Below are positions 1 to 64,000 of a stretch of 64,000 bases of DNA, piece by piece (the first letter of the stretch is position 1; every line of letters starts with the position of its first letter). The notes beneath the pieces are model-generated. The model saw nothing but the letters and a program-made list of their open reading frames with translations. It ran no database searches and was not told the origin of the DNA. The stretch is from [Eubacterium] hominis (lineage in GTDB: Bacteria > Bacillota_I > Bacilli_A > Erysipelotrichales > Erysipelotrichaceae). The DNA lies in NCBI RefSeq assembly GCF_014337235.1, contig NZ_CP060636.1. One strand, given 5' to 3'. The position numbers and the translations under genes were made by a program.

Positions 1-68
1 AATTCTGTATCGCAAAAAGGCATGTTTCAATTGAAAGAACCAGAAAGTCTAAAAAGGAGGAAAAGAAA

Positions 69-440
69 ATGACGAAATCTAAAAAAGTTTTAAGTGCTTT
101 ATTATGTGCTGGTTGCATCACAATGGCAGGAATGAATGTTATGGCTGCTGATTACTCAGCATCTAAGACACAAACAATTGGAACTTCAGTGGGAAGTGCC
201 AAGACAACAGTTAAAGCTACACGTCATACTAGTGGTAATACAAAATGGACTTCATATGATACTGTAGTATTGAATTCTCCTGGAGATATTAAGAATTACT
301 ATACTTCTGAAAAAGCAACTTTGATAACTGATAAGCAATATCAAGTTAATGTAACTCTAAACATGACAAATTATAACTATCAAAGCGGATCCAAAACACT
401 TGGTTATACTTTCAATTTTAATGGTAGTAAGGTGTATTAA
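69..440 (+). CDS. small secreted protein (Sec signal peptide, AxA cleavage site); T/S/N/Y-rich mature region
   Basis: RBS aaaggagg 8 nt upstream of the start; hydrophobic N-terminus MTKSKKVLSALLCAGCITMAGMNVMA/ADYS; sits directly upstream of two ABC exporter genes. Confidence 0.5.
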   Translation: MTKSKKVLSALLCAGCITMAGMNVMAADYSASKTQTIGTSVGSAKTTVKATRHTSGNTKWTSYDTVVLNSPGDIKNYYTSEKATLITDKQYQVNVTLNMTNYNYQSGSKTLGYTFNFNGSKVY

Positions 441-508
441 TGAGTCAGAAAAAGCAAAGAAGGCGAGATAAACTTTTTTTGCTTTTTCATTTTTAAGAGG
501 TGAATAAA

Positions 509-2608
509 GTGGTTAAGATAAAACTATCAAAAATCTTTTTTTTACAAAAATATATTTTAATGTCACTAGACTTAGCGTTTTATAGTGGTCAAATTATTAG
601 TTTTTATGGTGAAAGTGGTTGTGGAAAGACAACCCTTTTAAACACAATCGCATGTAGGAATGATTTCCTTTTAAAATATTATGTAAATGACCAGGATATT
701 TTAAAAATGTCGGATAAAGATAAGAAGAACTATCTTTTTCATCATATAGGATATGTAACACAAGAGCCAGAATTATTAGATGATCTTACAATTAGAAATC
801 ATATGAAACAGATATCTGAAATATATCAGATCAACATGGATACTAGTAAAATAATAAATAAATTAGAAATAGGAAAATTATTAGATAAGTATCCTAATCA
901 GTTATCAGGGGGAGAAAAATTCCGTTGTGCGTTATTGTTATGCATTATGAAAAATACAGATATCATCTTATTAGATGAACCAACAGCTGCATTAGAGGAT
1001 GAGCAGAAAAAGATTGTTATAGAACTATTAGAATATCTGGCATCAAAAGGAAAGACGATCATAATTTCAACGCACGATGATTTGATGATGAAACATAGTG
1101 ATGTATCTTATGAAATAAAAAATCAAGAAATAATCTGTGTGAAAAATAGTACAAATATCGAAGATGGAGGACCATTAAAACGATCATGTCAGAAAAATAC
1201 AAAAGTAGTAACTGATTATATGTTCAAGATGGAAAAACATCATCCATGGTATTATGGAATGTTAAGGGGATTATCTATATTCTGTATTATATTCTGTGCA
1301 CTAAGTTTAGAATTTAGTAATTATGCTTATGAAATAGACGCAAATAATATGAAAAGTACGATGTCTAATGAGTTGACAGTATATAAAAGATTATCTTATT
1401 TTGATGAATATGATTTGCTAGGAACAAATGAACCAATCACACATGAGGAAGTAGATTTTTTAAAGAATTTAGAACATGTGGAAAGAGTTGAATGGCGACT
1501 TGATACAGGTCTAGGAACAAATTTACTATCTGTAAGTGATGAAAATTATTTAAGTGAAGATAATGAATTAGCTGATATTCGCTTATTTAATGAAAGTAAA
1601 CAAATCATAAAGGATAGAACGAAGGATAACATATATGCTTGCACTTATTTACACGATGAAAATTATGATAGCTTCATTGAATATCAATTTAATAATGAAG
1701 GTATTTATTTATCAAAGGACTTAGCAAATTCTTTGACAGATGATTTATCTAGCTTAAAAGGTAAGTATATTAATTTCCAAATGCCAATCCCAGAATATGA
1801 TTCTTATGGGTTTGCATGGATATATGATGAAAATGAACAAGAAGTATTGATACATGTTCATGCTGGAAGTTTTGAAGAACTCACATTGCCGATTGCAGGT
1901 GTTTTAAAAGGAGCTGATATGGGGCTATATACTACTTTTGGAGAATTAATGTATATTGATCGAGATGTAATAGAGCCACTTATTGAAAAACATAAAAAGA
2001 CAGAATCTAGAACAATATATACCATGTTACCCGATAGTAAAGTTTTTTATATTAATGAATTACCTGAAAATGAAAAAGAGAATGTTGCGCATACAGTCGT
2101 GGAAACACCTTGGGAACCAACAGGGTATACAGTAATTGTAGATGACATTGATCATTTAGATGAAGTGATTCAAAATATTAGAGAAGCAGGATTAAGAGTT
2201 GATTCACAATTTGCCAGCTATAAAAGTATTAGCGAATCCACAAAAAATTTACAAAAAGCAGTGAAAATGATTTCCAAAGGAATGTTAGTCATTTTGTTGT
2301 GTATCTATTTGGTAATTAAATATAACAACCGAATAAGAGAACGTAAGATCAATCAATATTATATGCTGCAGTTGAATTTCACAAAAAATGAAATAAGGAA
2401 AGTGAAATTAAAAAGGTACTTAGAGAACACAATCATTGCTTTCATGATATCCTTTATCATATTTATGATACTAATATTCTTATTTGATTATATAGGTATT
2501 GGATTTACTGTATTGAATAAGAAAATCGTTTTCACATTCATATGTGCTAGTGTTATATTAGAATTTATAGTGCCAATAATTTTTGAAAGGAAGATGGGGC
2601 CTAAATGA
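509..2608 (+). CDS. MacB-like ABC transporter, fused ATP-binding domain plus FtsX-type permease (TM1, large extracytoplasmic domain, 3 C-terminal TMs)
   Basis: Walker A GESGCGKT, signature LSGGEKFR, Walker B IILLDEPTAALE, H-loop STHD; C-terminal hydrophobic helices; GTG start at 509 preferred over 500 for RBS spacing (aagagg). Confidence 0.75.
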   Translation: MVKIKLSKIFFLQKYILMSLDLAFYSGQIISFYGESGCGKTTLLNTIACRNDFLLKYYVNDQDILKMSDKDKKNYLFHHIGYVTQEPELLDDLTIRNHMKQISEIYQINMDTSKIINKLEIGKLLDKYPNQLSGGEKFRCALLLCIMKNTDIILLDEPTAALEDEQKKIVIELLEYLASKGKTIIISTHDDLMMKHSDVSYEIKNQEIICVKNSTNIEDGGPLKRSCQKNTKVVTDYMFKMEKHHPWYYGMLRGLSIFCIIFCALSLEFSNYAYEIDANNMKSTMSNELTVYKRLSYFDEYDLLGTNEPITHEEVDFLKNLEHVERVEWRLDTGLGTNLLSVSDENYLSEDNELADIRLFNESKQIIKDRTKDNIYACTYLHDENYDSFIEYQFNNEGIYLSKDLANSLTDDLSSLKGKYINFQMPIPEYDSYGFAWIYDENEQEVLIHVHAGSFEELTLPIAGVLKGADMGLYTTFGELMYIDRDVIEPLIEKHKKTESRTIYTMLPDSKVFYINELPENEKENVAHTVVETPWEPTGYTVIVDDIDHLDEVIQNIREAGLRVDSQFASYKSISESTKNLQKAVKMISKGMLVILLCIYLVIKYNNRIRERKINQYYMLQLNFTKNEIRKVKLKRYLENTIIAFMISFIIFMILIFLFDYIGIGFTVLNKKIVFTFICASVILEFIVPIIFERKMGPK

Positions 2609-4464
2609 TTGAAATAAAAAATATTCATATTGCATATCAGAATGAAGAACTAATCAAAGATGGATCTTTATCTTTTTCAGATGGAACTGTAAATGTAATC
2701 ATAGGGAAAAGCGGCATTGGGAAAACAGCTCTTTTATATCATATCGGATGTATTTCTGCAAAACATGATGAAACTTATAAAATTGACGGAGAGGAAATAG
2801 ATTTAAATAATGAATATGCAATCAGCCAAATTAGAAGGCAAAAGTTTGCCTATCTGTTGCAGGACTATATTTTATTTGATCAATATGATGTATTAGGTAA
2901 TTTAAAATTATATGCATCATTTAAAGGTCTGGAATATACGCAACAAGAATATCAAGAAATGCTGTCTATGGTAGGATTATCTGTTTCCCTTCATCAGGAT
3001 ATTACAACGTTATCTGGTGGTGAAAGACAAAGATTAGCGATTGCTTGTACCTTGTGTAAAAAACCTGAGATACTATTACTGGATGAGCCATCTAGTGCTT
3101 TAGATAAAGAGAATGAAAAGGTATTATTTGAAGTTCTAAGACGCCTTGCATATGAAAAGAAGCTTTGTATCATTATGGTCAGCCATAGTCAAACAGCAAA
3201 AGCATATGCGGATAAATTATATACAATCGAAGATCAAACAATAAAATGTTTAAAAGATACTTCGATAAACATTAACCATGAGGATACAGATCAAATGCAG
3301 CCATTACATTTGAGTTTCTATACATCTTACATAAAATATTTCTTTCTGAAATTTAGAAAACTGAACGTTTTTATGATGGCGATGTTGGTGATTGCGATTA
3401 GTTGTCTATGTGGTTCATTAACATATTATGATATTTATGCGAATAAGAGCTTTTCTGAATTAGAAAGCATTAGTAACAAACAGCTATTGATTACATCATC
3501 AAAAGATAATATTTACTTGGATCAACAGATAGATTATCTTAACGAAAAAGATATACAAAAATTTAGAGATTCAACAATAGAGTTACATCCATATTATCAA
3601 ATGTATGCATCAGTGATAGGACAAAATGAATGTATCATATTGCCATATTTTGATGATTTTCATATGAATGATGATTTATTTAAAACTTTAAATGGTGTCG
3701 CAGAGCATGGTATATATTTAAGTAACGATTTTTACTTAGGATTATCAGAAACAGATATTAAAGACAACAAGCTGCCAATGGATATACTTATACGAGAACA
3801 TAAAGGTGAAAAAGTAAAACAACATGTTCTGACAATTCAGATAGATGTAAAAGGAGTATTAGGTAGTAAAGAAAAGGTTTCTTATCTTCAAAATAGCACC
3901 AATTATATTTATATGTATTATAAAGATATGGAAAAGATGTATAAGCAAACGTCTGATAGTGATCAATATATTGCATATATTGCTACAGCAGACAGGTTTG
4001 AATATCTGGTTAATTTAAAAGAAAAAGTTTTATCAAATGGACTGGGAGTGAATGAGGGAACAATTGATATGCAATCACTTCAAGATACCCTCACAACCAG
4101 AGAGAAAATGCAAATGATGTTAGCTTGTGGTATTGCATTTATTTTTATCATGATTAATCTTTTCCAGCAATTGAATTATTTGTATAAGAGAAAAAAAGAA
4201 TTCGCTTTATTGATGATCAATGGACTGGCAAAAAGAAATCTAATATGGCTATGCCTTTTAGAACTGATAATGAAATTTGTGATAACAATGATTCTAGGAT
4301 TTATTATATTGGCAATAGGTGGAGTCTGTTTAAATGTTATGGATATATTGCTTGCGAATATAAAATTTGCGATATTAATGATATTCTTACTATTGGTATC
4401 AGTGATTACTACATATGCTTTATTCATTCAAAGATACACGCCAGAAAGTATATTAAGAGAGTAA
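2605..4464 (+). CDS. MacB-like ABC transporter, fused ATP-binding domain plus FtsX-type permease (second subunit)
   Basis: Walker A GKSGIGKT, signature LSGGERQR, Walker B LLLDEPSSALD; TM helix ~res 245-265 and 3 C-terminal TMs; start overlaps upstream stop (ATGA). Confidence 0.75.
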   Translation: MIEIKNIHIAYQNEELIKDGSLSFSDGTVNVIIGKSGIGKTALLYHIGCISAKHDETYKIDGEEIDLNNEYAISQIRRQKFAYLLQDYILFDQYDVLGNLKLYASFKGLEYTQQEYQEMLSMVGLSVSLHQDITTLSGGERQRLAIACTLCKKPEILLLDEPSSALDKENEKVLFEVLRRLAYEKKLCIIMVSHSQTAKAYADKLYTIEDQTIKCLKDTSININHEDTDQMQPLHLSFYTSYIKYFFLKFRKLNVFMMAMLVIAISCLCGSLTYYDIYANKSFSELESISNKQLLITSSKDNIYLDQQIDYLNEKDIQKFRDSTIELHPYYQMYASVIGQNECIILPYFDDFHMNDDLFKTLNGVAEHGIYLSNDFYLGLSETDIKDNKLPMDILIREHKGEKVKQHVLTIQIDVKGVLGSKEKVSYLQNSTNYIYMYYKDMEKMYKQTSDSDQYIAYIATADRFEYLVNLKEKVLSNGLGVNEGTIDMQSLQDTLTTREKMQMMLACGIAFIFIMINLFQQLNYLYKRKKEFALLMINGLAKRNLIWLCLLELIMKFVITMILGFIILAIGGVCLNVMDILLANIKFAILMIFLLLVSVITTYALFIQRYTPESILRE

Positions 4465-4465
4465 A

Positions 4466-4496
4466 AAATCATGGATATAGGGTCCATGATTTTTTA
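4466..4496 (+). terminator. rho-independent terminator after the ABC pair
   Basis: atcatgga-tatagggt-tccatgat hairpin followed by TTTTT. Confidence 0.6.
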
Positions 4497-4782
4497 AATA
4501 TATTCGATAGGTAAAGCAAGTAAATCTTCTTTAAGATATGTCTTTTTATCATATTGGCAAAGGATAATGCCATTACCAATATTTTTATCAGAAATTTTGT
4601 TTAATACATCGAAATTTTTTGCCATTGTTTTTATAGGATTGGCAGTCATTTTTATTTCAATAGGATATATATAGTCAAGAAATTAATCGCCTATTATTTC
4701 GGCTAATTTAGAGTCTGACTCTAGATTAGCCGAATATTAGATAAAAGCAACTGTTTGATAAAAGAAATTAGATATTTGTAAA

Positions 4783-4815
4783 TCAAAAAACCATCCTCCT
4801 TCACGAGAATGGTTT
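4783..4815 (-). terminator. rho-independent terminator of the FAD-oxidoreductase gene
   Basis: minus-strand hairpin aaccattctcgtgaaggaggatggtt followed by TTTTT. Confidence 0.55.
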
Positions 4816-4823
4816 TCTTACAA

Positions 4824-6194
4824 TTACTTGTTTTCGTATAGGTATCTGGCAACGTAAACACCAGATGCACTTGCATGGGATAGGGAATGTGTTACGCCAC
4901 TACAATCTCCAATGACAAACAATCCTTCATGTTTTGTTTCTAGATGCTCATCGATTTCTACTTCCAGATTGTAGAATTTAACTTCTACACCATACAATAA
5001 TGTATCATCGTTTGCTGTACCAGGTGCGACTTTATCTAACTGATAAATCATTTCGATAATATCATCCAATTGACGTTTTGGAATTACAAGGCTTAAATCA
5101 CCAGGTGTTGCGGACAATGTTGGTGTCACAAAGCTTTCTGCGATTCTTCCAGCAGTACTTCTTTGACCACGAATTAAATCCCCAAAGCGCTGAACGATAA
5201 CACCACCACCAAGCATATTGCTTAAACGGGCAATACTTTCACCATAACCATTACTGTCCTTAAAAGGCTCTGTAAAGTGGTTGCTGACAAGTAAAGCAAA
5301 GTTTGTGTTCTCCGTATAACGGTTAGGATCCTCATAACTGTGACCATTTACAGTAATAATTCCATTGGTGTTTTCGCTAACAACAACACCTCTTGGATTC
5401 ATACAGAATGTCCTTACCTTATCCTGAAATTTTTGCGTACGATATACAATTTTACTTTCATATAGTTCATCTGTTAAATGAGAGAAGATACTATAAGGAA
5501 GCTCTACACGCACTCCAATGTCTACACGATTACTCTTTGTTTTGATACCTAATGTATCACAGACGTTACCCATCCATTTACTTCCACTTCTTCCTGTAGA
5601 GATAATACATTTTTTACCAGTGTATACCTGATCACCACTATGTAATGCATAACCATCTTCTAGTTTTTCCACGGAATCAATGTGGGTATTAAAATGAATT
5701 TCTACTCTTTCTTTCAGTTGTTCATATAGATTTTTTAAAACGACATAGTTCTTATCTGTACCCAGATGACGTACCTGTGCTTCTAATAAATGTAAATCAT
5801 TCTGCATACATTCTTTCTTCAACTTGGTATTACCTGTTGAGTACAGCTTTGTTCCTTCGCCACCGTTTTCAATATTGATCTTATCCACATATTCCATTAA
5901 ATCAATTGCCTGTTTTCTTCCCAGATATTCATAAAGTGTACCACCAAATTGATTGGTAATATTATATTTTCCATCAGAGAACGCACCAGCACCACCAAAT
6001 CCATTCATAATTGCGCAGGTTTTACAATTGATACATGATTTAATCTTCACACCATCAATCGGACATTTTCTTTTTTCTAAAGGATTACCTGTTTCAAACA
6101 GACCAATTTTTAATTCCGGCTGTAAACGTAAAGCTTCATAAGCAGAGAAGATACCACCAGGTCCAGCACCTACAATCACTAAGTCAAAATCCAT
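4824..6194 (-). CDS. FAD-dependent oxidoreductase (COG2509-like, with Cys-rich CxxCxxC segment)
   Basis: N-terminal Rossmann dinucleotide motif DLVIVGAGPGG; CINCKTCAIMNG cysteine cluster; 456 aa. Confidence 0.6.
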   Translation of the reverse strand: MDFDLVIVGAGPGGIFSAYEALRLQPELKIGLFETGNPLEKRKCPIDGVKIKSCINCKTCAIMNGFGGAGAFSDGKYNITNQFGGTLYEYLGRKQAIDLMEYVDKINIENGGEGTKLYSTGNTKLKKECMQNDLHLLEAQVRHLGTDKNYVVLKNLYEQLKERVEIHFNTHIDSVEKLEDGYALHSGDQVYTGKKCIISTGRSGSKWMGNVCDTLGIKTKSNRVDIGVRVELPYSIFSHLTDELYESKIVYRTQKFQDKVRTFCMNPRGVVVSENTNGIITVNGHSYEDPNRYTENTNFALLVSNHFTEPFKDSNGYGESIARLSNMLGGGVIVQRFGDLIRGQRSTAGRIAESFVTPTLSATPGDLSLVIPKRQLDDIIEMIYQLDKVAPGTANDDTLLYGVEVKFYNLEVEIDEHLETKHEGLFVIGDCSGVTHSLSHASASGVYVARYLYENK

Positions 6195-6353
6195 AAGACA
6201 CCTCCATATTTTCTTTCTTTTACGGGAACCTCACGAGATTTCCCAAAGTATTTTATCATATTTATAAAATAAAGCCAGTATTATTTATGAAAACTTTATG
6301 AAAACGCTTGCGGAGTAGTAAAGAAAAGGCCTTTTGGCCTTTTGTATTGTTAA

Positions 6354-7139
6354 TTATTGTAAGAATCTAAATTCTCCAAATGAGGATGCAACATGGAAAT
6401 CAGGATTTGCGGTTTTAGGATCAACCCAGGAAATCCATTCTATCTTAGGATCCTTGCCAGAGGCTTCTGGTTTAGAAAATTCTGCACGATAAATACCCGC
6501 ACGCATGACATCATGATTGATTAATTTTAAATCTTGTAAAGATTTCATTGGAATCTTGCCTTCCACAATATAACCATCATCTGTTACTGTGGCTTTTGTT
6601 TCCAAACCTTCCATATTCCATTTACCATCAAACTTTCGATAATATTCGATAGAGTAATCGTGAACACGGCCTTTTGGATCAATTTCTAAACCGTAATATT
6701 TCTCCATGCCATCAGGACCAGGTTTATCAATGTAAGATCCCGCAAAGAATAGTTCTACACGATCTTCCATATCAACAGTACTCTCATCATCTTTCCAATT
6801 ATCATCCTGAAGTACTTCGCTATCTTTTACTGTAAAACAGAAATAGAAATTATCCTTATCATGGTATCCTTTAAATTCTGTGTATGGAGCTTCTTTTTTA
6901 TCCCATGGAAAATGAAAACCACCGGCTATAGCTGGAATATCCTTCCATACTTCATCATCCAGCTTGCCATCAACGTTAATTGATTTATCTCGTTTGACGA
7001 CATCATAGTGGGATGTAGAAGCTTCATTATAAGCAATCGTAGGTGTAGTAGGTGAAGAACTGCTGTTTGAGGAGCATCCGCCTAAAGCAAACATCGATGC
7101 GGCAAGAGCCAGCGTTGTCATGTACGTAAACTTTTTCAT
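6354..7139 (-). CDS. lipoprotein with carbohydrate-binding-module-family-9/DOMON-like domain
   Basis: lipobox LALGGC/SS; DGKLDDEVWKDIP motif typical of CBM9-like domains; RBS aaaggagaa upstream of MKKFTYM start. Confidence 0.5.
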   Translation of the reverse strand: MKKFTYMTTLALAASMFALGGCSSNSSSSPTTPTIAYNEASTSHYDVVKRDKSINVDGKLDDEVWKDIPAIAGGFHFPWDKKEAPYTEFKGYHDKDNFYFCFTVKDSEVLQDDNWKDDESTVDMEDRVELFFAGSYIDKPGPDGMEKYYGLEIDPKGRVHDYSIEYYRKFDGKWNMEGLETKATVTDDGYIVEGKIPMKSLQDLKLINHDVMRAGIYRAEFSKPEASGKDPKIEWISWVDPKTANPDFHVASSFGEFRFLQ

Positions 7140-7280
7140 GGTAAAATTCTCCTTTCTACCTAACTTCATTATATCATGCATTATGTATATTTCAAGATAA
7201 AATGTAAACGCTTTCGTATGATGAAAATGTGATGTATATTATGCATGCAGTTGGTAATACTTTCCAATGAGGTGAAACGA

Positions 7281-7664
7281 ATGAAGAAAAGATATATTGC
7301 GTGTTTCTTAGTTTTCTGGGTATGCATTTGTACCATACATATTAGTGGACAGTCACAGCCAGTGGCATTTGAGATCCGTTATGATTCTAAAACAAAGGAA
7401 ACATATCAGGTAAAGAAGAATATGATGAACACTTTTGAGGATTTAGTAAGTGGCCTGCATGAGGATGATCAAAATACCATGGTTATATATAATATAGAAA
7501 GATTTTCTGATAAAAACATCAAGGCGGAATGGAAAGGCAAACTTGTCTTAACACAGGGTGATGGTAAAGGTATCGTGCTGCGTGGTGATTTAATTAATCA
7601 GGCGTACTGTATAGAAAAGGTACAACCAAGAAGTTTCTTACAGAAATTATTTTCTGGGAAATGA
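7281..7664 (+). CDS. hypothetical secreted/membrane-anchored protein
   Basis: RBS aatgaggtgaaacga before MKKRYIAC; N-terminal hydrophobic segment; no recognisable domain. Confidence 0.4.
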   Translation: MKKRYIACFLVFWVCICTIHISGQSQPVAFEIRYDSKTKETYQVKKNMMNTFEDLVSGLHEDDQNTMVIYNIERFSDKNIKAEWKGKLVLTQGDGKGIVLRGDLINQAYCIEKVQPRSFLQKLFSGK

Positions 7665-7786
7665 ACAATAATGAATGAGAAAGTTATATTGTGGATAGGG
7701 AGTACAGGCTCCTTACATAAAATGGCTTTCTTTTTTTGATAATATGCAAAGAGGCAGTAAACTTTGCGTTAGTACAGTTTACAAAT

Positions 7787-7901
7787 CTACAAATGCCGGA
7801 ACAAACTTACTACAAATGCCGGAACAAACTTGCTACAAATGCCGGAACAAACTTGCTACAAATGCCGGAACAAACTTGCTACAAATGCCGGAACAAAGCT
7901 T
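7787..7901. repeat. perfect tandem repeat, 5 x 23 bp (CTACAAATGCCGGAACAAACTTG, first and last copies differing by 1-2 nt)
   Basis: read directly in the sequence between two convergent genes; GC-richer than its flanks. Confidence 0.9.
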
Positions 7902-7984
7902 ATAGAATCTCTTTATGCAAAATAAAAAGCAGAAATATTTAATGATGAAATATTCCTGCTTATATAAGGCATTATCACTGTAAA

Positions 7985-8560
7985 CTATTTGTTTTTATTA
8001 TTAATCTCTTGTTTAGGAAAGACAAAACTTTGTTCATGTATTTGTTCGTTTTCACCTTTTGGAGATTTGAATGATAAAGAAATACTAAAGAATTCATCTT
8101 CATTAGAGAGTAGTGAATTTTGAATATCTTTTGTGATCTTTTCCTTTATAAGGATTTCACTTTCTTCTTGATCTTTAATATCCAATTTATATAATTGATC
8201 ACAAGGATATACTGAGGACTCGTTCGTATTAGGATTAATCGTTACCTTGAAAGGATATTCAGTATAGAAAATATTTAATTCATTTAAAGAGTAAAACTCA
8301 GGAGCGATAGTAAATTTCACTTTAGCTGTTAGATAATCATTTTCTATATAAATATTTGAAATTTCAATATCTTTAAAAGAATCTATTGGATTTAATATCA
8401 TTTTATTCTTTTTCAATATTTCAGTGTTTATACAGGTTTTATCTTCTATGTTACATGATGTTTTTTCTTTTGAATTTAATGAGAATAAAGTGATAAAAAT
8501 GATTAACACACAGATGCCAATCAATATAAATAGTTTAATCGATGTCTTCGTTTTTTTCAT
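7985..8560 (-). CDS. hypothetical membrane-anchored extracellular protein
   Basis: RBS gtgaggga before MKKTKTSIK; single N-terminal TM; no recognisable domain. Confidence 0.4.
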   Translation of the reverse strand: MKKTKTSIKLFILIGICVLIIFITLFSLNSKEKTSCNIEDKTCINTEILKKNKMILNPIDSFKDIEISNIYIENDYLTAKVKFTIAPEFYSLNELNIFYTEYPFKVTINPNTNESSVYPCDQLYKLDIKDQEESEILIKEKITKDIQNSLLSNEDEFFSISLSFKSPKGENEQIHEQSFVFPKQEINNKNK

Positions 8561-9330
8561 AAATATATCCCTCACTTACATTTATATATGGTTATCATTC
8601 TTATGCTTTTGTTTTCTTTATATAAAGTCTGAAAACGTTTTCTAAAATAATTTTAACATAAATTAGTTAATTGTAAATAAAATAATATTATGTTTTACGA
8701 TTTTTTATTTAATCGAACTCATTTTGATATAATGGCATTGGAGATGGTAAAATGGGGAAAATACAAATTATTTCTTTCTTCAAGCTTGATTTACTAATTT
8801 TAAATATCTTCCATTAAAATCGAACAAGAAACTTTGATGATTCTTATTTTGTTGTTAAGAGGATGATGACGACTTATAATCAAAAAAAACAGTAGTACAT
8901 AATAATATCCCTAAAGCTCATGTGCTGGAAGATAAGATTTCACGTATGCTTACAATCAAGAAAGTAGGGTGTGCATCCATACAATTCAATTCATAATCAA
9001 TCGTACTTAAATAATCGTGATTATTCATTCTTAGAAATATCATAATGGAAATCATGAGTCCTATAGTGATGAGTTTGGATTTATTGGTTCTAATCATAAT
9101 CGTTTCTCCATATTTTTTGCGCAAGAATTATCTGTAAATATCATAAAAGAAAAAACTTAGCTTTATATAAGGATAATATAGATTAAGTGAAAATTAAGAA
9201 AATGCATACCATACACAATACATATATATAGGAAAGAGAAAAATCTTTCCTAATTGAAATATTTTCTTTGATTAGACCATGGGATATGGGAAATGATATA
9301 ATAGAAATGTTGAGGAAAGAGGTATGGTAT

Positions 9331-10206
9331 ATGAAAACAACGAATAAAGAAGCACTGATTGATATTTTATGGATTCTTGCTGGAAATTTGTTTTTGGCGA
9401 TTGGTGTCGCATGGTTTATTCTACCGAATAATGTATTAACAGGAGGATTGGCTGGCGTCGCAATTGCACTAGAACCGTTGTTTCATATACAACCAGAATT
9501 TATGATCAATGCATTAACAGTCGTGCTGTTTCTTGCGGGGGCAGTCATTCTTGGTAAGAAATTCGCAATGAAAACGATATTAAGCACGATTTTATATCCT
9601 ACCTTATTATCTGTGATGTCTTATCTGGCAAGTGAAGTCATTGCGCCGGATACCTTCATTATGGATAAATATTTGGCAACCATTTATGGTGGTGCGTTGA
9701 TGGGAATTGGTATTGGATGTGTATTTCGTACAGGGGCAAGTACAGGTGGTATGGATATCCCACCGTTGATCGTGAATAAATATACGCATATTCCACTACC
9801 GACTTTGGTATTGATCACGGATGCGTTAACGGTTTTATTAGGTGTGTTTACCTATAATCTTCAGGCAGCTTTGACTGGTATCTTATCGGTTTGGGTAAGC
9901 AGTATGCTGATTGATAAAACGATGATGATTGGTGGACATAAAGCACAAAGTGTTATGATTATCTCTGAGAAGTATGAAGAGCTGATGGATATGATTCATG
10001 ATGAATTGGAACGAGGTACAACGATTATTCAGGCGATGGGTGGATTCTCTAAGGAGAAAAAACCAGTGATTATGGTCGTTGTTAGTAAAAAACAGTTGCC
10101 ACAATTACAGTATATGATTGCGCATGCGGATCCGGAAGCCTTTGTAATCGTTACTGAAACCAATGAGGTACAGGGATTAGGCTTTACATATGAAGAAGAA
10201 CTATAA
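9331..10206 (+). CDS. YitT family membrane protein (DUF161 with C-terminal DUF2179)
   Basis: multi-pass membrane N-terminal half and the typical C-terminal soluble domain; RBS gaggaaagagg. Confidence 0.7.
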   Translation: MKTTNKEALIDILWILAGNLFLAIGVAWFILPNNVLTGGLAGVAIALEPLFHIQPEFMINALTVVLFLAGAVILGKKFAMKTILSTILYPTLLSVMSYLASEVIAPDTFIMDKYLATIYGGALMGIGIGCVFRTGASTGGMDIPPLIVNKYTHIPLPTLVLITDALTVLLGVFTYNLQAALTGILSVWVSSMLIDKTMMIGGHKAQSVMIISEKYEELMDMIHDELERGTTIIQAMGGFSKEKKPVIMVVVSKKQLPQLQYMIAHADPEAFVIVTETNEVQGLGFTYEEEL

Positions 10207-10217
10207 GGGAGGACATT

Positions 10218-11003
10218 ATGCAAAAATTTAATTATCATAGTCACACAAAACGTTGTGGACATGCAATCGGTGAGGATGAAGAATACGTATTGGCAGCAAT
10301 CGCCAATGGATATACGAAAATGGGCTTTTCAGATCATGCGCCATATCGTAATGGATATGCGCCAGGAGAGCGTATGCATAAAGAAGAATTGGATTCCTAT
10401 ATTGAGAGTGTGAAAGTCCTGCAGGAAAAATATAAGGACCAGATTGATATTCGCATTGGCTTAGAATTTGAATACTTTGAAGATCAATTGGTTGAATTAA
10501 TGGAATATAAGGAACGTATGGATTATCTGATCATTGGTCAACATGGCCCAAAGCTGTTTGAAGAAGAGTTTTATACAAGAAATGATGATGAAGCTGTTTT
10601 ATTGTATGCATCCTTGATTGAAAAAGCATGTACGAAAGGCCTTCCTGATATCATTGGACATCCAGATTTGTTTATGTTTGATAAGAAAGAATGGACACCC
10701 GCATGTGAGGAAGCAGCGCATCGTATCGTGAAAGCGGCTGTAAATGCAGATATTCCTATCGAAATCAATTTGAATGGGATTCATTATGGTATCCGACAGA
10801 TAGGTAATGAAAAACGTGTTGGTTATCCATACCGTAAATTCTGGGAGGTAGCGGCACAATATCCTGTGAAAGTAATCTATGGATTAGATGCCCACAAACC
10901 TGAAAAATATGCGGATGTGGATGCATATCATCTGGTGGATGAGGTATTGGAGGGTATCACACTTCATAAACTTGAGGATTTGGCTTTTAAAAAGAAGCTT
11001 TGA
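10218..11003 (+). CDS. histidinol-phosphatase (HisJ) family PHP-domain phosphoesterase
   Basis: N-terminal HSHTKRCGHA metal-binding motif and SDHAPY motif; RBS taagggagg. Confidence 0.7.
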   Translation: MQKFNYHSHTKRCGHAIGEDEEYVLAAIANGYTKMGFSDHAPYRNGYAPGERMHKEELDSYIESVKVLQEKYKDQIDIRIGLEFEYFEDQLVELMEYKERMDYLIIGQHGPKLFEEEFYTRNDDEAVLLYASLIEKACTKGLPDIIGHPDLFMFDKKEWTPACEEAAHRIVKAAVNADIPIEINLNGIHYGIRQIGNEKRVGYPYRKFWEVAAQYPVKVIYGLDAHKPEKYADVDAYHLVDEVLEGITLHKLEDLAFKKKL

Positions 11004-11551
11004 TATACCGCTTACATTTGAAAGGGCCAAAAAATTTTGAAAATTAACTATAAACAGTATTTAGCGAATGAATCTGATTTTTAAGAAAAATGGTTCTAGT
11101 ATCCACTTTATGGTAAAATTGGACGAAATATAGGAGAAAAAGCATAATAAAATGCCCTAAAAATGGGATGAAGAAACACGGGAATGGCTATGGAATTGGC
11201 TGGAAACCCGTGTTTTTTTCACAACTAAGACGAATTTCATATAATACGATAAAATAAGGCTTTTTAGATATTTGAATAAAAAAAGTAAAATAAAAAAATA
11301 AACCAATTTGTGATTGAATTGATAAATTTCACAAATGAAAATAAATGTAAGAAGTTGTCAAAAGTTGCCTGAAGTTAAACAAACGCCTTTGTTTAAGGGA
11401 TTTGGAATAAAAATACAAGCGAGAGCATAGGTATGAAATATTATATGTTGGGTAAAATAAGACCAAAAGACATGTTAAAAAACAAAAAAATTGGACAAGT
11501 TTTTGAAATTGTGATAGACTATAGCATGTTTTCATTAAAGGAGGAACATTC

Positions 11552-12337
11552 ATGAAGTCAAGACGAATCTTATTATTCGCTTTATTCACCTGTGTTTTCG
11601 CTTTATATGGATGTGTCAGTTCTGTATCAGAATCTGCTTCGCAAAGAAGCCTGACAGTCAATATCGACAAGATGACATTGAAGAATGTATCAGATAACAG
11701 TATGTTGCTGCCTATTAGAAAAGACAGCGTACAAAAAGAAGATATTATGCGTGTGATTAATGGAACGTATAATGATCAGCCAAGAGTTAGAAATTTAGGT
11801 GGTCAGCTTTCCACAAAGATCGCCATGGAGCAGGTAGCGAAAGACTACAAAAAACAGGTCAGAGAAAAACAGAAGAAATTAGAAGAAGAAAAGAAAAAAG
11901 CTGAAGCATTAAAGAAACAGAAAGAGGAAGAAGAAGCTTCTACCTTCGTAGGGAAACTTACAACTTATGGAGTAGACTGTTACGGCTGTTCATTTTCAAA
12001 TGGACGAGGCAGTACAGCAACAGGTATCGCTCTGGATATGTATCAGGGTGTACAACAGGCAGATGGAAGCTTTCAGCCTGGTATCAAATATGGCAACTAT
12101 TATGTAGTAGCCGCAGATCCTGGCATTCCAATGTATTCTATTTTGAAAATCAGCAACCATGGATTGAGTGGCAGTGGGATATCTTTAGATGAACCATTCT
12201 ATGCAATCGTATTGGATCGTGGCGGTGCCATTTATGGAGGACACTTAGATTTATATATCGGAAGTGAATCTTCAGGTGCTGTTCAGCATGTATTACAAAC
12301 AACACCAAAGGTACAAATTGTACGTTCTGGTGCTTAA
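11552..12337 (+). CDS. lipoprotein with C-terminal 3D (RlpA/MltA-like double-psi beta-barrel) domain and Lys/Glu-rich coiled linker
   Basis: lipobox ALYGC; C-terminal YGVDCYGC...YYVVAADPGIP...GGHLDLYIG motifs; RBS aaaggagg. Confidence 0.5.
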   Translation: MKSRRILLFALFTCVFALYGCVSSVSESASQRSLTVNIDKMTLKNVSDNSMLLPIRKDSVQKEDIMRVINGTYNDQPRVRNLGGQLSTKIAMEQVAKDYKKQVREKQKKLEEEKKKAEALKKQKEEEEASTFVGKLTTYGVDCYGCSFSNGRGSTATGIALDMYQGVQQADGSFQPGIKYGNYYVVAADPGIPMYSILKISNHGLSGSGISLDEPFYAIVLDRGGAIYGGHLDLYIGSESSGAVQHVLQTTPKVQIVRSGA

Positions 12338-12455
12338 TTAAAGAACCTGTGCATATTCTGCACAGGTTTTTCACAGTTGTCAGGAAGATTACGCGATAAG
12401 CATGGATATCCAATAGATTTGTGCTATAATAAAACAGCAAAAGGAGGCGCACGAT

Positions 12456-13727
12456 ATGGAATTTGTTGAATTAACGGAAAATGAATTTGCACAATTCGCG
12501 CTGCATCATGAATTAAATAACCTCTGGCAGACTACCCAGATGGCAAAGATGCGTGAACAGCGTGGTTTTCATACATATTATGTAGGGGTAAAAGAAGATG
12601 GAAACATCATCGCAGGCAGTATGCTATCCGCATTGCCTGTGTTTATGGGTTATGAAATGGTTCAATTATTAAGAGGACCACTGATTGATTTTAAAAATAA
12701 AGCTTTATACACGTTCTTTCATGAACATCTGGTTGAATTTTTAAAAGCCCGTAAATGCATGTACTTTCATATTGATCCTTATTTGCCTTATAAAGAAAGA
12801 GATTTAGAAGGGGAATTGGTTGAAGGTGGCTTTGACAACAGTGATGTTGTGGATATGCTATTAGATTTAGGTTATCAACATGAAGGCTTTACTCGTGGTA
12901 TTGATTTATCAAGAGAACCTAGATGGATCTATACGATCAATCTGAAGGACAAAACACCTGATGAAGTATTAAAACAGATGGAACGTAAAACACTTCGTTC
13001 TGTCAAAAAGGCATTGAAGTATAACATTCAGGTCAATGAATTAGACCGTGATCATATTTCTGTGTATGAAGAAGTTATCCAGAAAACCGGAGAACGCAGA
13101 GGATTTCAGGGACGTGATGAAGAATATCATAAACGTTTATATGATTTCTATCATCCTGAAGGATATATTAAATTTTTATGTGCTACCCTTGATTTAGAGG
13201 ATTATAAGAAAGATTTATATAAAGACTTGGAAACCAATACCAAACAGCGTGATACTTGCGCAAAACGTTTGGAAACACAAGAGAGTCCAAAGATTCAAAA
13301 GAAGATGGAGCTTGCACAGGAACAAATTGATCAGTTAAACGAAAAACTGAAAGAAGCGGATGAATTGATCCAAAGCGATGGACAGGTGTTGACACTGGCC
13401 AGTGGTGTTTTCTTTACCTATGGCAGAGAAGTATTGTGTTTGATGAGTGGTGTATATGAAAAATACATGCGCTTTGCCTCACCTTATGCGATGCATTGGA
13501 AGATGATGAATTACGCAATAGAACATGGTATGGAACGTTATAATTTATATGGTATGAGTGGAAACTTTGATCCACAGGCAGAAGATTATGGTGTCTATCT
13601 GTTTAAGAAAGGCTTCCAGGGAGAAATCCAGGAGTTGATTGGGGACTTTGATTATATCGTGAATCCAAAAATGTATCGTTTATATCAGAGCCTGCGTAAT
13701 GTAAAACATAAAATCAAAGGTGAATAG
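12456..13727 (+). CDS. FemAB-family peptidoglycan interpeptide-bridge aminoacyltransferase
   Basis: 423 aa, GNAT-like halves separated by a coiled-coil insertion (res ~240-300), as in FemA/FemX; RBS aaaggagg. Confidence 0.65.
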   Translation: MEFVELTENEFAQFALHHELNNLWQTTQMAKMREQRGFHTYYVGVKEDGNIIAGSMLSALPVFMGYEMVQLLRGPLIDFKNKALYTFFHEHLVEFLKARKCMYFHIDPYLPYKERDLEGELVEGGFDNSDVVDMLLDLGYQHEGFTRGIDLSREPRWIYTINLKDKTPDEVLKQMERKTLRSVKKALKYNIQVNELDRDHISVYEEVIQKTGERRGFQGRDEEYHKRLYDFYHPEGYIKFLCATLDLEDYKKDLYKDLETNTKQRDTCAKRLETQESPKIQKKMELAQEQIDQLNEKLKEADELIQSDGQVLTLASGVFFTYGREVLCLMSGVYEKYMRFASPYAMHWKMMNYAIEHGMERYNLYGMSGNFDPQAEDYGVYLFKKGFQGEIQELIGDFDYIVNPKMYRLYQSLRNVKHKIKGE

Positions 13728-13890
13728 TGAATGAAAGAACCGTATATCGTGCGGTTCTTTTTTAGGATAGCTGTAATTATGTAGGGCGCATTTTTTTCAC
13801 TTCCTTCATTTTTCTTTTCCAACATGTGCGAATAGTTCTTTCAATTTTTCCATAGATAAGCTAAAATAGGGGAGAGTGTGGTGTATAAAT

Positions 13891-14439
13891 ATGAAAATAA
13901 AAGAAATTATTGTATGTGAAGGAAAAAATGACACAAACGTATTACAGAGCTATCTAGAATGCGATACCATAGAAACCCATGGCACAAGCCTTGGAGAAGA
14001 AGTCTTTCGACAAATCGAACAGGCGCAAAAAACCCGTGGGGTAATTATCTTTACAGATCCAGATCATCCAGGGGAACAAATCAGAACGGCAATCAATCAA
14101 CGTATCCCAGGCTGTAAAAATGCCTTTATTGATGTACATAAGGCAAAGACACCGAAAAAAGTAGGTGTGGAGCATGCGAATAAACAAGATATCCTGGAAG
14201 CATTAAATAATCTGATGACCTATGATGAAGGATTAAAAGAAACATTGTCCTATGAGGATTATATCGATTTAGGCTTTCAGGGAAGATGTGACAGTGGACA
14301 AAGACGTGAAGAAATCGCACGTCGTTTATATCTTGGAAAACCAAACGCAAAAACACTGTTTAAACGTTTGAATATGTTACAGCTGGATAAAGCACAGATT
14401 GAAAAAATGTTAGAAGAAAGCGAGAACAAACATGAATAA
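13891..14439 (+). CDS. rnmV: ribonuclease M5 (Toprim domain)
   Basis: IIVCEGKND and TDPDHPGEQIR Toprim motifs; conserved rnmV-ksgA-ispE gene order. Confidence 0.85.
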   Translation: MKIKEIIVCEGKNDTNVLQSYLECDTIETHGTSLGEEVFRQIEQAQKTRGVIIFTDPDHPGEQIRTAINQRIPGCKNAFIDVHKAKTPKKVGVEHANKQDILEALNNLMTYDEGLKETLSYEDYIDLGFQGRCDSGQRREEIARRLYLGKPNAKTLFKRLNMLQLDKAQIEKMLEESENKHE

Positions 14440-15289
14440 ACCCATTGCGACACCTTCTAGAACAAAGGAAATATTGGCAAAACATGATATGTTCGCAAAG
14501 AAAAACTATGGACAAAACTTTTTAGTAGATGCAGGAGTCGTAGAAAAAATCGCCAGAGATGCGATGGTTTCTGATCACTGTGTTGCCATTGAAATCGGTC
14601 CTGGTATTGGTGCTTTGACACAATACTTATGTGAATATGCGAAAAAAGTCATTTCTTTTGAAATTGATGAGCGATTACCATCCGTTCTTGCGGATACTTT
14701 AAGTGAATATGATAACTTTACTCTAGTCATGGAAGACTTTTTGAATATTGATTTAAAATCCTATGTGGAACAATATACTGCACAGGGCTATGATGTAGTC
14801 ATTGCAGCGAATCTGCCATACTATATCACAACACCAATCCTGTTTAAAATATTTGAATCCAATGCGCCTGTATCTGCGATCACCGTTATGATGCAGAAGG
14901 AAGTAGCGGATCGTTTCCATGCATCTGTGAATACAAAAGAATATAATGCATTAAGCATTGTGACACAATATCGCTGTCATGTGAAAAATGTCATGAAGGT
15001 GCCAAAGAATGTCTTTATGCCAAAGCCAAATGTAGACAGTGCCGTATTGCAGTTTACCTTCAAAGAAAAAGATGCATCTATCAATGAAGAAGCATTCTTT
15101 GAACTTGTAAAGGGCTGCTTCAAACAACGCAGGAAAACCATTTTGAATAACTTTGGCGAATATCTGGGTGATAAAACAAAGGCAAAAGAAGTATTGCAAC
15201 ATGCGGGTGTTGATGAAAAACGCCGGGCAGAAAGTTTAACAATTGATGAATTCAAACATTTATATGAGGTATGTATCCATGAAAATTGA
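14432..15289 (+). CDS. rsmA: 16S rRNA (adenine1518/1519-N6)-dimethyltransferase
   Basis: NYGQNFLVD and EIGPGIGALT SAM-binding motifs; start overlaps rnmV stop. Confidence 0.9.
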   Translation: MNKPIATPSRTKEILAKHDMFAKKNYGQNFLVDAGVVEKIARDAMVSDHCVAIEIGPGIGALTQYLCEYAKKVISFEIDERLPSVLADTLSEYDNFTLVMEDFLNIDLKSYVEQYTAQGYDVVIAANLPYYITTPILFKIFESNAPVSAITVMMQKEVADRFHASVNTKEYNALSIVTQYRCHVKNVMKVPKNVFMPKPNVDSAVLQFTFKEKDASINEEAFFELVKGCFKQRRKTILNNFGEYLGDKTKAKEVLQHAGVDEKRRAESLTIDEFKHLYEVCIHEN

Positions 15290-16118
15290 AGCACATGCGA
15301 AAGTAAATCTTAGTTTAAATGTCGTAAGAAAAAGAGATGATGGCTATCATGAATTAGAAATGATTATGGTACCACTCACCCTTCATGATGATGTAACAGT
15401 GGAATTAAGTGAACAGGACAGTTACAGCTGTAATATAGAAGGCTTGGCGATTGATGAATCGAATACCGTTGTCAAGGCAGTAAAGTTAATGAAAGATACC
15501 TATGGCATCAAAGAACATTTTCATGTCCATATGGAAAAACATATTCCTATGCAGGCAGGCTTGGCTGGTGGTAGTGCAGATGGTGCTGCGGTAATGAAAG
15601 GCATCCATGCATTGCTTGATTTAAAGGTTCCTATAAGTGAATTAAGTATGTTGTCAAAACAAGTAGGAGCGGATGTGCCATTTTGTGTATATGATACCCC
15701 GGCTGTTGTGAAAGGGATTGGAGAAGATGTAACACCGATCAATTGTCAACTAGACTTTGAAATCCTGTTGGTAAAACCACAGGAGGGAGTACCGACTGGC
15801 AAAGCATTCTCTATGATTGATTTTCAAACCTGTGAACATCCAGACTATCGCAAAGTCCAACACGCTATGGAAACAGGAGATTATAAAGCCTTTTGTGAAA
15901 GCTTAGGCAATACCCTTGAACAACCGGCATTTCAAATCGTACCTTTAATCAAAGATATCAAACAAGAACTGTTAGGTATGGGATTTGATGGTGTCTTGAT
16001 GTCAGGCAGTGGCAGTACCGTGTTTGCGATTAGTAAGAATCATGCTTTGATAGAAGAAGCATATCATAAATATGATAAAGAAGGATACTTTGTATATAAG
16101 ACGAAGATCATTGGATAA
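15278..16118 (+). CDS. ispE: 4-diphosphocytidyl-2-C-methyl-D-erythritol kinase
   Basis: MKIEAHAKVNLSLNV N-terminus and GHMP-kinase motif AGLAGGSADGAA. Confidence 0.9.
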
Positions 16119-16222
16119 GGCGATATTCTCGCCTTATTTTCTTAAGGATTCTTAAAAGTGAAGCAAAAATAAAACACAAAACAAAAACATGCGTTATAAT
16201 GATGTTGAAATGAGGGATCACC

Positions 16223-16912
16223 ATGAACTATAAGATATTAATTGTAGATGATAACCCAGAAATCCGCGAAGTCGTCAATGTGCTGTTAAGCAATGAAGGC
16301 TATATGATCGAAGAAGCCTGTGATGGTTTTGAGGCAATAAAAAAAGCCAATGACAAAGACCTGATTATATTGGATATCATGATGCCCAATATGGATGGCT
16401 TCGAGGTATGTCAAAAGATAAGAGAAACAAACAATGCGCCAATTCTATTTCTGACTGCCAAAAGTATGGAACAAGATAAGACGCAGGGTTTTTTATGCGG
16501 TGGAGATGACTACCTGCCAAAACCATTTAGTTATGGAGAACTGCTTGGCAGAGTAAAAGCACTTCTGCGCCGGTATACAGTCTATAAAGGCAAGGAAGTC
16601 AAGAAACAGGAAAACATATTGGAAATGTATAATCTGAAAGTAGAATTAGATAAAAACCAAGTATACCTGGATGATGAAAAAGTGATGTTGACAGATTTAG
16701 AATATCGCATTCTTGTCTTATTGATGAAACAGCCGAAAAAGACATTTTCCAATCAGGAGCTATACGAAAATGTATGGGATGAATCCTATTTATATACCGC
16801 AAACAATACCATTATGGTCCATATTAGAAATTTAAGAAAAAAGCTGAAAATAAACCCACAAAGTCCTTTATATATCAAAACAGTATGGGGAAAGGGGTAC
16901 CGTTTTGAGTAA
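16223..16912 (+). CDS. OmpR-family response regulator
   Basis: receiver domain (DD...D...K) plus winged-helix C-terminus ending YIKTVWGKGYRFE. Confidence 0.85.
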   Translation: MNYKILIVDDNPEIREVVNVLLSNEGYMIEEACDGFEAIKKANDKDLIILDIMMPNMDGFEVCQKIRETNNAPILFLTAKSMEQDKTQGFLCGGDDYLPKPFSYGELLGRVKALLRRYTVYKGKEVKKQENILEMYNLKVELDKNQVYLDDEKVMLTDLEYRILVLLMKQPKKTFSNQELYENVWDESYLYTANNTIMVHIRNLRKKLKINPQSPLYIKTVWGKGYRFE

Positions 16913-18212
16913 ACATATGATGAAACTGAGTTATAAGTTTCTAATGGTTGTTGTGTTGTCCTTTTTAGGATCTGTGCTGTTGTTTTACATCCTGTTTGCG
17001 AATCGCTATCGGGCCATGGATTTTTATATCGCAAATTATACGGATTTAAAAAGTCCAGCCGAACAAATAGATGATATGCAGAAGAAAATCACGGAAACCA
17101 GAATATCGCGAAAAGATAAAAAAGCAATTTTAGAGCTGATGAAACAATATCCATCGTTATCTATGCAGTTATATAGTAATGATCGAGAATATATCGCAGA
17201 TCATATCCTAAGTGATGAAGGAATTTCTATCAATACACGTTCTGTCTGGGTGGAATTATACTATCCAGAGGAGAAAGATTTTCAATTAAAGTTTTATGAT
17301 GGAGATTGTTACCTGATTGTGCAGTCCTATCAGAGTATGACCTTTATTATGATATATCTATTCGTATCCTCTACCATAGCTTTGGGATTGTTCTTTAGTA
17401 TTACAATACATTTTGTACGTAAAAAAATGAAGTACGTACAACGGTTGGAAAATGAAATGAAGCTGATTGAAAGTGGTGATCTTCAACATCAGATAGAATG
17501 CGTTGGCAATGATGAAATAGGCTCCCTTGCTACACAGCTCGATCATTTAAGGGTTGCGTTAAAAGAAAATATGGAGAAAGAAAGTGAAGCACGAAAGGCA
17601 AATGAAGAGTTGATTACTACCATGAGCCATGACTTGCGTACACCTTTGACCTCCCTTATGGGATATCTTGATATTCTGGAAATGAAAATCTATAAAAATG
17701 AAGCAGATCATGATGCCTATATTGAAAAGTGTAAACAAAAAGCGGAACAAATCAAAACCATGTCTGATCGATTATTTACACATTTCTTTGTCTATGCACA
17801 AGATGATGATATATTATTAGTAGATATCCCCACCCAGCAAATCAAAGAAACCTTGTCTAATTGTTGTTTGGAATTAATGAGTTCTGATTTTCAGGTAGAA
17901 GAAACATATTGTGAGGAGGATGGTATTCTTCAGGGAGATATGGGATTAATCGATCGTATCTTTGATAATATCTTTTCTAATGTGATAAAATATGCCCAGA
18001 AAGAGCAAGTAAAGGTAGCATTGTTTATCGAAGAAAATAAACTTCACATTCAAGTAAAAAATCAAAAGAAAATGAATCAGTTTAAAGAAGAAAGTACCTG
18101 TATTGGCACAAAGAGTATGGATAAAATGATACGGCAAATGAATGGAAAAATCATTATAAATGATGAAGAGTCCACTTATTGTGTAGAGTGTATGATTCCA
18201 TTAAAAAAATAG
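16905..18212 (+). CDS. sensor histidine kinase (two TM segments, HisKA H-box MSHDLRTPL, HATPase_c)
   Basis: H-box and downstream ATPase motifs; TTG start overlapping the regulator stop. Confidence 0.8.
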   Translation: MSKHMMKLSYKFLMVVVLSFLGSVLLFYILFANRYRAMDFYIANYTDLKSPAEQIDDMQKKITETRISRKDKKAILELMKQYPSLSMQLYSNDREYIADHILSDEGISINTRSVWVELYYPEEKDFQLKFYDGDCYLIVQSYQSMTFIMIYLFVSSTIALGLFFSITIHFVRKKMKYVQRLENEMKLIESGDLQHQIECVGNDEIGSLATQLDHLRVALKENMEKESEARKANEELITTMSHDLRTPLTSLMGYLDILEMKIYKNEADHDAYIEKCKQKAEQIKTMSDRLFTHFFVYAQDDDILLVDIPTQQIKETLSNCCLELMSSDFQVEETYCEEDGILQGDMGLIDRIFDNIFSNVIKYAQKEQVKVALFIEENKLHIQVKNQKKMNQFKEESTCIGTKSMDKMIRQMNGKIIINDEESTYCVECMIPLKK

Positions 18213-18364
18213 AAGAAAAGCAATAAGTCCATTGTGATTAAGGAAAATCCTGAAAAAAATAGTAAAAATTTTGCAGGTATCGACAGAAATCGCTAATAAA
18301 TAGGCATATTGCCTTTTTTTTATGGACGATTTTTGATAGAATAGTAATGATGGAGGCGTGTGAA

Positions 18365-19720
18365 ATGAAATCAGCAATCGTATTAGCTGCCGGCAAAGGC
18401 ACAAGAATGAAATCTGACTTATGCAAGGTGATGCATCCAGTAAGTAACAAGCCAATGATTGGTCATATTATTACAAGTCTGAAAAAAGCAGGCGTTGAAA
18501 ATATCGTCGTTGTTGTTGGCCATGGGGCTGAAAGTGTAAAAGAATATTTAAAAGATGATGTACAATATGCATTACAGGAACCACAACTTGGGACTGGACA
18601 TGCAGTTATGCAGGCAAATGCATTAGAGGGAAATGATGGGGATACCATCGTATTATGTGGTGATGGACCATTGATTCAGCCAGAAACAATTCAGGCTGCA
18701 TTTGAAGCAAACAAAGATCACACATGTACTGTTTTAACAGCAGTATTACCAGATGGAGAACGTTATGGTAGAATCGTGCGTAATCCTAATGGACAGGTAG
18801 AAAAAATCGTAGAAGCAAAAGACTGTACTGCAGAAGAACTGGAAATTAAAGAAATCAATACCGGTTTATTCTGTTTCAAAAACAAAGATTTATTTGAAGG
18901 CTTAAAGAAAATTAAAAACGAAAATGCTCAGAATGAATATTATCTAACAGATTTGGTTGAGATATTTCATAACGAGGGAAAAAGTGTTAATGCTATGATT
19001 GTGGAGGATCCAGATGAAACCATGGGTGTCAACGATCGTTTAGATTTAGCAAAAGCACAAAAATGGATGAAATTACATGTAAATCAAAAACACATGTTAA
19101 ATGGAGTAACCATTATTGATCCAGAAAACACTTATATTGATGTCGATGTAGAAATCGGACAAGATACTGTGATTTATCCGAATGTATTCATTGAAGGAGA
19201 TACAAAGATTGGTAAAAACGTTACCATTCTGCCAAATTCTTTCCTTCGCAATGCAACAATCGCAGATGATGTAGTTATTGATTCTAGCAAGATTGTTGAA
19301 AGCAAGGTTGGAAAAGGAACAACTGTTGGGCCTATGTCCCATTTAAGAAACAATACGGAAATCTGTGAAAACTGCCGTATTGGAAACTTTGTGGAATTTA
19401 AGAATTCCCACTTTGGAAACGGAAGTAAATGCGCGCATTTAACATATATTGGGGACAGTGACTTTGGAGAAAAGATCAATGTCGGCTGTGGTGTGGTTAC
19501 TGTTAACTACGATGGTAAAAACAAATATCGTACAACAGTAAAAGATGGTGCATTTATTGGAAGTAACTGTAACCTGATTGCCCCTGTGACAATTGGAGAA
19601 AACGTGTTACTGGCAGCGGGATCTACAATCACTGATTCAGTAGATGATGGTGATATGGGTATCGCTAGAGCTAGACAGTCCATTAAAAAAGGATATGGAA
19701 CGAAGTACAAAAACAAATAG
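18365..19720 (+). CDS. glmU: bifunctional UDP-N-acetylglucosamine pyrophosphorylase / glucosamine-1-phosphate N-acetyltransferase
   Basis: LAAGKGTRMKS nucleotidyltransferase motif; C-terminal left-handed beta-helix hexapeptide repeats; followed by prs. Confidence 0.9.
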   Translation: MKSAIVLAAGKGTRMKSDLCKVMHPVSNKPMIGHIITSLKKAGVENIVVVVGHGAESVKEYLKDDVQYALQEPQLGTGHAVMQANALEGNDGDTIVLCGDGPLIQPETIQAAFEANKDHTCTVLTAVLPDGERYGRIVRNPNGQVEKIVEAKDCTAEELEIKEINTGLFCFKNKDLFEGLKKIKNENAQNEYYLTDLVEIFHNEGKSVNAMIVEDPDETMGVNDRLDLAKAQKWMKLHVNQKHMLNGVTIIDPENTYIDVDVEIGQDTVIYPNVFIEGDTKIGKNVTILPNSFLRNATIADDVVIDSSKIVESKVGKGTTVGPMSHLRNNTEICENCRIGNFVEFKNSHFGNGSKCAHLTYIGDSDFGEKINVGCGVVTVNYDGKNKYRTTVKDGAFIGSNCNLIAPVTIGENVLLAAGSTITDSVDDGDMGIARARQSIKKGYGTKYKNK

Positions 19721-19745
19721 GAAAGGAACAGGTAGAGTTAGTACA

Positions 19746-20699
19746 ATGGAAAAGAAAACAGTAGTTTTTGCGTTAACATCAAGTGTAGGATTAGCAAATG
19801 AAATCGTAAGTCAGTTAGGTATTCCTTTAGGACAATGCGATGTAAAACATTTCTCTGATGGAGAAATCATGGTAGAATTAGGAGAATCTGTACGTGGTAA
19901 AAACGTATATATCGTACAGTCTACATGTGCACCAGTAAGCAGCAACATTATGGAAGTATTGATTGCGATTGATGCATGTAAACGTGCTAGTGCAGCACAT
20001 ATCTCTGTTGTCATGCCATACTTTGGATATGCAAGACAGGATAGAAAAGCAAAAGCAAGACAGCCAATCACTTCAAAACTGATTGCTGACCTGTTAGAAA
20101 CAGCAGGAGCTAACCGTGTAATTACAATGGAACTGCACGCAACTCAGATTCAGGGATTCTTCGATATTCCTGCAGATGATATCAGTGCAATTCCTATCAT
20201 TGGAAAATATTTCAAAGATTTAAATCTTAAGGATGTTGTTGTTGTATCACCAGACCACGGTGGAACAACACGTGCAAGAAAACTTGCTGAAATTCTACAT
20301 GCACCTCTGGCTATTATCGACAAACGTCGTCCAAAACCAAATGTAGCAGAAGCAATGAACATCATTGGGGATGTTGATGGCAAAGTAGCGATCATGGTTG
20401 ACGATATCGTTGATACTGCAGGAACACTTACAGCTGGTATCAAGATGCTGTATGACAAAGGCGCAACTGCTGTATACGCTAGCTGCGTACACGGTGTATT
20501 ATCAGGTCCTGCAATCGAACGTTTGAAAGCAGCGAAACTGGCTGGATTCATCTGTACAAACACAATTGAAAACAATGAAAAAGCTGCACAATACCCTGAA
20601 ATGAAGGTATTATCTGTTGGTCCAGTACTTGGTGAAGTCATCAAGGCAATGGAAGAAAACAGAGCAGTAAGTGACATTGTTGCTCGCTACGCTGAATAA
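19746..20699 (+). CDS. prs: ribose-phosphate pyrophosphokinase
   Basis: PRPP-binding loop DDIVDTAGT; typical length 317 aa; conserved glmU-prs order. Confidence 0.9.
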   Translation: MEKKTVVFALTSSVGLANEIVSQLGIPLGQCDVKHFSDGEIMVELGESVRGKNVYIVQSTCAPVSSNIMEVLIAIDACKRASAAHISVVMPYFGYARQDRKAKARQPITSKLIADLLETAGANRVITMELHATQIQGFFDIPADDISAIPIIGKYFKDLNLKDVVVVSPDHGGTTRARKLAEILHAPLAIIDKRRPKPNVAEAMNIIGDVDGKVAIMVDDIVDTAGTLTAGIKMLYDKGATAVYASCVHGVLSGPAIERLKAAKLAGFICTNTIENNEKAAQYPEMKVLSVGPVLGEVIKAMEENRAVSDIVARYAE

Positions 20700-20718
20700 G
20701 AAATAGAAAGGACAATAT

Positions 20719-21072
20719 ATGCTGGAACATTACATAGAACTATTTTTGCCCGAAATCGTATCCATTTTGGAAATCATGGGTATTATTGTCATTAGTGTTG
20801 GCTGTTTAAAAGCCTTTTATCACTATATGAAAGCATATCTGACAAATAAAAATTACCCTTTACGAATTGAATTAGCAAATGCTCTGGCATTAGGTCTGGA
20901 ATTTAAAATGGGAGCGGAGATTTTAAAAACCGTTCTTGTGAGAAGTATGAATGAAATATTCATACTTGGCGCAATTATCCTGTTACGTGCGTTGTTATCA
21001 CTGATGATTCATTTTGAAATCAAAGCAGAGAACTCACATGCCTCAGGAGAGCATAGTGCAAATGATTATTAA
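20719..21072 (+). CDS. DUF1622-family small membrane protein
   Basis: two TM helices with conserved ELANALALGLEF segment; RBS agaaagga. Confidence 0.45.
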   Translation: MLEHYIELFLPEIVSILEIMGIIVISVGCLKAFYHYMKAYLTNKNYPLRIELANALALGLEFKMGAEILKTVLVRSMNEIFILGAIILLRALLSLMIHFEIKAENSHASGEHSANDY

Positions 21073-21209
21073 TGAAAGATAAGGCGACATGCAGTGCATG
21101 ATCGCTTTTCTTTTTTAGATTACAGTTATGTATAACTATCGTTCGCGTTTGCGTTCGCGACCGCGTTCACGAACGCTGCGAACGACATGTTTTATTAAAA
21201 TTTATCGTA

Positions 21210-21256
21210 AAAATATCCTGCTTGATGTATAAACAGGATATTTTTTATTTTTTTTC
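21210..21256. terminator. bidirectional rho-independent terminator between convergent genes
   Basis: aaatatcctg-cttgatgtataaa-caggatattt with T-runs on both strands. Confidence 0.6.
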
Positions 21257-21267
21257 ATTTTATAAGA

Positions 21268-22071
21268 TTAATTTGAAACATCTTGCCAATCATTTGTTCT
21301 TGATATATCAATAAATGCTAGATTGCCATCTTTAATAGCAACTTTTCCAGTACCTGTTTGTTTAATGTAATTATTAGAATCAAATCCATTATTTCCAAAA
21401 TTATATCGTGTAACCTGGATAGACTGCCCATTCATTTCTTTAGTTATTCTTTGAGAAATTGTAATGGATCGAAGATTATTAGCATTATATATACGAAAAC
21501 TAATATCAGAGGTATCATATCCAAGGCTATTTAGCATTTCTTTGATTGGTTGTCCATAATTACTACCTTCAGAATCAATACTATTAGCATTAGCATGATC
21601 TATGAAATAGGAAGATATTATCTCGTTTATCTTTGTATTCGTTAACATGGTATTTATGATACGATCATAAGCAACTTTGGCATTTTCTAATTTATCTTTT
21701 ACTTCAAATGACTGCTTTTCATCATCATAATAGATATAGCGATTATTAATATGAAGGATAAAATCACCGCTACTGTCCTTTTTCTTATTAAGTTCTAGGG
21801 AAATCAGTTCACCATCTACTTGTGATTCTTCCATAATTTCATCAATATATTTATCAAAAGACGATAATTCATTATTTGCACAAAGCTGAGTTCCCTTTGT
21901 CTTAGCCGCAAGCAAAACACTGCGTGCTTCTGTTAAAAGCTGTGCATCCTTTGCTTTGGATACATATCCCATGATGGAAGGGATCGTAATCGCAAGCAGG
22001 ATGCCAATAATCAATAAAACAACGATGATCTCAATCAAAGTGAATCCTTGTTCCTTCTTTTTCATAAGCAT
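21268..22071 (-). CDS. type IV pilin-like / pseudopilin protein with prepilin N-methylation motif
   Basis: N-terminal KEQGFTLIEIIVVLLIIGILLAI (G/FTLIE prepilin peptidase site, Glu+5); 267 aa; RBS aggagctg. Confidence 0.7.
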   Translation of the reverse strand: MLMKKKEQGFTLIEIIVVLLIIGILLAITIPSIMGYVSKAKDAQLLTEARSVLLAAKTKGTQLCANNELSSFDKYIDEIMEESQVDGELISLELNKKKDSSGDFILHINNRYIYYDDEKQSFEVKDKLENAKVAYDRIINTMLTNTKINEIISSYFIDHANANSIDSEGSNYGQPIKEMLNSLGYDTSDISFRIYNANNLRSITISQRITKEMNGQSIQVTRYNFGNNGFDSNNYIKQTGTGKVAIKDGNLAFIDISRTNDWQDVSN

Positions 22072-22261
22072 CAGCTCCTACTTCTAATGTAACATAAATG
22101 TGATAATGTATGTAGCCTTTTGAGTGAAGAAATTCTTAAAAAACCTGATGTTATTGTGATGTGATGACATTTGTACACAAATGATAAACAAAATGAAAAA
22201 TAATGTAACCAAAATGTAAATTGTGATAAAAGTATATTGACTTTTCACTTCTTTTCATATA

Positions 22262-22531
22262 TCATATACTACACATGGGGAATAAAAACCGTAGAGATGG
22301 AAAAAGTGTGATACAAGCGCGCAAAGAGAGTAGGGAATGGTGAGAACCTATCGTAAGCAGTATGGCACATGGGCCATTAAGGGAGAATAGAAATGGCAGT
22401 AGCCAGAGTATAGGACACGTTTGTTCACGTTACGAACATTGAGTGGATTTCTTTTTAGAAATCAAGTCAGGTGGCACCGCAGGCAGTATAAGCTTGTCCT
22501 TGATCTGTTTTCAGACAGGACAAGTTTTTTT
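22262..22531 (+). ncRNA. candidate structured small RNA (unclassified) ending in an intrinsic terminator
   Basis: ORF-poor, GC-elevated ~270 nt; terminator cttgtcct-N16-aggacaag + TTTTTTT at 22493-22531; family not identified from sequence. Confidence 0.25.
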
Positions 22532-22967
22532 GTCACTAAGCCAACCAATATGGGAGCCTGGAGTTCAGCATGATCCTTGCTCCCATACGATCTATCAGAA
22601 TTCATCCTAACACGATTAAACTCTGAGATGCCCATATTACTTTGATTGTGAACACATTCCTGATAGTCGCACAGCAATCATTTCAGTAATACTCAGATTA
22701 AGATATAGTGAAATACCCCTTCTATCACGAATTCTGATAATCTACTACCATCCACATGCTGAACCACATAAGGCTTATCCGATGTACTGACGTTTTAATA
22801 AGCAGATTGGCGCTTTATCCGATTCTTCCTCAAAATAAGATATATGCCAAGATATCCCCTGCTTCTATACAAAAATATCATTCAACCTCGACTTTACATG
22901 TATAGGAAAACGTAGTACATCTGGAAATGCCCATAGCCTATGGGTAAACGATGGTATATGTAAAAAA

Positions 22968-23010
22968 TAAAGCAATGTTTCTCTTATTGAGCAGCATTGC
23001 TTTTTTCGTA
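22968..23010. terminator. bidirectional terminator (aagcaatg...cattgctt + T-runs)
   Basis: hairpin with T-runs on both strands; terminates the 23014-23778 gene on the minus strand. Confidence 0.5.
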
Positions 23011-23013
23011 TGA

Positions 23014-23778
23014 TTAGTATAATTCAATCTCTTTTCTTGTTTCACAAGCTTTTTTCAACTTTAAGACAGCACCCTTTAAGATTATAGGATTTAAGGCTCT
23101 GGCGTGTGTTGGACAAATGGTAATACAGCGCATACAGCTAATACATTTATTTTTATCTGTTGTGGAAGGGCTCATTGGATCAATGGCTTCTACCGGACAT
23201 TCAATAGCACATTTTCCACATGCGATACAAGAACTGTTTGCTTTTGGTACCATAGGAATTGCGTGAAATTCTTTATATGGATGATTGCCGGGTACTTGTA
23301 CCTGTAATGCTTTTTTCTGTTGTAAAGATGATTGCAGGTTTGCTAGATAGGCATCCATCTTTTTGAAATCTTCTGCATCAGGTCGATTAGCGCCAAACTG
23401 ATGCATAATAGAATGTTCACAGACCACTGCCATAGCACCAACTGTGATAAATCCTTGCTGCTCTACAAAATCTTTTAATTCAATCAAAGTATCCTCCTGT
23501 GCCCGGTTTCCGAAGGTCACAACCAATAAACAAGGTGTTTGATTGCCATTAAGCTCTTTAAACTTTTCTAACGCAACCGCAGGTACCCTGCCACCAAAGG
23601 AAGGAACTGCAAAGATTGCTAAATCATCACTTGATAATGATACATTAGAATAACTCCCGTGAGCTGTTAGATTGTGCATGACACCAGGATATTCTATCTT
23701 TTCGATAATGTGCTGGCATACCTGCATGGTGTGATTGGCAGGACTAAAACAAAAAACATGTGCTTCTTTTAATTCCAT
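23014..23778 (-). CDS. flavodoxin-like domain protein fused to 2x[4Fe-4S] ferredoxin domain
   Basis: two CxxCxxCxxxCP clusters (CIACGKCAIECP, CISCMRCITICP) C-terminal to a flavodoxin-like fold. Confidence 0.6.
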   Translation of the reverse strand: MELKEAHVFCFSPANHTMQVCQHIIEKIEYPGVMHNLTAHGSYSNVSLSSDDLAIFAVPSFGGRVPAVALEKFKELNGNQTPCLLVVTFGNRAQEDTLIELKDFVEQQGFITVGAMAVVCEHSIMHQFGANRPDAEDFKKMDAYLANLQSSLQQKKALQVQVPGNHPYKEFHAIPMVPKANSSCIACGKCAIECPVEAIDPMSPSTTDKNKCISCMRCITICPTHARALNPIILKGAVLKLKKACETRKEIELY

Positions 23779-23795
23779 AAGACTTCTCCTCTTTC

Positions 23796-24560
23796 CTAGT
23801 TCTGAAAAATCGATTGTATAAACTTTTCAGGTCCTTTTTTATATAATACTTGAACACCTTTCTGCCCATATTCCCGATAAATATCATCAAAATAAAACAT
23901 TCCGGCAGCCGTTGGAAACTGATTCCATAAATCACCAGATGTGGCAGCTATTAATATCTTATGCTGCATCGCTTTATTTTCAACATCACATGCGCCAGCA
24001 AGAGAACCAAATGCTTTTTCTTTATAAGATTCATATTTTTCTGTATAAAAACGATAATCTTTAACATGTTCATTCCAAGCCAGAAAATTAGATAAGCCAT
24101 GACAGAATGTAAAATAATCCAAAATATCCAAATAACGACCACTTTCTAAAGGGTAATCATGATGGATACACAATTTACTGATTTCTTTTGTCAGATAATT
24201 TTGCATAATATATACCATTTGTGAAACGATTGGTGTATAATCTGCGATATGAATTAAGTCCATTAAGATATAGACTTCATTTTCTGTTTTACAAACACGA
24301 TTGCCATTTGTACCAACGACTGGCAAAAGGATAAGCTGATCAAGCAAAGGATGATTTTCTTTAAAAAGTACCTTCCATAATTCATGATTAAATACAGGGA
24401 ATTCTTCTACAATTGTTTCTAATTGAGATAACAGCTCCATAACCACATCTTTCCTTTTTTTATCTGGCGTTTTATAATTATTTAATAAAGGAAATGCTTT
24501 ACAGTTTTCAATATCATGATCATTTAAAAACGCTTGTATAATTTCATTATTCATTTTCAT
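23796..24560 (-). CDS. hypothetical protein (no recognisable domain), co-directional with the flavodoxin/ferredoxin gene
   Basis: clean 254-aa ORF, 17-bp spacing to the downstream gene. Confidence 0.4.
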   Translation of the reverse strand: MKMNNEIIQAFLNDHDIENCKAFPLLNNYKTPDKKRKDVVMELLSQLETIVEEFPVFNHELWKVLFKENHPLLDQLILLPVVGTNGNRVCKTENEVYILMDLIHIADYTPIVSQMVYIMQNYLTKEISKLCIHHDYPLESGRYLDILDYFTFCHGLSNFLAWNEHVKDYRFYTEKYESYKEKAFGSLAGACDVENKAMQHKILIAATSGDLWNQFPTAAGMFYFDDIYREYGQKGVQVLYKKGPEKFIQSIFQN

Positions 24561-24631
24561 AATGTCACCCCTTTATATTATTGTAACACGTTTTCGTTTA
24601 AGAATAAAACATATGTGCATACTAAGAACAG

Positions 24632-25396
24632 GTGATAAGGATGAATAAAAAAACATTTCAAAAAGTATTGATCGCATGTGTGGGTTTTCTTATCTTTGTG
24701 ACGTTTATGGCTGTGATATTTCACCATTTTGCGGATACGAAGGATGAACCAGTTAGCGCAAAACCTAATAAAGTAGTTTATCTGACATTTGATGATGGAC
24801 CAAGTAAAAACACAAAAGCAGTATTAAGAATATTAAAACATTATGATGTCCATGCGACATTCTTTGTGACAGGTCAATTTCCAGAATATGAGTCTTTGAT
24901 TAAAGATGAATTTAAACAAGGCAATGCGATTGGTGTACATACCTATTGTCATGATTATGCGACTATTTACGCAAGTAGTGAAGCATATTTTAAGGATATT
25001 GATAAAGCCAATGAAATGATTAAACGGCAAACGGGGATGACTTCTCCACTACTTCGTTTTCCAGGTGGCACAAGTAATACAGTATCAAGGAAATATTGCG
25101 ATGGTATCATGTCAACTTTATCAAAAGAAGCGATTGAAAAGGGTTATCAATACTATGATTGGAATGCAGAAAATGGTGATGGAAATTCATCTCTGGATAA
25201 GGATACATTGATTCATACGGCATTAAAAGAAGTAGAAGGAAAAGACAGTGTTATGATGTTGATGCATGATGGCGGTGGAAATGAGGCAACTGTAAAGGCA
25301 CTACCAGCGATTATTAAGAATTTAAAGAAACAAGGATATGAATTTAAAGTGATTGATGCGACAACTCCGGTATTTCATCACCACATCGCAAATTAA
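24632..25396 (+). CDS. polysaccharide deacetylase (NodB homology domain), membrane-anchored
   Basis: N-terminal TM then YLTFDDGPS and H-x-x-x-H motifs; RBS aggtgataagg. Confidence 0.8.
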   Translation: MIRMNKKTFQKVLIACVGFLIFVTFMAVIFHHFADTKDEPVSAKPNKVVYLTFDDGPSKNTKAVLRILKHYDVHATFFVTGQFPEYESLIKDEFKQGNAIGVHTYCHDYATIYASSEAYFKDIDKANEMIKRQTGMTSPLLRFPGGTSNTVSRKYCDGIMSTLSKEAIEKGYQYYDWNAENGDGNSSLDKDTLIHTALKEVEGKDSVMMLMHDGGGNEATVKALPAIIKNLKKQGYEFKVIDATTPVFHHHIAN

Positions 25397-25478
25397 TAAT
25401 CATGAGTGTTTAGGCTATTGATATAGCCTTTTTTATTATGAATGTGGTACAATAACACTTGATAACGAGGTGAAGCAT

Positions 25479-26810
25479 ATGTTACAGGATACCATAGCAG
25501 CAATATCTACAGCGGCAGTCGATGGGGCTATTTCCATTATTCGTATGAGTGGGGATGATGCCATCAGAATCGCAAATATCTTATGTAGTATTGATTTAAC
25601 AAAGAAAGAAAGTCATACAATATCGTATGCATTTATCATAGATCCTTTCACAAAGGAAGCAGTTGATGAAGTATTAGTTTCTGTATTCAAAGCGCCAAAG
25701 ACGTATACAATGGAGGATATTGTAGAGATCAATTGTCATGGCGGTCGTTTTATCACAAAGAAAATTTTACAGTTATGTTTGATGCAGGGGGCCCGCCTTG
25801 CTGAACCAGGGGAATTTACAAGACGTGCCTTCCTGCATGGCAGAATTGATTTAACCCAGGCAGAAGCCGTGAATGATATGATACAAGCCACAACCAATGA
25901 AAACAGCAGACTTGCAATACGTGGAATCAAAGGCAGTGTCAAGAAACTGTTGGATCCATTAATTGAAAACATCTTAGATATTATTGCGAATATTGAGGTA
26001 AATATTGATTATCCTGAATATGATGATGTAGAGCAGTTAACCAATGAAGTTGTTTTACCAAAAGCAGCCGCATGGATGGGAAAAATTGATGAGATACTTG
26101 ATCGTGCACAAAGTGGGCAGATCATGAAGGAAGGTATCAAAACAGCAATTGTTGGAAAACCTAATGTTGGGAAAAGCAGTCTGTTAAACGCTTTATTGGA
26201 AGAAGATAAGGCGATTGTGACAGATGTCGCAGGGACTACCCGGGATATTGTGGAAGGTCATATTCATCTAGAAGGACTTACCTTGAATTTGATTGATACA
26301 GCAGGTATAAGGGAAACCGAGGATGTTGTGGAGAAGATTGGTATCAAGCGAAGTATTCAGGCAATTGAACAGGCACAACTGGTGATTCTTGTATTGGATG
26401 CATCAAGAGGATTGGATGAACAGGATCAAGAACTTTTATCAATGACAAAAGATAAAACCAGAATTATCGTTTATAATAAGACAGATTTAAAACAAGTAGA
26501 AAATCATTTAGCAATCAGCGCAGAGAAAAAAGATATAGAACCGCTTGTGAAAGAAATTCATCGTTTATTTGATAAACATCAGATTGCGATGGAAGTACCA
26601 ACACTTGCCAATGAGCGCCAGATATCCTTAATGTTACGTGCAAAACAAAGTATGGCACAGGCAATAGAAGCATTAAATGCAGGTATGGAATTGGATATGG
26701 TGGAAATTGATATACAGGATGCATATACGTCTTTAAAAGAGATATTAGGAGAAGTGCATCGAGAAGATTTATTAGATACGTTATTCTCAAACTTTTGTTT
26801 GGGTAAATAG
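25479..26810 (+). CDS. mnmE: tRNA modification GTPase MnmE
   Basis: N-terminal folate-binding domain, G-domain GKPNVGKSSL/DTAGIRE, C-terminal CLGK. Confidence 0.9.
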   Translation: MLQDTIAAISTAAVDGAISIIRMSGDDAIRIANILCSIDLTKKESHTISYAFIIDPFTKEAVDEVLVSVFKAPKTYTMEDIVEINCHGGRFITKKILQLCLMQGARLAEPGEFTRRAFLHGRIDLTQAEAVNDMIQATTNENSRLAIRGIKGSVKKLLDPLIENILDIIANIEVNIDYPEYDDVEQLTNEVVLPKAAAWMGKIDEILDRAQSGQIMKEGIKTAIVGKPNVGKSSLLNALLEEDKAIVTDVAGTTRDIVEGHIHLEGLTLNLIDTAGIRETEDVVEKIGIKRSIQAIEQAQLVILVLDASRGLDEQDQELLSMTKDKTRIIVYNKTDLKQVENHLAISAEKKDIEPLVKEIHRLFDKHQIAMEVPTLANERQISLMLRAKQSMAQAIEALNAGMELDMVEIDIQDAYTSLKEILGEVHREDLLDTLFSNFCLGK

Positions 26811-27069
26811 TTATTTTAGATATCAATATTGATACTTCTAATCAAGAGTATTATGGTTTCGCTAAGAGAATATCGAAAGATATAAGAATGGGAATGGTGG
26901 TGAGGCTCCATTCCTTTTTTATACATTAACTTCATGTACAAAGTAGTGATAGAATAACTGTTATTTAAACATTTCTAAAATGTTGGTATTCAAATTGATG
27001 TTGTATCCTTGCAATGGTATAATGAAGGCGAAAAGATACATTCTAAATAAAAGAAAGAAGGGATATCCT

Positions 27070-27843
27070 ATGAATTATTCATTAATAGATACACATTGTC
27101 ATATTACCTGTGATGAATTATATAGTCATATTTATGAAGTTTTAATGAATGCAAAATATCATCATGTGGAACGAATGTTGATTGTCTGCATTGATTGGAA
27201 AAGTTTTGAACGAGCAAAAGAATTAAAACAAAGAGAAGATATTTTTGATATCGCAATGGGGTTTCATCCAAGTGACTTATATGATTTTACTGAACATGAT
27301 TATGAACGTTTGGAACAGGTGCTCGCAAATGATGAAGTTGTGGCATTAGGTGAAATTGGATTAGATTATCATTGGGATACAGTGAAAAAAGAAGATCAAA
27401 AGAAAGGTTTTATTCGCCAAATTGAACTCGCTAATAAATATAAAAAGCCAATTCTTATACATATGCGTGATGCGACACAAGATACACTTGAAATTTTACA
27501 GGAGTATGCGAAAACACCATTTTTAATGCATTGTTTTAGTGGTAGTAAAGAAACTGCAAAAATCATTATGCGTATGGGCGGCTATATTTCTTTCGCAGGA
27601 CCGATTACTTTCAAAAATGCCAATGGTTTATTAGAGGTTCCTGCAGTATGCGATGTACACAAAATATTTGTGGAAACAGATTGTCCATATTTAACACCAC
27701 ATCCACACCGTGGGAAACAGAATGAACCAATGTATGTACAATATACTTTTGAAAAGGTTTGTGAATTGTTGGGTATGGATGAAAAAGATTTAAGTGAACA
27801 GATGAAACGAAATTATCAGGAGTTGTTTCATTCAAAGAGATAA
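27070..27843 (+). CDS. tatD: TatD-family metal-dependent DNase/hydrolase
   Basis: IDTHCHI N-terminal motif, 257 aa; followed by terminator at 27853-27886. Confidence 0.85.
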   Translation: MNYSLIDTHCHITCDELYSHIYEVLMNAKYHHVERMLIVCIDWKSFERAKELKQREDIFDIAMGFHPSDLYDFTEHDYERLEQVLANDEVVALGEIGLDYHWDTVKKEDQKKGFIRQIELANKYKKPILIHMRDATQDTLEILQEYAKTPFLMHCFSGSKETAKIIMRMGGYISFAGPITFKNANGLLEVPAVCDVHKIFVETDCPYLTPHPHRGKQNEPMYVQYTFEKVCELLGMDEKDLSEQMKRNYQELFHSKR

Positions 27844-28136
27844 GGTTAAAAAAAACAGATGATTTTTATAGATCATCTGTTTTTTGAATGAATAGATTTA
27901 CTTGCAAGAAGTAAACAAGAAGCCAAGATTTTCTGCTATGGCGATACAGTTTTTATAAATGAATGCTTTTAGACGTGCAAATGCTACTTTGATTTTCATA
28001 TCAAGCACCTCTTTTATGGCTGAAATATCATGCCTGTTATCTTCACTTATATCGTAACATAAGAAGTAGTTTAAAGCTATAGATACATAAAAAAAGTTAC
28101 AGAGTATATTTGTAACTTTTTTAGATATGATAAAGC

Positions 28137-30056
28137 TTATTCTTTGTCTTTATCAGGAAGCTCTTTTGTTACGATTTTGGATAACTGAGTTAAGATATCT
28201 TCATTTCCATTCAACGTAATACTTTCGACATTTTCTGAAATCTTTTCTAAATACTCTAATTCTTTTAAATGAGATAGTGCTTTACTATCTTCCATCATTT
28301 TGGCAGTATCCATCAATGTTTTTGTGGACGCAACATCTGCTTTCTGGGAAATGATAGATGCTTCTGCTTTTTTCTCCGCTATCAAAACAGTATTCATGAT
28401 ATCACGTATTTCATTTGGCAACGTAATATTTGTGATTCCAGCATCACTGATCTCAATAAATAAAGAAGCTCCTTTTTCTTTTAAACGTTTCGCAAATAAA
28501 TGGTTAATATTTTCTTTCTCATCTATGAATTCTTCAATACGATAGTTCCCAATGAGTTCACGCAGATTTAATTGAATCAATGAGTATAACTGATGCACAT
28601 AATTGTCAATTTCTGTATAAACTTGAATATAGTCAATTAGACGATAACGACATACAATATCCAAAGAAATGGTAACTTTGTCTTTGGTCAAAACTTCTTC
28701 ATCATTGATACGCAGCTGTTTTAAACGTATATCAAAAATATCGACATGTACTTTTGTCTTAGTATTCCAAAAATAATAGGTACCTGCATCCAAAATACAG
28801 ATAAGTTTATTATCATAGAATAAGCGTGCTTTTTCAAATTGAGATACTTCTATTTTCTGATACAGCGTATCTGGAATTGTATGGAAGATATAGCGTGGTA
28901 CATCATCACTTACAAGTGGATGTGATATATCAATAATGGTAAAGGTATGTTTTTCCAAGACATTCCAAAATGCATGTTTTCCTGTAGACAGACAGTCTTT
29001 GAAAATTCCATCAATGTAATGCAAGGCCAATTCTTCATCTTTCACTTCCACAATTGTGATAAATGGCATCACTTTTTCGTTTTTTATCAATAATTCCATT
29101 GGGCAATGGGCAGAAAACACTGGACGTTTCATCCATTGTACCTCTAAATCTACACGTGTCTTTGATTTCCAGAAATAATAAGTACCTGTGTCCAATAATG
29201 CCTCAAATACGTTATCGTAAAATAAGAAGGCTTTTTCATCCTGTGATATTTCTTCTTTTTGATAAAGTGATGGATCTAGCAAATCAAAGATATAGCGTGG
29301 AATATCATTTGTTGCCATAGGATTTGAGGTATCCACCAGTGTAAATTCATGATGATCAAGCGTATTCCAGAATGCATATTTCCCTGTCGTCAGACATTCT
29401 CTAAAAACACCATCCACAAAATGTAATGCAAGTTGTTCATCCTTGACTTCCACCATTGATATATAAGGCGCAAGTTTCTCATTTTTCACAAGCAGTTCTA
29501 ATGGACAGTTGATGGATTCAACTGGTAGTTTCATGGATAGAATTTCTAAATCAATATTGACTTTCGATTTCCAGAAATAATAGGTGCCGGCATCTAAAAT
29601 ATCCGTTAAGACATGGTCATAAAACAACAACCCTTTTTCATCCTGGTGGATGTCACCTTTGTGAAAAAACTTTTGATCCATTTGATCAAAGATATAGCGT
29701 GGGATATCATTTGCGACCATTGGTGTTGAGGTATCCACAATCGTAAATTCATGGAAATCAATGCAGTTCCAATATGCGTATTTTCCAGTTGTTAAACATT
29801 CTTTAAATGCACCATTGATAAAATGTAGTGCCAACTGTTCATCCTTTACTTCCACAACGGATGCCTGTGCTTGCAGTTCTGGATCCTTCAATAAGATATC
29901 CAAAGAACAGTTTTCTGAGTGAATTGGCTGGTCTAAAGATACGACTTCAATATCGTTATTGCCAAAGATATGATGATTGCCACTTTCCAGCAGTCTTGTA
30001 AATTTATTGTTTTTGAATAAAAAACCTTTCTGATTTTCATTAATGATGACTTTCAT
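28137..30056 (-). CDS. SPFH/band-7 domain protein with three tandem ~140-aa N-terminal repeat modules (soluble, no TM)
   Basis: C-terminal SPFH signature (LTKDKVTISLD...YR..D, ISDAGITNITLP, AEKKAEASIISQ); three internal repeats sharing VEVKDEQLALHF / TGKYAxWN / NDIPRYIFD; RBS gggagg. Confidence 0.7.
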   Translation of the reverse strand: MKVIINENQKGFLFKNNKFTRLLESGNHHIFGNNDIEVVSLDQPIHSENCSLDILLKDPELQAQASVVEVKDEQLALHFINGAFKECLTTGKYAYWNCIDFHEFTIVDTSTPMVANDIPRYIFDQMDQKFFHKGDIHQDEKGLLFYDHVLTDILDAGTYYFWKSKVNIDLEILSMKLPVESINCPLELLVKNEKLAPYISMVEVKDEQLALHFVDGVFRECLTTGKYAFWNTLDHHEFTLVDTSNPMATNDIPRYIFDLLDPSLYQKEEISQDEKAFLFYDNVFEALLDTGTYYFWKSKTRVDLEVQWMKRPVFSAHCPMELLIKNEKVMPFITIVEVKDEELALHYIDGIFKDCLSTGKHAFWNVLEKHTFTIIDISHPLVSDDVPRYIFHTIPDTLYQKIEVSQFEKARLFYDNKLICILDAGTYYFWNTKTKVHVDIFDIRLKQLRINDEEVLTKDKVTISLDIVCRYRLIDYIQVYTEIDNYVHQLYSLIQLNLRELIGNYRIEEFIDEKENINHLFAKRLKEKGASLFIEISDAGITNITLPNEIRDIMNTVLIAEKKAEASIISQKADVASTKTLMDTAKMMEDSKALSHLKELEYLEKISENVESITLNGNEDILTQLSKIVTKELPDKDKE

Positions 30057-30227
30057 AAAATTCCTCCCATCATGATTTCTATATGTAGGATTATACTAGA
30101 AATTAGAAATGAAAACACGTATATTTTAAAAGTTCCTGTGAAATATGGAAATGGGTTGTAAAAACAAGGCGAATTGTACAGATTTGACTAGTGATTTATG
30201 GAAGAAAAAACAGGTGGAATACACCTG

Positions 30228-31451
30228 TTAAGATGATGCTTTGAAATTATACAAAGGATGGATCGTTTTTATAATATCTACGGTATCTGCGATATTTTTT
30301 GTGATATCTTCCATGGATTTATAAGCCATAGGGCATTCATCCAGCGTATCAGAATTAATAGATGTAGAGAATATTCCATCCATTGTATTCGCAAATTCAT
30401 CTACCGTAAACAATTCTTTTGCTTTACCACGGCTATATAAACGTCCGGCACCATGAGGCGCAGAACAATTCCATTCATCATTGCCTTTACCAACACATAT
30501 CAAAGAGCCATCACGCATATTGATAGGAATCAATAAGATTTCACCTTCTTTTGCGGAAACTGCACCTTTTCGTATCATATTATTTTCATGATCAATATAA
30601 TTGTGTATTGTTTCAAAGTGATCAAAATCATCCAGTTTCATATCAAACATATGCTGGATTATGGTTTCCGCAATCATTCGACGATTTAATTTCGCAAATT
30701 CCTGGGCAATATTCATATCATGTAAGTAATCATCACGATAACTTCCTTCCAAGTAACAAAGCTCTTTTGGTGTTTTGATTTCCTTTGCTTCAAAGCTGTT
30801 TGCCAGTGCAACAAGGGCAGCTTGTATTTCTGATTTACGACCAGCTTCTTTATATTCTTTGATAATCTGTTCACGCTGTTCAAATAATTTATCTTTCCCA
30901 CGCATAAGATCATAAGCAAGATTCTGGTAGTAATCTGCGATTTGTTTACCTAAATTACGGCTTCCTGTATGAATCACAAGATAGTGATTTTCATCATCAT
31001 CTATATCAATTTCGATAAAGTGATTTCCACCACCAAGTGTCCCAATACTACGTTCAAAACGTCGTGTATCTTTTAATGAACGATAACAGCGAAGTTCTTG
31101 AATTGCTGGGAAACGTGTAATTCTTCCTGGATGTACATCAAAGCCATTAGGGACATATTTACGAATAACTTCATCCAGCTTCACAAAGTCAATAGGGGAT
31201 TTTCCCAGATTGACACATAACATACCACAACCAATATCCACACCAACAATATTAGGGATAACACGTTGATTTAAATCGGCAGTAAAACCAATGACACAGC
31301 CAGCACCTGCATGTACATCTGGCATGATTCTGATTTTACAATCTTCCACAAAGCTTTGATCACAAAGGGTTTTTATTTGCTCCAACGCAGTATCTTCCAC
31401 AACATCTGTGTATACAATGGCATTGGTATATGTTCCTTTAATTTCTATCAT
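30228..31451 (-). CDS. rtcB: RNA-splicing ligase RtcB (3'-phosphate/5'-hydroxy nucleic acid ligase)
   Basis: MPDVHAGAGCVIG, GGGNHFIEI, HTGSRNLG, HNY and SAPHGAGR motifs; 407 aa. Confidence 0.95.
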   Translation of the reverse strand: MIEIKGTYTNAIVYTDVVEDTALEQIKTLCDQSFVEDCKIRIMPDVHAGAGCVIGFTADLNQRVIPNIVGVDIGCGMLCVNLGKSPIDFVKLDEVIRKYVPNGFDVHPGRITRFPAIQELRCYRSLKDTRRFERSIGTLGGGNHFIEIDIDDDENHYLVIHTGSRNLGKQIADYYQNLAYDLMRGKDKLFEQREQIIKEYKEAGRKSEIQAALVALANSFEAKEIKTPKELCYLEGSYRDDYLHDMNIAQEFAKLNRRMIAETIIQHMFDMKLDDFDHFETIHNYIDHENNMIRKGAVSAKEGEILLIPINMRDGSLICVGKGNDEWNCSAPHGAGRLYSRGKAKELFTVDEFANTMDGIFSTSINSDTLDECPMAYKSMEDITKNIADTVDIIKTIHPLYNFKASS

Positions 31452-32554
31452 GATAATACCTCCTGTTTCTGTATAAATGCTGCTAATTGTGTAAGGATAT
31501 CACTATTCCCATTTAAGGTGATATTTCCTACATTTTCGCAGATTCTTTCTAAATATTCTAATTCTTTTAAGCGATATAAAGTTTTGTTCTCATCTAATAA
31601 TTTAGCGGTATTCAATAAAGAACGTGTTGACGCAACTTCTTCCCTTCGTGTAATGACATTGGCCTGTGCGCGTTTTTCTGCGATTAAAACCGTATTCATA
31701 ATCTCACGCATATCACCTGGTAAAATGATATCTTTGATACCAGCATCTGTGATATCAATGTAAAGAGAAGCAGCCCGCTGTTTTAATTGTTCAAAAACAT
31801 ACGTACCGATTTCTTCCTTGTTTTCTAACAGTTCCTCCATCTTATAGTTGCCAATATATTCACGTAATACCAACTGTGCCATGACATATAATTGTGTTAA
31901 ATAATCATCAATTTCAGTAAGAATTGCGACACAATCAGTAACACGATAATGAGCAACCATATTGATACGTAATGTGACTTTATCTTTTGTCAATACTTCC
32001 TGTCCTATGACATCTAACTGTTTCAATCGCATATCTACAATATCCACATCAACCATTGTTTTTGTATTCCAGAAATAATAAATACCAGCATCTAAAACAG
32101 TTATGAACTTCTGATCATAAAACAAGCGACCTTTTTCATATTGCGCAATGTTTACTTGTTGATAATAAGAACGTGGAATGTTCGCAAAGATATAGCGTGG
32201 AATATCATCCTCTACCATTGGTTCTTTTACATCTATATATTGTACTTTATGATTGTTTTCTATGTTCCAGTAAGCATACAAACCAGTAGGCAGACATTGT
32301 GAAAATTTACCATCGATATAGTGTAATGCATATTGTTCATCACCAACATCTATAATGGTAGCGTTCTTCTTGATTTCAGGAAACTGAATAAGTTTCTCCA
32401 AGGAACAATACATGGATGAAATTGGCTGGTTGATAGATAATAATTCTACTTTATCATTTGCGAAACAGTGATATGTTCCTGCATATAATAACTTAACAAA
32501 TTTACTTTTCCGATATAATAAACCTATTTGATTTTCATTAATTTTAATTTTCAT
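31448..32554 (-). CDS. SPFH/band-7 domain protein with one N-terminal repeat module (paralog of 28137-30056)
   Basis: same module plus SPFH C-terminus (LTKDKVTLRINMVAHYRVTD, ITDAGIKDIILP, AEKRAQANVITRR); stop overlaps rtcB start (ATGA); RBS aaaggagaaaa. Confidence 0.7.
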   Translation of the reverse strand: MKIKINENQIGLLYRKSKFVKLLYAGTYHCFANDKVELLSINQPISSMYCSLEKLIQFPEIKKNATIIDVGDEQYALHYIDGKFSQCLPTGLYAYWNIENNHKVQYIDVKEPMVEDDIPRYIFANIPRSYYQQVNIAQYEKGRLFYDQKFITVLDAGIYYFWNTKTMVDVDIVDMRLKQLDVIGQEVLTKDKVTLRINMVAHYRVTDCVAILTEIDDYLTQLYVMAQLVLREYIGNYKMEELLENKEEIGTYVFEQLKQRAASLYIDITDAGIKDIILPGDMREIMNTVLIAEKRAQANVITRREEVASTRSLLNTAKLLDENKTLYRLKELEYLERICENVGNITLNGNSDILTQLAAFIQKQEVLS

Positions 32555-32744
32555 ATTTTTCTCCTTTTATTTGATGATATGCATTCGTTTCAGCGGCAAA
32601 ATCATTAAGATTATGAATGTATCCTGCGAGTAAAAACTGGCAGAATAGATGCATAATCGATATCCTAACTTTGGCAAGGCTGAAACAAATGAGATCTGTG
32701 AAAGCATCCAATCATCTTTTACTTAATAATTAGTCCCAAACTAA

Positions 32745-32790
32745 TTGCAGGAGTCGAACCTGCGTAACGCCATGTTAAACCATTTTTTTA
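32745..32790 (-). other. tRNA T-arm-like hairpin (GCAGG-TTCGACT-CCTGC) plus adjacent hairpin in the presumptive leader of the SPFH-rtcB operon
   Basis: minus strand reads ...GGCGTTACGCAGGTTCGACTCCTGCAATTAGTTTGGGACTAATT; no D-arm or anticodon arm, so not a tRNA gene. Confidence 0.3.
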
Positions 32791-32945
32791 ATAAGCGGAT
32801 AGTTTCCGAAATACACACAAGTAAAGTTACTAGTGCATCGTTGTGGGATGAGAACCACTTCCTTGACCGCAAGGTTATTATAGGAAATATCAGGAAATAA
32901 ATCGTGAAAAAAAAGTTGCGAACGATAAATATATGAAATTTTTTA

Positions 32946-32995
32946 CCGATTATACTCGAAAACGACAGATTAGACTCAAGGCATTGACAAATAGC
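32946..32995 (-). promoter_or_regulatory. promoter/operator-like repeat copy 1 (minus strand TTGAGTCTAATCTGTCGTTTTCGAGTATAAT)
   Basis: ~48-bp direct repeat also present at 33200-33250 (~42/48 identical); minus strand carries a TATAAT -10-like box oriented toward the SPFH-rtcB operon. Confidence 0.4.
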
Positions 32996-33199
32996 TTTGA
33001 TTATGAAAAACTCAAATGAAAAAATACCGTTGACAACCATAGAAAGCCCGTTTAGAACCAGCCTATTGACAAAGATATAAAATAGTGAATGAATAAATTC
33101 ATATTCCTGTTTACCAATTAACCTCAAAAGCTAACCAGTTATCCCTTTTCTATTGACATAGAAGGAAATACTTGATTGAAATATATATAAACAGAATAC

Positions 33200-33250
33200 A
33201 GATTATCCTCGAAAATTACAGATTAGACTCAAGCTATTGACAAAAAGGGT
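33200..33250 (-). promoter_or_regulatory. promoter/operator-like repeat copy 2 (minus strand TTGAGTCTAATCTGTAATTTTCGAGGATAAT)
   Basis: direct repeat of 32946-32995; GATAAT -10-like box. Confidence 0.35.
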
Positions 33251-33339
33251 CACACATGATTTCTATATACAGATACTTTAAAACATTATTTACACATAAA
33301 AAACCTTGGAACTAACCAAGGCTTATACATAGTGATTCA

Positions 33340-34248
33340 TTATTTTATAGATAATGCTTTTTGTGACAATAAACGCCTTTTAATCTGATTAATAAAATGA
33401 TTTGGTTCTATGACTTTCACAAATGGACCAAAAGATAAAACGCGAATCAATAGTTCAGATTCATCTTCTCCATCATAAAACACTTTGACTTGATAATGGT
33501 TTTCATCTAACCGTTTCGCTTCTTTTTCAAAATGCGCAAAGTGTAACATCACACGCTCTAACGCATTACGCTCATCTACTAATTCCATCACAAAGTATTT
33601 CTTTTCTTCTGTACGCACATCTTTTGGATAATGGAATGCTTCTTTGATTTCTACCTCTAATATACGAGAAATATTAATTGTATATTTTTTATGATGATAT
33701 GCGATAATCAAACGGAACTTATCATCTTTTTGTGAATATTCTAATTGAAGTGGCATGCCATGAATGTTAGCACGTTTGCCTTTTCCTGTCACAAAATAGA
33801 CGGATACAGAGGATTGATCATGCAAGGCTTTGCGAATTGTCTTAAAGTTTTTAATATAAGCGGGATCAAAGTAATCATCATGATCATGGTACTGATCAAA
33901 ATAGACAATGTCATCCATTTGATAAAGTGGCATAATATCATCCAAGCCTTTAATAGACACATCAAATAATTGAATACGAGGATCAAGCAAAATAGCTTTT
34001 AACCAGCGTTTTTCTATGAGTGTAAGCGGCATAGTAGAAGGGTGTTTTACAGGTGTATGCATATCATCACATAAAAGCGGCCATTGATGATTCTTTAGCG
34101 CAGGCTCTATCGTTAAAAAGCTTTCAGAGAAGGCTGTTTCCTGAATGATGGAATGCATGATTTTCTCATTCAGGGTTCCTTTTATGGCTTGATCAATGAT
34201 GCGAGCAACACTTTCATAGTAGCATCCATATATCTCATGAAATAACAT
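33340..34248 (-). CDS. WYL-domain protein with C-terminal WCX-like extension (PafC/BrxR-like regulator, no obvious N-terminal HTH)
   Basis: GKRANIHGMPLQLEYSQKDDKFRLIIAYHHKKYTINISRILEVE WYL-like core and VLSFGPFVKVIEPNHF C-terminal motif. Confidence 0.55.
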   Translation of the reverse strand: MLFHEIYGCYYESVARIIDQAIKGTLNEKIMHSIIQETAFSESFLTIEPALKNHQWPLLCDDMHTPVKHPSTMPLTLIEKRWLKAILLDPRIQLFDVSIKGLDDIMPLYQMDDIVYFDQYHDHDDYFDPAYIKNFKTIRKALHDQSSVSVYFVTGKGKRANIHGMPLQLEYSQKDDKFRLIIAYHHKKYTINISRILEVEIKEAFHYPKDVRTEEKKYFVMELVDERNALERVMLHFAHFEKEAKRLDENHYQVKVFYDGEDESELLIRVLSFGPFVKVIEPNHFINQIKRRLLSQKALSIK

Positions 34249-35483
34249 TATGCATCACCTCCAATATCATATAATTCATACATTGCTTTTAAGTCAGCGC
34301 GAAACTGATTTTCAACAGTACGGTTTGAAAAATCCAATTGTTTTATACGACAGATAAAGGTACGAATCCAGGGAATCATTTCGTTTGTATCAAAAACATC
34401 AGCACGGAAAACTGCGGTATTTTTATCTAATCGTTCCACTTCACCAATCCGCTTTTCACGAACTAAGCGCTGATAGATAAATTCTTCATAATCAGAAAAG
34501 TAAATCTGAAATTCTACATGCTCGAGATGAATATTATGACTGCTGCAGCGAACACCCCACATATGTTTCTGTAGAGAAGATAAAAGTTCACGTTTTTTAT
34601 CAAATTGTGAGGAAGGTTCTAATAAGGTCACATGATCCATATAATCCATACGATAAGAAGAAATACGATGATAATGTTTATGATATGCGAATAAGTATTG
34701 TCGACCATTTTGTGTACTCACAAAGATTTTTAAGGGAATCAAATCCCACAAGATATTTTTTTGATGCTGCTTATGATGAATACGCACTTCACGTTTCTCC
34801 TGGATTGCGCACAAGAGTTGATATAAAATTTCACTGTCTAATGCGTGTGCGATATAGTAATGTTTAAAAGTAAAAATGGAATCTTGAACAGATAATTGAT
34901 GCATCAGATAATTACCAATAACACCCACCATTCCCATCTGTGCAAAGAAGCAAATAGCATCATGACAGGAAGAAAGATCTAGCGTATCGGCTCTGTGGTA
35001 GGATAATTGTTTACCTGTTTTTTCACTGACAATCAATCCAAGCTGTGTATACTCCTTTAACTTTTTTCGTACTGTAGCTTTATCAATCATCAAAGGATCC
35101 ACAAAGCAGGAGAGGTGGTCCTGATCGATTTGATCTATGATTTCATTTAATGTATAGCATTGCTCTGGATCATAAAGGATATCTAATAAATAAAAATGCA
35201 GTGTGATATCAATATCTGTAAATGATTTGGCAAGAAATGCCTGATACAAAGGATTTTGTGTAGTATGACGGCTGTCTATGGATAAGAATACATTTTTTCC
35301 TTCTTCACTCTGAGTAAATCGCATATAATCTTTTAGATAACTTTCAATTCTTCTTCGTTCGTTATCATAAGAGCGCAAACTTTTCTGATCAAAATCCTGT
35401 CTACTTTTAAAACCATATACATAAAAATCAATCATATATGTTCTGATTTTCTCAAAGTTTTTTATTAGTTCTTGATATGCCAT
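34248..35483 (-). CDS. HTH + WYL-domain transcriptional regulator (PafB/BrxR/CapW-like)
   Basis: HTH-like segment LNEIIDQIDQ...ATVRKKLKEYTQLGLI; WYL-like NGRQYLFAYHKHYHRISSYRMDYM; 1-nt overlap with downstream WYL gene; RBS gcgaggga before MAYQELI. Confidence 0.55.
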   Translation of the reverse strand: MAYQELIKNFEKIRTYMIDFYVYGFKSRQDFDQKSLRSYDNERRRIESYLKDYMRFTQSEEGKNVFLSIDSRHTTQNPLYQAFLAKSFTDIDITLHFYLLDILYDPEQCYTLNEIIDQIDQDHLSCFVDPLMIDKATVRKKLKEYTQLGLIVSEKTGKQLSYHRADTLDLSSCHDAICFFAQMGMVGVIGNYLMHQLSVQDSIFTFKHYYIAHALDSEILYQLLCAIQEKREVRIHHKQHQKNILWDLIPLKIFVSTQNGRQYLFAYHKHYHRISSYRMDYMDHVTLLEPSSQFDKKRELLSSLQKHMWGVRCSSHNIHLEHVEFQIYFSDYEEFIYQRLVREKRIGEVERLDKNTAVFRADVFDTNEMIPWIRTFICRIKQLDFSNRTVENQFRADLKAMYELYDIGGDA

Positions 35484-35560
35484 ATCTATCCCTCGCAATC
35501 TTTTCTAATCATAGCAAATAACCAAAAGAAAAGAAAGCACTCTTATGCTTTCCTTTATGA

Positions 35561-35929
35561 TTATCTACGATAATTTTCCATTTTCTCAAAAGTTTCATCA
35601 CTGATGACATGTTCGATATGACAAGCATCCTCATCTGCATTTTCTGCGCTGACACCTAGCACATCCTGTAAGAAATTGGAAATTGTCTGATGACGATGAT
35701 AAACACTTTTAGCGAGTTCTCTACCAGCGTCTGTCAAATGGATATCCCCATAACTTTCCTGTAAGACATACCCTTTTTCTTTTAATACATTCATTGCTTT
35801 ATTTACAGAGGGTTTACTGACACTCATACGATTAGCGACATCCACACATCGAATTTTACCGGTACCTTCTAAAATCAGCAATGTTTCTAAATAATCTTCT
35901 AAAGATTCACCTAATAACACATTGATCAC
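35561..35929 (-). CDS. DtxR/MntR-family metal-dependent transcriptional regulator
   Basis: N-terminal HTH LEDYLETLLILEGTGKIRCVDVANRMSVSKPSVNKAM and metal-site residues; 122 aa. Confidence 0.75.
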   Translation of the reverse strand: MINVLLGESLEDYLETLLILEGTGKIRCVDVANRMSVSKPSVNKAMNVLKEKGYVLQESYGDIHLTDAGRELAKSVYHRHQTISNFLQDVLGVSAENADEDACHIEHVISDETFEKMENYRR

Positions 35930-35962
35930 CTCAAATTTGTATACGTTTACTATAGCATAAAT

Positions 35963-36337
35963 TTAGGCTTCTGCCCATAAGTTATCATAATTCTTTTCCT
36001 GAAAACCTACTAGAACGATATCACCATCAATTAAAATGGGGCGTTTGATTAACATACCATGATGACTTAAGAGAACAAGTTGTTCCTCTTCACTCATTGA
36101 TGATAGTTTATCTTTTAGCTGCATTTCTTTATATAGATTACCACTTGTGTTAAAAAATTTCTTTAAGGGCAGTCCACTTTTTTTCCATAACATTGTTAAT
36201 TCTTCCACACTTGGTGTTTCTGTGACAATATCACGAAAAGTTACTTCTATACCATGATTTTTAACGTATTTTACCGCATTGCGACAAGTACTGCATTTTG
36301 GATATCCTATGATTTCTACCTTTTTCATTTTCATCAC
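35963..36337 (-). CDS. ArsC/Spx/YffB-family thioredoxin-fold protein
   Basis: N-terminal Cys pair GYPKCSTCRNA; ~120 aa. Confidence 0.6.
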   Translation of the reverse strand: MMKMKKVEIIGYPKCSTCRNAVKYVKNHGIEVTFRDIVTETPSVEELTMLWKKSGLPLKKFFNTSGNLYKEMQLKDKLSSMSEEEQLVLLSHHGMLIKRPILIDGDIVLVGFQEKNYDNLWAEA

Positions 36338-36375
36338 CTGTGTATCATGATATGGTTTTTTGTGTTAAATTGCAA

Positions 36376-37650
36376 TTATTTTGACTGATTCTTTAAATCA
36401 TTTGCGCAGGCGATATAATAATTTCTGCCACAAGCACTGGTTTCTTGTTTAGATAAGGCCAACAGACAGTCGATTTCCCAGGAAATGATGGTATCATCTA
36501 TTGTCTTGGTATTATCAAATAATGCACATAACTGTAGCGCATATTGGTATTCTTGTTGGGAAATAGCACGTGGTATTTCATTTCTTAATGTATCCTCAGA
36601 TATCAGATTCATTAATTTAGAAGCCCATTCTTGATCACTTAATGGGTGCAGGTTGACAGGATTTCCATCAAACCATCCAACGTATCCACTATAAATACCT
36701 TTTACAGCCCATTCCAGACTGCCATAAAATTCTTGAAGATAAGGCAGTGAAGATAAATGTTCAGGTAATGTAACATGTGATACTGTTTCAGAAACAGACA
36801 TACCCAAATTCATACAATGCAGGGTTTCATGCAGGATATAAGAGAGTGCTTCTTTATATTGGGAAAGTGTTTCCTGTATGTTTTTATGTGTAAAGATTGG
36901 TTTCATATGTCCAGGCAACAGGACTTCTGCAGGATAAGACATCAGAACTTCTAAAGAATGTATCCATTGCGCAATATCACGATACTGGCTTCCTCTTAAT
37001 GCATAAAGATTAGGGAAGCAGGCATAAAAGTTATCTCCACAACATAATACACCATCATCTGGCAGCCAGATGAGCATTTGATCATCGGTTTCACCAGGTA
37101 CACGGACAAGCTCCATTTTTATACCATCGATTGTGCGTGTGGTATCTTCTGTATATAAGGTAGTGATTGGCATAAAATCATAGCTGCCATCATTTACATA
37201 TACACCTTCGCGCATACCAAGACCCTGACAGATACACTCATCATTGGTTAATCCACGCCCGAATTGTCTGGCAGTACGTTTCATTAAAACATCGTTTATT
37301 TCATTATATCCCTGTAAAGCAGGCGTTGCGGAAGCAAACATGATTGTTTCTTCTACACTGTCTTTAAATGCACCACTTCCTCCACGATGATCTGGATGAC
37401 TGTGTGTGAATATGATTGTTTTTATCGGTTTATCTGTGTTTTCTGATAAAACGCTTTTTAAGCGTTCTCCACGGGCATTACTATCTAATGCATCAATCAG
37501 TACCGTAGACTTATCCCCTTCGATGACAACGCAGTTACTGTGTCCATAGCCACAATAATAAGTGATACGATCATTGATTTTATAAGTTTCTTTCTGAAAC
37601 ATTTCATCATGAAATTGTTTAAGTTGTTTTTCTCCATCATTTTTTAACAT
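36376..37650 (-). CDS. MBL-fold metallo-hydrolase (alkyl-sulfatase-like N-terminal domain)
   Basis: HSHPDHRGG metallo-beta-lactamase motif. Confidence 0.65.
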   Translation of the reverse strand: MLKNDGEKQLKQFHDEMFQKETYKINDRITYYCGYGHSNCVVIEGDKSTVLIDALDSNARGERLKSVLSENTDKPIKTIIFTHSHPDHRGGSGAFKDSVEETIMFASATPALQGYNEINDVLMKRTARQFGRGLTNDECICQGLGMREGVYVNDGSYDFMPITTLYTEDTTRTIDGIKMELVRVPGETDDQMLIWLPDDGVLCCGDNFYACFPNLYALRGSQYRDIAQWIHSLEVLMSYPAEVLLPGHMKPIFTHKNIQETLSQYKEALSYILHETLHCMNLGMSVSETVSHVTLPEHLSSLPYLQEFYGSLEWAVKGIYSGYVGWFDGNPVNLHPLSDQEWASKLMNLISEDTLRNEIPRAISQQEYQYALQLCALFDNTKTIDDTIISWEIDCLLALSKQETSACGRNYYIACANDLKNQSK

Positions 37651-37805
37651 ATATTCGACCTTCTTTCTTATCTATTATAATACGAATATGGTAAAAAGAG
37701 TATAAGGCACCTTTTGGTAACTATGGAAATATGAAGGCAATGCATAACGAAAAATAAGAGATTTCATAAATGACGGTGTATTCATCATTTTGAAATCTCT
37801 TGTTG

Positions 37806-38306
37806 TTAATCTATTAAATCTAAGCGCATATAGATCGAAGAGGCCATTGGGCTGTCATTATAAGGTTCACATTCAAAGAAACCATATTTACGATATAAAT
37901 GAATTGCTTCTTTCAGGTAAGGAAGTGTATCCAAATACATTGTATGATAGCCGATGGACTTTGCTTCCTTCAGAATGGCTTCCATTAAGCGATCAGAGAG
38001 ATGCTGTCCACGATAAGCTTCTTTTACATATAAACGTTTTAATTCACAGTGGCCACCTTCCATATGTTTTAAGCCAACACAGCCAACGATTTCATTATCC
38101 ACTTTGACCACAAGGAAGCGACCAAGTGGCAAGCCATATATTTCTTCTAAATGCTCACGTTCATAATCATAATTTTGTTGAAGCAGGTATTGTGCTGCTG
38201 TTTCGTCTTGCTGAATCAGCATATTGGTATAATCTTCTAATAGTTCTAAGATACCATCATCCTGATATGCTAATTGGATTTCTGTCATAATGCACGCTCC
38301 TTTCAA
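37806..38306 (-). CDS. GNAT-family N-acetyltransferase
   Basis: acetyl-CoA binding motif RGQHLSDRLMEAILKEAK. Confidence 0.7.
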   Translation of the reverse strand: MKGACIMTEIQLAYQDDGILELLEDYTNMLIQQDETAAQYLLQQNYDYEREHLEEIYGLPLGRFLVVKVDNEIVGCVGLKHMEGGHCELKRLYVKEAYRGQHLSDRLMEAILKEAKSIGYHTMYLDTLPYLKEAIHLYRKYGFFECEPYNDSPMASSIYMRLDLID

Positions 38307-38342
38307 TGAGAAAACCAGGGCATTGTCAGCCCTGGCAATTCA

Positions 38343-39284
38343 TTAATTTTTAGTAGATTTCATCCATTCATCAAATTCTTTATCTGTTGCTAGAACATAG
38401 TGTGTACCATCCACCAGATGTTCACTGCCGGCATGGTAATCCACGCCTGCTTCTTTATAATCGTAAGTAAAGGATTTACGTTTCTTTTCCAAAACTGGAT
38501 TTGGGGATGGAATAGCACTTAATAAGCTTTTTGTATACGGATGAATAGGATTTGTAAAGATTTCTTCTGTAGTACCTGTTTCCACAAGATGACCTAGATG
38601 TAAAACACCGATACGATCAGAAATATATTTGACCATACTTAAGTCATGGGCTATAAATAAGATACTTGTACCAGTTTTTTGCTGGATTTTTTTCATTAAA
38701 TTGACAACCTGTGCCTGAATAGAAACATCCAAAGCAGAGATTGCTTCATCTGCGATGATTAAATCAGGATTCATAATCAATGCACGGGCAATGCCGATAC
38801 GTTGACGCTGTCCACCAGAGAATTGATGTGGATAACGGTTGGCATGCTCCTTAGAAAGGCCTACAAGCTCTAACATATCATAAACTTTCTGGTTACGTTC
38901 TTCTTTAGTCTTATATTCATGATGAATATCAAGCCCTTGTGCAATGATATCTAAAACTTTTTCTCTAGGATTTAAACAAGCCATAGGATCCTGGAAAATC
39001 ATCTGCATTTTTGTACGTAGTAATTTTAAATCAGCATTGCTCATTTTCCCAGAAATATCTTTTCCCTGAAAAATTACTTTTCCATCTGTAGGTGTATATA
39101 ATCGTATAATACTTCTACCCGTGGTGGATTTACCACTACCAGATTCACCTACAAGACCATATGTTTCCCCAGGATAAATTTTAAAAGAAATGCCATCTAC
39201 TGCTTTAACAGTATATTTACGGCTGACTTTAAAGTGTTGTTTCAGATTATCAACAACCAGGATTGGTTCTGCATTAGTTTCCAC
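38343..39284 (-). CDS. oppF: oligopeptide ABC transporter ATP-binding protein
   Basis: Walker A GESGSGKST, signature FSGGQRQR, C-terminal oligopeptide ABC extension. Confidence 0.85.
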   Translation of the reverse strand: METNAEPILVVDNLKQHFKVSRKYTVKAVDGISFKIYPGETYGLVGESGSGKSTTGRSIIRLYTPTDGKVIFQGKDISGKMSNADLKLLRTKMQMIFQDPMACLNPREKVLDIIAQGLDIHHEYKTKEERNQKVYDMLELVGLSKEHANRYPHQFSGGQRQRIGIARALIMNPDLIIADEAISALDVSIQAQVVNLMKKIQQKTGTSILFIAHDLSMVKYISDRIGVLHLGHLVETGTTEEIFTNPIHPYTKSLLSAIPSPNPVLEKKRKSFTYDYKEAGVDYHAGSEHLVDGTHYVLATDKEFDEWMKSTKN

Positions 39285-40374
39285 TTTCTTCAGCCTCCTT
39301 TTTCATTTTCAAAATACGTTTTTTCAATTGTTCTGGCATTTCCACTTTTGGTGCTTTTTCATGACACAGCCAGCTGGCACATCGATGTGTACCTCCTAAA
39401 TAAAACATTGGCGGATCTAAGCGTAAATCAATATTCAATGCATATTGATTACGTGGCGCAAAGGCATCTCCTTTGACCTCCACTGTCAGGTTAGGCGGCG
39501 TACCAGGGATAGTATACAATTCAGTATCATCAGTATCCAAATCAGGCATAGCGCTTAATAATCCCCATGTATAAGGATGACGAGGATCATAGAATATTTC
39601 ATTCACACTGCCGACTTCTACAATTTTTCCAGCATACATGACATTCACAAAGTCCGCAACTTTCGCTACAACCCCTAAATCATGTGTAATATAGATTACA
39701 GACAGGTTTTTCTTTTTCTGAATATCCTGTATAAGCTCTAGAATCTTTGCCTGAATGGTAACATCCAATGCCGTTGTTGGTTCATCACAAATTAAAATAT
39801 AAGGATCACAAGATAGTGCAATTGCGATAACAACACGTTGACGCATACCACCAGATAATTGGTGTGGATAGTTTTTCATACGTTTTTCTGCATCGGTAAT
39901 TCCTACCAGATTCAATAATTCAACAGCTTCTTTATAAGCTTCTTCTTTAGATTTGTGATAATGATAAATCATTGGCTCCATAATTTGTTTACCAATGGTC
40001 ATGGTTGGGTTTAAAGAAGTCATTGGATCCTGGAATACCATTGCGATTTTACGTCCACGAATCTCTTTTTGTTTCATTTTTTCGGACATTTTTACAATAT
40101 CCTCTGTATGTTTTTCACCTGTGAATTCATCATACCATGTATATTCAATAGAACCACTTTCGATGGTACCATTATTCGCAAGGATACCCATAATCGCTTT
40201 TGTTGTGACAGATTTACCTGAACCACTTTCACCAACAATAGCAAGTGTTTCACCTTTATATAAGTCCATGTTTACACCACGAATTGCGTTTACATGGCCA
40301 CTTTCGGTTTTAAATGATATAGATAAATCACGGATTCTTAATATTCTTTCTCTTTTTTCATTCATATGATTCAC
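39274..40374 (-). CDS. oppD: oligopeptide ABC transporter ATP-binding protein
   Basis: Walker A GESGSGKSV, signature LSGGMRQR, C-terminal extension. Confidence 0.85.
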   Translation of the reverse strand: MNHMNEKRERILRIRDLSISFKTESGHVNAIRGVNMDLYKGETLAIVGESGSGKSVTTKAIMGILANNGTIESGSIEYTWYDEFTGEKHTEDIVKMSEKMKQKEIRGRKIAMVFQDPMTSLNPTMTIGKQIMEPMIYHYHKSKEEAYKEAVELLNLVGITDAEKRMKNYPHQLSGGMRQRVVIAIALSCDPYILICDEPTTALDVTIQAKILELIQDIQKKKNLSVIYITHDLGVVAKVADFVNVMYAGKIVEVGSVNEIFYDPRHPYTWGLLSAMPDLDTDDTELYTIPGTPPNLTVEVKGDAFAPRNQYALNIDLRLDPPMFYLGGTHRCASWLCHEKAPKVEMPEQLKKRILKMKKEAEESGN

Positions 40375-41400
40375 CTACATTTCTTTCATCTTTGGATCAA
40401 ATGCATCACGAAGTCCATCGGCCATCAGGTTGAAAGACAACATTAAGATTGCCAGTACGACAACAGGAATAACCAATAGGAATGGTGTAACAAGGAATGA
40501 TTTGAATCCATCATTAATTAATGTACCCAAAGAAGCCTGAGGACCTGGAATACCTAAACCAATCATTGCCAGTGTTGCTTCATAGAAGATTGCATTTGGA
40601 ATAGACATCATTGCCATAATAATAATTTGTCCGAAGATATTTGGCAGTACTTCTTTGAATATAATGAAAAAGCTGCTGGCACCCAGTGTTTTTGAAGCAA
40701 GAATAAATTCTTGTTCCTTTATTTTCAGAACTTGTGCACGTGTAATACGTGCCATACCAACCCATTCAGTTAATGCAAGGGCGATAATAATTGTATAAAG
40801 GCTGGGCTTCATCAATAACAATAATAATGTCAAAATAACAAGTGTAGGAATAGAGTTTACGATTTCTTGGAAACGCTGCATCAGATTATCAACTTTTCCA
40901 CCAAAATAGCCGGATACCATACCATAAATCATACCAATGAATACATTGATTAATACTGCGGCAGCAGCAACGAACAATGAAATACGACAGCCACTCCATA
41001 CACGTACCCATAAATCACGTCCTAAGTGATCAGTACCGAAAAAGTGGTAGGCATTGGCATAAATACCTTCATAGGTGTTAACACCAGATTTTCCATTGAA
41101 GATACCAATATTTTCGATAAATGGGATACGAGGCCCTAAGAACTGACGTGGGGCATCTACACCATCATACGTATATTGGGATAACATTGGGAAAATAATT
41201 GCACAGATAATGATAATCAAAACGATAATACCACCAATAATGGAGCCTTTATTCGCTTTAAAGCGTGTCCATACATCTCTTAGAAAAGATGTTGCGGGTG
41301 TTACGGCTTCACTACTGATTTTTTCAATATCACCAATAAATTCAAAATCATTTGGCTCAAAAACGATATTTTCTAATTCTTTATTTTCCATGATTGCCAT
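40375..41400 (-). CDS. oppC: oligopeptide ABC transporter permease
   Basis: BPD-transporter inner-membrane component with N-terminal OppC-type extension. Confidence 0.8.
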   Translation of the reverse strand: MAIMENKELENIVFEPNDFEFIGDIEKISSEAVTPATSFLRDVWTRFKANKGSIIGGIIVLIIIICAIIFPMLSQYTYDGVDAPRQFLGPRIPFIENIGIFNGKSGVNTYEGIYANAYHFFGTDHLGRDLWVRVWSGCRISLFVAAAAVLINVFIGMIYGMVSGYFGGKVDNLMQRFQEIVNSIPTLVILTLLLLLMKPSLYTIIIALALTEWVGMARITRAQVLKIKEQEFILASKTLGASSFFIIFKEVLPNIFGQIIIMAMMSIPNAIFYEATLAMIGLGIPGPQASLGTLINDGFKSFLVTPFLLVIPVVVLAILMLSFNLMADGLRDAFDPKMKEM

Positions 41401-41402
41401 GA

Positions 41403-42350
41403 TTAATTATCCCCCTTTCCTAAACGAATACGAGGATCGATAATACCATATAGAACATCAATCACAAGCATGATTACGATATACATAACACTATATAAGA
41501 AAGATACTGCCATGATAACATTATAATCACGTACTTCTATTGCTTTAACAAGTAAAGAACCAAGACCAGGCACAGCACAAACACTTTCTACAACCATACT
41601 ACCAGTCATTAAACCGACAATTAATGGTCCAAGAACTGTAATCACAGGTATCAATGAGTTACGTAGTGCATGTCTGAAAATAAGCGTTCTTTTATCCAAG
41701 CCTTTTGCTTGTGCAAGCAACATATAATCACTACCCAGTACTTCAATCATTTCCGTACGTGTAAAACGTGCCACGTTTGCGATAACGCCCATAGATAGGG
41801 CAACCATCGGCAAGAATCCGGTTTTGATAGGATCACTGGAATTAAAGACGATAGGGAAAATAGGAATTTCCACACCGAATATAATTAATAAGAAAAATAA
41901 GAAAACGAATGATGGAATACTGACACCTATAACAGAGAGCACTGTCGCAAAACTGTCCCAGAAAGTGTTTCTCTTTAGAGCTGCCAATATACCTAAAGCA
42001 ATACCAACTACAGCACCAATGATTACGGCGCCAATACCTAGCCCAAAGGAAATTGGAATTGCAGGTTTTACAAGGTCTACAACGTTCATGTTTCTTGCGA
42101 TACCAAAGGAAACTCCGAAGTCACCTTTTACCATGTTTTGTAAATATATAAAGAATTGTTGCCACATCGGCTTATCAAACCCGTACTTATGATAAATCAT
42201 GGCTTTTTGCGTTTCTGTTAGCTTTTCATCATTGAATGGAGTACCAGGCATGAAACGAATCATTAAAAACAGTACCAATACGATGATGAATAAGGTCACG
42301 ATTGAAATCAGTAGTCGCTTGCCGATATACTTCAATGTTGACTTATCCAT
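41403..42350 (-). CDS. oppB: oligopeptide ABC transporter permease
   Basis: 6-TM BPD permease; EAA-like loop. Confidence 0.8.
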   Translation of the reverse strand: MDKSTLKYIGKRLLISIVTLFIIVLVLFLMIRFMPGTPFNDEKLTETQKAMIYHKYGFDKPMWQQFFIYLQNMVKGDFGVSFGIARNMNVVDLVKPAIPISFGLGIGAVIIGAVVGIALGILAALKRNTFWDSFATVLSVIGVSIPSFVFLFFLLIIFGVEIPIFPIVFNSSDPIKTGFLPMVALSMGVIANVARFTRTEMIEVLGSDYMLLAQAKGLDKRTLIFRHALRNSLIPVITVLGPLIVGLMTGSMVVESVCAVPGLGSLLVKAIEVRDYNVIMAVSFLYSVMYIVIMLVIDVLYGIIDPRIRLGKGDN

Positions 42351-42440
42351 ATTTTTCCTCCTTATGAAAATGAAAGAGGCTGTTATAGAGAATGTCTAAG
42401 GTTAGTCATTCTAGTACAGCCCCTCATGTATATTCTTAAC

Positions 42441-44099
42441 CTATTCTGCTTTATCTAAGTTTTTATAGATAAATGGTACACCAACTGTGTGATTTTCAAT
42501 ACCAGTTACTTTTGGATTGATCAATGATGCGCCACCTGTCTGGAATACAGGTGATACTGCTGCATCGTCCAGAAGGATTTTTTCTGCTTCCTGTAATGCT
42601 GTCCAACGAGCTTTTGCATCAGCTGCATTAGCAGCATCCTGCATTTTAGCGTTATAAGCTTCACTTACATAGTCACCATAGTTATAAGAGTTGCCTTTTA
42701 ACATTAAGTTCAAGTAAGTAGTTGGATCTGCATAGTCAGGTCCCCAACGTGTTAATGTAATATCTGTTTCACGTTTTTTCTGCATTTCAATACGATTGTT
42801 CTTTTCCTGTTGAACCATTTCAATTGTTAAACCAGGAAGATTTTTCTGTAACTGAGATTGTAAGTATTCAGCAGCTGGTTTAGCTGGATCACTTGGTTCA
42901 AATAATAATTTTAAAGTGATTTCTTTAACACCTAATTCCTGAAGACCTTTTTCCCAATATTCTTGAGCTTTCTTTACTGAATCAGCAGCGTTTTCTGTGT
43001 AATAAGCAGGTGCTGTTTCACGATAATCTTTTCCATCAGGACCTGTAGACAATTCTTTTGGAATGAAACCTTCAGCTGCGATAGAGCCATCTTTTAATAC
43101 AGTATTTGCTAATTCCTGACGGTCAAATGCATAAGACAGAGCTAAACGGATGTTTTTGTTTGCAAGATATTTATTTCCAGTATCTACTCCATCACCAATG
43201 TTATACTGTAAGTACCATAAGTAGCCTTCCAGAATGTTCTTATATTTGTCTTTATCATTTTTATATTTGTCAACTAAAGCTGAATTCAATTTTGTATAAT
43301 CACAGTTGCCACTTTCGAAGTCTGCAGCACTTGTAGAAACCTGTGGTACGATGTTAACAACAAAGTTATCTACTTTAACATTTGCAGCATCCCAATATTT
43401 TTCATTTTTCTTAAATTCAACTTTACTCTTTAAATCATGCTTTGTCATTTTGAATGGACCATTTGCAAGCATGTTATCAGGTGTAATTGCATATTGATCA
43501 CCTTGAGCTTCTGCGAATTCTTCATTTACTGGGAAGAATACAGGGAATGCCATCAAGCTTAAGAAATATTCACATTTCTTTGAAAGTGTTACTTCTAATG
43601 TTTTATCATCAACAGCTTTAACGCCTAATTGATCTTTTAATTTTGCTTTTTCTTCATCAGTTCCAGCTGCTACGATATCAGCTGCCCCTTTGATACAAGC
43701 TCCATCCTCTGTAAATAAATATGCATATTCTGCATCTGAACTACTAACTGCACGTTTCCACGCATAAACGAAATCTGCAGCTGTGACTGGCTTATCGTTA
43801 TCCCATTTTGCATCTCTTAATTTGAAAGTATAAGTTAAACCATCTTTACTCATTTCATAAGATTCTGCTAGTGCGGGAATGACATTTCCATCTTTGTCTA
43901 CTGTTTCAAGACCTTCAACGGTTGCTGCGATCATTTCAAGGGACATACCATCTGTAGCATAAGTAGAATCCATTGAAATAAGGTCATTCTCTTTTGCAAT
44001 CGTTACGGTTTTACCTGAGGTTGAATCTTTTGATGAACCACAACCTGCAAGTGAGAAAACCATTAGCGCACATGCTAAGACTGACACTAATTTTTTCAT
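42441..44099 (-). CDS. oppA: oligopeptide-binding lipoprotein (family 5 SBP)
   Basis: lipobox SLAGC/GS; 552 aa; heads the opp operon. Confidence 0.8.
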   Translation of the reverse strand: MKKLVSVLACALMVFSLAGCGSSKDSTSGKTVTIAKENDLISMDSTYATDGMSLEMIAATVEGLETVDKDGNVIPALAESYEMSKDGLTYTFKLRDAKWDNDKPVTAADFVYAWKRAVSSSDAEYAYLFTEDGACIKGAADIVAAGTDEEKAKLKDQLGVKAVDDKTLEVTLSKKCEYFLSLMAFPVFFPVNEEFAEAQGDQYAITPDNMLANGPFKMTKHDLKSKVEFKKNEKYWDAANVKVDNFVVNIVPQVSTSAADFESGNCDYTKLNSALVDKYKNDKDKYKNILEGYLWYLQYNIGDGVDTGNKYLANKNIRLALSYAFDRQELANTVLKDGSIAAEGFIPKELSTGPDGKDYRETAPAYYTENAADSVKKAQEYWEKGLQELGVKEITLKLLFEPSDPAKPAAEYLQSQLQKNLPGLTIEMVQQEKNNRIEMQKKRETDITLTRWGPDYADPTTYLNLMLKGNSYNYGDYVSEAYNAKMQDAANAADAKARWTALQEAEKILLDDAAVSPVFQTGGASLINPKVTGIENHTVGVPFIYKNLDKAE

Positions 44100-44479
44100 A
44101 CCAATTCCTCCTCTTTTTGATTGATAATAAAAATGTTCAAGGGTCTACAGTATATAATTGTTAGCTGTTCTCCATTGAACATTTTCATATTTATCATTAT
44201 AAGTGCTTTTCACAAATTTGCAATACTTTTTTCACAATTTTACAGACAAAATGTAAATAATTTGTGATAATTTTATGAAATGTGTTACATTTTAACATAA
44301 ATATAACAAAATGTATTTTCTAATAATAAAAGTGCTAAATTTGTTCAACAATCAAAATCATTTGTTTTTCAATCGTGATATATTTATGTGATTCACATCA
44401 TATTCTTTTCCTGTCAAAATGAAAAATTCTTACATTATGACAAGAATATATAAAAAAGCAGTAACATCTACGTTACTGC

Positions 44480-45463
44480 CTAGTTACGGTCTGCGTCAAA
44501 TACAATACCGCCATCTTTTCTTGCTGTTTCATAAACTTCCATGACCATTTGAGAATAATCTAACAATTTCCAACATGTATCATAGTCTTTTTCATGAACG
44601 ATTTTCACAAAATCTTTCAATTCATAATATAACGCATCTTCATTCTGACTAATCGCAAGAGATTGATTTTCATTTCCTACATTCAACATTGCATTTGCAC
44701 AGCGGCTTGTTTCTGAATCAACCGTGATATATCCTTTTTCACCTTGAATTTGCGCAATACAATGACTCTTTGTATCTTTACAGCCAACACACACAGCTTT
44801 AAAGCCATCATATTCTAAAATCGCAACACCACTGGTATCAATACCATTTTCATGTAAATTAGGATAATAATGAATCTGTGCAGGTCTGCCAAATAATCCC
44901 ATCACAAAGTGCAGATTATAAATATTGATATCGGATAACGCACCTCCACTAAATGCTGGATTAAATACATTTGGCGTTTCTCCAGCTAAGAATTTATCAT
45001 AACGGGAAGAGTATTGGGAGAAGTTGCACTGTACCATGCGGATTTTCCCAAGGCGTGATAAATTTTCTTTCACTGCCAGATAATTTGGCATATGAATTGT
45101 TACGATCGCTTCAAACAGAAATAACTGTTTTTCCTTAGCCAGCTGTTTTAATTCCATAAATTCTTTTACTGTAGATGTAAACGGCTTTTCACAGATGACA
45201 TGTTTTCCTGCCAATAAAGCTTCTTTCGCATAGCTATAATGCAAACTGTTAGGGGATGCGATATACACTGTATCAATATCGTTATTCGCAAGCATTTCCT
45301 TATAATCTGTATAAATATTTTTTATACCGTATTTCTCACTTAATGGGCGTGCACTCTCTTCTTTTCTGGAATACATGCCAACTGCTTCTACTCCTTCATT
45401 TTGTTTTACTGCATTTAAAAACCAATCCACAATAAATCCAGTACCAATTGTTCCAACTTTCAT
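44480..45463 (-). CDS. Gfo/Idh/MocA-family NAD(P)-dependent oxidoreductase
   Basis: N-terminal Rossmann fold MKVGTIGTGFI and EKPF motif. Confidence 0.75.
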   Translation of the reverse strand: MKVGTIGTGFIVDWFLNAVKQNEGVEAVGMYSRKEESARPLSEKYGIKNIYTDYKEMLANNDIDTVYIASPNSLHYSYAKEALLAGKHVICEKPFTSTVKEFMELKQLAKEKQLFLFEAIVTIHMPNYLAVKENLSRLGKIRMVQCNFSQYSSRYDKFLAGETPNVFNPAFSGGALSDINIYNLHFVMGLFGRPAQIHYYPNLHENGIDTSGVAILEYDGFKAVCVGCKDTKSHCIAQIQGEKGYITVDSETSRCANAMLNVGNENQSLAISQNEDALYYELKDFVKIVHEKDYDTCWKLLDYSQMVMEVYETARKDGGIVFDADRN

Positions 45464-45663
45464 TTGATGATCCTCCTTCTTTCAGGTTTCTTTCCTTTAA
45501 TATATCATAGAAATCCTCCCTCAAAAAGGATTTTCGAGAAACATTTCACGATTGTTTGATTCTTAACTTTTTCTAACATATCTTAATATTTTCCTGCTTA
45601 TGGTAAATTTTGATTGTGTTTCTTCACTTGTTTTGTATAATGTAGGTAAGAGAGGTTACGCAT

Positions 45664-46053
45664 ATGAAAATAATGGAAGTTGTTTGTGGGGTAATGAAAA
45701 AAGATCATCAAGTTTTCATTGCCAAAAGAGGCAGTGGTGTACATGAAAACATGTGGGAGTTTCCAGGTGGCAAGGTAGAGCCTGAAGAAACAAAAGAAGA
45801 GGCAATCATCAGAGAATTAAAGGAAGAACTGGATATTGATGTGGAGGTAGAAAGATTTCTTGTGGATGTATTGGATAAACGAGAAGATATCTGTATTCAT
45901 GTCAGTGCATATTTATGTAATATAAGGAAAGGAACGCCTGTTTTGCATGTACATCATGAAATGGCCTGGGTCAGTGCTAATGAGTTAGATTCTTACACAT
46001 TTGAGGCCGCAGATGAAGCAATTCTACAATGCGTAAAAAGGGAAATCACATGA
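45664..46053 (+). CDS. NUDIX hydrolase (MutT-like)
   Basis: Nudix box GGKVEPEETKEEAIIRELKEELDI. Confidence 0.8.
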   Translation: MKIMEVVCGVMKKDHQVFIAKRGSGVHENMWEFPGGKVEPEETKEEAIIRELKEELDIDVEVERFLVDVLDKREDICIHVSAYLCNIRKGTPVLHVHHEMAWVSANELDSYTFEAADEAILQCVKREIT

Positions 46054-47237
46054 AAAATAAAAAAGCAATTCTTATCTTTATCATCGGGGTCGTATTAACA
46101 TTAATCTCAATCCCATATATGTTCATAAAGCTTTTGATGTTTACATGGTCTACTACACAACAATGGCTATCTTGGGTGTTGTTTGCTACTGTCATGATAT
46201 GTTATGTCTGGGTATGGCGTAATATCATACATTTTATTCATTTTCAAAAGCTGCTTGTATGGAAAAAGCAGCTGATCTATATAGTATGTATTCTACTATG
46301 TGGTGGGACTGTGGTATCTTTTCAGTTATATCATGCATGGGAACATCGCTTTGAAACAATATCCACAGAAGTAGATTTAGAAGAATATAAACCATTTGCA
46401 TCTGATCGAATCGCAAAACTAGATGAAGCTTCATCTTTACAAATCAAAGCACCGCTTCCGGTATTAGATGGCGCAACTGCTTTATATCCGATTTATTCAG
46501 CTTTTGCTCAGGCGATATATCCGCAAGATACTTATTCACCATATGATTCAAAAGTCATTTGCGCAACTACCCCTTATGCTTATGAAAATCTATTGAATAA
46601 AACTTCTGATATCATTTTTGTTGGTGGTCCTAGTGAGAAACAGAAAAAGATGTTTTCTGATGCGGGGGAAGAATTGGTTTATACACCAATTGGAAAAGAA
46701 GGCTTTGTATTCTTTGTGAATAAGGATAATCCTGTAACTTCATTAACATCCCAGCAGATAAAAGATATCTATAGTGGGAAAATCACGAATTGGAAAGAAG
46801 TTGGTGGAAAGGATTCTGAAATACGGGCATTCCAGCGACCTGAAGGCAGTGGCTCACAAAGTGCCATGCTTCGCTTTATGGGAAATACGCCATTAAAAGA
46901 ACCTATTACAGAAGATGTGCCAGAAGGAATGGGTGGTATCATATCACAAACCGCAGATTATCAAAACCGTGAAAATGCGATAGGATATTCTTTTCGTTTT
47001 TATGCCAGTGAGATGGCTTCAAATGATAAAATAAGGTTATTAGAAATTGATGGAGTCGCACCAACAAAGGAGAATATCCAAAATGGCACTTATCCATCCA
47101 GTAGTTTTTATGCGATAACATTAAAAAGCAATACAAATGAAAAAGTAAAACAAATATTAGAATGGATCGTTTCGAATCAGGGACAAGAATTAGTAGAAAA
47201 AACGGGCTATGTAAGTGAATCATTCAGTAATAAATAA
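46050..47237 (+). CDS. membrane-anchored PstS-family (phosphate-binding-protein-like) substrate-binding domain protein
   Basis: three N-terminal TMs then PBP-like domain (LDGATALYP, RPEGSGSQSAM); start overlaps NUDIX stop. Confidence 0.45.
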   Translation: MKNKKAILIFIIGVVLTLISIPYMFIKLLMFTWSTTQQWLSWVLFATVMICYVWVWRNIIHFIHFQKLLVWKKQLIYIVCILLCGGTVVSFQLYHAWEHRFETISTEVDLEEYKPFASDRIAKLDEASSLQIKAPLPVLDGATALYPIYSAFAQAIYPQDTYSPYDSKVICATTPYAYENLLNKTSDIIFVGGPSEKQKKMFSDAGEELVYTPIGKEGFVFFVNKDNPVTSLTSQQIKDIYSGKITNWKEVGGKDSEIRAFQRPEGSGSQSAMLRFMGNTPLKEPITEDVPEGMGGIISQTADYQNRENAIGYSFRFYASEMASNDKIRLLEIDGVAPTKENIQNGTYPSSSFYAITLKSNTNEKVKQILEWIVSNQGQELVEKTGYVSESFSNK

Positions 47238-47251
47238 GGCAGGTGAAGCAT

Positions 47252-48478
47252 ATGCAGAAAACAGATGAAGTAAAGGTTATGCGTGATCCCATTCATGGAT
47301 ATATTCATGTAGATGAACAGGTGATTTGGGATTGTATCAATGCAAAAGAGTTTCAAAGATTACGAAGAATTCATCAATTAGGCGGAGATTTTCAGGTATA
47401 TCATACCGCAGAGCATACCCGGTTTTCTCACTCACTTGGGGTGTATGAAATCGTTAGACGAATGGTTGGTGAAATTCCACATTTAAAGGAAAGTCTGAAT
47501 GAATATGAAAAAGTAACCGCAATGCTGGCGGGCTTGCTACATGATATAGGACATGGGCCTTTCTCTCATGCTTTTGAAGGTATCTCTGCACTGAAACATG
47601 AAGAATATACAGTTAAAATCATTTTGGAAAATAGTGAAATTCATCATATACTTGAAGCAGTTGATCCTAATTTGCCGAAGGATGTTGCCAGTATCATTAC
47701 CTATCAGCACCCTAAAGAATGCATGAATCAGTTAGTGAGTGGACAGTTGGATGCCGATCGTATGGATTATTTGTTGCGTGATGCTTATTTTACAGGTACC
47801 AGTTATGGAAATTTTGATCTGGAGAGAATTCTTCGTACCATTCGTATGGTAGATGGAAGAATCGTCGTAAAAGAAAGTGGTATTCATAGTGTGGAAGATT
47901 ATATCATGGCTCGTTATCATATGTACTGGCAGGTGTATCTACATCCTGTCGCAAGAAGCTATGAGGCATTATTAACCGTATTGTTTAAACGTTTAAAGGA
48001 TTTGTATCGAATAGATACATCTATTTGTGAAGCAGTCCCTATGTTTGCACCGTTTTTATCAGGAGAAGCTGCCAGTATTGAAGCGTTATATGAACTGGAT
48101 GAAGCAGCTGCTTTGTATGGCTTATCCTGCTTGATCAAATGGAAAGATGATATTGCTAAAGATTTATCATATCGTATTTTAAATCGAAAACTGTTTGAAT
48201 ACAAAACGATAAGAAACTCAGAAGATGATAAGGATATCATTTCAGAAGTAGAAAAACTGGGATATAATCCTGAATATTATGTATTTCATGATGCAGTATC
48301 ACAAACACCTTACTCACCATATGCCAGAAATGAAAATGGACATAACATCTGGGTATTAGAAAAAGATGGTTCTGTTGTGGAATTATCAAAGGCCAGTGAT
48401 ATTGTTAAAGCATTAACGAATGCTGATTTAAAAGAAGAAAAAAAGGTTTATTATCCAGTAGAACATCTGGTTCTATAA
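47252..48478 (+). CDS. HD-domain phosphohydrolase (dNTP triphosphohydrolase-like, YwfO-type)
   Basis: RFSHSLGV...HDIGHGPFSH HD motif; 408 aa. Confidence 0.7.
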   Translation: MQKTDEVKVMRDPIHGYIHVDEQVIWDCINAKEFQRLRRIHQLGGDFQVYHTAEHTRFSHSLGVYEIVRRMVGEIPHLKESLNEYEKVTAMLAGLLHDIGHGPFSHAFEGISALKHEEYTVKIILENSEIHHILEAVDPNLPKDVASIITYQHPKECMNQLVSGQLDADRMDYLLRDAYFTGTSYGNFDLERILRTIRMVDGRIVVKESGIHSVEDYIMARYHMYWQVYLHPVARSYEALLTVLFKRLKDLYRIDTSICEAVPMFAPFLSGEAASIEALYELDEAAALYGLSCLIKWKDDIAKDLSYRILNRKLFEYKTIRNSEDDKDIISEVEKLGYNPEYYVFHDAVSQTPYSPYARNENGHNIWVLEKDGSVVELSKASDIVKALTNADLKEEKKVYYPVEHLVL

Positions 48479-48636
48479 AGGCAAGTTGGAAAAGATTGCA
48501 CATCCACTTTTGATCAGAAAGATTTAACAGCTGCCAGATTACAGTATTTTATGAGAAATGATATCTGGAAGGATCGCTTTAGCGAAAGTTGTGAAAATGG
48601 ATGAACTTTTAAAAATGATAAAGGAGTTGTAATGTT

Positions 48637-49191
48637 ATGAATCATAAAGGCAGTGTGGAACTATTAACAAAACGATTGTTGTTGCGCCCTTTCCGAATGG
48701 AAGATGCATATGCTATGTATGAAAATTGGGCAAGTGATGAGGAAGTTGTAAAATATCTTCGCTGGCCTGCACATCAAGATGTGACAATATCTCAAAAGGT
48801 ATTATCACAATGGACTTCTCATTATCATGAACCTGATTATTATCAATGGGCGATTGAATTAAGAGAAAGTCATCAAATCATTGGAAGCATAAGTGTTGTA
48901 AGTAAAAATGAAGAAGTTGGTATGGTACATATTGGCTATTGTATTGGCAGAACATGGTGGCATCAGGGGTATACAAGTGAAGCGTTAGAACGGTTGATTA
49001 CATTCTTTTTTGAGGATGTGCAAGTCAATCGTATTGAATCACAACATGATCCTAATAACCCGAATTCTGGTCGAGTCATGGCACATTGTGGAATGAAAAA
49101 AGAAGGAATCCATCGTCAAGCGGATATCAGCAATCAAGGTATCGTGGATGCATGTATGTATGCGATACTCGCAAGTGATGTAAGAAAATAA
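48637..49191 (+). CDS. GNAT-family N-acetyltransferase (RimJ/RimL-like)
   Basis: LLLRPFRMEDA N-terminus, conserved acetyltransferase core; terminator 49197-49232 follows. Confidence 0.7.
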   Translation: MNHKGSVELLTKRLLLRPFRMEDAYAMYENWASDEEVVKYLRWPAHQDVTISQKVLSQWTSHYHEPDYYQWAIELRESHQIIGSISVVSKNEEVGMVHIGYCIGRTWWHQGYTSEALERLITFFFEDVQVNRIESQHDPNNPNSGRVMAHCGMKKEGIHRQADISNQGIVDACMYAILASDVRK

Positions 49192-49266
49192 ACTACCCCA
49201 TGGCAAACCCGTGGGGTAGTAATTTTTGTTGTACTTAATCTTTGAATTCATTATGTTTATCAATAT

Positions 49267-49962
49267 TTAATCGTTTAGAATAGGTCCTTTTACAACTTCC
49301 ATATCAATTTCTTTGTATGTTACATTTCCATGGCCATCACTGGCTTTAATGATGATTTTATGATTACCAAGATTCTTTGTGTTAATTTCTTGATTATCAG
49401 TTCTTTCATAAGCCTTTTTGTAATCACGTTCTAAATCGGTATTTGAGAAGGTCACAATATATCCAGGATAAAAACGATTGAACTCTTTATTTTGAACAAG
49501 TGGAATTTTTTCTTTACTTTTCATATCATAAATATCAAGATCTTTTGTGATATCATAAGTCTTACCAGCTTCCACTTTGATTTTATCTTCACCTTTATAA
49601 TTGATAATAGGAGCTTTTGTATCATCGATCAATAGAGTATACTTGTGTTCATACTTTTTATCTTTATACTCAACAGAAACATTTAAATCAATAATTCTTC
49701 CAACGTTATTTTCATCATAGGTGTAGTTAATCTTGCAATCTTCTTTTTTTACATCACTTCTGAAAGTATGATACATTTCGGTATCTGGAATAGCTTCACC
49801 CCATTCAAGAACGATTGCTCCATGTCCATCAATTCCACCGTTTAGTTCAAGGAATGTAACAGGGGGTTGTGTTTCCTCTGTTTTGGCATTCTGACATCCA
49901 CTTAACAATGCCATAAAACAAGGAATTAGTACAAAAATAGTTGTCTTTTTTAGTTTCTTCAT
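49267..49962 (-). CDS. hypothetical lipoprotein
   Basis: lipobox ALLSGC/QNA; RBS aaaaaaggaggg. Confidence 0.5.
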   Translation of the reverse strand: MKKLKKTTIFVLIPCFMALLSGCQNAKTEETQPPVTFLELNGGIDGHGAIVLEWGEAIPDTEMYHTFRSDVKKEDCKINYTYDENNVGRIIDLNVSVEYKDKKYEHKYTLLIDDTKAPIINYKGEDKIKVEAGKTYDITKDLDIYDMKSKEKIPLVQNKEFNRFYPGYIVTFSNTDLERDYKKAYERTDNQEINTKNLGNHKIIIKASDGHGNVTYKEIDMEVVKGPILND

Positions 49963-50590
49963 AATAAAAACCCTCCTTTTTTGTTTTATCATAGAGCCTC
50001 CATATATAGACTTAATGAACTTTATGCCCATCGTGTAAGTCTTTAATTGATTAGTCGTAAGATGATAATTTGTGTTTTTGATGAAGAAGCTAGTGAATGA
50101 TAGCTTTTTTATAAGTCATTTTAAACTATTTTTTGTAAACGTTTTCTAATATAATAATACCATATAAAGGTTGTTTGTCAATGATGTATATATCGTAAAA
50201 TATTTATAATAAGTTTGACAAGGAATAAAAGGAATACAATAATCTAAAAACATTTTTTATATAGGAAAAGAGAATATTCATGAACACAAAAAAACGTTAA
50301 CTTTTATTTATTGAATAATTATATATCAAATATTTAAAAATAATAATTTTAGTTTCCCTATTTTAGCGCCTATAATCTTAATATTAGAACTTTTCACAAT
50401 CAATAATAGTGATTCTAGTGAAATACTGATATTGTCAATATTATAAATTTATGCTACATATTGTTATTATTGATGTTTGCAGACTTATATTCATTAGTAA
50501 TATTTTAATCAGTATTTTTCAATAAATGAATAAAAAACGTTAAAAATCATATAATAAAAATGAATATTTGCATAAAATATGCAAAATTCT

Positions 50591-50619
50591 TTGACAAAAC
50601 AGTTATATGGAGGTATTAT
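50591..50619 (+). promoter_or_regulatory. sigma-70-type promoter TTGACA-N17-TATTAT for the ATPase/HEPN pair
   Basis: exact -35 hexamer, 17-bp spacer, near-consensus -10; ~25-nt leader with RBS aaaaaggag before ATG 50645. Confidence 0.5.
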
Positions 50620-50644
50620 GAAAATGAAAAAGGAGATGGATATC

Positions 50645-51898
50645 ATGTTGTTAGAGTTTTCTTGTTCAAATTATAAATCAATTATGAATAAAGTTACATT
50701 TTCATTTTTAGCAAGTAAAGACGACACGTATGAAGATGAACTGAAATCATTTTCTAATTTTAAGGTATTAAGATCTGCTGTGATTTATGGACCAAATGGA
50801 TCTGGGAAAAGTAACTTTTTGAACGCGATTGAATTTATGCAAGGGCTAATTCTAAATAGTATAAATTATCAACCCGGAGATGATATCTCGCAATACGCAC
50901 ATAAATTAAGTGGAGATGAAACACCTTCTATTTTTTCAATGCAGTTTATAAAAAATGATATCCGATATGCCTATGGATTCTCATTACGAAATAGGTCAGT
51001 TGACGAAGAATATCTATATTATTTCCCTAAGAATAGACAAGTTAAAATTTTTGAAAGAAAAGGAATTAGCATTAAACCTGGCGATAAATACAAATCCGCA
51101 TTTGAACTAAGTTATGAAGTTTTAAAAGAAAATAGATTGTTTTTATCATGTGCAGCTAATTTTTCAAAAATAAAAGAGATTGAACAAGCCTTTTTGTTCT
51201 TTAAGGAAGATATTGTGGTCTATAATCCAGAAGTAAATAACTGGACAGAATACTCCATGAAGCTAATACAAAAAAATGAAAAAATTAAGGAGATTTTTAT
51301 TAATATTTTAAATTCTCTTGGTACAGGAATCAGGGACATCGATACAAAATTTGAAAAAAGAAATATTAGAGTTACAGATTTATCTAAGGAAATGCCAGAT
51401 ACTTTAAAATCTTTGCTATTTGGTGAAACAAATCAATTAAGTGTAAAGTTAATTTATGATCATTTTGAAACAGATTTAGTGAGTGAAGAATCAAGAGGTG
51501 TTAAGAAATTATTTGAAGTAATTTGTCCTATCATAGATATATTAAAGAATGGTAAAATTCTTATATGTGATGAGATTGAAACCAGTCTACATGAATCCAT
51601 CGTTTGGGAAATAGTGTCATTGTTTAAAAAAGCACAAACAAATAAATTTGCTCAATTACTTTTTACTACTCATGATACTAGTTTATTAGACTCAAAGCTA
51701 TTTAGAAGAGATCAGATTTGGTTTACTGAATTAGATGATAGTAGATCAACTGATTTATATTCGTTAGCAGAAATCAAGAATGTAAGAAAGACAGAAAACC
51801 TTAGAAATGGATATATGTTAGGCAAATATAGAGCAATGCCAATCATGAGTCAGAATATTTATTCTTTATTTAACGACGATAAAAAAGAAGGTGTTTAG
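50645..51898 (+). CDS. ABC-type (AAA_15/AAA_21-like) ATPase of a putative two-gene defence/abortive-infection module
   Basis: N-terminal MLLEFSCSNYKSI...VIYGPNGSGKSNFLNAIEF Walker A; C-terminal ILICDEIETSLHESIV Walker B/D-loop and LFTTHDTSLLD H-loop. Confidence 0.75.
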   Translation: MLLEFSCSNYKSIMNKVTFSFLASKDDTYEDELKSFSNFKVLRSAVIYGPNGSGKSNFLNAIEFMQGLILNSINYQPGDDISQYAHKLSGDETPSIFSMQFIKNDIRYAYGFSLRNRSVDEEYLYYFPKNRQVKIFERKGISIKPGDKYKSAFELSYEVLKENRLFLSCAANFSKIKEIEQAFLFFKEDIVVYNPEVNNWTEYSMKLIQKNEKIKEIFINILNSLGTGIRDIDTKFEKRNIRVTDLSKEMPDTLKSLLFGETNQLSVKLIYDHFETDLVSEESRGVKKLFEVICPIIDILKNGKILICDEIETSLHESIVWEIVSLFKKAQTNKFAQLLFTTHDTSLLDSKLFRRDQIWFTELDDSRSTDLYSLAEIKNVRKTENLRNGYMLGKYRAMPIMSQNIYSLFNDDKKEGV

Positions 51899-52480
51899 AT
51901 GGAAGAAAGGTCATTAGATTTACTACCGAGGTTGGAGGATACTCGTGATAGGCAAATTCCCCAAATTTTGAAATTTGAATTAAATGAAATAAAAGCACAT
52001 TTTGATGAGGACTTATCTGCAATATCAAGTTTGTTTACAGTATTTAAGCAAAATGAGAAAAATGATGTTTGTGCAAAGTTAATCTTGAGATCGCAAGTTG
52101 TTTTGTTGGAAAGTGCTTTTGATTTTTACTTACATGAAATAACAAAATTTGGTGTAAATAAAATCTTTGAGGGATCATGGGTGTCAACAGAGAAATATAA
52201 AAACATAGTCATAAAATTAGAAATGGTTGAAAAAATCTTAAACAATGAAGTTAGCGAAAATTGGTTTTTTGAGTTTATAAATCAATATTATTCAAAAGAA
52301 ACGATGGTTTCTTTTGAATCGATAAAAGATCAAATGAACTTATTAGGTATAAGAATACAAGATATTGCAGATAAGGCTTTTTATGAACAAGGTTCTTCTA
52401 AGCCAACAATAACTAAAATGAAAAACATTGTAAATGCGTTATATAAGAGAAGAAATATCATTGCCCATCAGTCAAATTGA
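51899..52480 (+). CDS. small partner protein with C-terminal HEPN-like RNxxxH motif (RRNIIAHQSN); ORF interrupted by in-frame TGA
   Basis: start overlaps ATPase stop (TAGATGG); Rx4H motif; same frame stays open for 38 codons after TGA at 52478-52480. Confidence 0.45.
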   Translation: MEERSLDLLPRLEDTRDRQIPQILKFELNEIKAHFDEDLSAISSLFTVFKQNEKNDVCAKLILRSQVVLLESAFDFYLHEITKFGVNKIFEGSWVSTEKYKNIVIKLEMVEKILNNEVSENWFFEFINQYYSKETMVSFESIKDQMNLLGIRIQDIADKAFYEQGSSKPTITKMKNIVNALYKRRNIIAHQSN

Positions 52481-52657
52481 GGACATGAAGATGCTGCATA
52501 TTATCCTATTACCAAAGAACAGGTAAATGACTTTATTGTTGGTGTTGAAAAAATAGTAAATGCAGTACATGAAGTGGCAATGCTGCATGAATGATGGTAA
52601 ATAAGTATTTAAGTTCTACAAGAAGCTTAGGTACTTTTTTTATTCAAAATTTTAAAT

Positions 52658-52686
52658 TTGACAAATAGGCAACTTGTTGCTATAAT
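52658..52686 (+). promoter_or_regulatory. sigma-70-type promoter TTGACA-N17-TATAAT of the MarR gene, with inverted-repeat operator
   Basis: consensus -35 and -10 hexamers; GCAACTTGTTGC / GCAACAAGTTAC inverted repeat brackets the -10. Confidence 0.6.
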
Positions 52687-52717
52687 TTAGGCAACAAGTT
52701 ACCTAAAGGAGGCCTAT

Positions 52718-53209
52718 ATGGAATTAAAAGATTTGATTGAGAAGTTTTCTGACACAAAAGAAAACCAGCAAAAGGCAGTATTCAACACCATTTTTATCGC
52801 TGGGAATAAGCTTCAAACGATATTTGATCAGCATATACCAGATATATCTTTAAAACAATTTATGTTGTTATCCACAATACGTCATGCGGATAAACAAATG
52901 ACATTTACACAATTGGGGGAGCTATTGGGATGCTCAAGACAAAATATAAAAAAAATCGCCAGTGTGTTAGAGAAAAAAGGTTATGTAAACATTCAAACAA
53001 GTTCAGAAGATTCAAGGGCACAATGTATTTGTCCTACTGCTAAGGTACAGGACTTTTTTGAAAATACTTTCCATCAATATCAAAAGGAATTAAAGTTTCT
53101 GTTTGAAGTCTACACAGATGAGGAAATGGAGATGTTATTTCATTTGATGATGAAGCTGTATGATGGTATTGAACATTTGGAAAGTGCAGTTAGTAAAGAT
53201 GAAGCATAA
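52718..53209 (+). CDS. MarR-family transcriptional regulator
   Basis: winged-HTH LGELLGCSRQNIKKIASVLEKKGYV; RBS aaaggagg. Confidence 0.8.
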   Translation: MELKDLIEKFSDTKENQQKAVFNTIFIAGNKLQTIFDQHIPDISLKQFMLLSTIRHADKQMTFTQLGELLGCSRQNIKKIASVLEKKGYVNIQTSSEDSRAQCICPTAKVQDFFENTFHQYQKELKFLFEVYTDEEMEMLFHLMMKLYDGIEHLESAVSKDEA

Positions 53210-53582
53210 AGGAATTATTATAGTTGGATGTATTTGTTTATTGCTGATTATGGGTGGTGTATTTGCCATGAACCATATTGTAGATCAGGCGGACAGGCTT
53301 AGCATGAAAACACCTGATTTAGAAAAGATTGATGATGGAATTTATGAAGGGAAATATGGTATTGTGCCAGTTTCAGTGGTGGTTCAGGTATCTGTTCAAA
53401 ATCATAAGATGGTAGATATTGCGATTGTAAAACATGAAAATGGTCTTGGAGGCAAGGCAGAAAAAGTTGTAAAGGATATTATAAAAACGCAATCTCTTGA
53501 TGTAGATACCATATCTGGGGCAACAGTGAGTAGTAAATGTATCATGAAAGCGATCGAACAGGCGCTTGTTAAAGGAGAATAA
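53199..53582 (+). CDS. membrane-anchored FMN-binding domain protein
   Basis: N-terminal TM then FMN_bind motif SGATVSSKCIMKAIEQAL. Confidence 0.6.
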   Translation: MKHKGIIIVGCICLLLIMGGVFAMNHIVDQADRLSMKTPDLEKIDDGIYEGKYGIVPVSVVVQVSVQNHKMVDIAIVKHENGLGGKAEKVVKDIIKTQSLDVDTISGATVSSKCIMKAIEQALVKGE

Positions 53583-53583
53583 T

Positions 53584-54120
53584 ATGAGCAATCAATTAGT
53601 AATATACAAATCAAAGTATGGGGCAACTGAAAAATATGCCAAAATGCTGGCAGAATTATATGATTTTGATATGGTGAAAGTGAGTGATTTTCGTACATCA
53701 ATGATACAGCATTATGATGTAATTGTATTAGCAGGCGCAGTCTATGCGAGTGGAATATCTGGATTAAAAGTGCTTCAGAAAAATTATTCTGATATGAAAG
53801 ATAAAATTGTGGCAATCTTTTGTGTAGGGGCTTCTCCATATGATGAAAAAGCAATCCTACAAATAAAGAATCATAATTTAAAAGGGGAATACAGCGATCT
53901 TCCATTATTTTATGGCAGAGGTGCATGGGATGAGGATAAGATGAGCTTTAAAGATCGTACCTTGTGTAAAATGTTAAAAAAGGTAGTAGCGAAAAAGGAT
54001 CCTGCTGCTTATGAACCTTGGGAAGAAGCACTGATCTCTGCATTTGGAAAACAACATGACTGGACAGATGAGTGCTATTTAAAACCATTAATCGCTTATA
54101 TTCAAACAAACAAAAAGTGA
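53584..54120 (+). CDS. flavodoxin-like domain protein
   Basis: NQLVIYKSKYGATEKYAKMLAE flavodoxin-type N-terminus; RBS aaaggagaa. Confidence 0.55.
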   Translation: MSNQLVIYKSKYGATEKYAKMLAELYDFDMVKVSDFRTSMIQHYDVIVLAGAVYASGISGLKVLQKNYSDMKDKIVAIFCVGASPYDEKAILQIKNHNLKGEYSDLPLFYGRGAWDEDKMSFKDRTLCKMLKKVVAKKDPAAYEPWEEALISAFGKQHDWTDECYLKPLIAYIQTNKK

Positions 54121-54133
54121 GGACACAACATCC

Positions 54134-54556
54134 TCACTTTTCTTCTACACATAAATCTTTCGGATCAATCAATTCACCAGTAGCTTCATTTACATAGGCG
54201 ATTTTTACATTTGCTTCTTTATACTTTAAGCATTTATAACTTTTATCTAAATGCTTGTCACCCCATATCAAGATGGCATTAAATACATCATCTAAATCTT
54301 CACTTTTTTCAGTTAAATCATACTGATAGCGTGGGGGGTGTTGTGAATATAAAGAACATTTCAATAAATCATCTTCACATAGATCTTTTAATCGTTTACT
54401 TAATAGATTTGTGGGGATACCTTCTAAAGCATCCTGCAGTTCTTTATATGTGTGGTGGCCACATTTCACGGAATGTAAAATTAATAGTGTCCACTTATCA
54501 CCAATCAGATTTAAACTCTGCGCAATATTACAAGGTAAATCATACTGTTTTTTCAT
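54134..54556 (-). CDS. HxlR-family transcriptional regulator
   Basis: CNIAQSLNLIGDKWTLLIL HxlR-type HTH. Confidence 0.75.
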   Translation of the reverse strand: MKKQYDLPCNIAQSLNLIGDKWTLLILHSVKCGHHTYKELQDALEGIPTNLLSKRLKDLCEDDLLKCSLYSQHPPRYQYDLTEKSEDLDDVFNAILIWGDKHLDKSYKCLKYKEANVKIAYVNEATGELIDPKDLCVEEK

Positions 54557-54613
54557 GTTATCATCCCTTTTCGTTCATTATTCCCTAATGTTTTGTTTTA
54601 TTTAAACATATAT

Positions 54614-55852
54614 TTATTTAATTGCCAAGGTTTTATCTATAATCTGTTGCATAATATCACTTGTTAATTGCCCTTTTGCGATACCATATGGGATACCATC
54701 TCTTTTCACCATGATGGTAGTAGGATAGGAACTAATGCCAAATGCACTGCTTATAGCACCATCAGAGTCAAATAATACAGGCATTGTATAATCATTTTCT
54801 TTTAAGAAATCATATACACTTTGTTCACCATTTTTCTCACCAGGTGGATAAACAATGGTCAATACTACAACATCTTTACTATCTTTATACTTTTCATATA
54901 AAGCCTGAATGTGTGGCATTTCTGCCTGACATGGTGGACACCAGGTTGCCCAGAAATTCAGGAAAATCACTTTGCCACGATAATCCTTGAATGATATCTG
55001 GTTGCCATTTTGATCCTTTAATACATAATCAAGAGGTGGTACTTCTGTATTACCAGGTTCTTCATCTTTTTTCTCTGGTTCTTTTTTCTCTTCTGTATCT
55101 GTCTGTTTATCCGTTTTCACAGTTTCTTTTTGTGTTGTGGATGGAGATAGATAGCTGGTGATGGTATTCATTTTACCTGTAAACATCATGATTCCCATCA
55201 ATATCAAAATGACTGCGCCAATTTTTACTGTATAGTTCATAATCTTTTTATGAGAGGAAAGCCATGATAATGCCTTATTGGTAAAAATACCAAGAATCAG
55301 AAATGGAATTGTTAAACCTAAAGCATAAATCAACATTAAGCCATTACTGATCAGGAAGTTTTGAGAACTACCTGCCAGAATTAAAATGCTGGATAAGGCA
55401 GGACCAATACAAGGTGTCCATGCGAAACTAAACGTAAATCCCATGGCAAATGCCACAAAGATATTCATCGTTTTCTTTGGCTTCATACCTATTTTAAACG
55501 TTTTTTCTAGCGTCTTAAATTTAATGATGCCTAATTGATGGATACCTAAAAGAATAATTAAGATACCACCAATTCTTGCGAATAATAGCATATGTGAAGA
55601 AAAGAAACTGCTAAAGACACTGATTCCAATATTCATCAAGAAAATAGCTATGAAGATACCGAATATAAAACAGATGGTAAACAGTAATACTTTTCTTTGG
55701 GGATGTGGTTCACTTCCACTGCTATGTCCAGCCAGATAACCCATATACACAGGTAACAGTGGTAGTACACAAGGCGAAAAGAAGGATAATAATCCTTCTG
55801 TAAATATAAGAAGTAAGCTAATATTGCTTAGTATGTCATTAGGATTAACCAT
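54614..55852 (-). CDS. cytochrome c-type biogenesis protein CcdA (DsbD-like) fused to TlpA/ResA-like thioredoxin domain
   Basis: SPCVLPLLP and TPCIGPAL membrane Cys motifs; C-terminal WATWCPPCQ. Confidence 0.8.
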   Translation of the reverse strand: MVNPNDILSNISLLLIFTEGLLSFFSPCVLPLLPVYMGYLAGHSSGSEPHPQRKVLLFTICFIFGIFIAIFLMNIGISVFSSFFSSHMLLFARIGGILIILLGIHQLGIIKFKTLEKTFKIGMKPKKTMNIFVAFAMGFTFSFAWTPCIGPALSSILILAGSSQNFLISNGLMLIYALGLTIPFLILGIFTNKALSWLSSHKKIMNYTVKIGAVILILMGIMMFTGKMNTITSYLSPSTTQKETVKTDKQTDTEEKKEPEKKDEEPGNTEVPPLDYVLKDQNGNQISFKDYRGKVIFLNFWATWCPPCQAEMPHIQALYEKYKDSKDVVVLTIVYPPGEKNGEQSVYDFLKENDYTMPVLFDSDGAISSAFGISSYPTTIMVKRDGIPYGIAKGQLTSDIMQQIIDKTLAIK

Positions 55853-56169
55853 TACTTACCTTCTATAAAGTTCACTAATTTAGGATATGGCTGGTATCCT
55901 AAAACTGAATTTACAAGAATTCCTTTTTTGATAAGAAACAGATTTGGGATGGATTGTACCCCAAAACGTGCAGCAAGGTTTGGTTCTTTATCTACATCAA
56001 CTTTCAAAACTGCCACTTTTCCAGCATATGCTTCTGCCAGCTTTTCAATTTCAGGTGCCAGCATCTTACAAGGGCCGCACCATGATGCATAGAAATCGAT
56101 AAATACGACTTCATTCTTTTTTATAATTTCATTAAATTCAACTTCATTTGGATGTAATACATTTGACAT
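55852..56169 (-). CDS. trxA: thioredoxin
   Basis: WCGPCK active site, 105 aa. Confidence 0.9.
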   Translation of the reverse strand: MSNVLHPNEVEFNEIIKKNEVVFIDFYASWCGPCKMLAPEIEKLAEAYAGKVAVLKVDVDKEPNLAARFGVQSIPNLFLIKKGILVNSVLGYQPYPKLVNFIEGK

Positions 56170-56187
56170 AATATATGCCTCCTTTAC

Positions 56188-57525
56188 TTATTGTACATTT
56201 GAAAATAAATCGTTTAATGCTTCACTCATGGTTGGATGTGTGAAGATGTGATCACGTATTGCCTGATATGGAAGTTTTTGATCCATGGCAAGAGCCACAA
56301 AGTTGATCATTTCTTCTGATTCCGCACAGAACAATACACATCCTAACACTTGTTCAGTATCTGCGTCAATTACAGCTTTTAATAAACCGTTTGGTTGTGA
56401 GATGACATTGGCACGAGGAATTGCGGCAGCAGGCATCTTTGCGATTTTGATGTTATGAGCAGCCTTTAATGCTTCCTGTTCACTTAATCCTACACGGGAG
56501 AATGTTGGGGAAATAAATACAGAATAAGCAATGTTTCCACGATTTTCTGTTGTACGTTTTCCTTCACCAAATAAATGATCTTTCACAATACGATAATCAT
56601 CTAATGAGATATAGGTAAACTGTAGACCACCTTTGACATCGCCCATCGCATAAATATGAGGAACATTTGTCTGTAGATGTTCATTCACGATTACATTGCC
56701 ACGTGCATCTACTTTAACACCAGCCTGATCTAAAGCCAAAGCTTTTGTATTTGCATGTCTACCAGCAGCTAGTAAGACACCATCTACAGTTAAGCGATGA
56801 TTATTTCCTGATGCATCTTTATAGGAAACAACAACCTGTTCGCCATCATTTTCAAATGCTTCTACACTGCTTAAGAATTCAAAAGCAACACCCTGAGATT
56901 CTAAAACTTTTTGAATCTCATCAGCGATATCTTTATCCTCACGTTTTACCAAACGTTCCCCATGTTCAAACACAGTAACTTTACTGCCATATCTTGCGTA
57001 CATACTGGAGAATTCTAAACCAATATATCCACCGCCGATGATCGCAAGGCGTTTTGGCAGCTCTGTCAGCTTCATCAATTCTGCGCTTGTATATACGTGT
57101 TTTGTATCATGAATACCTTTAATATTAGGAATATTTGGTTCTGATCCTGTGTTGATAAATAGCATATCACCATATAGAACTTCATCCAGTTCTTCATTTT
57201 TAATATGTACTTCATGATCACTTACAAATTGTGCTGTAGCTGTATAAACATCAACATTTTCCAGCTGGTCTAATTTATCGAAGTTTTTCTTTCTCAGTTT
57301 TGTGACCAGTATTTCTTTATTTTCTACTGCTTTCGTATATCCGTTTTTATCTGCCTGTATAATCAATGATTTGGAAGGGATACAACCCTCATTGATGCAA
57401 GTACCACCATACATCTGGTTGCTTTTTTCTATCATTGCCACATGTTTTCCACGCTTTGCCATTTCAGCGGCCAGCGTTTTACTACCTTTTCCAAAACCAA
57501 TCATGATTGCATCATATTTTTTCAT
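56188..57525 (-). CDS. class I pyridine nucleotide-disulfide oxidoreductase (dihydrolipoyl dehydrogenase family)
   Basis: GGTCINEGCIPSK redox-active disulfide motif, FAD and NAD Rossmann folds, C-terminal dimerisation domain. Confidence 0.75.
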   Translation of the reverse strand: MKKYDAIMIGFGKGSKTLAAEMAKRGKHVAMIEKSNQMYGGTCINEGCIPSKSLIIQADKNGYTKAVENKEILVTKLRKKNFDKLDQLENVDVYTATAQFVSDHEVHIKNEELDEVLYGDMLFINTGSEPNIPNIKGIHDTKHVYTSAELMKLTELPKRLAIIGGGYIGLEFSSMYARYGSKVTVFEHGERLVKREDKDIADEIQKVLESQGVAFEFLSSVEAFENDGEQVVVSYKDASGNNHRLTVDGVLLAAGRHANTKALALDQAGVKVDARGNVIVNEHLQTNVPHIYAMGDVKGGLQFTYISLDDYRIVKDHLFGEGKRTTENRGNIAYSVFISPTFSRVGLSEQEALKAAHNIKIAKMPAAAIPRANVISQPNGLLKAVIDADTEQVLGCVLFCAESEEMINFVALAMDQKLPYQAIRDHIFTHPTMSEALNDLFSNVQ

Positions 57526-57677
57526 ATTGTTAAGCCTCCTTGCTTATGACACCCATACTATAACACTGTAAATATAATTTGTAAAGTATCTTGAAAAAAT
57601 AAAGTTACTTTTTTTATTCTTTTGTTTATTGAAGCATATGTTTATGATAAACTTAAAGAAAAAGAGGAGGGGATTTC

Positions 57678-58565
57678 ATGAAACTTACAGAGCTTTTAAA
57701 AGAACTCCAGACACAGGTGCCCATGTGCAGCAGTGAGGAACATGATGTGGATACCAGAAAAGCCTATATGAAAAAAACACGTACCTTCTTACATATTATA
57801 GAAGAAAGCGGTGTGCTAAAAGAATCTGAAATGAACACCTTAAAACGTATTCGTAATAAGATCAATGACATATGGATCAATTATTTATATGGAAGGGTGA
57901 ATACGGCATCATCGCAAATGCAAAATCTTCTACAATACCGTATCCATGATGATATTTATATGGATTATTTTCAAAATCCTGGATCTCAGCCAGCTATATT
58001 ATATCGAGGAAGAATCAGTGAAAAACCACTCACAGATGTGAAATCTTTTTACCATATCCCGTTTAACCAACGCTATTTGATCGGTAATCAGCGTTATAGC
58101 TTGTCAGGTATCCCTTGTTTATATCTTGCTTCTAGTATGGATTGTGTTTATGCAGAGCTTGGACAAAAAAAGAACGTTTGTTTATGTGAATGCAAATGTA
58201 AGAAAGATTTTCCATTATTTGATATGTCCATTGATTATGAATATATCTTGCATCATAAACGTACCAGAAAGGAAGTCATTGATTTTTTATATACGATGCC
58301 TTTAAAATATGCTTGTTCTATCAAGGCATTGGATAATGATGGGGCTAAGTTTAAAACAAATTACATCATTCCACAACTAATCACTGCGACACTTTATAAT
58401 ATGAATACGGATATCAAAGGGATTTGTTATGGCTCTATTGCAGGAAATGATTTATCATATCCCATGCGTTTAAATTATGTATATCTGCCTGTTTATGTTT
58501 TGGGAAAAGATATTTATGATATGGAGTTAATAACATCATTTGATATTAAAATAAGAAAAATGTAA
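57678..58565 (+). CDS. RES-domain-like protein (putative NAD-targeting toxin domain) with ~95-aa N-terminal extension
   Basis: ILYRGR ... GNQRYSLSGIPCLYLASSMDCVYAEL matches the RES R...GRWN...G.pvlYlA.s...A..E pattern; RBS aagaggagggg. Confidence 0.45.
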   Translation: MKLTELLKELQTQVPMCSSEEHDVDTRKAYMKKTRTFLHIIEESGVLKESEMNTLKRIRNKINDIWINYLYGRVNTASSQMQNLLQYRIHDDIYMDYFQNPGSQPAILYRGRISEKPLTDVKSFYHIPFNQRYLIGNQRYSLSGIPCLYLASSMDCVYAELGQKKNVCLCECKCKKDFPLFDMSIDYEYILHHKRTRKEVIDFLYTMPLKYACSIKALDNDGAKFKTNYIIPQLITATLYNMNTDIKGICYGSIAGNDLSYPMRLNYVYLPVYVLGKDIYDMELITSFDIKIRKM

Positions 58566-58844
58566 AAAAGTATATCCAATAGTGCTAAACTGGCCTTTAC
58601 TAGGATACTAAAAAATATTTCAAAATAACTATAATTATCAGTCAATTAGAAATCTTTTTTTCATCCACTCTAAAGCAAGAAAGAATTGTTAAACCATCAA
58701 CAACTTTAATTCTTTTTCCCATGCTTTTGCTTTTTCTTCCAACATTATGAAATCTGGTGTAGCATATTTTATATACCTTATTTTCATATTATTTTTTATT
58801 CGATTTATGTAAACTGTAAAAAACATACTCTTTTTTATAATCTT

Positions 58845-59723
58845 TTAACTGATTTTACATTTAATTTGAATATTTTCACCTATTATCAAACATTTAGAGT
58901 CACTATGATGCCCTACAAGATTTGTTTTCGCAATCGGTAAGTTGGGATTATGAATAATCGGTTGAATCAGTTTTACGATATCAGAATGATTATTTTCCTC
59001 AAACTTTGTGAAAGTACCAAGTAGTAGACCAGATATTTTATCAAATGCTCCCATCTGTTTCAGCTGATGGAAATAAGTAATCATCTGAGGTGCTTCACCA
59101 CCAAAGCTTTCTAGAAACAAAACCTTGTCTTGCAGATTAGGAAAATATGGCGTACCGGCAAGTTTTAAGAAGCATCGTATATTGCCACCTACAACAATAC
59201 CATTAATTTCACTTCCTTGATGGAATGTGAATGTCCAAGGGATATCCATTAGATTGTTAGTTCCTTCTAGCATAGAAGAAAAGAAATCTTTCTGTTGATT
59301 AACCTTGTTTTCTTTTATCAAATTTTTTAATTGATACAAATAAGCAGACTGATTCGTCTTTGTATATATAGCATTGATTATCGTAGTCAAATCGCTGTAT
59401 CCAAAAAAAGGTTTAGGATTTTCTTTGATTATATCAAAATCAAGGTAGCTTAATACTTCATTTGCCATATCCCCGCCTGATATATCGAAAATTGCTTTTA
59501 TATCCTGATCCATATAGAAGTCCATAAGTGCCATCGCCTTTTGTTGACCAGTGCCACTGTATAAATCTTTTGTTTGGTAAATATATTGAGAAAATACTGG
59601 TTCTAGCTGATGGCGTTTCAGTATTTTTTCTAATTCATGAATGCTGCTTTTTGCTTGTATTGGTAATGCATTAGAGCATGCGACGATACCAATTTTATCA
59701 TTTTCTTTTAACATGGATATCAC
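58845..59723 (-). CDS. LD-carboxypeptidase (peptidase S66, LdcA/MccF-like)
   Basis: KIGIVACSN N-terminus and GYSDLT motif. Confidence 0.7.
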   Translation of the reverse strand: MISMLKENDKIGIVACSNALPIQAKSSIHELEKILKRHQLEPVFSQYIYQTKDLYSGTGQQKAMALMDFYMDQDIKAIFDISGGDMANEVLSYLDFDIIKENPKPFFGYSDLTTIINAIYTKTNQSAYLYQLKNLIKENKVNQQKDFFSSMLEGTNNLMDIPWTFTFHQGSEINGIVVGGNIRCFLKLAGTPYFPNLQDKVLFLESFGGEAPQMITYFHQLKQMGAFDKISGLLLGTFTKFEENNHSDIVKLIQPIIHNPNLPIAKTNLVGHHSDSKCLIIGENIQIKCKIS

Positions 59724-59759
59724 CTCTTTATCTTTTATATTAATTGAAAATCAAAACTG

Positions 59760-60173
59760 TTATGCGTGTTTCTCATAATAGATATTTACAAAAAATAAAA
59801 TTGCTAACTGTATAAACATAATGGCAGTAAAAGTAATAATCAAAGTAATATAAATAATTGAATGATATAAACTATAAAGTACAATGGATATTAAGCTTCC
59901 GGCAAGTAGTATATAATTTAAAATTCGCAAAGTGGTTTTATCAGTTTTCATCACAAGTAAAATATCTCGCTCATCCATGTTTCTTGAAGCCACTTCTATG
60001 CTTCCTTTTCTATTTGATGAATTGTAAAAGCTAATTATTCCATATATAAAAGTTAATAGAAATGCTAAGATATAACGAGTTTCTTGGTTGCATAAAAAAG
60101 TGATAAGACAAACTATCGCAATTATTTCCATAATAATAGCAGTTACAAAATATTTTTGATTTCTAATTTTCAT
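59760..60173 (-). CDS. small membrane protein (4 TM) co-transcribed with an XRE regulator
   Basis: overlapping start/stop with upstream XRE gene (ATGA). Confidence 0.5.
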   Translation of the reverse strand: MKIRNQKYFVTAIIMEIIAIVCLITFLCNQETRYILAFLLTFIYGIISFYNSSNRKGSIEVASRNMDERDILLVMKTDKTTLRILNYILLAGSLISIVLYSLYHSIIYITLIITFTAIMFIQLAILFFVNIYYEKHA

Positions 60174-60415
60174 ATGATATCCTCCTGATTATTCATAATC
60201 TCTCGATCTTCTATTCTTTTATTTTCTTCTAAACAACATAATTCCTCAACACTTGTATTGAAAACTTGTGCTAATCGATAAGCAAGCATAAGTGAAGGGC
60301 TGTATTGCTCTTTTTCAATAGAAATGATTGTTCTAGATGAAACATTAACGAGATCGGCTAATTGTTTTTGTGTCATTTTAGCGTTGATTCGCATTTCTTT
60401 GATTTTTGTTTTCAT
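60170..60415 (-). CDS. XRE-family HTH transcriptional regulator (81 aa)
   Basis: MTQKQLADLVNVSSRTIISIEKEQYSPSLMLAYRLAQVFN HTH_3. Confidence 0.8.
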   Translation of the reverse strand: MKTKIKEMRINAKMTQKQLADLVNVSSRTIISIEKEQYSPSLMLAYRLAQVFNTSVEELCCLEENKRIEDREIMNNQEDII

Positions 60416-60609
60416 ATCTATCCCCTTTCTTTTGATGTGAAGCTAGCTTCATGTTAAGCTATTTCTATATTACTTCTGAAAATCATTTTTGTCAACAAAA
60501 ATATGAAGTATACTTCATGTTGCGAGGATTGTTTCACATATGTTAATTTTTGTTGCTTGTGACATTTAAGAAAGATATATATAATAAATTCGAGAAAGAG
60601 GAGATAATA

Positions 60610-61026
60610 ATGATGTTAAATGAAAATATAAAAGCAATAAGAAAACAAAGAGGTCTTTCACAAGAAGAATTAGCAATACGATTACATGTTGTAAGACAAA
60701 CAGTGTCAAAATGGGAGAAAGGTTTATCCGTGCCTGACTCAGATATGCTAGTAAAAATAGCAGAAGTTTTGGAAGTATCCATTGGTGAATTATTAGGGCA
60801 AAGGATGTATGATGAAAAAGATAAAAATGAAATAACAGAGCAGTTAATTCGTATCAATGAACAATTTGCGATAAAAAATAGAAGGTCTAAATTGATATTG
60901 AAAATCATTATTGGAATATTGATTGGATTTCTTGTAGTAAATTTAATTTTGATGGTGGTTGGTATGATATCATTTAATTCGTATAATTCCAATACACATG
61001 CAGAGGTACAAGAGATAAAGGAATAA
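60610..61026 (+). CDS. XRE-family HTH regulator with C-terminal transmembrane anchor
   Basis: LSQEELAIRLHVVRQTVSKWEKG HTH_3; C-terminal hydrophobic helix; RBS aaagaggag. Confidence 0.75.
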   Translation: MMLNENIKAIRKQRGLSQEELAIRLHVVRQTVSKWEKGLSVPDSDMLVKIAEVLEVSIGELLGQRMYDEKDKNEITEQLIRINEQFAIKNRRSKLILKIIIGILIGFLVVNLILMVVGMISFNSYNSNTHAEVQEIKE

Positions 61027-61296
61027 TGAATAGTATCATAAAAAAAGCTAAGATTTAGGATAATTTTAGCTTTTTTTCTATAATTTGATAACATTTTCAG
61101 AATCTTCATTATAAACATGATTATAAAACGCAATCATATAATATAAAATGCATTATCTTCTATCAAGAAAATAATAGTACATATGAAGTGTTGAATTTTA
61201 TAAGTAAAAACAAAAAGTAAAAAAGTTTTTGAAATCCTGGGTGCCTTAATGCTTCATATATGTTACAATTATTTCATGTGAAGGAGATGCATTTGT

Positions 61297-61638
61297 ATGA
61301 GTCAATCAGAGCTGGATATTTTGGAAATCATTTCAAGTGTTGGGCAGGCAAGAAATTATTATATTGAAGCAATTCAGGAAGCAAAAAGCGGGAATTATGA
61401 AGCCTGCAACGAGCTGTTAAAAAAAGGAAATGAAATGTATGCGAAGGGGCATCGTATTCACCAGTTAATGGTACAAACAGAAGCAGGTGGAGAACGTGTA
61501 GAGTTAAACCTTTTACTTACACATGCACAAGACCAGTTGATGAGTGCAGAGGCATTTAAAATACTTTGTGATGAATTTGTGGATGTTTATCGTAAATTCG
61601 ATGAAGTAAATAATCGTTTGGATATGCTACAGGGCTAA
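61297..61638 (+). CDS. PTS lactose/cellobiose-family EIIA component
   Basis: conserved His-containing helix GHRIHQLMVQ and ~105-aa three-helix length. Confidence 0.75.
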   Translation: MSQSELDILEIISSVGQARNYYIEAIQEAKSGNYEACNELLKKGNEMYAKGHRIHQLMVQTEAGGERVELNLLLTHAQDQLMSAEAFKILCDEFVDVYRKFDEVNNRLDMLQG

Positions 61639-61707
61639 GTTTTTCTTAGTCCTTTCTTTTGGCTTCAATATCAGATATAATAAAGCGGAAAACGGGAGGA
61701 AAAGGAT

Positions 61708-62511
61708 ATGCAGAAAAAAATTTTCTTTTTTGATTATGATGGGACATTGGTACATAATACAACAAAACAAATTCCTGAAAGTGCCATGCGTGCATTACAG
61801 GAATTAAAAAAACAAGGACATATATTATTTGTGAATACCGGACGTACAAAAGGTATTGTGGATCCAGAAATCTATGACTGGCCTTTTGATGGCATGATTT
61901 TAGGTTGTGGAACCTATATTACCTATCATGATGAAATCTGGTTAGATGAAGCTGTGGATGAGAAAGACCATGAAACAATACAAAATATTATGAACAAATA
62001 TCATAGTGAAGCATTTTATGAAGGTAAAGACTGCCTATACATAAGTGATCATATTCAACATAAAGATTTAATAAACATGATAAAAAGATATAAAGAAAAC
62101 GGGATAACTATATTACCGGATACTACAGAGCATAAATCGTTTAGTAAATTATTCGTTTGTATGCCAGATATATCTCGAAAAGAGGCATTTGTAGATGAAA
62201 TGGGTGCTTATTTTACATATATCAATCGAGGAATTGATCGCTGTGAGTTTGTGCCAAAAGGTTATTCCAAAGCGACAGGTATTCAATTCGTTTGTGAAAA
62301 GCTTGGTGTAGATAAAGAAGATTGTTTCGTATTTGGTGATAGTAATAATGATATGCCAATGTTTGAATATATTTCTAACAGTGTGTTGATTGGTGGAGAG
62401 AATCCAGAGTTATCAAAACATGTGATGTACACCAGCTGTGAGGCATTAGAAGATGGTGTGGAAAAAGCACTGATTGCGTTAGGGTTCATCAAACAGGAAT
62501 GTGTCAAATGA
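61708..62511 (+). CDS. Cof-type HAD-IIB family hydrolase
   Basis: FFFDYDGTLV motif I and FGDSNNDMPMF motif IV. Confidence 0.8.
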   Translation: MQKKIFFFDYDGTLVHNTTKQIPESAMRALQELKKQGHILFVNTGRTKGIVDPEIYDWPFDGMILGCGTYITYHDEIWLDEAVDEKDHETIQNIMNKYHSEAFYEGKDCLYISDHIQHKDLINMIKRYKENGITILPDTTEHKSFSKLFVCMPDISRKEAFVDEMGAYFTYINRGIDRCEFVPKGYSKATGIQFVCEKLGVDKEDCFVFGDSNNDMPMFEYISNSVLIGGENPELSKHVMYTSCEALEDGVEKALIALGFIKQECVK

Positions 62512-63999
62512 ATGAAATAGAAACGTTAAAGAAATATTTTGGATATGACGCCTTTCGAGAAGGACAAAAAGAGTTGATCACAAACATTCTGCAGGGAAAA
62601 GATGTATTGGGAATTATGCCAACAGGTGCTGGCAAATCTATCTGTTATCAGGTACCTGCGGCAATGATGGAAGGTATTACTTTGGTTATATCACCATTGA
62701 TCTCCTTAATGAAAGATCAGGTTGGGACATTAAATGAAAACGGCATACGTGCAGCTTTTTTCAATAGCTCGTTAACATTTGCTCAATATCAGAAAGCGTT
62801 ACAACTGGCAAAGCAATATACCTATAAAATCATTTATGTGGCACCAGAGCGATTACTAAATGATGAATTTTTAGCATTCGCAAAACAGATGAATATCGCC
62901 ATGGTATGTGTAGATGAAGCACATTGTGTCAGTCAGTGGGGACAGGATTTCCGCCCACATTATCTTCAGATACAAAGCTTTTTAAAACAACTGCCAAAAC
63001 GCCCAATTGTATCCGCTTTTACTGCCACAGCAACATCAGAGGTAAAAGCAGACATCATTCGGTTATTGGATATGAAACAGCCATTTGAAATTACAACAGG
63101 ATTTGATAGAAAAAATCTTTACTTTGCGGTAGAAAAGCCAAAAGATAAGTATCAGGCATTGTTGTCATATGTAAAGGAAAATAAAAATCAAAGTGGAATT
63201 GTTTATTGTCTAACAAGAAAAAGTGTAGAAGAAGTTTGCGAACGTTTAAACAAGGATGGCTTTCAGGCAACACGATATCATGCGGGATTAAGTGAATCAG
63301 AACGTTCCAAGAATCAGGATGATTTTCAATATGATCGTAAAACCATAATGGTGGCGACCAATGCTTTTGGTATGGGTATCGATAAATCAAATGTTCGTTA
63401 CGTTATGCATTACCATATGCCGAAAAACATGGAAAGCTATTATCAGGAGGCAGGTCGTGCAGGGCGTGATGGGGAACGTGCAGATTGTATCTTACTTTAT
63501 GGCGCAAAGGATGTGCATACCAATTTGTTTTTAATTGAACAAAGTCATATGCAAGAAGATATGGATGAAGATATGCGTGCGAAACTTCAGGCAAAGGAAA
63601 AAGAACGATTAAAATCTATGACGTTTTATTGTACGATTTCTGGATGTTTACGCCACTATATGTTGAAGTATTTTGGTGAACAAAGCGAAGGTTATTGTGG
63701 GAATTGTTCCAATTGTTTGAGTCAGTATGAGGAACAGGATATCAAACAGGATGCACTACAGGTTGTGGCGTGTATCAAAAGCAGTGGAGAACGTTTTGGG
63801 AGAACTATGATTACTGATATATTAAGAGGCAGTGCAAATGCGAAAATAAAAAGCTATCATCTGGATCATAATGAAAGCTATGGATTATTGAAAAAGCATT
63901 CAAAAGCTTATATTTATCAAATGATGGATGATTTATTATATCAGGGGGTTCTGAAACAAAGCCAGGATGGATATGCAATCATAAGTGTGGGGGATGATT
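62508..63999 (+). CDS. recQ: ATP-dependent DNA helicase RecQ (3' end beyond window)
   Basis: FGYDAFREGQ, MPTGAGKS, DEAHCVSQWGQDFRP, zinc-binding CRHY...CGNC and HRDC-like region; ORF open to window end. Confidence 0.85.
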   Translation, partial: MNEIETLKKYFGYDAFREGQKELITNILQGKDVLGIMPTGAGKSICYQVPAAMMEGITLVISPLISLMKDQVGTLNENGIRAAFFNSSLTFAQYQKALQLAKQYTYKIIYVAPERLLNDEFLAFAKQMNIAMVCVDEAHCVSQWGQDFRPHYLQIQSFLKQLPKRPIVSAFTATATSEVKADIIRLLDMKQPFEITTGFDRKNLYFAVEKPKDKYQALLSYVKENKNQSGIVYCLTRKSVEEVCERLNKDGFQATRYHAGLSESERSKNQDDFQYDRKTIMVATNAFGMGIDKSNVRYVMHYHMPKNMESYYQEAGRAGRDGERADCILLYGAKDVHTNLFLIEQSHMQEDMDEDMRAKLQAKEKERLKSMTFYCTISGCLRHYMLKYFGEQSEGYCGNCSNCLSQYEEQDIKQDALQVVACIKSSGERFGRTMITDILRGSANAKIKSYHLDHNESYGLLKKHSKAYIYQMMDDLLYQGVLKQSQDGYAIISVGDD

Positions 64000-64000
64000 C

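Follow-up and report, generated by a model that had tools for sequence, protein, structure and literature searches.

We analyzed a 64,000-nucleotide window of the [Eubacterium] hominis genome (RefSeq contig NZ_CP060636.1), in which genes for two WYL-type regulators, two SPFH (Band-7) proteins, and the RNA ligase RtcB lie on the same strand together with a structured leader RNA. The genes and features, in the direction of transcription, are as follows.

34248–35498, minus strand: WYL-domain regulator 1, 416 amino acids (aa), Pfam WYL (PF13280)
33340–34248, minus strand: WYL-type regulator 2, 302 aa, PADLOC WYL
33301–33324, minus strand: terminator-like hairpin (9-bp stem, then a T-run) 3′ of the WYL genes
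33247–33197 and 32994–32944, minus strand: two 51-nt direct repeats
32877–32923, minus strand: predicted conserved promoter block, GTTCGCAAC (32923–32915), T8, CACG, and −10 TATAAT (32882–32877)
32713–32848, minus strand: leader RNA domain 1, tRNA-like, with hairpins P2/P2a, T-arm, P5, and P6
32578–32695, minus strand: leader RNA domain 2, a long irregular stem, covariance model R2
31448–32554, minus strand: short SPFH protein, 368 aa, Pfam Band_7
30228–31451, minus strand: RtcB RNA ligase, 407 aa, Pfam RtcB
30209–30229, minus strand: terminator-like hairpin over the rtcB stop codon, 8-bp stem with four G-C pairs, then TTTTTTCTT
28137–30056, minus strand: long SPFH paralog, 639 aa, Pfam Band_7
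28089–28122, minus strand: AT-rich hairpin and T-run, a possible terminator after the 639-aa gene, read from the sequence

The coordinates of the three SPFH and rtcB reading frames given in a preliminary description of this locus were reproduced exactly. That description's identification of a bona fide RtcB also held: the protein matched Pfam PF01139 (E = 2.7e-60), and its catalytic motifs D..C, NHF, H.GSR, and HGAGR aligned with those of Pyrococcus RtcB, while the sixth ligand can be assigned provisionally from the sequence motif "IHNY." The stop codon of the short SPFH gene overlaps the rtcB start codon in the ATGA that had been noted ("tcATGAta"), and the hairpin at 30229–30209 does embed the rtcB stop codon, as claimed.

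The SPFH C-termini proposed for both flanking proteins were confirmed by matches to Pfam Band_7 (PF01145) at residues 421–574 of the 639-aa protein (E = 4.4e-29) and residues 149–306 of the 368-aa protein (E = 3.8e-27), and Pfam had no family over the N-terminal regions of either. The 368-aa protein aligned with residues 267–632 of the 639-aa protein (50% identity, E = 3e-132), and its N-terminal module also matched residues 1–177 and 133–310. The four modules, i.e., one in the short and three in the long protein, were 38–46% identical, with 34 invariant columns, which bears out both the paralogy and the reiterated N-terminus. The module of about 140 aa had been described as an SPFH-like strand followed by a novel core; the repeat stands, but this internal division does not, because each module is made up of a pair of consecutive five-stranded β units, both of them additional copies of the subdomain with which the SPFH fold begins. 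The 368-aa protein is laid out as three β units (one N-module and the SPFH-proper unit), the SPFH core, and a long C-terminal helix, and the 639-aa protein as seven β units (three N-modules and the SPFH-proper unit), the core, and the long helix. An AlphaFold model showed three β units, the SPFH core, and a helix over residues 280–341. The best structural matches to the SPFH model were the cage-forming stomatin, prohibitin, HflK/C, erlin, and flotillin. The longest aligned stretch was obtained with the major vault protein (MVP; 260 residues in one comparison and 417–440 columns in another), and the order of β-repeats, SPFH domain, and long helix recalls this component of the vault ribonucleoprotein.

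The SPFH proteins are named "slipin family protein" at NCBI and "regulator of protease activity HflC" in IMG. These names and the fold matches to stomatin and HflK/C would suit ordinary membrane-microdomain or protease-modulating scaffolds of the slipin or HflK/C type that share a stress operon and have no RNA function. We consider this reading very improbable. As the preliminary description had stated, neither protein has a transmembrane anchor: no hydrophobic segment or hairpin was found, and the maximum 19-residue Kyte–Doolittle means were 1.1 and 1.0. Scores against the NCBIfam HflK and HflC models were 19–35 bits, against cut-offs of 134–159, and the locus contains no NfeD or FtsH partner gene. 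The two proteins are thus not the mutually unrelated HflK/C-type membrane proteins that the description had named as its alternative. Compared with the membrane SPFH cages (stomatin, HflK/C, prohibitin, erlin, flotillin, and QmcA), they lack the anchor, carry extra N-terminal β units, and are accompanied in the genome by RNA-repair genes, not by proteases or NfeD; their linkage to the RNA never varies, and they are frequently linked to RtcB, RlaP, and WYL genes.

The extent of this linkage was surveyed in 80 Bacillota loci, with denominators counting those with room for the neighbor concerned. In 58 of 77 loci the gene immediately following the SPFH gene was rtcB, and the WYL pair was upstream of the SPFH gene (regulator 2 in 64/76, regulator 1 in 58/68). 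The structured RNA was upstream of the SPFH gene in all 78 loci with room, and when metagenomes were searched with the RNA first, an SPFH gene followed it in 21 of 22 loci with room. Loci L081 and L082 also have an RlaP nucleotidyltransferase gene 3′ of rtcB. This conservation across many genomes indicates that the locus is a dedicated RtcB-centered module, as had been suggested. Its conserved plan has four parts: two WYL regulators, a promoter, a structured leader RNA, and an SPFH gene translationally coupled to rtcB. Both SPFH genes and rtcB are under purifying selection (dN/dS 0.04–0.09). In the other 19 of the 77 loci, rtcB does not adjoin the SPFH gene, so the SPFH–RNA pair may act without RtcB in cis. 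The leader RNA, which the preliminary description missed, is a key component of the locus, and no other partner is linked to the SPFH gene as tightly.

The number of modules (1, 2, 3, or more) varies through lineage-specific duplication. Outside the Amedibacillus lineage, rtcB is preceded by just one SPFH gene, which has 1, 2, or 3 modules. The placement of RtcB between two SPFH paralogs, reported earlier, is correct for the window but restricted to the Amedibacillus lineage, where it is repeated in loci L083–L087. The 639-aa paralog is specific to this lineage and under purifying selection (dN/dS 0.04 against its orthologue in L087), and the closest relative of its C-terminal part is the neighboring 368-aa protein (57%). 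Differential expression of this paralog had been proposed from the preceding terminator and a TATAAT box. Both exist, but the TATAAT (30095–30090) was absent from the promoter-scan list, and promoter-like sites in the region numbered 41 against 41.7 expected by chance, which makes an independent promoter no more than putative; the proposal's other basis is the terminator. The hairpin at 28089–28122 was not called by the terminator scan, which demands three G-C pairs.

The 785-bp region 5′ of the short SPFH gene (32555–33339) had been treated as empty, but it holds the two-domain structured RNA. Covariance models R1 (14 genomes) and R2 (36 genomes) were built from other genomes only. The sole window match of R1 was domain 1 (34.5 bits, E = 2e-07), and this model gave one match per locus in 78 of the 80 loci; the sole window match of R2 was domain 2 (52.1 bits, E = 3.6e-13), which was also found in 11 further loci. 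In domain 1, pairing was 96.6% and 19 of 26 pairs were compensatory, and in the MAFFT alignment of domain 2, 29 of 32 pairs were compensatory and pairing was 92.3% versus 72.4% in shuffles; for each domain, 0 of 500 shuffles scored as high. Domain 1 contains a canonical T-arm (GCAGG-UUCGACU-CCUGC, 32763–32747) and is preceded by a 5′ hairpin (CCUUG-CGGU-CAAGG, 32874–32861), and domain 2 has the conserved internal loops GCCUUGCC / GGAUAUCG / GCCAG / CUCGC / UUGCCGC. In many copies, the hairpin that precedes the T-arm on its 5′ side has a 7-nt loop resembling an anticodon loop (C-U-NNN-A-A). Its triplets vary, GUN (Asp/Tyr/His/Asn type) being the commonest, and this anticodon-like arm was present in about 24 of 61 copies. 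The window copy has the lowest score of its family and lacks both this arm and the roughly 100-nt linker of the others. No covariation was seen in the acceptor stem, and the conserved fold is accordingly not a cloverleaf. ARAGORN and Rfam gave no match in the window, the leader RNA included. The RNA is likewise found upstream of 2- and 3-module SPFH genes.

A block common to 78 loci (GCTGCGAACT-N6-AGTTCGCAGC-T7-CCGTG ... TGgTAaAAT) aligns with the window copy, in which the left half of the palindrome is lost and the right half retained. From its sequence, this palindrome with an extended −10 element is the probable conserved promoter of the class, and transcription in the window is predicted to start near 32870. 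The palindrome and T-run could instead represent a terminator of the upstream WYL genes.

The position of the RNA fits equally well a purely cis-regulatory leader that controls SPFH–rtcB expression, either like a riboswitch or by binding a protein, for example by responding to damaged or uncharged tRNA or through contact with the WYL proteins; in such a case the SPFH protein would help RtcB without the RNA. The RNA and the operon share a strand, and the RNA is always immediately 5′ of the operon's first ORF; the spacing is fixed, with a median of 271 nt between domain 1 and the start codon. A terminator-like site intervenes in just 2 of 79 loci, and in the window about 23 nt separate the end of domain 2 from the SPFH start codon. 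In loci with an additional 222-aa ORF, the RNA lies directly before this inserted ORF rather than before the SPFH gene. However, the ribosome-binding site is outside the conserved helices, no alternative terminator/antiterminator pair was seen, and both the T-arm and the anticodon-like arm are features typical of tRNA mimics that act in trans, YrlA for example. The RNA is also tied more tightly to the SPFH gene than to rtcB. We therefore regard an exclusively cis-acting role as possible but rather doubtful.

Both adjacent WYL regulators of the preliminary description were confirmed. Regulator 1 matched PF13280 at residues 223–291 (25.1 bits, cut-off 21.8) and the PADLOC WYL profile (5.5e-14), and regulator 2 matched the latter at residues 132–293 (6e-10) and, weakly, Pfam WCX (16.6 bits, cut-off 23.9). 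The two regulator genes share one base, at the end of regulator 1 and the start of regulator 2. PafB and PafC are tandem WYL regulators, and the window resembles them in having two adjoining WYL-type genes upstream of a putative damage-response operon, although its pair showed no mutual similarity (E = 0.28) and no sequence match to solved WYL proteins. The matches to defence-library profiles, together with the anticodon-like loops, would also be consistent with a conflict module, as opposed to housekeeping repair, in which the RNA is a decoy or sensor for phage or bacteriocin anticodon nucleases, the WYL pair is the trigger, and RtcB reseals tRNAs. Colicin E5-type nucleases target GUN tRNAs, and the resulting cleavage products are RtcB substrates. 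A 2016 study cast such systems as RNA-damage responses in conflicts (Burroughs and Aravind, 2016, cited in 10.1101/312249). Nevertheless, we judge a defence function unlikely: no PADLOC model matches the SPFH proteins or the window RtcB, no relatives occurred in 2.9 million viral contigs, the neighbors in the window are housekeeping genes (mnmE, tatD, and an ABC transporter), and the loop triplets vary among copies, with no clear anticodon-like loop in that of the window.

With a probability of roughly 0.55, we interpret the locus as a member of the "Band-7/SPFH plus tRNA-like RNA" class of RtcB RNA-repair operons, acting through a scaffold. The WYL pair would sense a nucleic-acid damage signal and switch the promoter on, and the leader RNA, made together with the mRNA, would bind the SPFH protein, whether cut free or not. 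The SPFH domain and long helix would assemble into a large ring or cage, as in every solved SPFH relative; because there is no membrane anchor, this assembly would be cytosolic, and the extra β units (3, 5, or 7 per chain) would lengthen its wall. The RNA–SPFH scaffold may recruit or enclose RtcB and present broken tRNA-like substrates for sealing. In Amedibacillus, the 7-β-unit paralog may co-assemble with the short protein, as HflK does with HflC and prohibitin-1 with prohibitin-2. The locus would then be a conserved RNA-repair gene cluster combining RtcB with a soluble, repeat-bearing SPFH protein, a WYL pair, and a large tRNA-like RNA.

The SPFH–RtcB pairing is not new, having been predicted in 2016 by comparative genomics. 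[quoted passage not shown] The window RNA family may differ from b7a-tRNA in being non-cloverleaf and in having a second, larger stem domain. The preliminary description knew of no SPFH–RtcB module, which is right as to experiments, as our literature search found predictions and no RNA-repair experiment on such a system, but overlooks the 2016 prediction and an SPFH gene, PaFlo8 (PA14_60630), inside the rtcR-rtcA-rtcB locus of Pseudomonas aeruginosa (PMC13086221). Assays of growth, virulence, motility, biofilm formation, and oxidative stress showed no phenotype when PaFlo8 was deleted. PaFlo8 likewise belongs to an rtc RNA-repair locus, but a proteobacterial one with RtcR and RtcA, unlike the window, where no RtcA gene was detected in the locus. 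The proposed scaffold role parallels that suggested for Ro60 and Y RNA, and operons such as Salmonella rsr-yrlBA-rtcBA share the plan of rtcB, a ring or scaffold protein that binds RNA (presumably so in the window), and a tRNA-like ncRNA (YrlA/YrlB). In contrast to those operons, the window's locus has no TROVE/Ro60 (Rsr) gene and no Rfam Y-RNA match, and has the WYL pair in place of RtcR with its CARF domain. According to 10.1101/312249, Band-7 and Ro60 modules are apparently interchangeable in rtcB systems.

The two 51-nt direct repeats upstream of the leader RNA are 86% identical and 253 nt apart. Each is promoter-like (TTGAGT-19-[G/T]ATAAT), and they were seen solely in the intergenic region of the window.

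The three open reading frames of the preliminary description were borne out, all on the minus strand, and the stop codon of the 368-aa gene overlaps the start codon of rtcB as ATGA. The main features of the locus, including a leader RNA identified here, are as follows.

28137–30056, minus strand: 639-aa SPFH protein
30228–31451, minus strand: RtcB
31448–32554, minus strand: 368-aa SPFH protein
32578–32695, minus strand: leader RNA domain 2 (long stem)
32713–32848, minus strand: leader RNA domain 1 (tRNA-like)

The middle protein matched the Pfam RtcB family (PF01139) with 205.2 bits against a cut-off of 27 (E = 2.7e-60). Its D..C, NHF, H.GSR, and HGAGR catalytic motifs matched those of Pyrococcus horikoshii RtcB in an alignment, and the remaining metal/GMP histidine was assigned from the IHNY motif alone. 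By family, this protein is RtcB, a predicted 3'-phosphate/5'-OH RNA ligase. The terminator described over the rtcB stop codon corresponds to a terminator-like hairpin at 30229–30209. Separate expression of the 639-aa paralog had also been suggested, and a TATAAT box does lie 5' of its gene. However, 41 promoter-like sites were found in this AT-rich locus region, with 41.7 expected by chance, so an independent promoter is not supported and separate regulation of this paralog is at most a possibility.

Both flanking proteins belong to the SPFH/Band-7 superfamily according to their Band_7 profile matches (residues 421–574 of the 639-aa protein and 149–306 of the 368-aa protein; Pfam) and their SPFH fold, and they are paralogs with 50% identity over 366 residues. 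No Pfam family covers the N-terminal region of either. The maximum 19-residue Kyte-Doolittle mean was 1.0–1.1 in both proteins, which agrees with the reported absence of a membrane anchor, and the HflK/HflC equivalog models TIGR01933 and TIGR01932 gave 19–35 bits, against cut-offs of 159 and 134. Because these scores were far under the cut-offs and no N-terminal anchor was present, identification as HflK/HflC or as a membrane slipin was rejected. Both the missing anchor and the genomic partners likewise contradict an ordinary membrane-scaffold role for these proteins.

The short protein carries a single copy of the N-terminal module of about 140 aa and the long protein three copies, with 38–46% identity and 34 invariant columns among them. 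An AlphaFold2 model of the 368-aa protein, built with a 112-sequence alignment, was confident (pLDDT about 90 across the N-terminal 200 residues) and contained three consecutive five-stranded beta units (residues 2–40, 65–108, and 131–174), the third of which is continuous with the SPFH alpha/beta core, itself followed by a helix (residues 280–341). On this layout, each module represents two extra copies of the unit that opens the SPFH domain; the short protein has three such units and the long protein seven. The reiteration noted in the preliminary description therefore stands, and its account of an SPFH-like segment followed by a diverging core gives way to two SPFH-type beta units.

When the four modules of the window were used as a profile in an exhaustive search, 805 clusters at the 50% identity level matched at E ≤ 1e-3. 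The module-bearing proteins were about 367, 496, 637, 787, and 894 aa long, with Band_7 at the C-terminal end of those checked. Two giant matches (2775 and 1599 aa) were discarded as spurious, because they were LVIVD-repeat proteins matched over short stretches only. Module identity was 59–77% inside one protein vs 36–47% across proteins, which fits repeated, lineage-specific tandem duplication. The domain order, with beta repeats, an SPFH shoulder/domain, and a long cap helix, resembles that of MVP, but neither a vault-repeat nor an MVP family was among the Pfam matches of the SPFH protein at E ≤ 0.1, and the likeness, as judged from the model, is architectural only.

The region 5' of the first SPFH gene, previously treated as empty, proved to hold a two-domain structured RNA, which was found only through the comparison of related loci. 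A canonical T-arm (GCAGG-UUCGACU-CCUGC, 32763–32747) lies in the 785-bp gap between the WYL and SPFH genes, and GGTTCGAnTCC occurred on the SPFH strand in 61 of 65 equivalent intergenic regions. A covariance model of domain 1, built from 14 other genomes, had a single match in the 64-kb window (E = 2e-07). Across the 80 surveyed loci, it matched once per locus in 78, always on the SPFH strand and upstream of the SPFH gene, and the other two loci have no room upstream. In a 79-sequence alignment, 96.6% of cells paired, compared with 80.7% in shuffles, and compensatory changes occurred at 19 of 26 pairs; no shuffle scored as high, and slid controls collapsed. The spacer after domain 1 is itself conserved and folds as a long stem of several helices in which covariation is abundant. 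The model of this second domain, built from 36 other genomes, also matched the window once (52.1 bits, E = 3.6e-13), and 29 of its 32 pairs showed compensatory changes in an unfitted MAFFT alignment.

The main rival explanation is that this RNA is purely a cis-regulatory leader, as its position would favor. Domain 1 lies at a fixed distance from the SPFH start codon (median, 271 nt), and a terminator-like site separates the two in only 2 of 79 loci. Against such a leader stand the tRNA mimicry of the RNA, a ribosome-binding site that is unsequestered, and an invariant link to the SPFH gene. An RNA-first search of metagenomes yielded 26 loci; 22 of these extended far enough downstream, and an SPFH gene followed in 21. 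One metagenome contig alone (L088, 2858–3213) carried both RNA domains without an SPFH gene in the following 1.1 kb; an ORF upstream resembles a transposase fragment by eye, and this copy may be rearranged or decayed.

No Rfam match was found in the window intergenic region at E ≤ 1, and Rfam 15 gave none at the gathering score in six loci. The T-arm alone matched tmRNA, with 17.7 bits against a gathering score of 47, and a Y RNA/YrlA or other Rfam identity was rejected for want of a match beyond this isolated arm. ARAGORN called no tRNA in the window and recognised one in just 5 of the 65 intergenic copies; as the proposed acceptor pairing showed no covariation, we rejected both a genuine tRNA and the cloverleaf drawn in those five copies as the conserved fold. 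An outer stem drawn by eye (5' UUCAC.GCG with 3' CGCC.GUGG) was also rejected, because it was inconsistent among sequences and its 3' segment forms a covarying hairpin of its own. These results indicate that the resemblance of the RNA to a tRNA is limited to the T-arm and to an anticodon-like arm that about 24 of 61 copies possess.

In the latter copies, from the 80-locus survey set (for example, L001 5246–5380 and L006 8539–8727), the hairpin 5' of the T-arm has a 7-nt loop of the form C/U-U-NNN-A-A. GUN is the commonest triplet (GUC 7, GUA 4, GUG 1, GUU 1), followed by GAC (3) and UUU (3); GUN triplets are the Asp/Tyr/His/Asn anticodons. No clear anticodon-like loop was present in the window copy of the RNA. 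A second T-arm-like hairpin, GAUGGGGUUCAACUCCCC, occurs in many copies. Some loci have an additional 222-aa ORF, without a Pfam match, inserted after RNA domain 2 and before the SPFH gene (L007, 800–1468, plus strand; similarly long leaders occur in L018, L046, L055, L079, L090, and L110). Where present, this ORF is preceded by the RNA, and it may be a further component of the system.

Relatives of the one-module protein number in the thousands, mainly in Clostridia metagenome-assembled genomes, under the NCBI name “slipin family protein.” In a survey of 80 species-level genome loci, with denominators restricted to loci with room, RtcB lay directly downstream in 58 of 77, in agreement with the proposed SPFH–RtcB linkage. 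The 302-aa WYL-type gene preceded the SPFH gene in 64 of 76, and the 416-aa WYL gene preceded it in turn in 58 of 68. Two- and three-module SPFH forms occupy the same slot elsewhere, with RtcB and then an RlaP nucleotidyltransferase, an RNA-ligase-associated enzyme, downstream (PF10127; L081 11168–11935 and L082 10743–11510). In L059, an RlaP-like ORF (11158–11907; judged by eye from its N-terminal sequence) directly follows the SPFH gene and rtcB is absent. No RlaP gene was found in the window locus, and no phage carriage of the cassette was found among 2.9 million viral contigs.

The placement of RtcB between two SPFH paralogs holds in the window, which belongs to the Amedibacillus lineage of the Erysipelotrichaceae, but it is not the general layout, as the only other loci with a second SPFH gene 3' of rtcB belong to this lineage (L083–L087). 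The SPFH part of the long paralog is 57% identical to its own 368-aa neighbor vs 49% to three-module proteins elsewhere, and dN/dS was 0.04–0.09 for all three genes, indicating purifying selection. We therefore consider the second paralog a maintained, lineage-specific duplicate.

Both upstream proteins are WYL-domain transcription regulators: each matched the PADLOC WYL profile, and the 416-aa protein also matched PF13280 (25.1 bits; cut-off, 21.8), with sub-threshold Pfam evidence for the 302-aa protein. No similarity between the two was detectable (E = 0.28), and no solved-structure relatives of either were found by sequence. Their genes overlap by one base, at 34248. The WYL-to-SPFH gap is typically 450–600 nt, and in nearly all loci a block upstream of the RNA comprises GCTGCGAACT-N6-AGTTCGCAGC-T7-CCGTG, about 20 nt, an extended −10 element (TGgTAaAAT), and then a 5' hairpin. 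The palindrome GCTGCGAACT-N6-AGTTCGCAGC is kept even in loci without an upstream WYL gene, and could be an operator (a candidate WYL site), the terminator of the WYL genes, or both. Only the right half-site was found in the window, together with a perfect TATAAT at 32882–32877. Two window-specific 51-nt direct repeats (32944–32994 and 33197–33247, minus reading; 86% identical, 253 nt apart) each contain TGTCAAT and a promoter-like TTGAGT-19-[G/T]ATAAT, and five TGTCAA[T/C] motifs are scattered across the intergenic region; these repeats and motifs account for the gap of 785 bp instead of the usual ~500 bp.

The best-supported interpretation is that the locus is an RtcB repair operon of the Band-7 and tRNA-like-RNA class, under a WYL pair. 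The preliminary description knew of no experimentally characterised SPFH–RtcB module. RtcB with Band-7 and a predicted “band-7-associated tRNA” was described by Burroughs and Aravind (2016), according to a 2018 YrlA preprint (10.1101/312249). In the preprint, this RNA and YrlA are said to swap at times between Band-7 and Ro60 contexts, and the RNA is stated to have been without experimental validation at that time. The window has both published attributes, namely a Band-7 gene adjoining rtcB (ATGA-coupled) and an adjacent tRNA-like RNA, the canonical T-arm RNA upstream of the SPFH gene; the two RNAs are likened here through the published description rather than by sequence. A 2026 study places the SPFH gene PaFlo8 inside the Pseudomonas aeruginosa rtc locus and reports no phenotype for its deletion in general assays, RNA damage being outside the assay set (PMC13086221). 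No other literature linking RtcB with SPFH proteins was found. Thus, the finding is real but is not the first sighting of this linkage; it is a variant of a predicted, uncharacterised class, to which our analysis adds the two-domain RNA, the nature and variable copy number of the repeat, the WYL/promoter block, and the lineage-specific second paralog.

The analysis establishes the parts list, the linkage, and the structures of this putative RNA-damage or repair locus, to which we add assembly, binding, and regulation by inference. By analogy with Ro60/Y RNA and cage-forming SPFH relatives, the soluble SPFH protein may oligomerise, bind the operon's own RNA, and scaffold or enclose RtcB. In its fullest form, to which we give about one chance in five, this would be a vault-like ring or barrel, its wall height set by the number of beta units (3, 5, 7, or more), nucleated or occupied by its own two-domain tRNA-like RNA and enclosing RtcB as an RNA-repair compartment. 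Such a particle would correspond in bacteria to the eukaryotic vault and might be related to it by descent, with co-assembly of the short and long paralogs in Amedibacillus. A conflict or decoy role for the cassette is also possible. The cassette bears on what bacterial RtcB repairs in cells and how it finds its substrates and, with thousands of proteins in gut and rumen Bacillota, provides a widely distributed alternative to the arrangements with Ro60/Y-RNA or RtcR/RtcA. It offers a parts list for testing (exact coordinates of a strongly covarying two-domain RNA that Rfam lacks, a variable-repeat soluble SPFH protein, and a candidate operator/promoter) and a cultivable host, Amedibacillus dolichus. 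If the SPFH protein does enclose an RNA and a ligase in a cytosolic cage, SPFH biology would reach beyond membranes, and the system would be a bacterial model of how vault-type ribonucleoproteins work.

Further features were observed on either side of the locus. A DtxR/Fe-dependent-repressor-family gene (35561–35929, minus strand) lies directly upstream of the WYL pair, and in L081, a distantly related three-module locus, a DtxR-family gene (4702–5052) lies beside the WYL pair on the opposite strand, with feoA/feoB downstream; this linkage may be coincidental. Downstream of the 639-aa gene is a 33-aa ORF, MKIKVAFARLKAFIYKNCIAIAENLGFLFTSCK, with a ribosome-binding site (27898–27999, minus strand) and no gene call in public assemblies. 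It is followed by a hairpin and T-run (27892–27848), to which Rfam gives a weak, spurious group II intron D5 score.

What the first reader, a model, noticed from the sequence alone, without database searches (positions are those of the whole stretch)
32555..33339. 785-bp regulatory region with duplicated promoter-like 48-bp repeats and five TTGACA hexamers
Two ~48-bp direct repeats (32946-32995 and 33200-33250, about 42/48 identical) carry on the minus strand the module TTGAGTCTAATCTGT..TTTTCGAG(T/G)ATAAT. That is a -10-like box pointing toward the SPFH-rtcB operon. Transcription from it would give a >390-nt leader. On the plus strand TTGACA recurs at ~32990, 33030, 33066, 33153 and 33238, with roughly 80-90-bp periodicity for four of them. 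This reads as a duplicated promoter and/or a multi-site operator array, plausibly for the WYL pair.
Basis: seen in the sequence. Interest (0 to 1): 0.55.

Follow-up and report, generated by a model that had tools for sequence, protein, structure and literature searches.

The report
Quorum-sensing operator array beside tRNA-like RNA gene
The "regulatory region" is two things side by side: a copy-number-variable array of binding sites of the AgrA (quorum-sensing) regulator type, and next to it a widely conserved gene for a structured, tRNA-like RNA with its own promoter, leading into an RNA-repair (SPFH-RtcB) operon.

Summary
There is a 51-nt direct repeat (44/51 identical) and five TTGACA hexamers within 259 nt.

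The interpretation needs revising in three ways:

1. **The repeats are the outer two of four ~85-nt modules (A-B-C-A).** Each module is TTGTCAAT plus two direct half-sites 20 nt apart. The A-module half-sites and TTGACA align in register with the agrB promoter of an agr-like locus (LytTR regulator, kinase, AgrB). That locus appears to belong to the same 3.88-Mb genome. The modules therefore look like AgrA/LytTR-type operators with a -35 hexamer. They face the plus strand, away from SPFH-rtcB, and do not look like WYL sites. Module number varies from 1 to 11 among close relatives, and the array is absent outside this lineage.

2. **The operon promoter lies elsewhere.** It is a near-invariant box (32924-32902) plus TATAAT (32882-32877), conserved in 76 distinct sequences from 78 loci.

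3. **The "leader" is a conserved ~290-nt structured RNA.** It has a tRNA T-arm and two covarying domains, and matches no Rfam family. It fits the "band-7-associated tRNA" predicted in 2016 and never validated.

Binding, transcription starts and function are all inferred, not shown.

The parts
33301..33324 (-). Intrinsic terminator of the WYL416-WYL302 operon (9-bp stem plus T-run)
   Evidence: Terminator scan. A longer version of the hairpin is conserved in L087, L093 and L094.
33165..33248 (+). On the + strand it reads ACAGATTAT-N11-ACAGATTAG-N10-TTGACA (33237-33242).
   Evidence: It aligns in register with the agrB promoter of L096/L098. The sequence downstream on the + strand (33250-33300) is about 88% conserved with L087 and L093.
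33078..33164 (+). Module B. Half-sites ACCAATTAACCTC / ACCAGTTATCCCT, followed by TTGACA (33153-33158).
   Evidence: This module type is conserved in L093 and L095. The motif part is 72-83% identical between species, the spacer 45-61%.
32996..33077 (+). Module C. Half-sites ACCGTTGACAACC / CCCGTTTAGAACC, followed by TTGACA (33066-33071). The incidental fifth TTGACA (33030) lies inside the first half-site.
32931..32995 (+). ACCGATTAT-N11-ACAGATTAG-N10-TTGACA (32984-32989). It lies 65-66 nt from the conserved box in four of the five array-bearing genomes, and about 74 nt in L093.
32902..32924 (-). Conserved promoter box CGTTCGCAAC-T8-CACGA. This is the candidate operator of the WYL pair. It occupies about -32 to -54 relative to a start inferred near 32870.
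   Evidence: Consensus agTTCGCAgcTTTTTTTCCgtGa over 76 distinct sequences from 78 loci, at a constant distance from the -10. That the WYL pair binds it is inferred from co-occurrence only.
32877..32882 (-). -10 hexamer TATAAT of the conserved promoter. In most Clostridia it is the extended form TGGTAAAAT.
   Evidence: The transcription start is inferred near 32870.
32795..32870 (-). RNA 5' domain. Closing helix GCGG (32870-67) / CCGC (32798-95); hairpin GUGG/CCAC (32858-43); helix AUGCAC (32838-33) / GUGUAU (32816-11).
   Evidence: RNAalifold on 54 sequences: 10 of 15 pairs show compensatory changes, for example A-U to G-C in 25 sequences.
32747..32763 (-). tRNA-type T-arm GCAGG-UUCGACU-CCUGC
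   Evidence: Local match to the T-arm of the tmRNA/tRNA clan, E = 0.0022. GGTTCGAnTCC is present in 56 of 59 homologous intergenic regions.
32728..32746 (-). 7-bp hairpin directly after the T-arm (AAUUAGU-UUGGG-ACUAAUU)
   Evidence: A hairpin sits at this position in all relatives, with a different sequence.
32582..32691 (-). RNA 3' domain: a five-helix rod with conserved loops GGAUAUCG, CCA...CGC, CUUAA, GCCGC
   Evidence: 27 of 32 pairs are compensatory. 89% of cells are paired, against 65% when shuffled and 36-47% when slid. A covariance model built without this lineage hits here at 50.5 bits, E = 7e-14. It is the only hit in the window.
32561..32565 (-). Ribosome-binding site AGGAG of the SPFH gene (ATG at 32554)
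33340..35498 (-). Two overlapping WYL-type regulator genes (416 aa and 302 aa)
   Evidence: Pfam WYL for the 416-aa protein. Homologues of the 302-aa protein carry PF13280/PF25583 and are named WYL domain proteins. The pair is syntenic in about 59 of 80 loci.
28137..32554 (-). Operon SPFH368 - RtcB - SPFH639
   Evidence: Pfam Band_7 and RtcB.

Best explanation
The 785-nt gap is a composite. It lies in an Amedibacillus (Erysipelotrichaceae) genome.

**(a) Terminator.** A terminator follows the stop codon of the second WYL gene.

**(b) Module array (33248-32931).** This is a lineage-specific tandem array of four ~85-nt modules, A-B-C-A. Read on the + strand, each module is two 9-13-nt direct repeats 20 nt apart, followed 10 nt later by TTGACA.

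- This is the layout of an AgrA/LytTR-activated promoter.
- The A modules are near-copies of the agrB promoter of this species' own agr-like quorum-sensing locus.
- The most likely mechanism is that the phosphorylated LytTR response regulator (228 aa, P0269) binds the modules, giving the locus a cell-density or peptide-signal input.
- The proximal A module stands back-to-back with the operon promoter, like agr P2/P3.
- The distal A module may fire a short + strand transcript into the WYL terminator, antisense to the WYL mRNA.
- The array expands and contracts by recombination between A modules.

**(c) Operon promoter.** This is the box CGTTCGCAAC-T8-CACGA plus TATAAT. It is conserved across Clostridia and is probably the site where the WYL heterodimer acts, in the manner of PafBC.

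**(d) Structured RNA.** The promoter drives a ~290-nt structured RNA consisting of a 5' domain, a tRNA T-arm, a hairpin and a 3' domain. This RNA runs directly into the ribosome-binding site of SPFH-rtcB. It is probably the RNA partner, or a decoy, of the SPFH/RtcB RNA-repair proteins.

**Shown:** the sequences, their conservation, the covariation, the homology to the agrB promoter, and the copy-number variation.

**Inferred:** who binds what, the transcription starts, the direction of any effect, and the role of the RNA.
For: **Array**
- Half-sites occur only in this region of the window.
- Module structure and types are conserved across species. Copy number is 1 (L087, L094), 2 (L095), 4 (window) and 11 (L093).
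- Motif parts are better conserved than spacers.
- The double half-site pattern found exactly two metagenome contigs. Both lie between an AgrC-like kinase and AgrB, confirmed by Pfam as LytTR, GHKL and AgrB.
- In the register alignment, TTGACA sits at the -35 position of TTGATT-16-TAAAAT.
- The regulator's longest contig is 3,879,051 nt, the same length as for the window's WYL302 and SPFH proteins.
- The same operator is present in a sister species' agr locus.
- Published AgrA architecture: a dimer on two direct repeats just upstream of promoters with suboptimal spacers (PMC4227749).

**Promoter and RNA**
- The gene order WYL-WYL-gap-SPFH-RtcB holds in about 59 of 80 loci.
- The T-loop is present in 56 of 59 gaps.
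- Box consensus over 76 distinct sequences.
- Covariation in both RNA domains.
- Independent covariance-model hit, E = 7e-14.
- A terminator separates the WYL genes from the RNA.
- A tRNA-like RNA next to Band-7 and RtcB was predicted earlier (quoted in bioRxiv 10.1101/312249).
Against: - No binding or transcription data exist for any part of this.
- The repeat period is 20 nt, not the 21-22 nt of classical LytTR sites. The core is CAGATTA, not CAGTTA.
- No module has a good -10 at 16-18 nt after TTGACA, and the promoter scan calls none.
- No + strand terminator or ORF lies downstream.
- The modules point away from the operon, so their effect on SPFH-rtcB is unclear.
- "Same genome" rests on equal contig length, not on reading that contig.
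- Copy-number variation and absence from relatives at 61% identity (L088, L090, L092) are also what neutral repeats would show.
- The RNA is not called as a tRNA by ARAGORN or by the Rfam tRNA model in this window.
- The 2016 paper could not be read, so identity with its b7a-tRNA is not confirmed.
Confidence: 0.6

Rival explanations
1. The modules are operators of the adjacent WYL pair. Several WYL dimers would bind the array and control the operon.
For: The modules are adjacent to the WYL genes. Half-sites 20 nt apart would suit a dimer with two winged-helix domains.
Against: About 70 loci with orthologous WYL pairs have no such modules. All of them carry the TTCGCA-T7-CCGTGA box. The modules match the agrB promoter instead. 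The box and the half-sites share no clear similarity.
Confidence: 0.08
2. The A modules are duplicated sigma-A promoters on the minus strand (TTGAGT-19-TATAAT / GATAAT). They would add longer transcripts that read through the box and the RNA into SPFH-rtcB.
For: The proximal copy has a perfect TATAAT (32954-32949). Promoters with 19-nt spacers exist in activator-dependent systems.
Against: The promoter scan did not call it. The hexamer varies among copies and species (GATAAT, TCTAAT, TATAAT) exactly as the half-site does. Modules B and C lack it. TTGAGT and the hexamer are both parts of the two direct half-sites.
Confidence: 0.1
3. The array is a functionless minisatellite. A copy of the agrB promoter landed here and was amplified and deleted by unequal recombination. 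Only the conserved promoter and RNA matter.
For: Copy number ranges from 1 to 11. The array is absent from relatives at 61% identity and from all Clostridia examined. -10 elements are poor.
Against: The exact 15-mer TTGAGTCTAATCTGT is kept in four species whose WYL302 proteins differ by about 14%. The diverged B and C types are conserved between species, with motif identity above spacer identity. The proximal A module keeps a fixed distance to the box in four of five genomes.
Confidence: 0.17
4. The structured RNA is a cis-acting leader (riboswitch or attenuator) controlling SPFH-rtcB, not a separate RNA cofactor.
For: The 3' domain ends 17-45 nt before the ribosome-binding site, and no terminator lies between them.
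Against: No terminator/antiterminator pair or ribosome-binding-site-sequestering helix was seen. There is no Rfam match. The T-arm and, in relatives, anticodon-like arms point to tRNA mimicry. The analogous rsr-yrlBA-rtcBA operon co-transcribes stand-alone RNAs.
Confidence: 0.25

Closest known systems
[quoted passage not shown]
   Same: A non-coding RNA with tRNA features is encoded next to a Band-7/SPFH gene and rtcB. It is thought to be the RNA partner of the scaffold protein. It has not been validated experimentally.
   Different: In this window only the T-arm is tRNA-like, with no acceptor, D or anticodon arm. The RNA is about 290 nt long and has two further covarying domains. The original paper could not be read, so identity with its b7a-tRNA is not established.
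YrlA/YrlB Y RNAs in the Salmonella rsr-yrlBA-rtcBA operon
   Same: A tRNA-mimicking RNA is co-transcribed upstream of rtcB, under a ligand-sensing regulator (RtcR there, a WYL pair here).
   Different: The operon contains no Ro60/Rsr (TROVE) gene, and there is no match to Rfam Y RNA families. The partner protein is SPFH. The promoter is of the sigma-A type with a WYL-associated box, not sigma-54/RtcR.
Staphylococcus aureus agr P2/P3 intergenic region (AgrA, LytTR domain)
   Same: Pairs of direct repeats lie just upstream of a -35 hexamer. Two promoters stand back-to-back. The same operator is used at the regulator's own agrB promoter.
   Different: The repeat period is 20 nt rather than 21-22, and the core is CAGATTA. 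The units form a tandem array of three diverged types with variable copy number. The partner promoter belongs to an RNA-repair operon. The -35 is perfect while the -10 is poor.
PafBC (mycobacterial WYL heterodimer) and other WYL regulators (DriD, BrxR, CapW)
   Same: Two adjacent WYL genes. A conserved site lies just upstream of a -10 where a normal -35 is missing. The system controls a nucleic-acid damage response.
   Different: The operator sequence is unrelated. The presumed ligand (damaged RNA) is unknown. Nothing has been tested.

Membership tests
AgrA/LytTR-type operator-promoter | Two imperfect direct repeats of about 9 bp with a 12-13-bp spacer | tested here: inconclusive
   Repeats are ACAGATTAG / ACmGATTAT with an 11-nt spacer, giving a period of 20. 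This species' own agrB promoter has the same period. Module C fits the published LytTR consensus. The A core has one extra base.
AgrA/LytTR-type operator-promoter | Repeats lie immediately upstream of the -35 of the activated promoter | tested here: met
   TTGACA lies 10 nt after the proximal repeat in every module. It is in register with TTGATT of the agrB promoter, which has TAAAAT 16 nt further on.
AgrA/LytTR-type operator-promoter | A usable -10 and a transcript downstream | tested here: not met
   No hexamer with A2 and T6 lies at 16-18 nt. The scan calls nothing. Only the distal module has TCTATA/TATATA at 19-21 nt.
AgrA/LytTR-type operator-promoter | A cognate LytTR response regulator in the same genome | tested here: met
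   P0269 (Response_reg + LytTR) has a longest contig of 3,879,051 nt, the same as the window's WYL302 and SPFH368. This was inferred from equal contig length. The contig itself was not read.
AgrA/LytTR-type operator-promoter | Regulator binding and regulator-dependent transcription | not testable with these tools
   Needs EMSA or footprinting, and dRNA-seq.
Band-7/SPFH-RtcB system with b7a-tRNA | Band-7/SPFH gene adjacent to rtcB | tested here: met
   Pfam Band_7 and RtcB, with overlapping genes.
Band-7/SPFH-RtcB system with b7a-tRNA | [quoted passage not shown] | tested here: inconclusive
   A canonical T-arm is present. ARAGORN finds no tRNA in the window and the Rfam tRNA model does not match. 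ARAGORN calls an odd 80-nt tRNA in 2 of 26 related loci.
Y RNA / YrlA | Ro60/Rsr (TROVE) gene in the operon, and a match to a Y RNA family | tested here: not met
   The operon proteins are WYL, WYL, Band_7, RtcB and Band_7. No Rfam Y RNA hit at E <= 10.
WYL-regulated promoter (PafBC-like) | Paired WYL regulator genes next to the regulated promoter | tested here: met
WYL-regulated promoter (PafBC-like) | The conserved operator is bound by the WYL proteins | not testable with these tools
   Only co-occurrence of the box with the WYL pair in 78 loci is available.
Known Rfam RNA families (riboswitches, T-box, tRNA, tmRNA and others) | Match at or above the gathering score | tested here: not met
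   No such match in the window or in the intergenic regions of 12 related loci.

The most novel reading that the evidence does not exclude
The WYL-SPFH-RtcB loci of gut Clostridia and Erysipelotrichia encode an undescribed large structured RNA of roughly 290-450 nt. It has a 5' domain, one or two T-loop arms with or without an anticodon-like arm, and a conserved five-helix 3' domain. It would serve as the RNA cofactor or damage sensor of a soluble SPFH/RtcB repair machine, with its promoter switched by a WYL heterodimer that senses damaged RNA. In Amedibacillus this repair module would additionally be wired to agr-type quorum sensing through an expandable operator array, possibly via an antisense RNA against the WYL genes.
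Probability: 0.3. Interest if true: 0.75.

Novelty: new variant of a known kind. Interest (0 to 1): 0.58.

Why it matters
RtcB repair operons are widespread, but how they are switched on and what their RNA partners do is known only for the RtcR/Y-RNA type.

- **Testable parts for a second type.** This locus offers a near-invariant promoter box tied to a WYL pair. It also offers a strongly covarying RNA family that is absent from Rfam. The family was seen here in about 80 loci of gut Firmicutes. The SPFH search returned 6,894 proteins at E <= 1e-10, but their genomic context was not examined.
- **The 2016 prediction becomes testable.** The unvalidated b7a-tRNA prediction can now be tested directly in a cultivable human-gut species.
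- **A possible link to quorum sensing.** The module array would be the first indication that an agr-like system feeds into an RNA-repair operon. It is also a natural series of operator copy number (1, 2, 4, 11) for studying dosage effects.

If the array proves inert, the lasting result is the RNA family and its promoter.

Tried and rejected
**Searches that found nothing**
- Rfam at E-value thresholds on the window and relatives gave only a local T-arm hit.
- ARAGORN found no tRNA in the window.
- Tandem Repeats Finder returned no rows.
- The first metagenome pattern (TTGTCAAT..TTGAGTCTAATCTGT) gave 0 hits. A viral-contig scan also gave 0 hits.
- The Burroughs and Aravind 2016 paper is not held, so it is known here only through a citing preprint.
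- No LytTR, AgrB or AgrC homologue was found in the 64-kb window.

**Ideas considered and rejected**
- *A + strand small ORF after the modules.* Only a 25-codon ORF starting inside the promoter spacer, and a 9-codon ORF. Rejected.
- *A + strand sRNA with its own terminator.* Neither the scan nor folding supports a terminator. Kept only as a weak possibility.
- *DnaA boxes or iterons.* Half-sites read in reverse resemble TTATCCACA at 6-7 of 9 positions. Rejected: this was a comparison by eye only, there is no origin context, and the agr match explains the sites better.
- *ECF-sigma promoter in the box (CGCAAC...CGTG).* The spacing is 8 nt, not 16-17. Rejected.
- *LexA/Cheo box in the box.* There is no second half. 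Rejected.
- *Acceptor-stem pairing of GUGCACG with the strand after the T-arm.* Not supported by covariation. That strand forms its own hairpin.
- *The 128-aa ORF at 32741-33127 (-).* It spans the T-arm and the promoter. Judged spurious.
- *Upstream arrays in other lineages with long gaps.* Those gaps contain terminators or insertions, not arrays.

Full report
**Observation.**
- The gap between the 302-aa gene (33340-34248, minus) and the SPFH gene (31448-32554, minus) is 785 nt.
- The direct repeat is real: 32944-32994 and 33197-33247, 51 nt, 86% identical, 253 nt apart.
- Five TTGACA hexamers start at 32984, 33030, 33066, 33153 and 33237, all on the + strand. The whole 64-kb window holds 40 on both strands.
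- Each 51-nt copy is two 15-nt direct half-sites 20 nt apart (TTGAGTCTAATCTGT and TCGAGkATAATCkGT). These are found nowhere else in the window.
It lies 19 nt from TTGAGT and the promoter scan does not call it.

**Context.**
- All genes here are on the minus strand: WYL416 (35498-34248), WYL302 (34248-33340), a terminator (33324-33301), the gap, then SPFH368, RtcB and SPFH639.
- The organism is Amedibacillus, family Erysipelotrichaceae.
- A genome-collection scan with an SPFH alignment returned 80 loci, mostly Clostridia MAGs.
- About 59 of them keep the order WYL416-WYL302-gap (about 450-750 nt)-SPFH-RtcB.

**The conserved content of the gap.**
- In 56 of 59 such gaps there is a tRNA T-loop, GGTTCGAnTCC. 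Many have two.
- All loci carry the box agTTCGCAgcTTTTTTTCCgtGa. It is usually right after the WYL302 stop codon. An often TG-extended -10 follows at a constant distance, and then a conserved RNA start ttgcaagg (76 distinct sequences from 78 loci).
- In the window the box is 32924-32902 and the -10 is TATAAT at 32882-32877.
- The RNA that follows has a 5' domain with compensatory changes in its closing helix and in the helix AUGCAC/GUGUAU.
- It then has the T-arm at 32763-32747 and a hairpin at 32746-32728.
- It ends with a 3' domain at 32691-32582. There, 27 of 32 pairs show compensatory changes. Also, 89% of cells are paired, against 65% in shuffles and 36-47% when partners are slid.
- A covariance model built from 40 Clostridia sequences, without the window's lineage, finds the window's 3' domain at 50.5 bits, E = 7e-14. 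This is the only hit in 64 kb.
- The 3' domain ends 17 nt before the ribosome-binding site.
- No Rfam family matches. ARAGORN calls no tRNA in the window, but it calls an odd 80-nt tRNA in 2 of 26 related loci.
- Some relatives carry a second T-loop hairpin and an anticodon-like arm.

**Literature.**
- A preprint on YrlA states that Burroughs and Aravind (2016) predicted a "band 7-associated tRNA" next to a Band-7 protein and RtcB, not validated experimentally (10.1101/312249).
- The 2016 paper itself is not held.
- The Salmonella rsr-yrlBA-rtcBA operon is the closest studied analogue (PMC7790460).

**What the repeats are.**
- Close relatives show that the repeats belong to a variable array.
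- Species with WYL302 about 86% identical have one module (L087, L094). L093 has eleven: one A, a 330-nt insert, then A-B-C three times plus a final A, in a 1688-nt gap.
- A strain at 98% identity has two modules (L095). The window has four (A-B-C-A).
- Relatives at 61% identity (L088, L090, L092) and all Clostridia examined have none.
- Each module is TTGTCAAT plus two half-sites.
- The three module types are conserved between species. Motif parts are 72-83% identical and spacers 45-67%.
- The proximal A module lies 65-66 nt from the box in four of five genomes, and about 74 nt in L093.

**Whose sites they are.**
- A metagenome scan for the double half-site found two contigs.
- In both, the site lies between an AgrC-like kinase and an AgrB gene. 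A LytTR response regulator sits upstream.
- Read toward agrB, the site is AACAGATTAGACTC-N6-AACAGATTAGACTC-AAAGTA-TTGATT-16-TAAAAT.
- The window's modules align with it in register, and TTGACA takes the place of TTGATT.
- The regulator (P0269) occurs on a contig of 3,879,051 nt. That is the same length as the longest contig carrying the window's WYL302 and SPFH368, so both loci very probably share one chromosome.
- A sister species has the same operator at its own agrB promoter.
- This matches the published AgrA layout: a dimer on two direct repeats just upstream of promoters with suboptimal spacers (PMC4227749).
- The orientation puts the module "promoters" on the window's + strand. They are divergent from the operon promoter and point at the 3' end of the WYL genes.

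**Weak points.**
- No module has a convincing -10.
- The + strand has no clear terminator or ORF downstream.
- The repeat period is 20 nt, not 21-22.
- Regulator binding, any + strand transcript and any effect on SPFH-rtcB are therefore inferred.
- A functionless, amplified copy of the agrB promoter cannot be excluded. I give that 0.17.

**Verdict.**
- It is wrong on three points: it is not for the WYL pair, it is not the operon promoter, and what follows is not a plain leader.
- The kinds involved are known (LytTR operators; the predicted Band-7/RtcB tRNA-like RNA).
- The tandem variable array placed back-to-back with a WYL-box promoter is new, and so is the full architecture of the RNA.

Noticed in passing
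window 50579-52480 (+): An AAA_21 ATPase (AbiEii-like) is followed by a HEPN RiboL-PSP protein. This is a putative RNase-type defence or toxin pair, 18 kb from the RtcB repair operon.
   Followed up: no
window 28137-30056 (-): SPFH639 consists of three tandem copies of the ~135-aa N-terminal domain of SPFH368 plus one Band_7 domain. The gene is present in the window's close relatives (L081-L086) and absent in L088 and L092. None of these SPFH proteins showed an obvious membrane segment on reading the sequence; no prediction was run.
   Followed up: partly
L073 1-250 of its intergenic region: The conserved promoter box is split by a ~205-nt insertion flanked by an 18-nt direct duplication, TTTTGAGTTCGCAGCTTT. 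This looks like a small mobile element that landed in the box.
   Followed up: no
L093 4075-4380 (and part of L094): A ~330-nt insert lies between the first A module and the array. It has a hairpin CACTTTCAAAA...TTTTGAAAGTG. On the opposite strand it has a strong ribosome-binding site followed by a 7-codon ORF.
   Followed up: no
L003, L006, L058, L047, L052 and other Clostridia loci, intergenic regions: Many relatives carry a second T-loop hairpin (GGGGUUCAACUCCCC). Some also carry a perfect anticodon-like arm (GUGGA-CUUUUAA-UCCAC in L058) before the main T-arm. tRNA mimicry is therefore fuller there than in the window.
   Followed up: partly
L098 6625-6762: A 45-codon ORF overlaps the end of AgrB, at the place of agrD. 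It has no cysteine, so the signal peptide of this agr-like system is unclear.
   Followed up: no
window 33250-33300: The stretch between the distal A module and the WYL terminator is about 88% identical to L087 and L093. Module spacers are much less conserved. It may hold the core and start of a + strand promoter, or another binding site.
   Followed up: partly
window 35499-35560: Only about 60 nt separate the Fe-dependent repressor gene from WYL416, and much of that is a terminator-like hairpin. No copy of the box or the modules is present, so there is no sign of WYL autoregulation through these motifs.
   Followed up: partly

What the first reader, a model, noticed from the sequence alone, without database searches (positions are those of the whole stretch)
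50032..52596. AT-rich islet encoding an ABC-type ATPase plus a small HEPN-motif partner: candidate two-gene defence/abortive-infection system
About 550 bp of very AT-rich non-coding DNA precedes a consensus promoter (TTGACA-N17-TATTAT). The promoter drives a 417-aa AAA_15/21-like ATPase (Walker A GPNGSGKSN, DEIETSLHES, TTHD). Its stop overlaps the start of a 193-aa protein that ends in RRNIIAHQSN, an RNxxxH/Rx4H HEPN-type RNase motif. ATPase plus small-effector pairs of this kind recur in Septu, PARIS and Abi-type defence systems. This partner does not obviously match their known effectors (HNH, TOPRIM/DUF4435, DUF4276), so it may be an undescribed variant. It sits between a lipoprotein gene and a MarR operon, consistent with horizontal insertion.
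Basis: partly seen in the sequence, partly recalled or inferred. Interest (0 to 1): 0.65.

Follow-up and report, generated by a model that had tools for sequence, protein, structure and literature searches.

The report
Broken ATPase–HEPN RNase defence gene pair
This is a two-gene module of the kind bacteria and their prophages use for suicide-type phage defence (an ATPase plus an RNA-cutting HEPN enzyme, a pairing with no name yet), but in this gut bacterium a single-base change has cut the RNA-cutting gene short, so the copy here is probably dead.

Summary
The sequence features are real. They are a strong promoter (50591-50619), a 417-aa ABC ATPase (50645-51898) and an abutting ORF that ends RRNIIAHQSN. 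That 193-aa ORF is not a natural protein. It is a 231-aa HEPN gene (Pfam HEPN_RiboL-PSP) cut by one CGA→TGA change at 52478. The 37 codons after the stop are still in frame, and they encode the last core helix and several near-invariant residues. The organism is Amedibacillus ([Eubacterium] hominis). The truncated allele dominates public data (265 contigs, 546 index blocks). A sister lineage about 99% identical keeps Arg.

The ATPase is AbiLi/RloA-type (PADLOC AbiLi 3e-86). Its relatives on plasmids pair with RloB/TOPRIM, whereas here the partner is HEPN, so this is an effector swap. The pair is tightly linked in every locus I sampled: 45 genome loci, 16 viral contigs and 6 loci found from the ATPase side. 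Its neighbours vary, and in prophages it sits between the lysis and integrase genes.

The most likely function is an ATPase-gated RNase that aborts phage infection, as in PARIS, PrrC and RloC, but this copy looks inactivated. No named system matched. Loss of the effector first recurs in other lineages. The "islet" inference is wrong: the variable DNA is the lipoprotein gene plus the AT-rich spacer. I rate this a new variant of a known kind, of moderate interest.

The parts
49194..50520 (.). Window-specific indel holding the lipoprotein gene (49267-49962/50031, minus strand) and most of the AT-rich spacer. It is not part of the ATPase/HEPN module.
   Evidence: Absent from L054 and L002, where the GNAT 3' end joins about 50 nt before the equivalent of 50521. 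Rearranged around an IS3-family element in L053. GC is 27% overall and 21% for the spacer. No Rfam hit and no meaningful repeats.
50591..50619 (+). Sigma-70-type promoter, TTGACA-N17-TATTAT, for the two-gene operon.
   Evidence: Matches 11 of 12 consensus positions. It lies inside the stretch conserved with L002, L053, L054 and L055, which starts at 50521-50525. It is followed by AGGAG at 50631-50635, 9 nt before ATG 50645.
50645..51898 (+). AbiLi/RloA-type ABC ATPase, 417 aa and intact. The same reading frame is also open from ATG 50579, which would give 439 aa. Motifs: Walker A at 50789-50812, Walker B at 51557-51574, H-loop at 51665-51676.
   Evidence: PADLOC AbiLi PDLC02335 at 3.2e-86. Pfam AAA_21 at 2.1e-25, above its cut-off. 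Motifs located. It is 36% identical end to end (E 4e-69) to a plasmid ATPase that is followed by an RloB gene. All differences from the intact-HEPN strains are synonymous, 5 to 11 per strain. The exact protein is in NCBI as QNM14261.1, 'ATP-binding protein'.
51899..52480 (+). Truncated HEPN (RiboL-PSP type) ORF, 193 aa. It keeps the Rx4H motif (R185-H190, 52451-52468).
   Evidence: Pfam PF18735 scores 24.7 bits for this ORF, below the cut-off. Full-length homologs are 231-239 aa. The exact 193-aa protein is on 265 contigs and in 546 index blocks, including a 3.88-Mb Amedibacillus genome.
52478..52480 (+). Premature stop codon TGA, derived from CGA (Arg194).
   Evidence: L053, L054 and L055, which are 99% identical, have C at 52478, giving CGA. 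Arg is near-invariant at this column. TGA is a normal stop in this genome, ending 11 of 58 genes.
52481..52594 (+). Post-stop remnant of the HEPN gene: 37 codons and the original TGA stop (52592-52594). It encodes the loop and the last core helix.
   Evidence: Adding it raises the PF18735 score to 35.3 bits and extends coverage to profile position 188 of 191. It aligns with homologs and includes the near-invariant H196, A199, I219 and V220 and the invariant V209. In the AlphaFold model of an intact homolog, helix 206-230 has pLDDT of about 90-98.

Best explanation
The locus is a two-gene operon. It encodes an AbiLi/RloA-type ABC ATPase and a stand-alone HEPN ribonuclease of the RiboL-PSP family. 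It belongs to the broad class of 'ABC ATPase plus nuclease' abortive-infection modules (AbiL, PARIS, Septu, and the fused PrrC and RloC), but the usual TOPRIM or HNH partner is replaced by HEPN.

Inferred mechanism for intact copies: the ATPase dimer holds the HEPN RNase inactive. A phage cue changes the ATPase's nucleotide state or conformation. The HEPN protein is then released or activated, dimerises through its Rx4H faces, and cleaves tRNA or mRNA. Translation stops and the infection aborts.

In this genome a CGA→TGA nonsense mutation at codon 194 removes the last core helix and several near-invariant residues. The effector is therefore most likely inactive, and the locus is a recently disabled remnant with a still-intact ATPase.

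Shown: the domain identities, the operon linkage, the mobility, the nonsense allele and its population frequency. Inferred: complex formation, the trigger, the RNA target, the defence phenotype and the loss of function.
For: Identity of the two proteins:
- ATPase: PADLOC AbiLi 3e-86 and Pfam AAA_21. It is 36% identical across its full length to RloB-partnered plasmid ATPases.
- The HEPN profile has no similarity to RloB, hhalign probability 0.1%.

Linkage: the ATPase lies immediately upstream of the HEPN gene in 45 of 47 genome loci that have room upstream; the two exceptions are degraded HEPN fragments. The same holds in 16 of 16 viral contigs and in look-ups that started from the ATPase.

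Mobility and defence context:
- 140 neighbouring genes fall into 193 Pfam families, none seen more than 4 times. They include Gabija, SoFic, bSEFIR, PD-T4-1, restriction-modification genes and integrases.
- In viral contigs the flanks are endolysin, holin, integrase and repressor genes.
- The pair's GC content (28-30%) is among the 5 lowest of 58 genes in the window.

Truncation: CGA versus TGA. The lost segment carries R194, H196, A199, V209, I219 and V220, all conserved at 90% or more, and helix 206-230.

Decay on the truncated background:
- Two different 1-nt deletions in the ATPase gene (L077, L078).
- Three nonsynonymous changes in a conserved HEPN motif in L001.

Effector-first loss elsewhere: nonsense codons opposite residues 30, 45 and 104, one frameshift and one deletion, each with an intact ATPase, against a single case where the ATPase was hit first. 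Binomial p is about 0.01-0.06 depending on how events are counted.

Analogy: PrrC and RloC are ABC ATPases that regulate a fused HEPN anticodon nuclease (PMC3710099). PARIS and AbiL are ABC ATPases with TOPRIM partners (PMC13064643).
Against: - No experiment exists for this family, and no phage, plasmid or defence database entry names it. PADLOC v2 has no model for the partner.
- Only a minority of neighbours are defence genes, roughly 12% by PADLOC hits without system rules. In this genome the pair sits among housekeeping-looking genes, and it is syntenic across about 13% nucleotide divergence.
- Loss of function of the truncated protein is inferred, not measured, and the Rx4H motif is retained.
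- The ATPase remains intact and identical in most sampled genomes. This could mean it still has a function.
- The ATPase frameshifts lie in A-runs and could be assembly errors.
- The ATPase structural model was poor (pLDDT 59).
Confidence: 0.65

Rival explanations
1. The truncated 193-aa HEPN protein still works, either as an RNase or as a regulator bound to the ATPase, and the system is active in this lineage. On this view the nonsense allele spread because it is advantageous, for example through lower self-toxicity.
For: The Rx4H motif is retained upstream of the stop. The truncated allele is very common, on 265 contigs and in 546 blocks, and the ATPase is intact in most of them.
Against: The stop removes a confidently modelled core helix and six residues conserved at 90% or more, including R194 and H196 right next to the motif. 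The product falls below the Pfam cut-off. Among the homologs at 50% identity or less, those shorter than about 200 aa look like fragments and the rest are about 230 aa. Further damage is seen on this background. The high frequency can be explained by one widely sampled near-clonal lineage, since its sequences are 99.9-100% identical.
Confidence: 0.1
2. The pair is mainly a toxin-antitoxin-like addiction or stabilisation module for mobile elements, with HEPN as the toxin and the ATPase as the neutraliser. On this view it has no dedicated anti-phage role.
For: HEPN toxins are the commonest toxins of such modules, and HepT is among the top fold matches. Effector-first decay with the ATPase retained is what a toxin/neutraliser pair predicts. 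The module occurs on prophages. Pfam describes AAA_21 as a 'putative AbiEii toxin, Type IV TA system'.
Against: The ATPase is the AbiLi type, which comes from a validated abortive-infection system (PMC13064643). The HEPN partner was not found on any of 72,556 plasmids. The slot between the prophage lysis and integrase genes is typical of defence cargo. The two roles are not exclusive: PARIS has been described as behaving like a type II toxin-antitoxin system (PMC13064643).
Confidence: 0.15
3. The in-frame TGA is read through or recoded, for example by near-cognate tRNA-Trp. Some full-length HEPN protein would then be made, and the stop would act as an attenuator.
For: The 37 codons after the stop are still open and unchanged. 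Gene callers using genetic code 4 produced a 233-aa product from the same DNA (P0109). Low-level UGA read-through is known in Firmicutes (my own knowledge, not tested here).
Against: The genome uses the standard code and TGA ends 11 of 58 genes. P0109 is a gene-calling artefact seen only on contigs under 5 kb. The downstream frame can stay open simply because the mutation is recent: there are no changes in those 114 nt in any lineage sampled. Rfam finds no recoding element. A Trp in place of the near-invariant Arg194 might itself be damaging.
Confidence: 0.05
4. The pair is a housekeeping ABC-type factor for DNA repair or RNA processing (RecF, SbcC or Rad50-like) with an accessory protein.
For: There are weak SMC_N, AAA_23 and recF P-loop matches. 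Rad50 heads the fold hits for the low-quality ATPase model.
Against: The recF match scores 20.9 bits against a cut-off of 172 and covers only the P-loop. The pair has a patchy distribution in unrelated genomic contexts and in prophages. The effector gene is repeatedly inactivated. The best profile match by far is AbiLi.
Confidence: 0.02

Closest known systems
AbiL (Lactococcus AbiLi + AbiLii) and RloAB-type pairs
   Same: The ATPase matches the PADLOC AbiLi model at 3e-86. It aligns end to end with plasmid ATPases that are followed by RloB-family genes, at 34-37% identity. Both are two-gene operons with the ATPase first and the start and stop codons abutting.
   Different: The second gene is a HEPN RNase, not AbiLii/RloB (TOPRIM/OLD fold). 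It has no PADLOC or Pfam RloB hit, and hhalign gives a probability of 0.1%. The predicted target is RNA, cut without a metal ion, and not a TOPRIM metal-dependent cleavage.
PARIS (AriA ABC ATPase + AriB DUF4435/TOPRIM)
   Same: Both pair an AAA_15/21-type ABC ATPase with a separate small nuclease. The likely logic, in which the ATPase sequesters the nuclease until a trigger arrives and translation is then shut down, is borrowed from PARIS. The AriA models hit at 2e-27, and AriA (8ux9) is among the fold hits for the weak model.
   Different: The effector fold is different (HEPN, not TOPRIM). The ATPase is closer to AbiLi than to AriA. No trigger is known.
PrrC / RloC anticodon nucleases
   Same: In both cases an ABC ATPase controls a HEPN RNase that carries an Rx4-6H motif (PMC3710099). 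This is the closest functional analogy, tRNA cleavage gated by an ABC ATPase.
   Different: PrrC and RloC are single polypeptides with a C-terminal HEPN domain of a different HEPN family. Here there are two genes and a RiboL-PSP-type HEPN. There is no linkage to a type I restriction-modification system as there is for PrrC.
Pfam HEPN_RiboL-PSP (PF18735) proteins, and HEPN defence proteins cited under that family (PD-T4-2, PD-T4-5, PD-T7-3/DARNA, ApeA)
   Same: The read-through protein passes the PF18735 cut-off and has the Rx4H motif and the HEPN fold.
   Different: Those are single-gene systems, and their PADLOC models do not hit this protein. Anantharaman 2013 lists this family as fused to L-PSP or in an operon with ParB, not with an ABC ATPase.
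HepT/MntA (HEPN/MNT) toxin-antitoxin systems
   Different: There is no MNT nucleotidyltransferase partner. The protein is larger (231 aa against about 130) and has an inserted helical subdomain. Sequence identity is only 8-15%.

Membership tests
AbiL (AbiLi + AbiLii) | An AbiLi-type ABC ATPase encoded first in the operon | tested here: met
   PADLOC PDLC02335 AbiLi at 3.2e-86. Walker A, Walker B and H-loop motifs are present.
AbiL (AbiLi + AbiLii) | An AbiLii/RloB-family (TOPRIM/OLD-like) second protein | tested here: not met
   No PADLOC AbiLii hit and no Pfam RloB hit at E up to 1-10. hhalign against a plasmid RloB gives probability 0.1%. The partner has a HEPN fold.
AbiL (AbiLi + AbiLii) | A demonstrated abortive-infection phenotype | not testable with these tools
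   This needs phage challenge experiments.
PARIS (AriA + AriB) | An AAA_15/AAA_21 ABC ATPase | tested here: met
   AAA_21 scores 90.8 bits against a cut-off of 27. AriA model PDLC02980 hits at 1.9e-27.
PARIS (AriA + AriB) | A DUF4435/TOPRIM AriB partner | tested here: not met
   No DUF4435 or AriB hit in Pfam or PADLOC.
Septu (PtuA + PtuB) | An HNH nuclease PtuB partner | tested here: not met
   Only weak PtuA hits, 5.5e-7. The partner has no HNH hit.
PrrC / RloC | ABC ATPase and HEPN domain in one polypeptide | tested here: not met
   There are two separate ORFs, with TAG 51896-51898 followed by ATG 51899. Homologs everywhere are also two genes.
PrrC / RloC | An Rx4-6H HEPN catalytic motif | tested here: met
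   R185-N-I-I-A-H190. N186 and H190 are invariant and R185 is conserved in at least 90% of sequences.
Pfam HEPN_RiboL-PSP (PF18735) | A profile score at or above the gathering cut-off (28.4 bits) | tested here: inconclusive
   The actual 193-aa product scores 24.7 bits and fails. The reconstructed 231-aa protein scores 35.3 bits and passes. Intact homologs carry a precomputed PF18735 assignment.
Pfam HEPN_RiboL-PSP (PF18735) | A HEPN helical-bundle fold | tested here: met
HepT/MntA toxin-antitoxin | An adjacent MNT nucleotidyltransferase antitoxin | tested here: not met
   The neighbours are the ABC ATPase upstream and a MarR gene downstream.
Housekeeping RecF/SbcC/SMC ABC ATPases | An equivalog-level profile match and conserved housekeeping context | tested here: not met
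   recF scores 20.9 bits against a cut-off of 172, and the SMC models score about 15-18 bits against cut-offs of 567-729. Contexts are variable and include prophages.

The most novel reading that the evidence does not exclude
Intact versions of this pair could be an unnamed anti-phage abortive-infection family, in effect a 'split PrrC/RloC': an AbiLi-type ABC ATPase guarding a stand-alone RiboL-PSP HEPN RNase. The family is widespread in gut Clostridia and Erysipelotrichia and in their prophages. The ATPase would act as sensor and also as the essential restraint on the toxin. That would explain why lineages repeatedly lose the HEPN gene first, as this Amedibacillus lineage has done.
Probability: 0.45. 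Interest if true: 0.55.

Novelty: new variant of a known kind. Interest (0 to 1): 0.4.

Why it matters
If the intact pair defends against phage, it adds HEPN to the list of nucleases (TOPRIM, HNH, NERD, PIN) that AbiLi/PARIS-class ABC ATPases can control from a separate gene. It would also link that class directly to the fused PrrC and RloC anticodon nucleases. Natural 'on' (CGA) and 'off' (TGA) alleles that differ by one base exist in a common human-gut bacterium, which gives a ready-made experimental contrast. The repeated pattern of effector loss with the ATPase kept is a testable sign that the ATPase restrains the toxin.

For annotation there are two practical points:
- The deposited 193-aa 'hypothetical protein' is a pseudogene fragment.
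- Some pipelines mis-call it as a 233-aa protein by applying genetic code 4.

Tried and rejected
- Rfam scans of the whole window and a permissive scan of the spacer found nothing.
- The repeat search around the spacer found only chance-level repeats and the GNAT terminator hairpin.
- No intrinsic terminator was detected after the HEPN gene.
- The HEPN protein gave no match against GenBank phages or 72,556 plasmids.
- PDB sequence searches gave nothing for either protein. The BFVD viral fold search gave nothing significant.
- I rejected P0109 (233 aa) as an intact allele. It is a genetic-code-4 gene call of the same TGA-containing DNA.
- I rejected PD-T4-4 as an equivalent. Its nuclease is described as PD-(D/E)xK or HNH, not HEPN.
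- I rejected DARNA/PD-T7-3. It is a single 55-kDa protein.
- The ATPase homolog search listed only hits at 60% identity or more. I therefore could not sample the identity level at which the partner switches from HEPN to RloB.
- I considered TGA reassignment and rejected it.
Full report
**Observation.**
- The DNA upstream of the ATPase gene is AT-rich, with GC of 18-23% across 50000-50600 against a window mean of 34%.
- TTGACA-N17-TATTAT lies at 50591-50619 and matches 11 of 12 consensus positions. An AGGAG site at 50631-50635 follows, 9 nt before ATG 50645.
- The ATPase ORF (50645-51898) is 417 aa. It has Walker A GPNGSGKS, Walker B ILICDE followed by IETSLHES, and H-loop TTHD.
- Its TAG stop (51896-51898) abuts the ATG of the next ORF and does not overlap it.
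- That ORF (51899-52480, 193 aa) ends RRNIIAHQSN, with an Rx4H motif at R185-H190.

**The small ORF is a truncated gene.** Translation through the TGA at 52478-52480 gives 37 more in-frame codons, up to a second stop at 52592-52594.
- Pfam HEPN_RiboL-PSP (PF18735) scores 24.7 bits on the 193-aa product, below the 28.4 cut-off, and the match ends at profile position 161 of 191. The read-through protein scores 35.3 bits over positions 6-188.
- Of 107 homologs, nearly all are 231-239 aa. The TGA aligns with an Arg conserved in at least 90% of sequences.
- Contigs about 99% identical to the window (L053-L055) carry CGA at this codon, so the lesion is a single C→T transition.
- The genome uses the standard code. 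ORFs read under table 11 cover 83% of the window, and TGA ends 11 of 58 genes.
- A 233-aa 'intact' protein in the databases (P0109) is the same DNA called with genetic code 4.

**Organism and population.**
- The exact proteins are deposited from Amedibacillus ([Eubacterium] hominis, Absiella sp.).
- The 193-aa allele is on 265 contigs and in 546 index blocks, including a 3.88-Mb genome. Sampled copies are 99.9-100% identical to the window across the pair.
- The intact R194 allele (P0111) was found on three contigs from a lineage about 1% diverged.
- Between the two lineages the ATPase differs only at synonymous sites, 5 to 11 per strain. The HEPN gene differs at 2-4 synonymous sites and one nonsynonymous site.
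- On the truncated background there is further damage. L077 and L078 carry two different 1-nt deletions in A-runs of the ATPase gene. L001 carries three nonsynonymous changes in the conserved LLESAFDFYLHE block. These fit decay after effector loss, but homopolymer assembly errors cannot be excluded.

**What the module is.**
- The ATPase matches the PADLOC AbiLi model at 3e-86, with weaker hits to AriA, HEC-01A, mad3 and PtuA. NCBIfam gives only P-loop-level hits to RecF and SMC, far below their cut-offs.
- Its nearest plasmid relatives (34-37% identity over the full length) are followed by RloB-family genes, which is the canonical AbiL/RloAB arrangement.
- The HEPN profile has no similarity to RloB, and no PADLOC effector model hits it.
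- So this is an AbiLi-type ATPase whose TOPRIM partner has been exchanged for a HEPN RNase.

**Linkage and mobility.**
- A scan of species-representative genomes with the HEPN family returned 50 loci. Most are Lachnospiraceae and other Clostridia, with Floccifex, Selenomonas, a spirochaete and a Synergistaceae MAG also present.
- A 50-65% identical ATPase lies immediately upstream in 45 of the 47 loci that have room. The two exceptions are degraded HEPN fragments.
- All 16 IMG/VR viral contigs with the HEPN gene also carry the ATPase. Look-ups that started from the ATPase found the HEPN gene downstream.
- The 140 flanking genes fall into 193 Pfam families, none present more than four times. 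They include Gabija, SoFic, bSEFIR, PD-T4-1, restriction-modification genes, further AbiLi-like ATPases and integrases.
- On viral contigs the neighbours are endolysin, holin, integrase and repressor genes, which mark the prophage accessory-gene slot.
- The HEPN family is modest in size, with 939 clusters at 50% identity, and almost all members are stand-alone proteins of about 230 aa.

**The 'islet' inference.** A relative about 87% identical (L002) and an intact-allele strain (L054) both carry the pair at the same site, between the GNAT and MarR genes. Both lack window 49194-50520, which holds the lipoprotein gene and the AT-rich spacer. L053 has an IS3-family element there. The recent indel is therefore the lipoprotein/spacer segment, not the pair. 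The pair's low GC content (28-30%, among the five lowest of 58 genes) is consistent with an older foreign origin.

**Recurrent effector-first loss.**
- The 50 genome loci break down as follows:
  - 39 have both genes intact.
  - 5 have an intact ATPase and a disrupted HEPN gene. L013 has a stop opposite residue 45 and L014 one opposite residue 104. L034 is frameshifted. L051 keeps only residues 182-227. L038 is borderline.
  - 1 has the reverse pattern (L042).
  - 3 have a disrupted HEPN gene and no ATPase: two are orphan remnants and one lies near a contig start.
  - 2 have the HEPN match cut off at a contig end.
- A further lineage (L086-L088) has a stop opposite residue 30. All 15 fully covered viral copies are intact.
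- The HEPN gene is only 36% of the combined target length. Depending on which events are counted, the excess of HEPN-first hits has a binomial p of about 0.004-0.06.
- The loci were found through conserved HEPN motifs, which if anything biases against detecting HEPN loss.
- This asymmetry is what one expects if the ATPase restrains a toxic RNase.

**Mechanism (inferred).** The model rests on analogy. PrrC and RloC are ABC ATPases that gate a fused HEPN anticodon nuclease (PMC3710099). PARIS and AbiL are ABC ATPases with a separate TOPRIM nuclease (PMC13064643). In intact copies the ATPase probably holds the HEPN protein inactive until a phage cue arrives. The HEPN protein then dimerises and cleaves tRNA or mRNA, which stops translation and aborts the infection. 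In this genome the effector is truncated, so the locus is best read as a recently disabled copy.

**Literature and novelty.**
- Full-text searches found ABC ATPases paired with TOPRIM, HNH, NERD, PIN or PD-(D/E)xK nucleases, and fused to HEPN. None described a system with an ABC ATPase and a RiboL-PSP HEPN as two separate genes.
- Anantharaman 2013 lists this HEPN family as fused to L-PSP or in an operon with ParB.
- The library is incomplete, and I could not run the current DefenseFinder or PADLOC releases.
- I rate the finding a new variant of a known kind. Interest is moderate because the architecture is an expected combination and this particular copy is probably dead. The natural on/off alleles and the effector-first decay pattern do make the family easy to test.

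Noticed in passing
window 57678-58565 (+): A 295-aa protein has a sub-threshold Pfam RES-domain match (18.7 bits against a cut-off of 23.2, residues 125-254) and an unannotated N-terminal region of about 120 aa. It is conserved in relative L002 and has no obvious adjacent antitoxin. It may be an orphan RES-like toxin. It has no PADLOC hit.
   Followed up: partly
window 52658-52705 (+): A perfect TTGACA-N17-TATAAT promoter with an upstream TG lies ahead of the MarR/FMN-binding/flavodoxin operon. By eye, an inverted repeat (GGCAACTTGTTGC / GGCAACAAGTTACC) overlaps it and may be a MarR operator.
   Followed up: no
window 49194-50520; L053 1-3600: The lipoprotein gene and the AT-rich spacer form a strain-variable segment. 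It is absent in L054 and L002 and is rearranged next to an IS3-family transposase pair in L053. The lipoprotein has no Pfam family. In the loci sampled, the insert occurs in all the truncated-HEPN contigs that reach far enough upstream (L056, L077, L079-L082).
   Followed up: partly
window 51899-52600; loci L056-L058: On short metagenomic contigs, public gene callers translated this pseudogene with genetic code 4. This produced a spurious 233-aa protein ending ...LHEWW (P0109), indexed in 29 blocks of the collection, all on contigs under 5 kb.
   Followed up: yes
L077 (equivalent to window ~50950) and L078 (equivalent to window ~51124): Two different single-base deletions in A-runs frameshift the ATPase gene on the truncated-HEPN background, leaving the same 253-aa remnant (P0126, 5 contigs including a 188-kb one). 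This is either secondary decay or homopolymer assembly error.
   Followed up: partly
L013, L014, L034, L051, L086-L088, L047, L052: The HEPN gene is inactivated independently in other taxa, by nonsense codons opposite residues 30, 45 and 104, a frameshift and deletions. The ATPase is left intact in L013, L014, L034, L051 and L086-L088; L047 and L052 are orphan HEPN remnants with no ATPase. Only one locus (L042) shows the opposite pattern.
   Followed up: yes
L002 14871-15819: The relative about 87% identical carries ToxN-toxin and RhuM-family genes about 6 kb downstream of the pair. The alignment with the window ends at L002 14998, equivalent to window 58816, so this small defence or toxin cluster appears to be absent from the window.
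   Followed up: no
window 49189-49223: The hairpin ACTACCCCATGG...CCGTGGGGTAGT lies just after the GNAT stop codon and is followed by a T-run. It is probably a terminator shared by the convergent GNAT and lipoprotein genes (inverted repeat I4).
   Followed up: no
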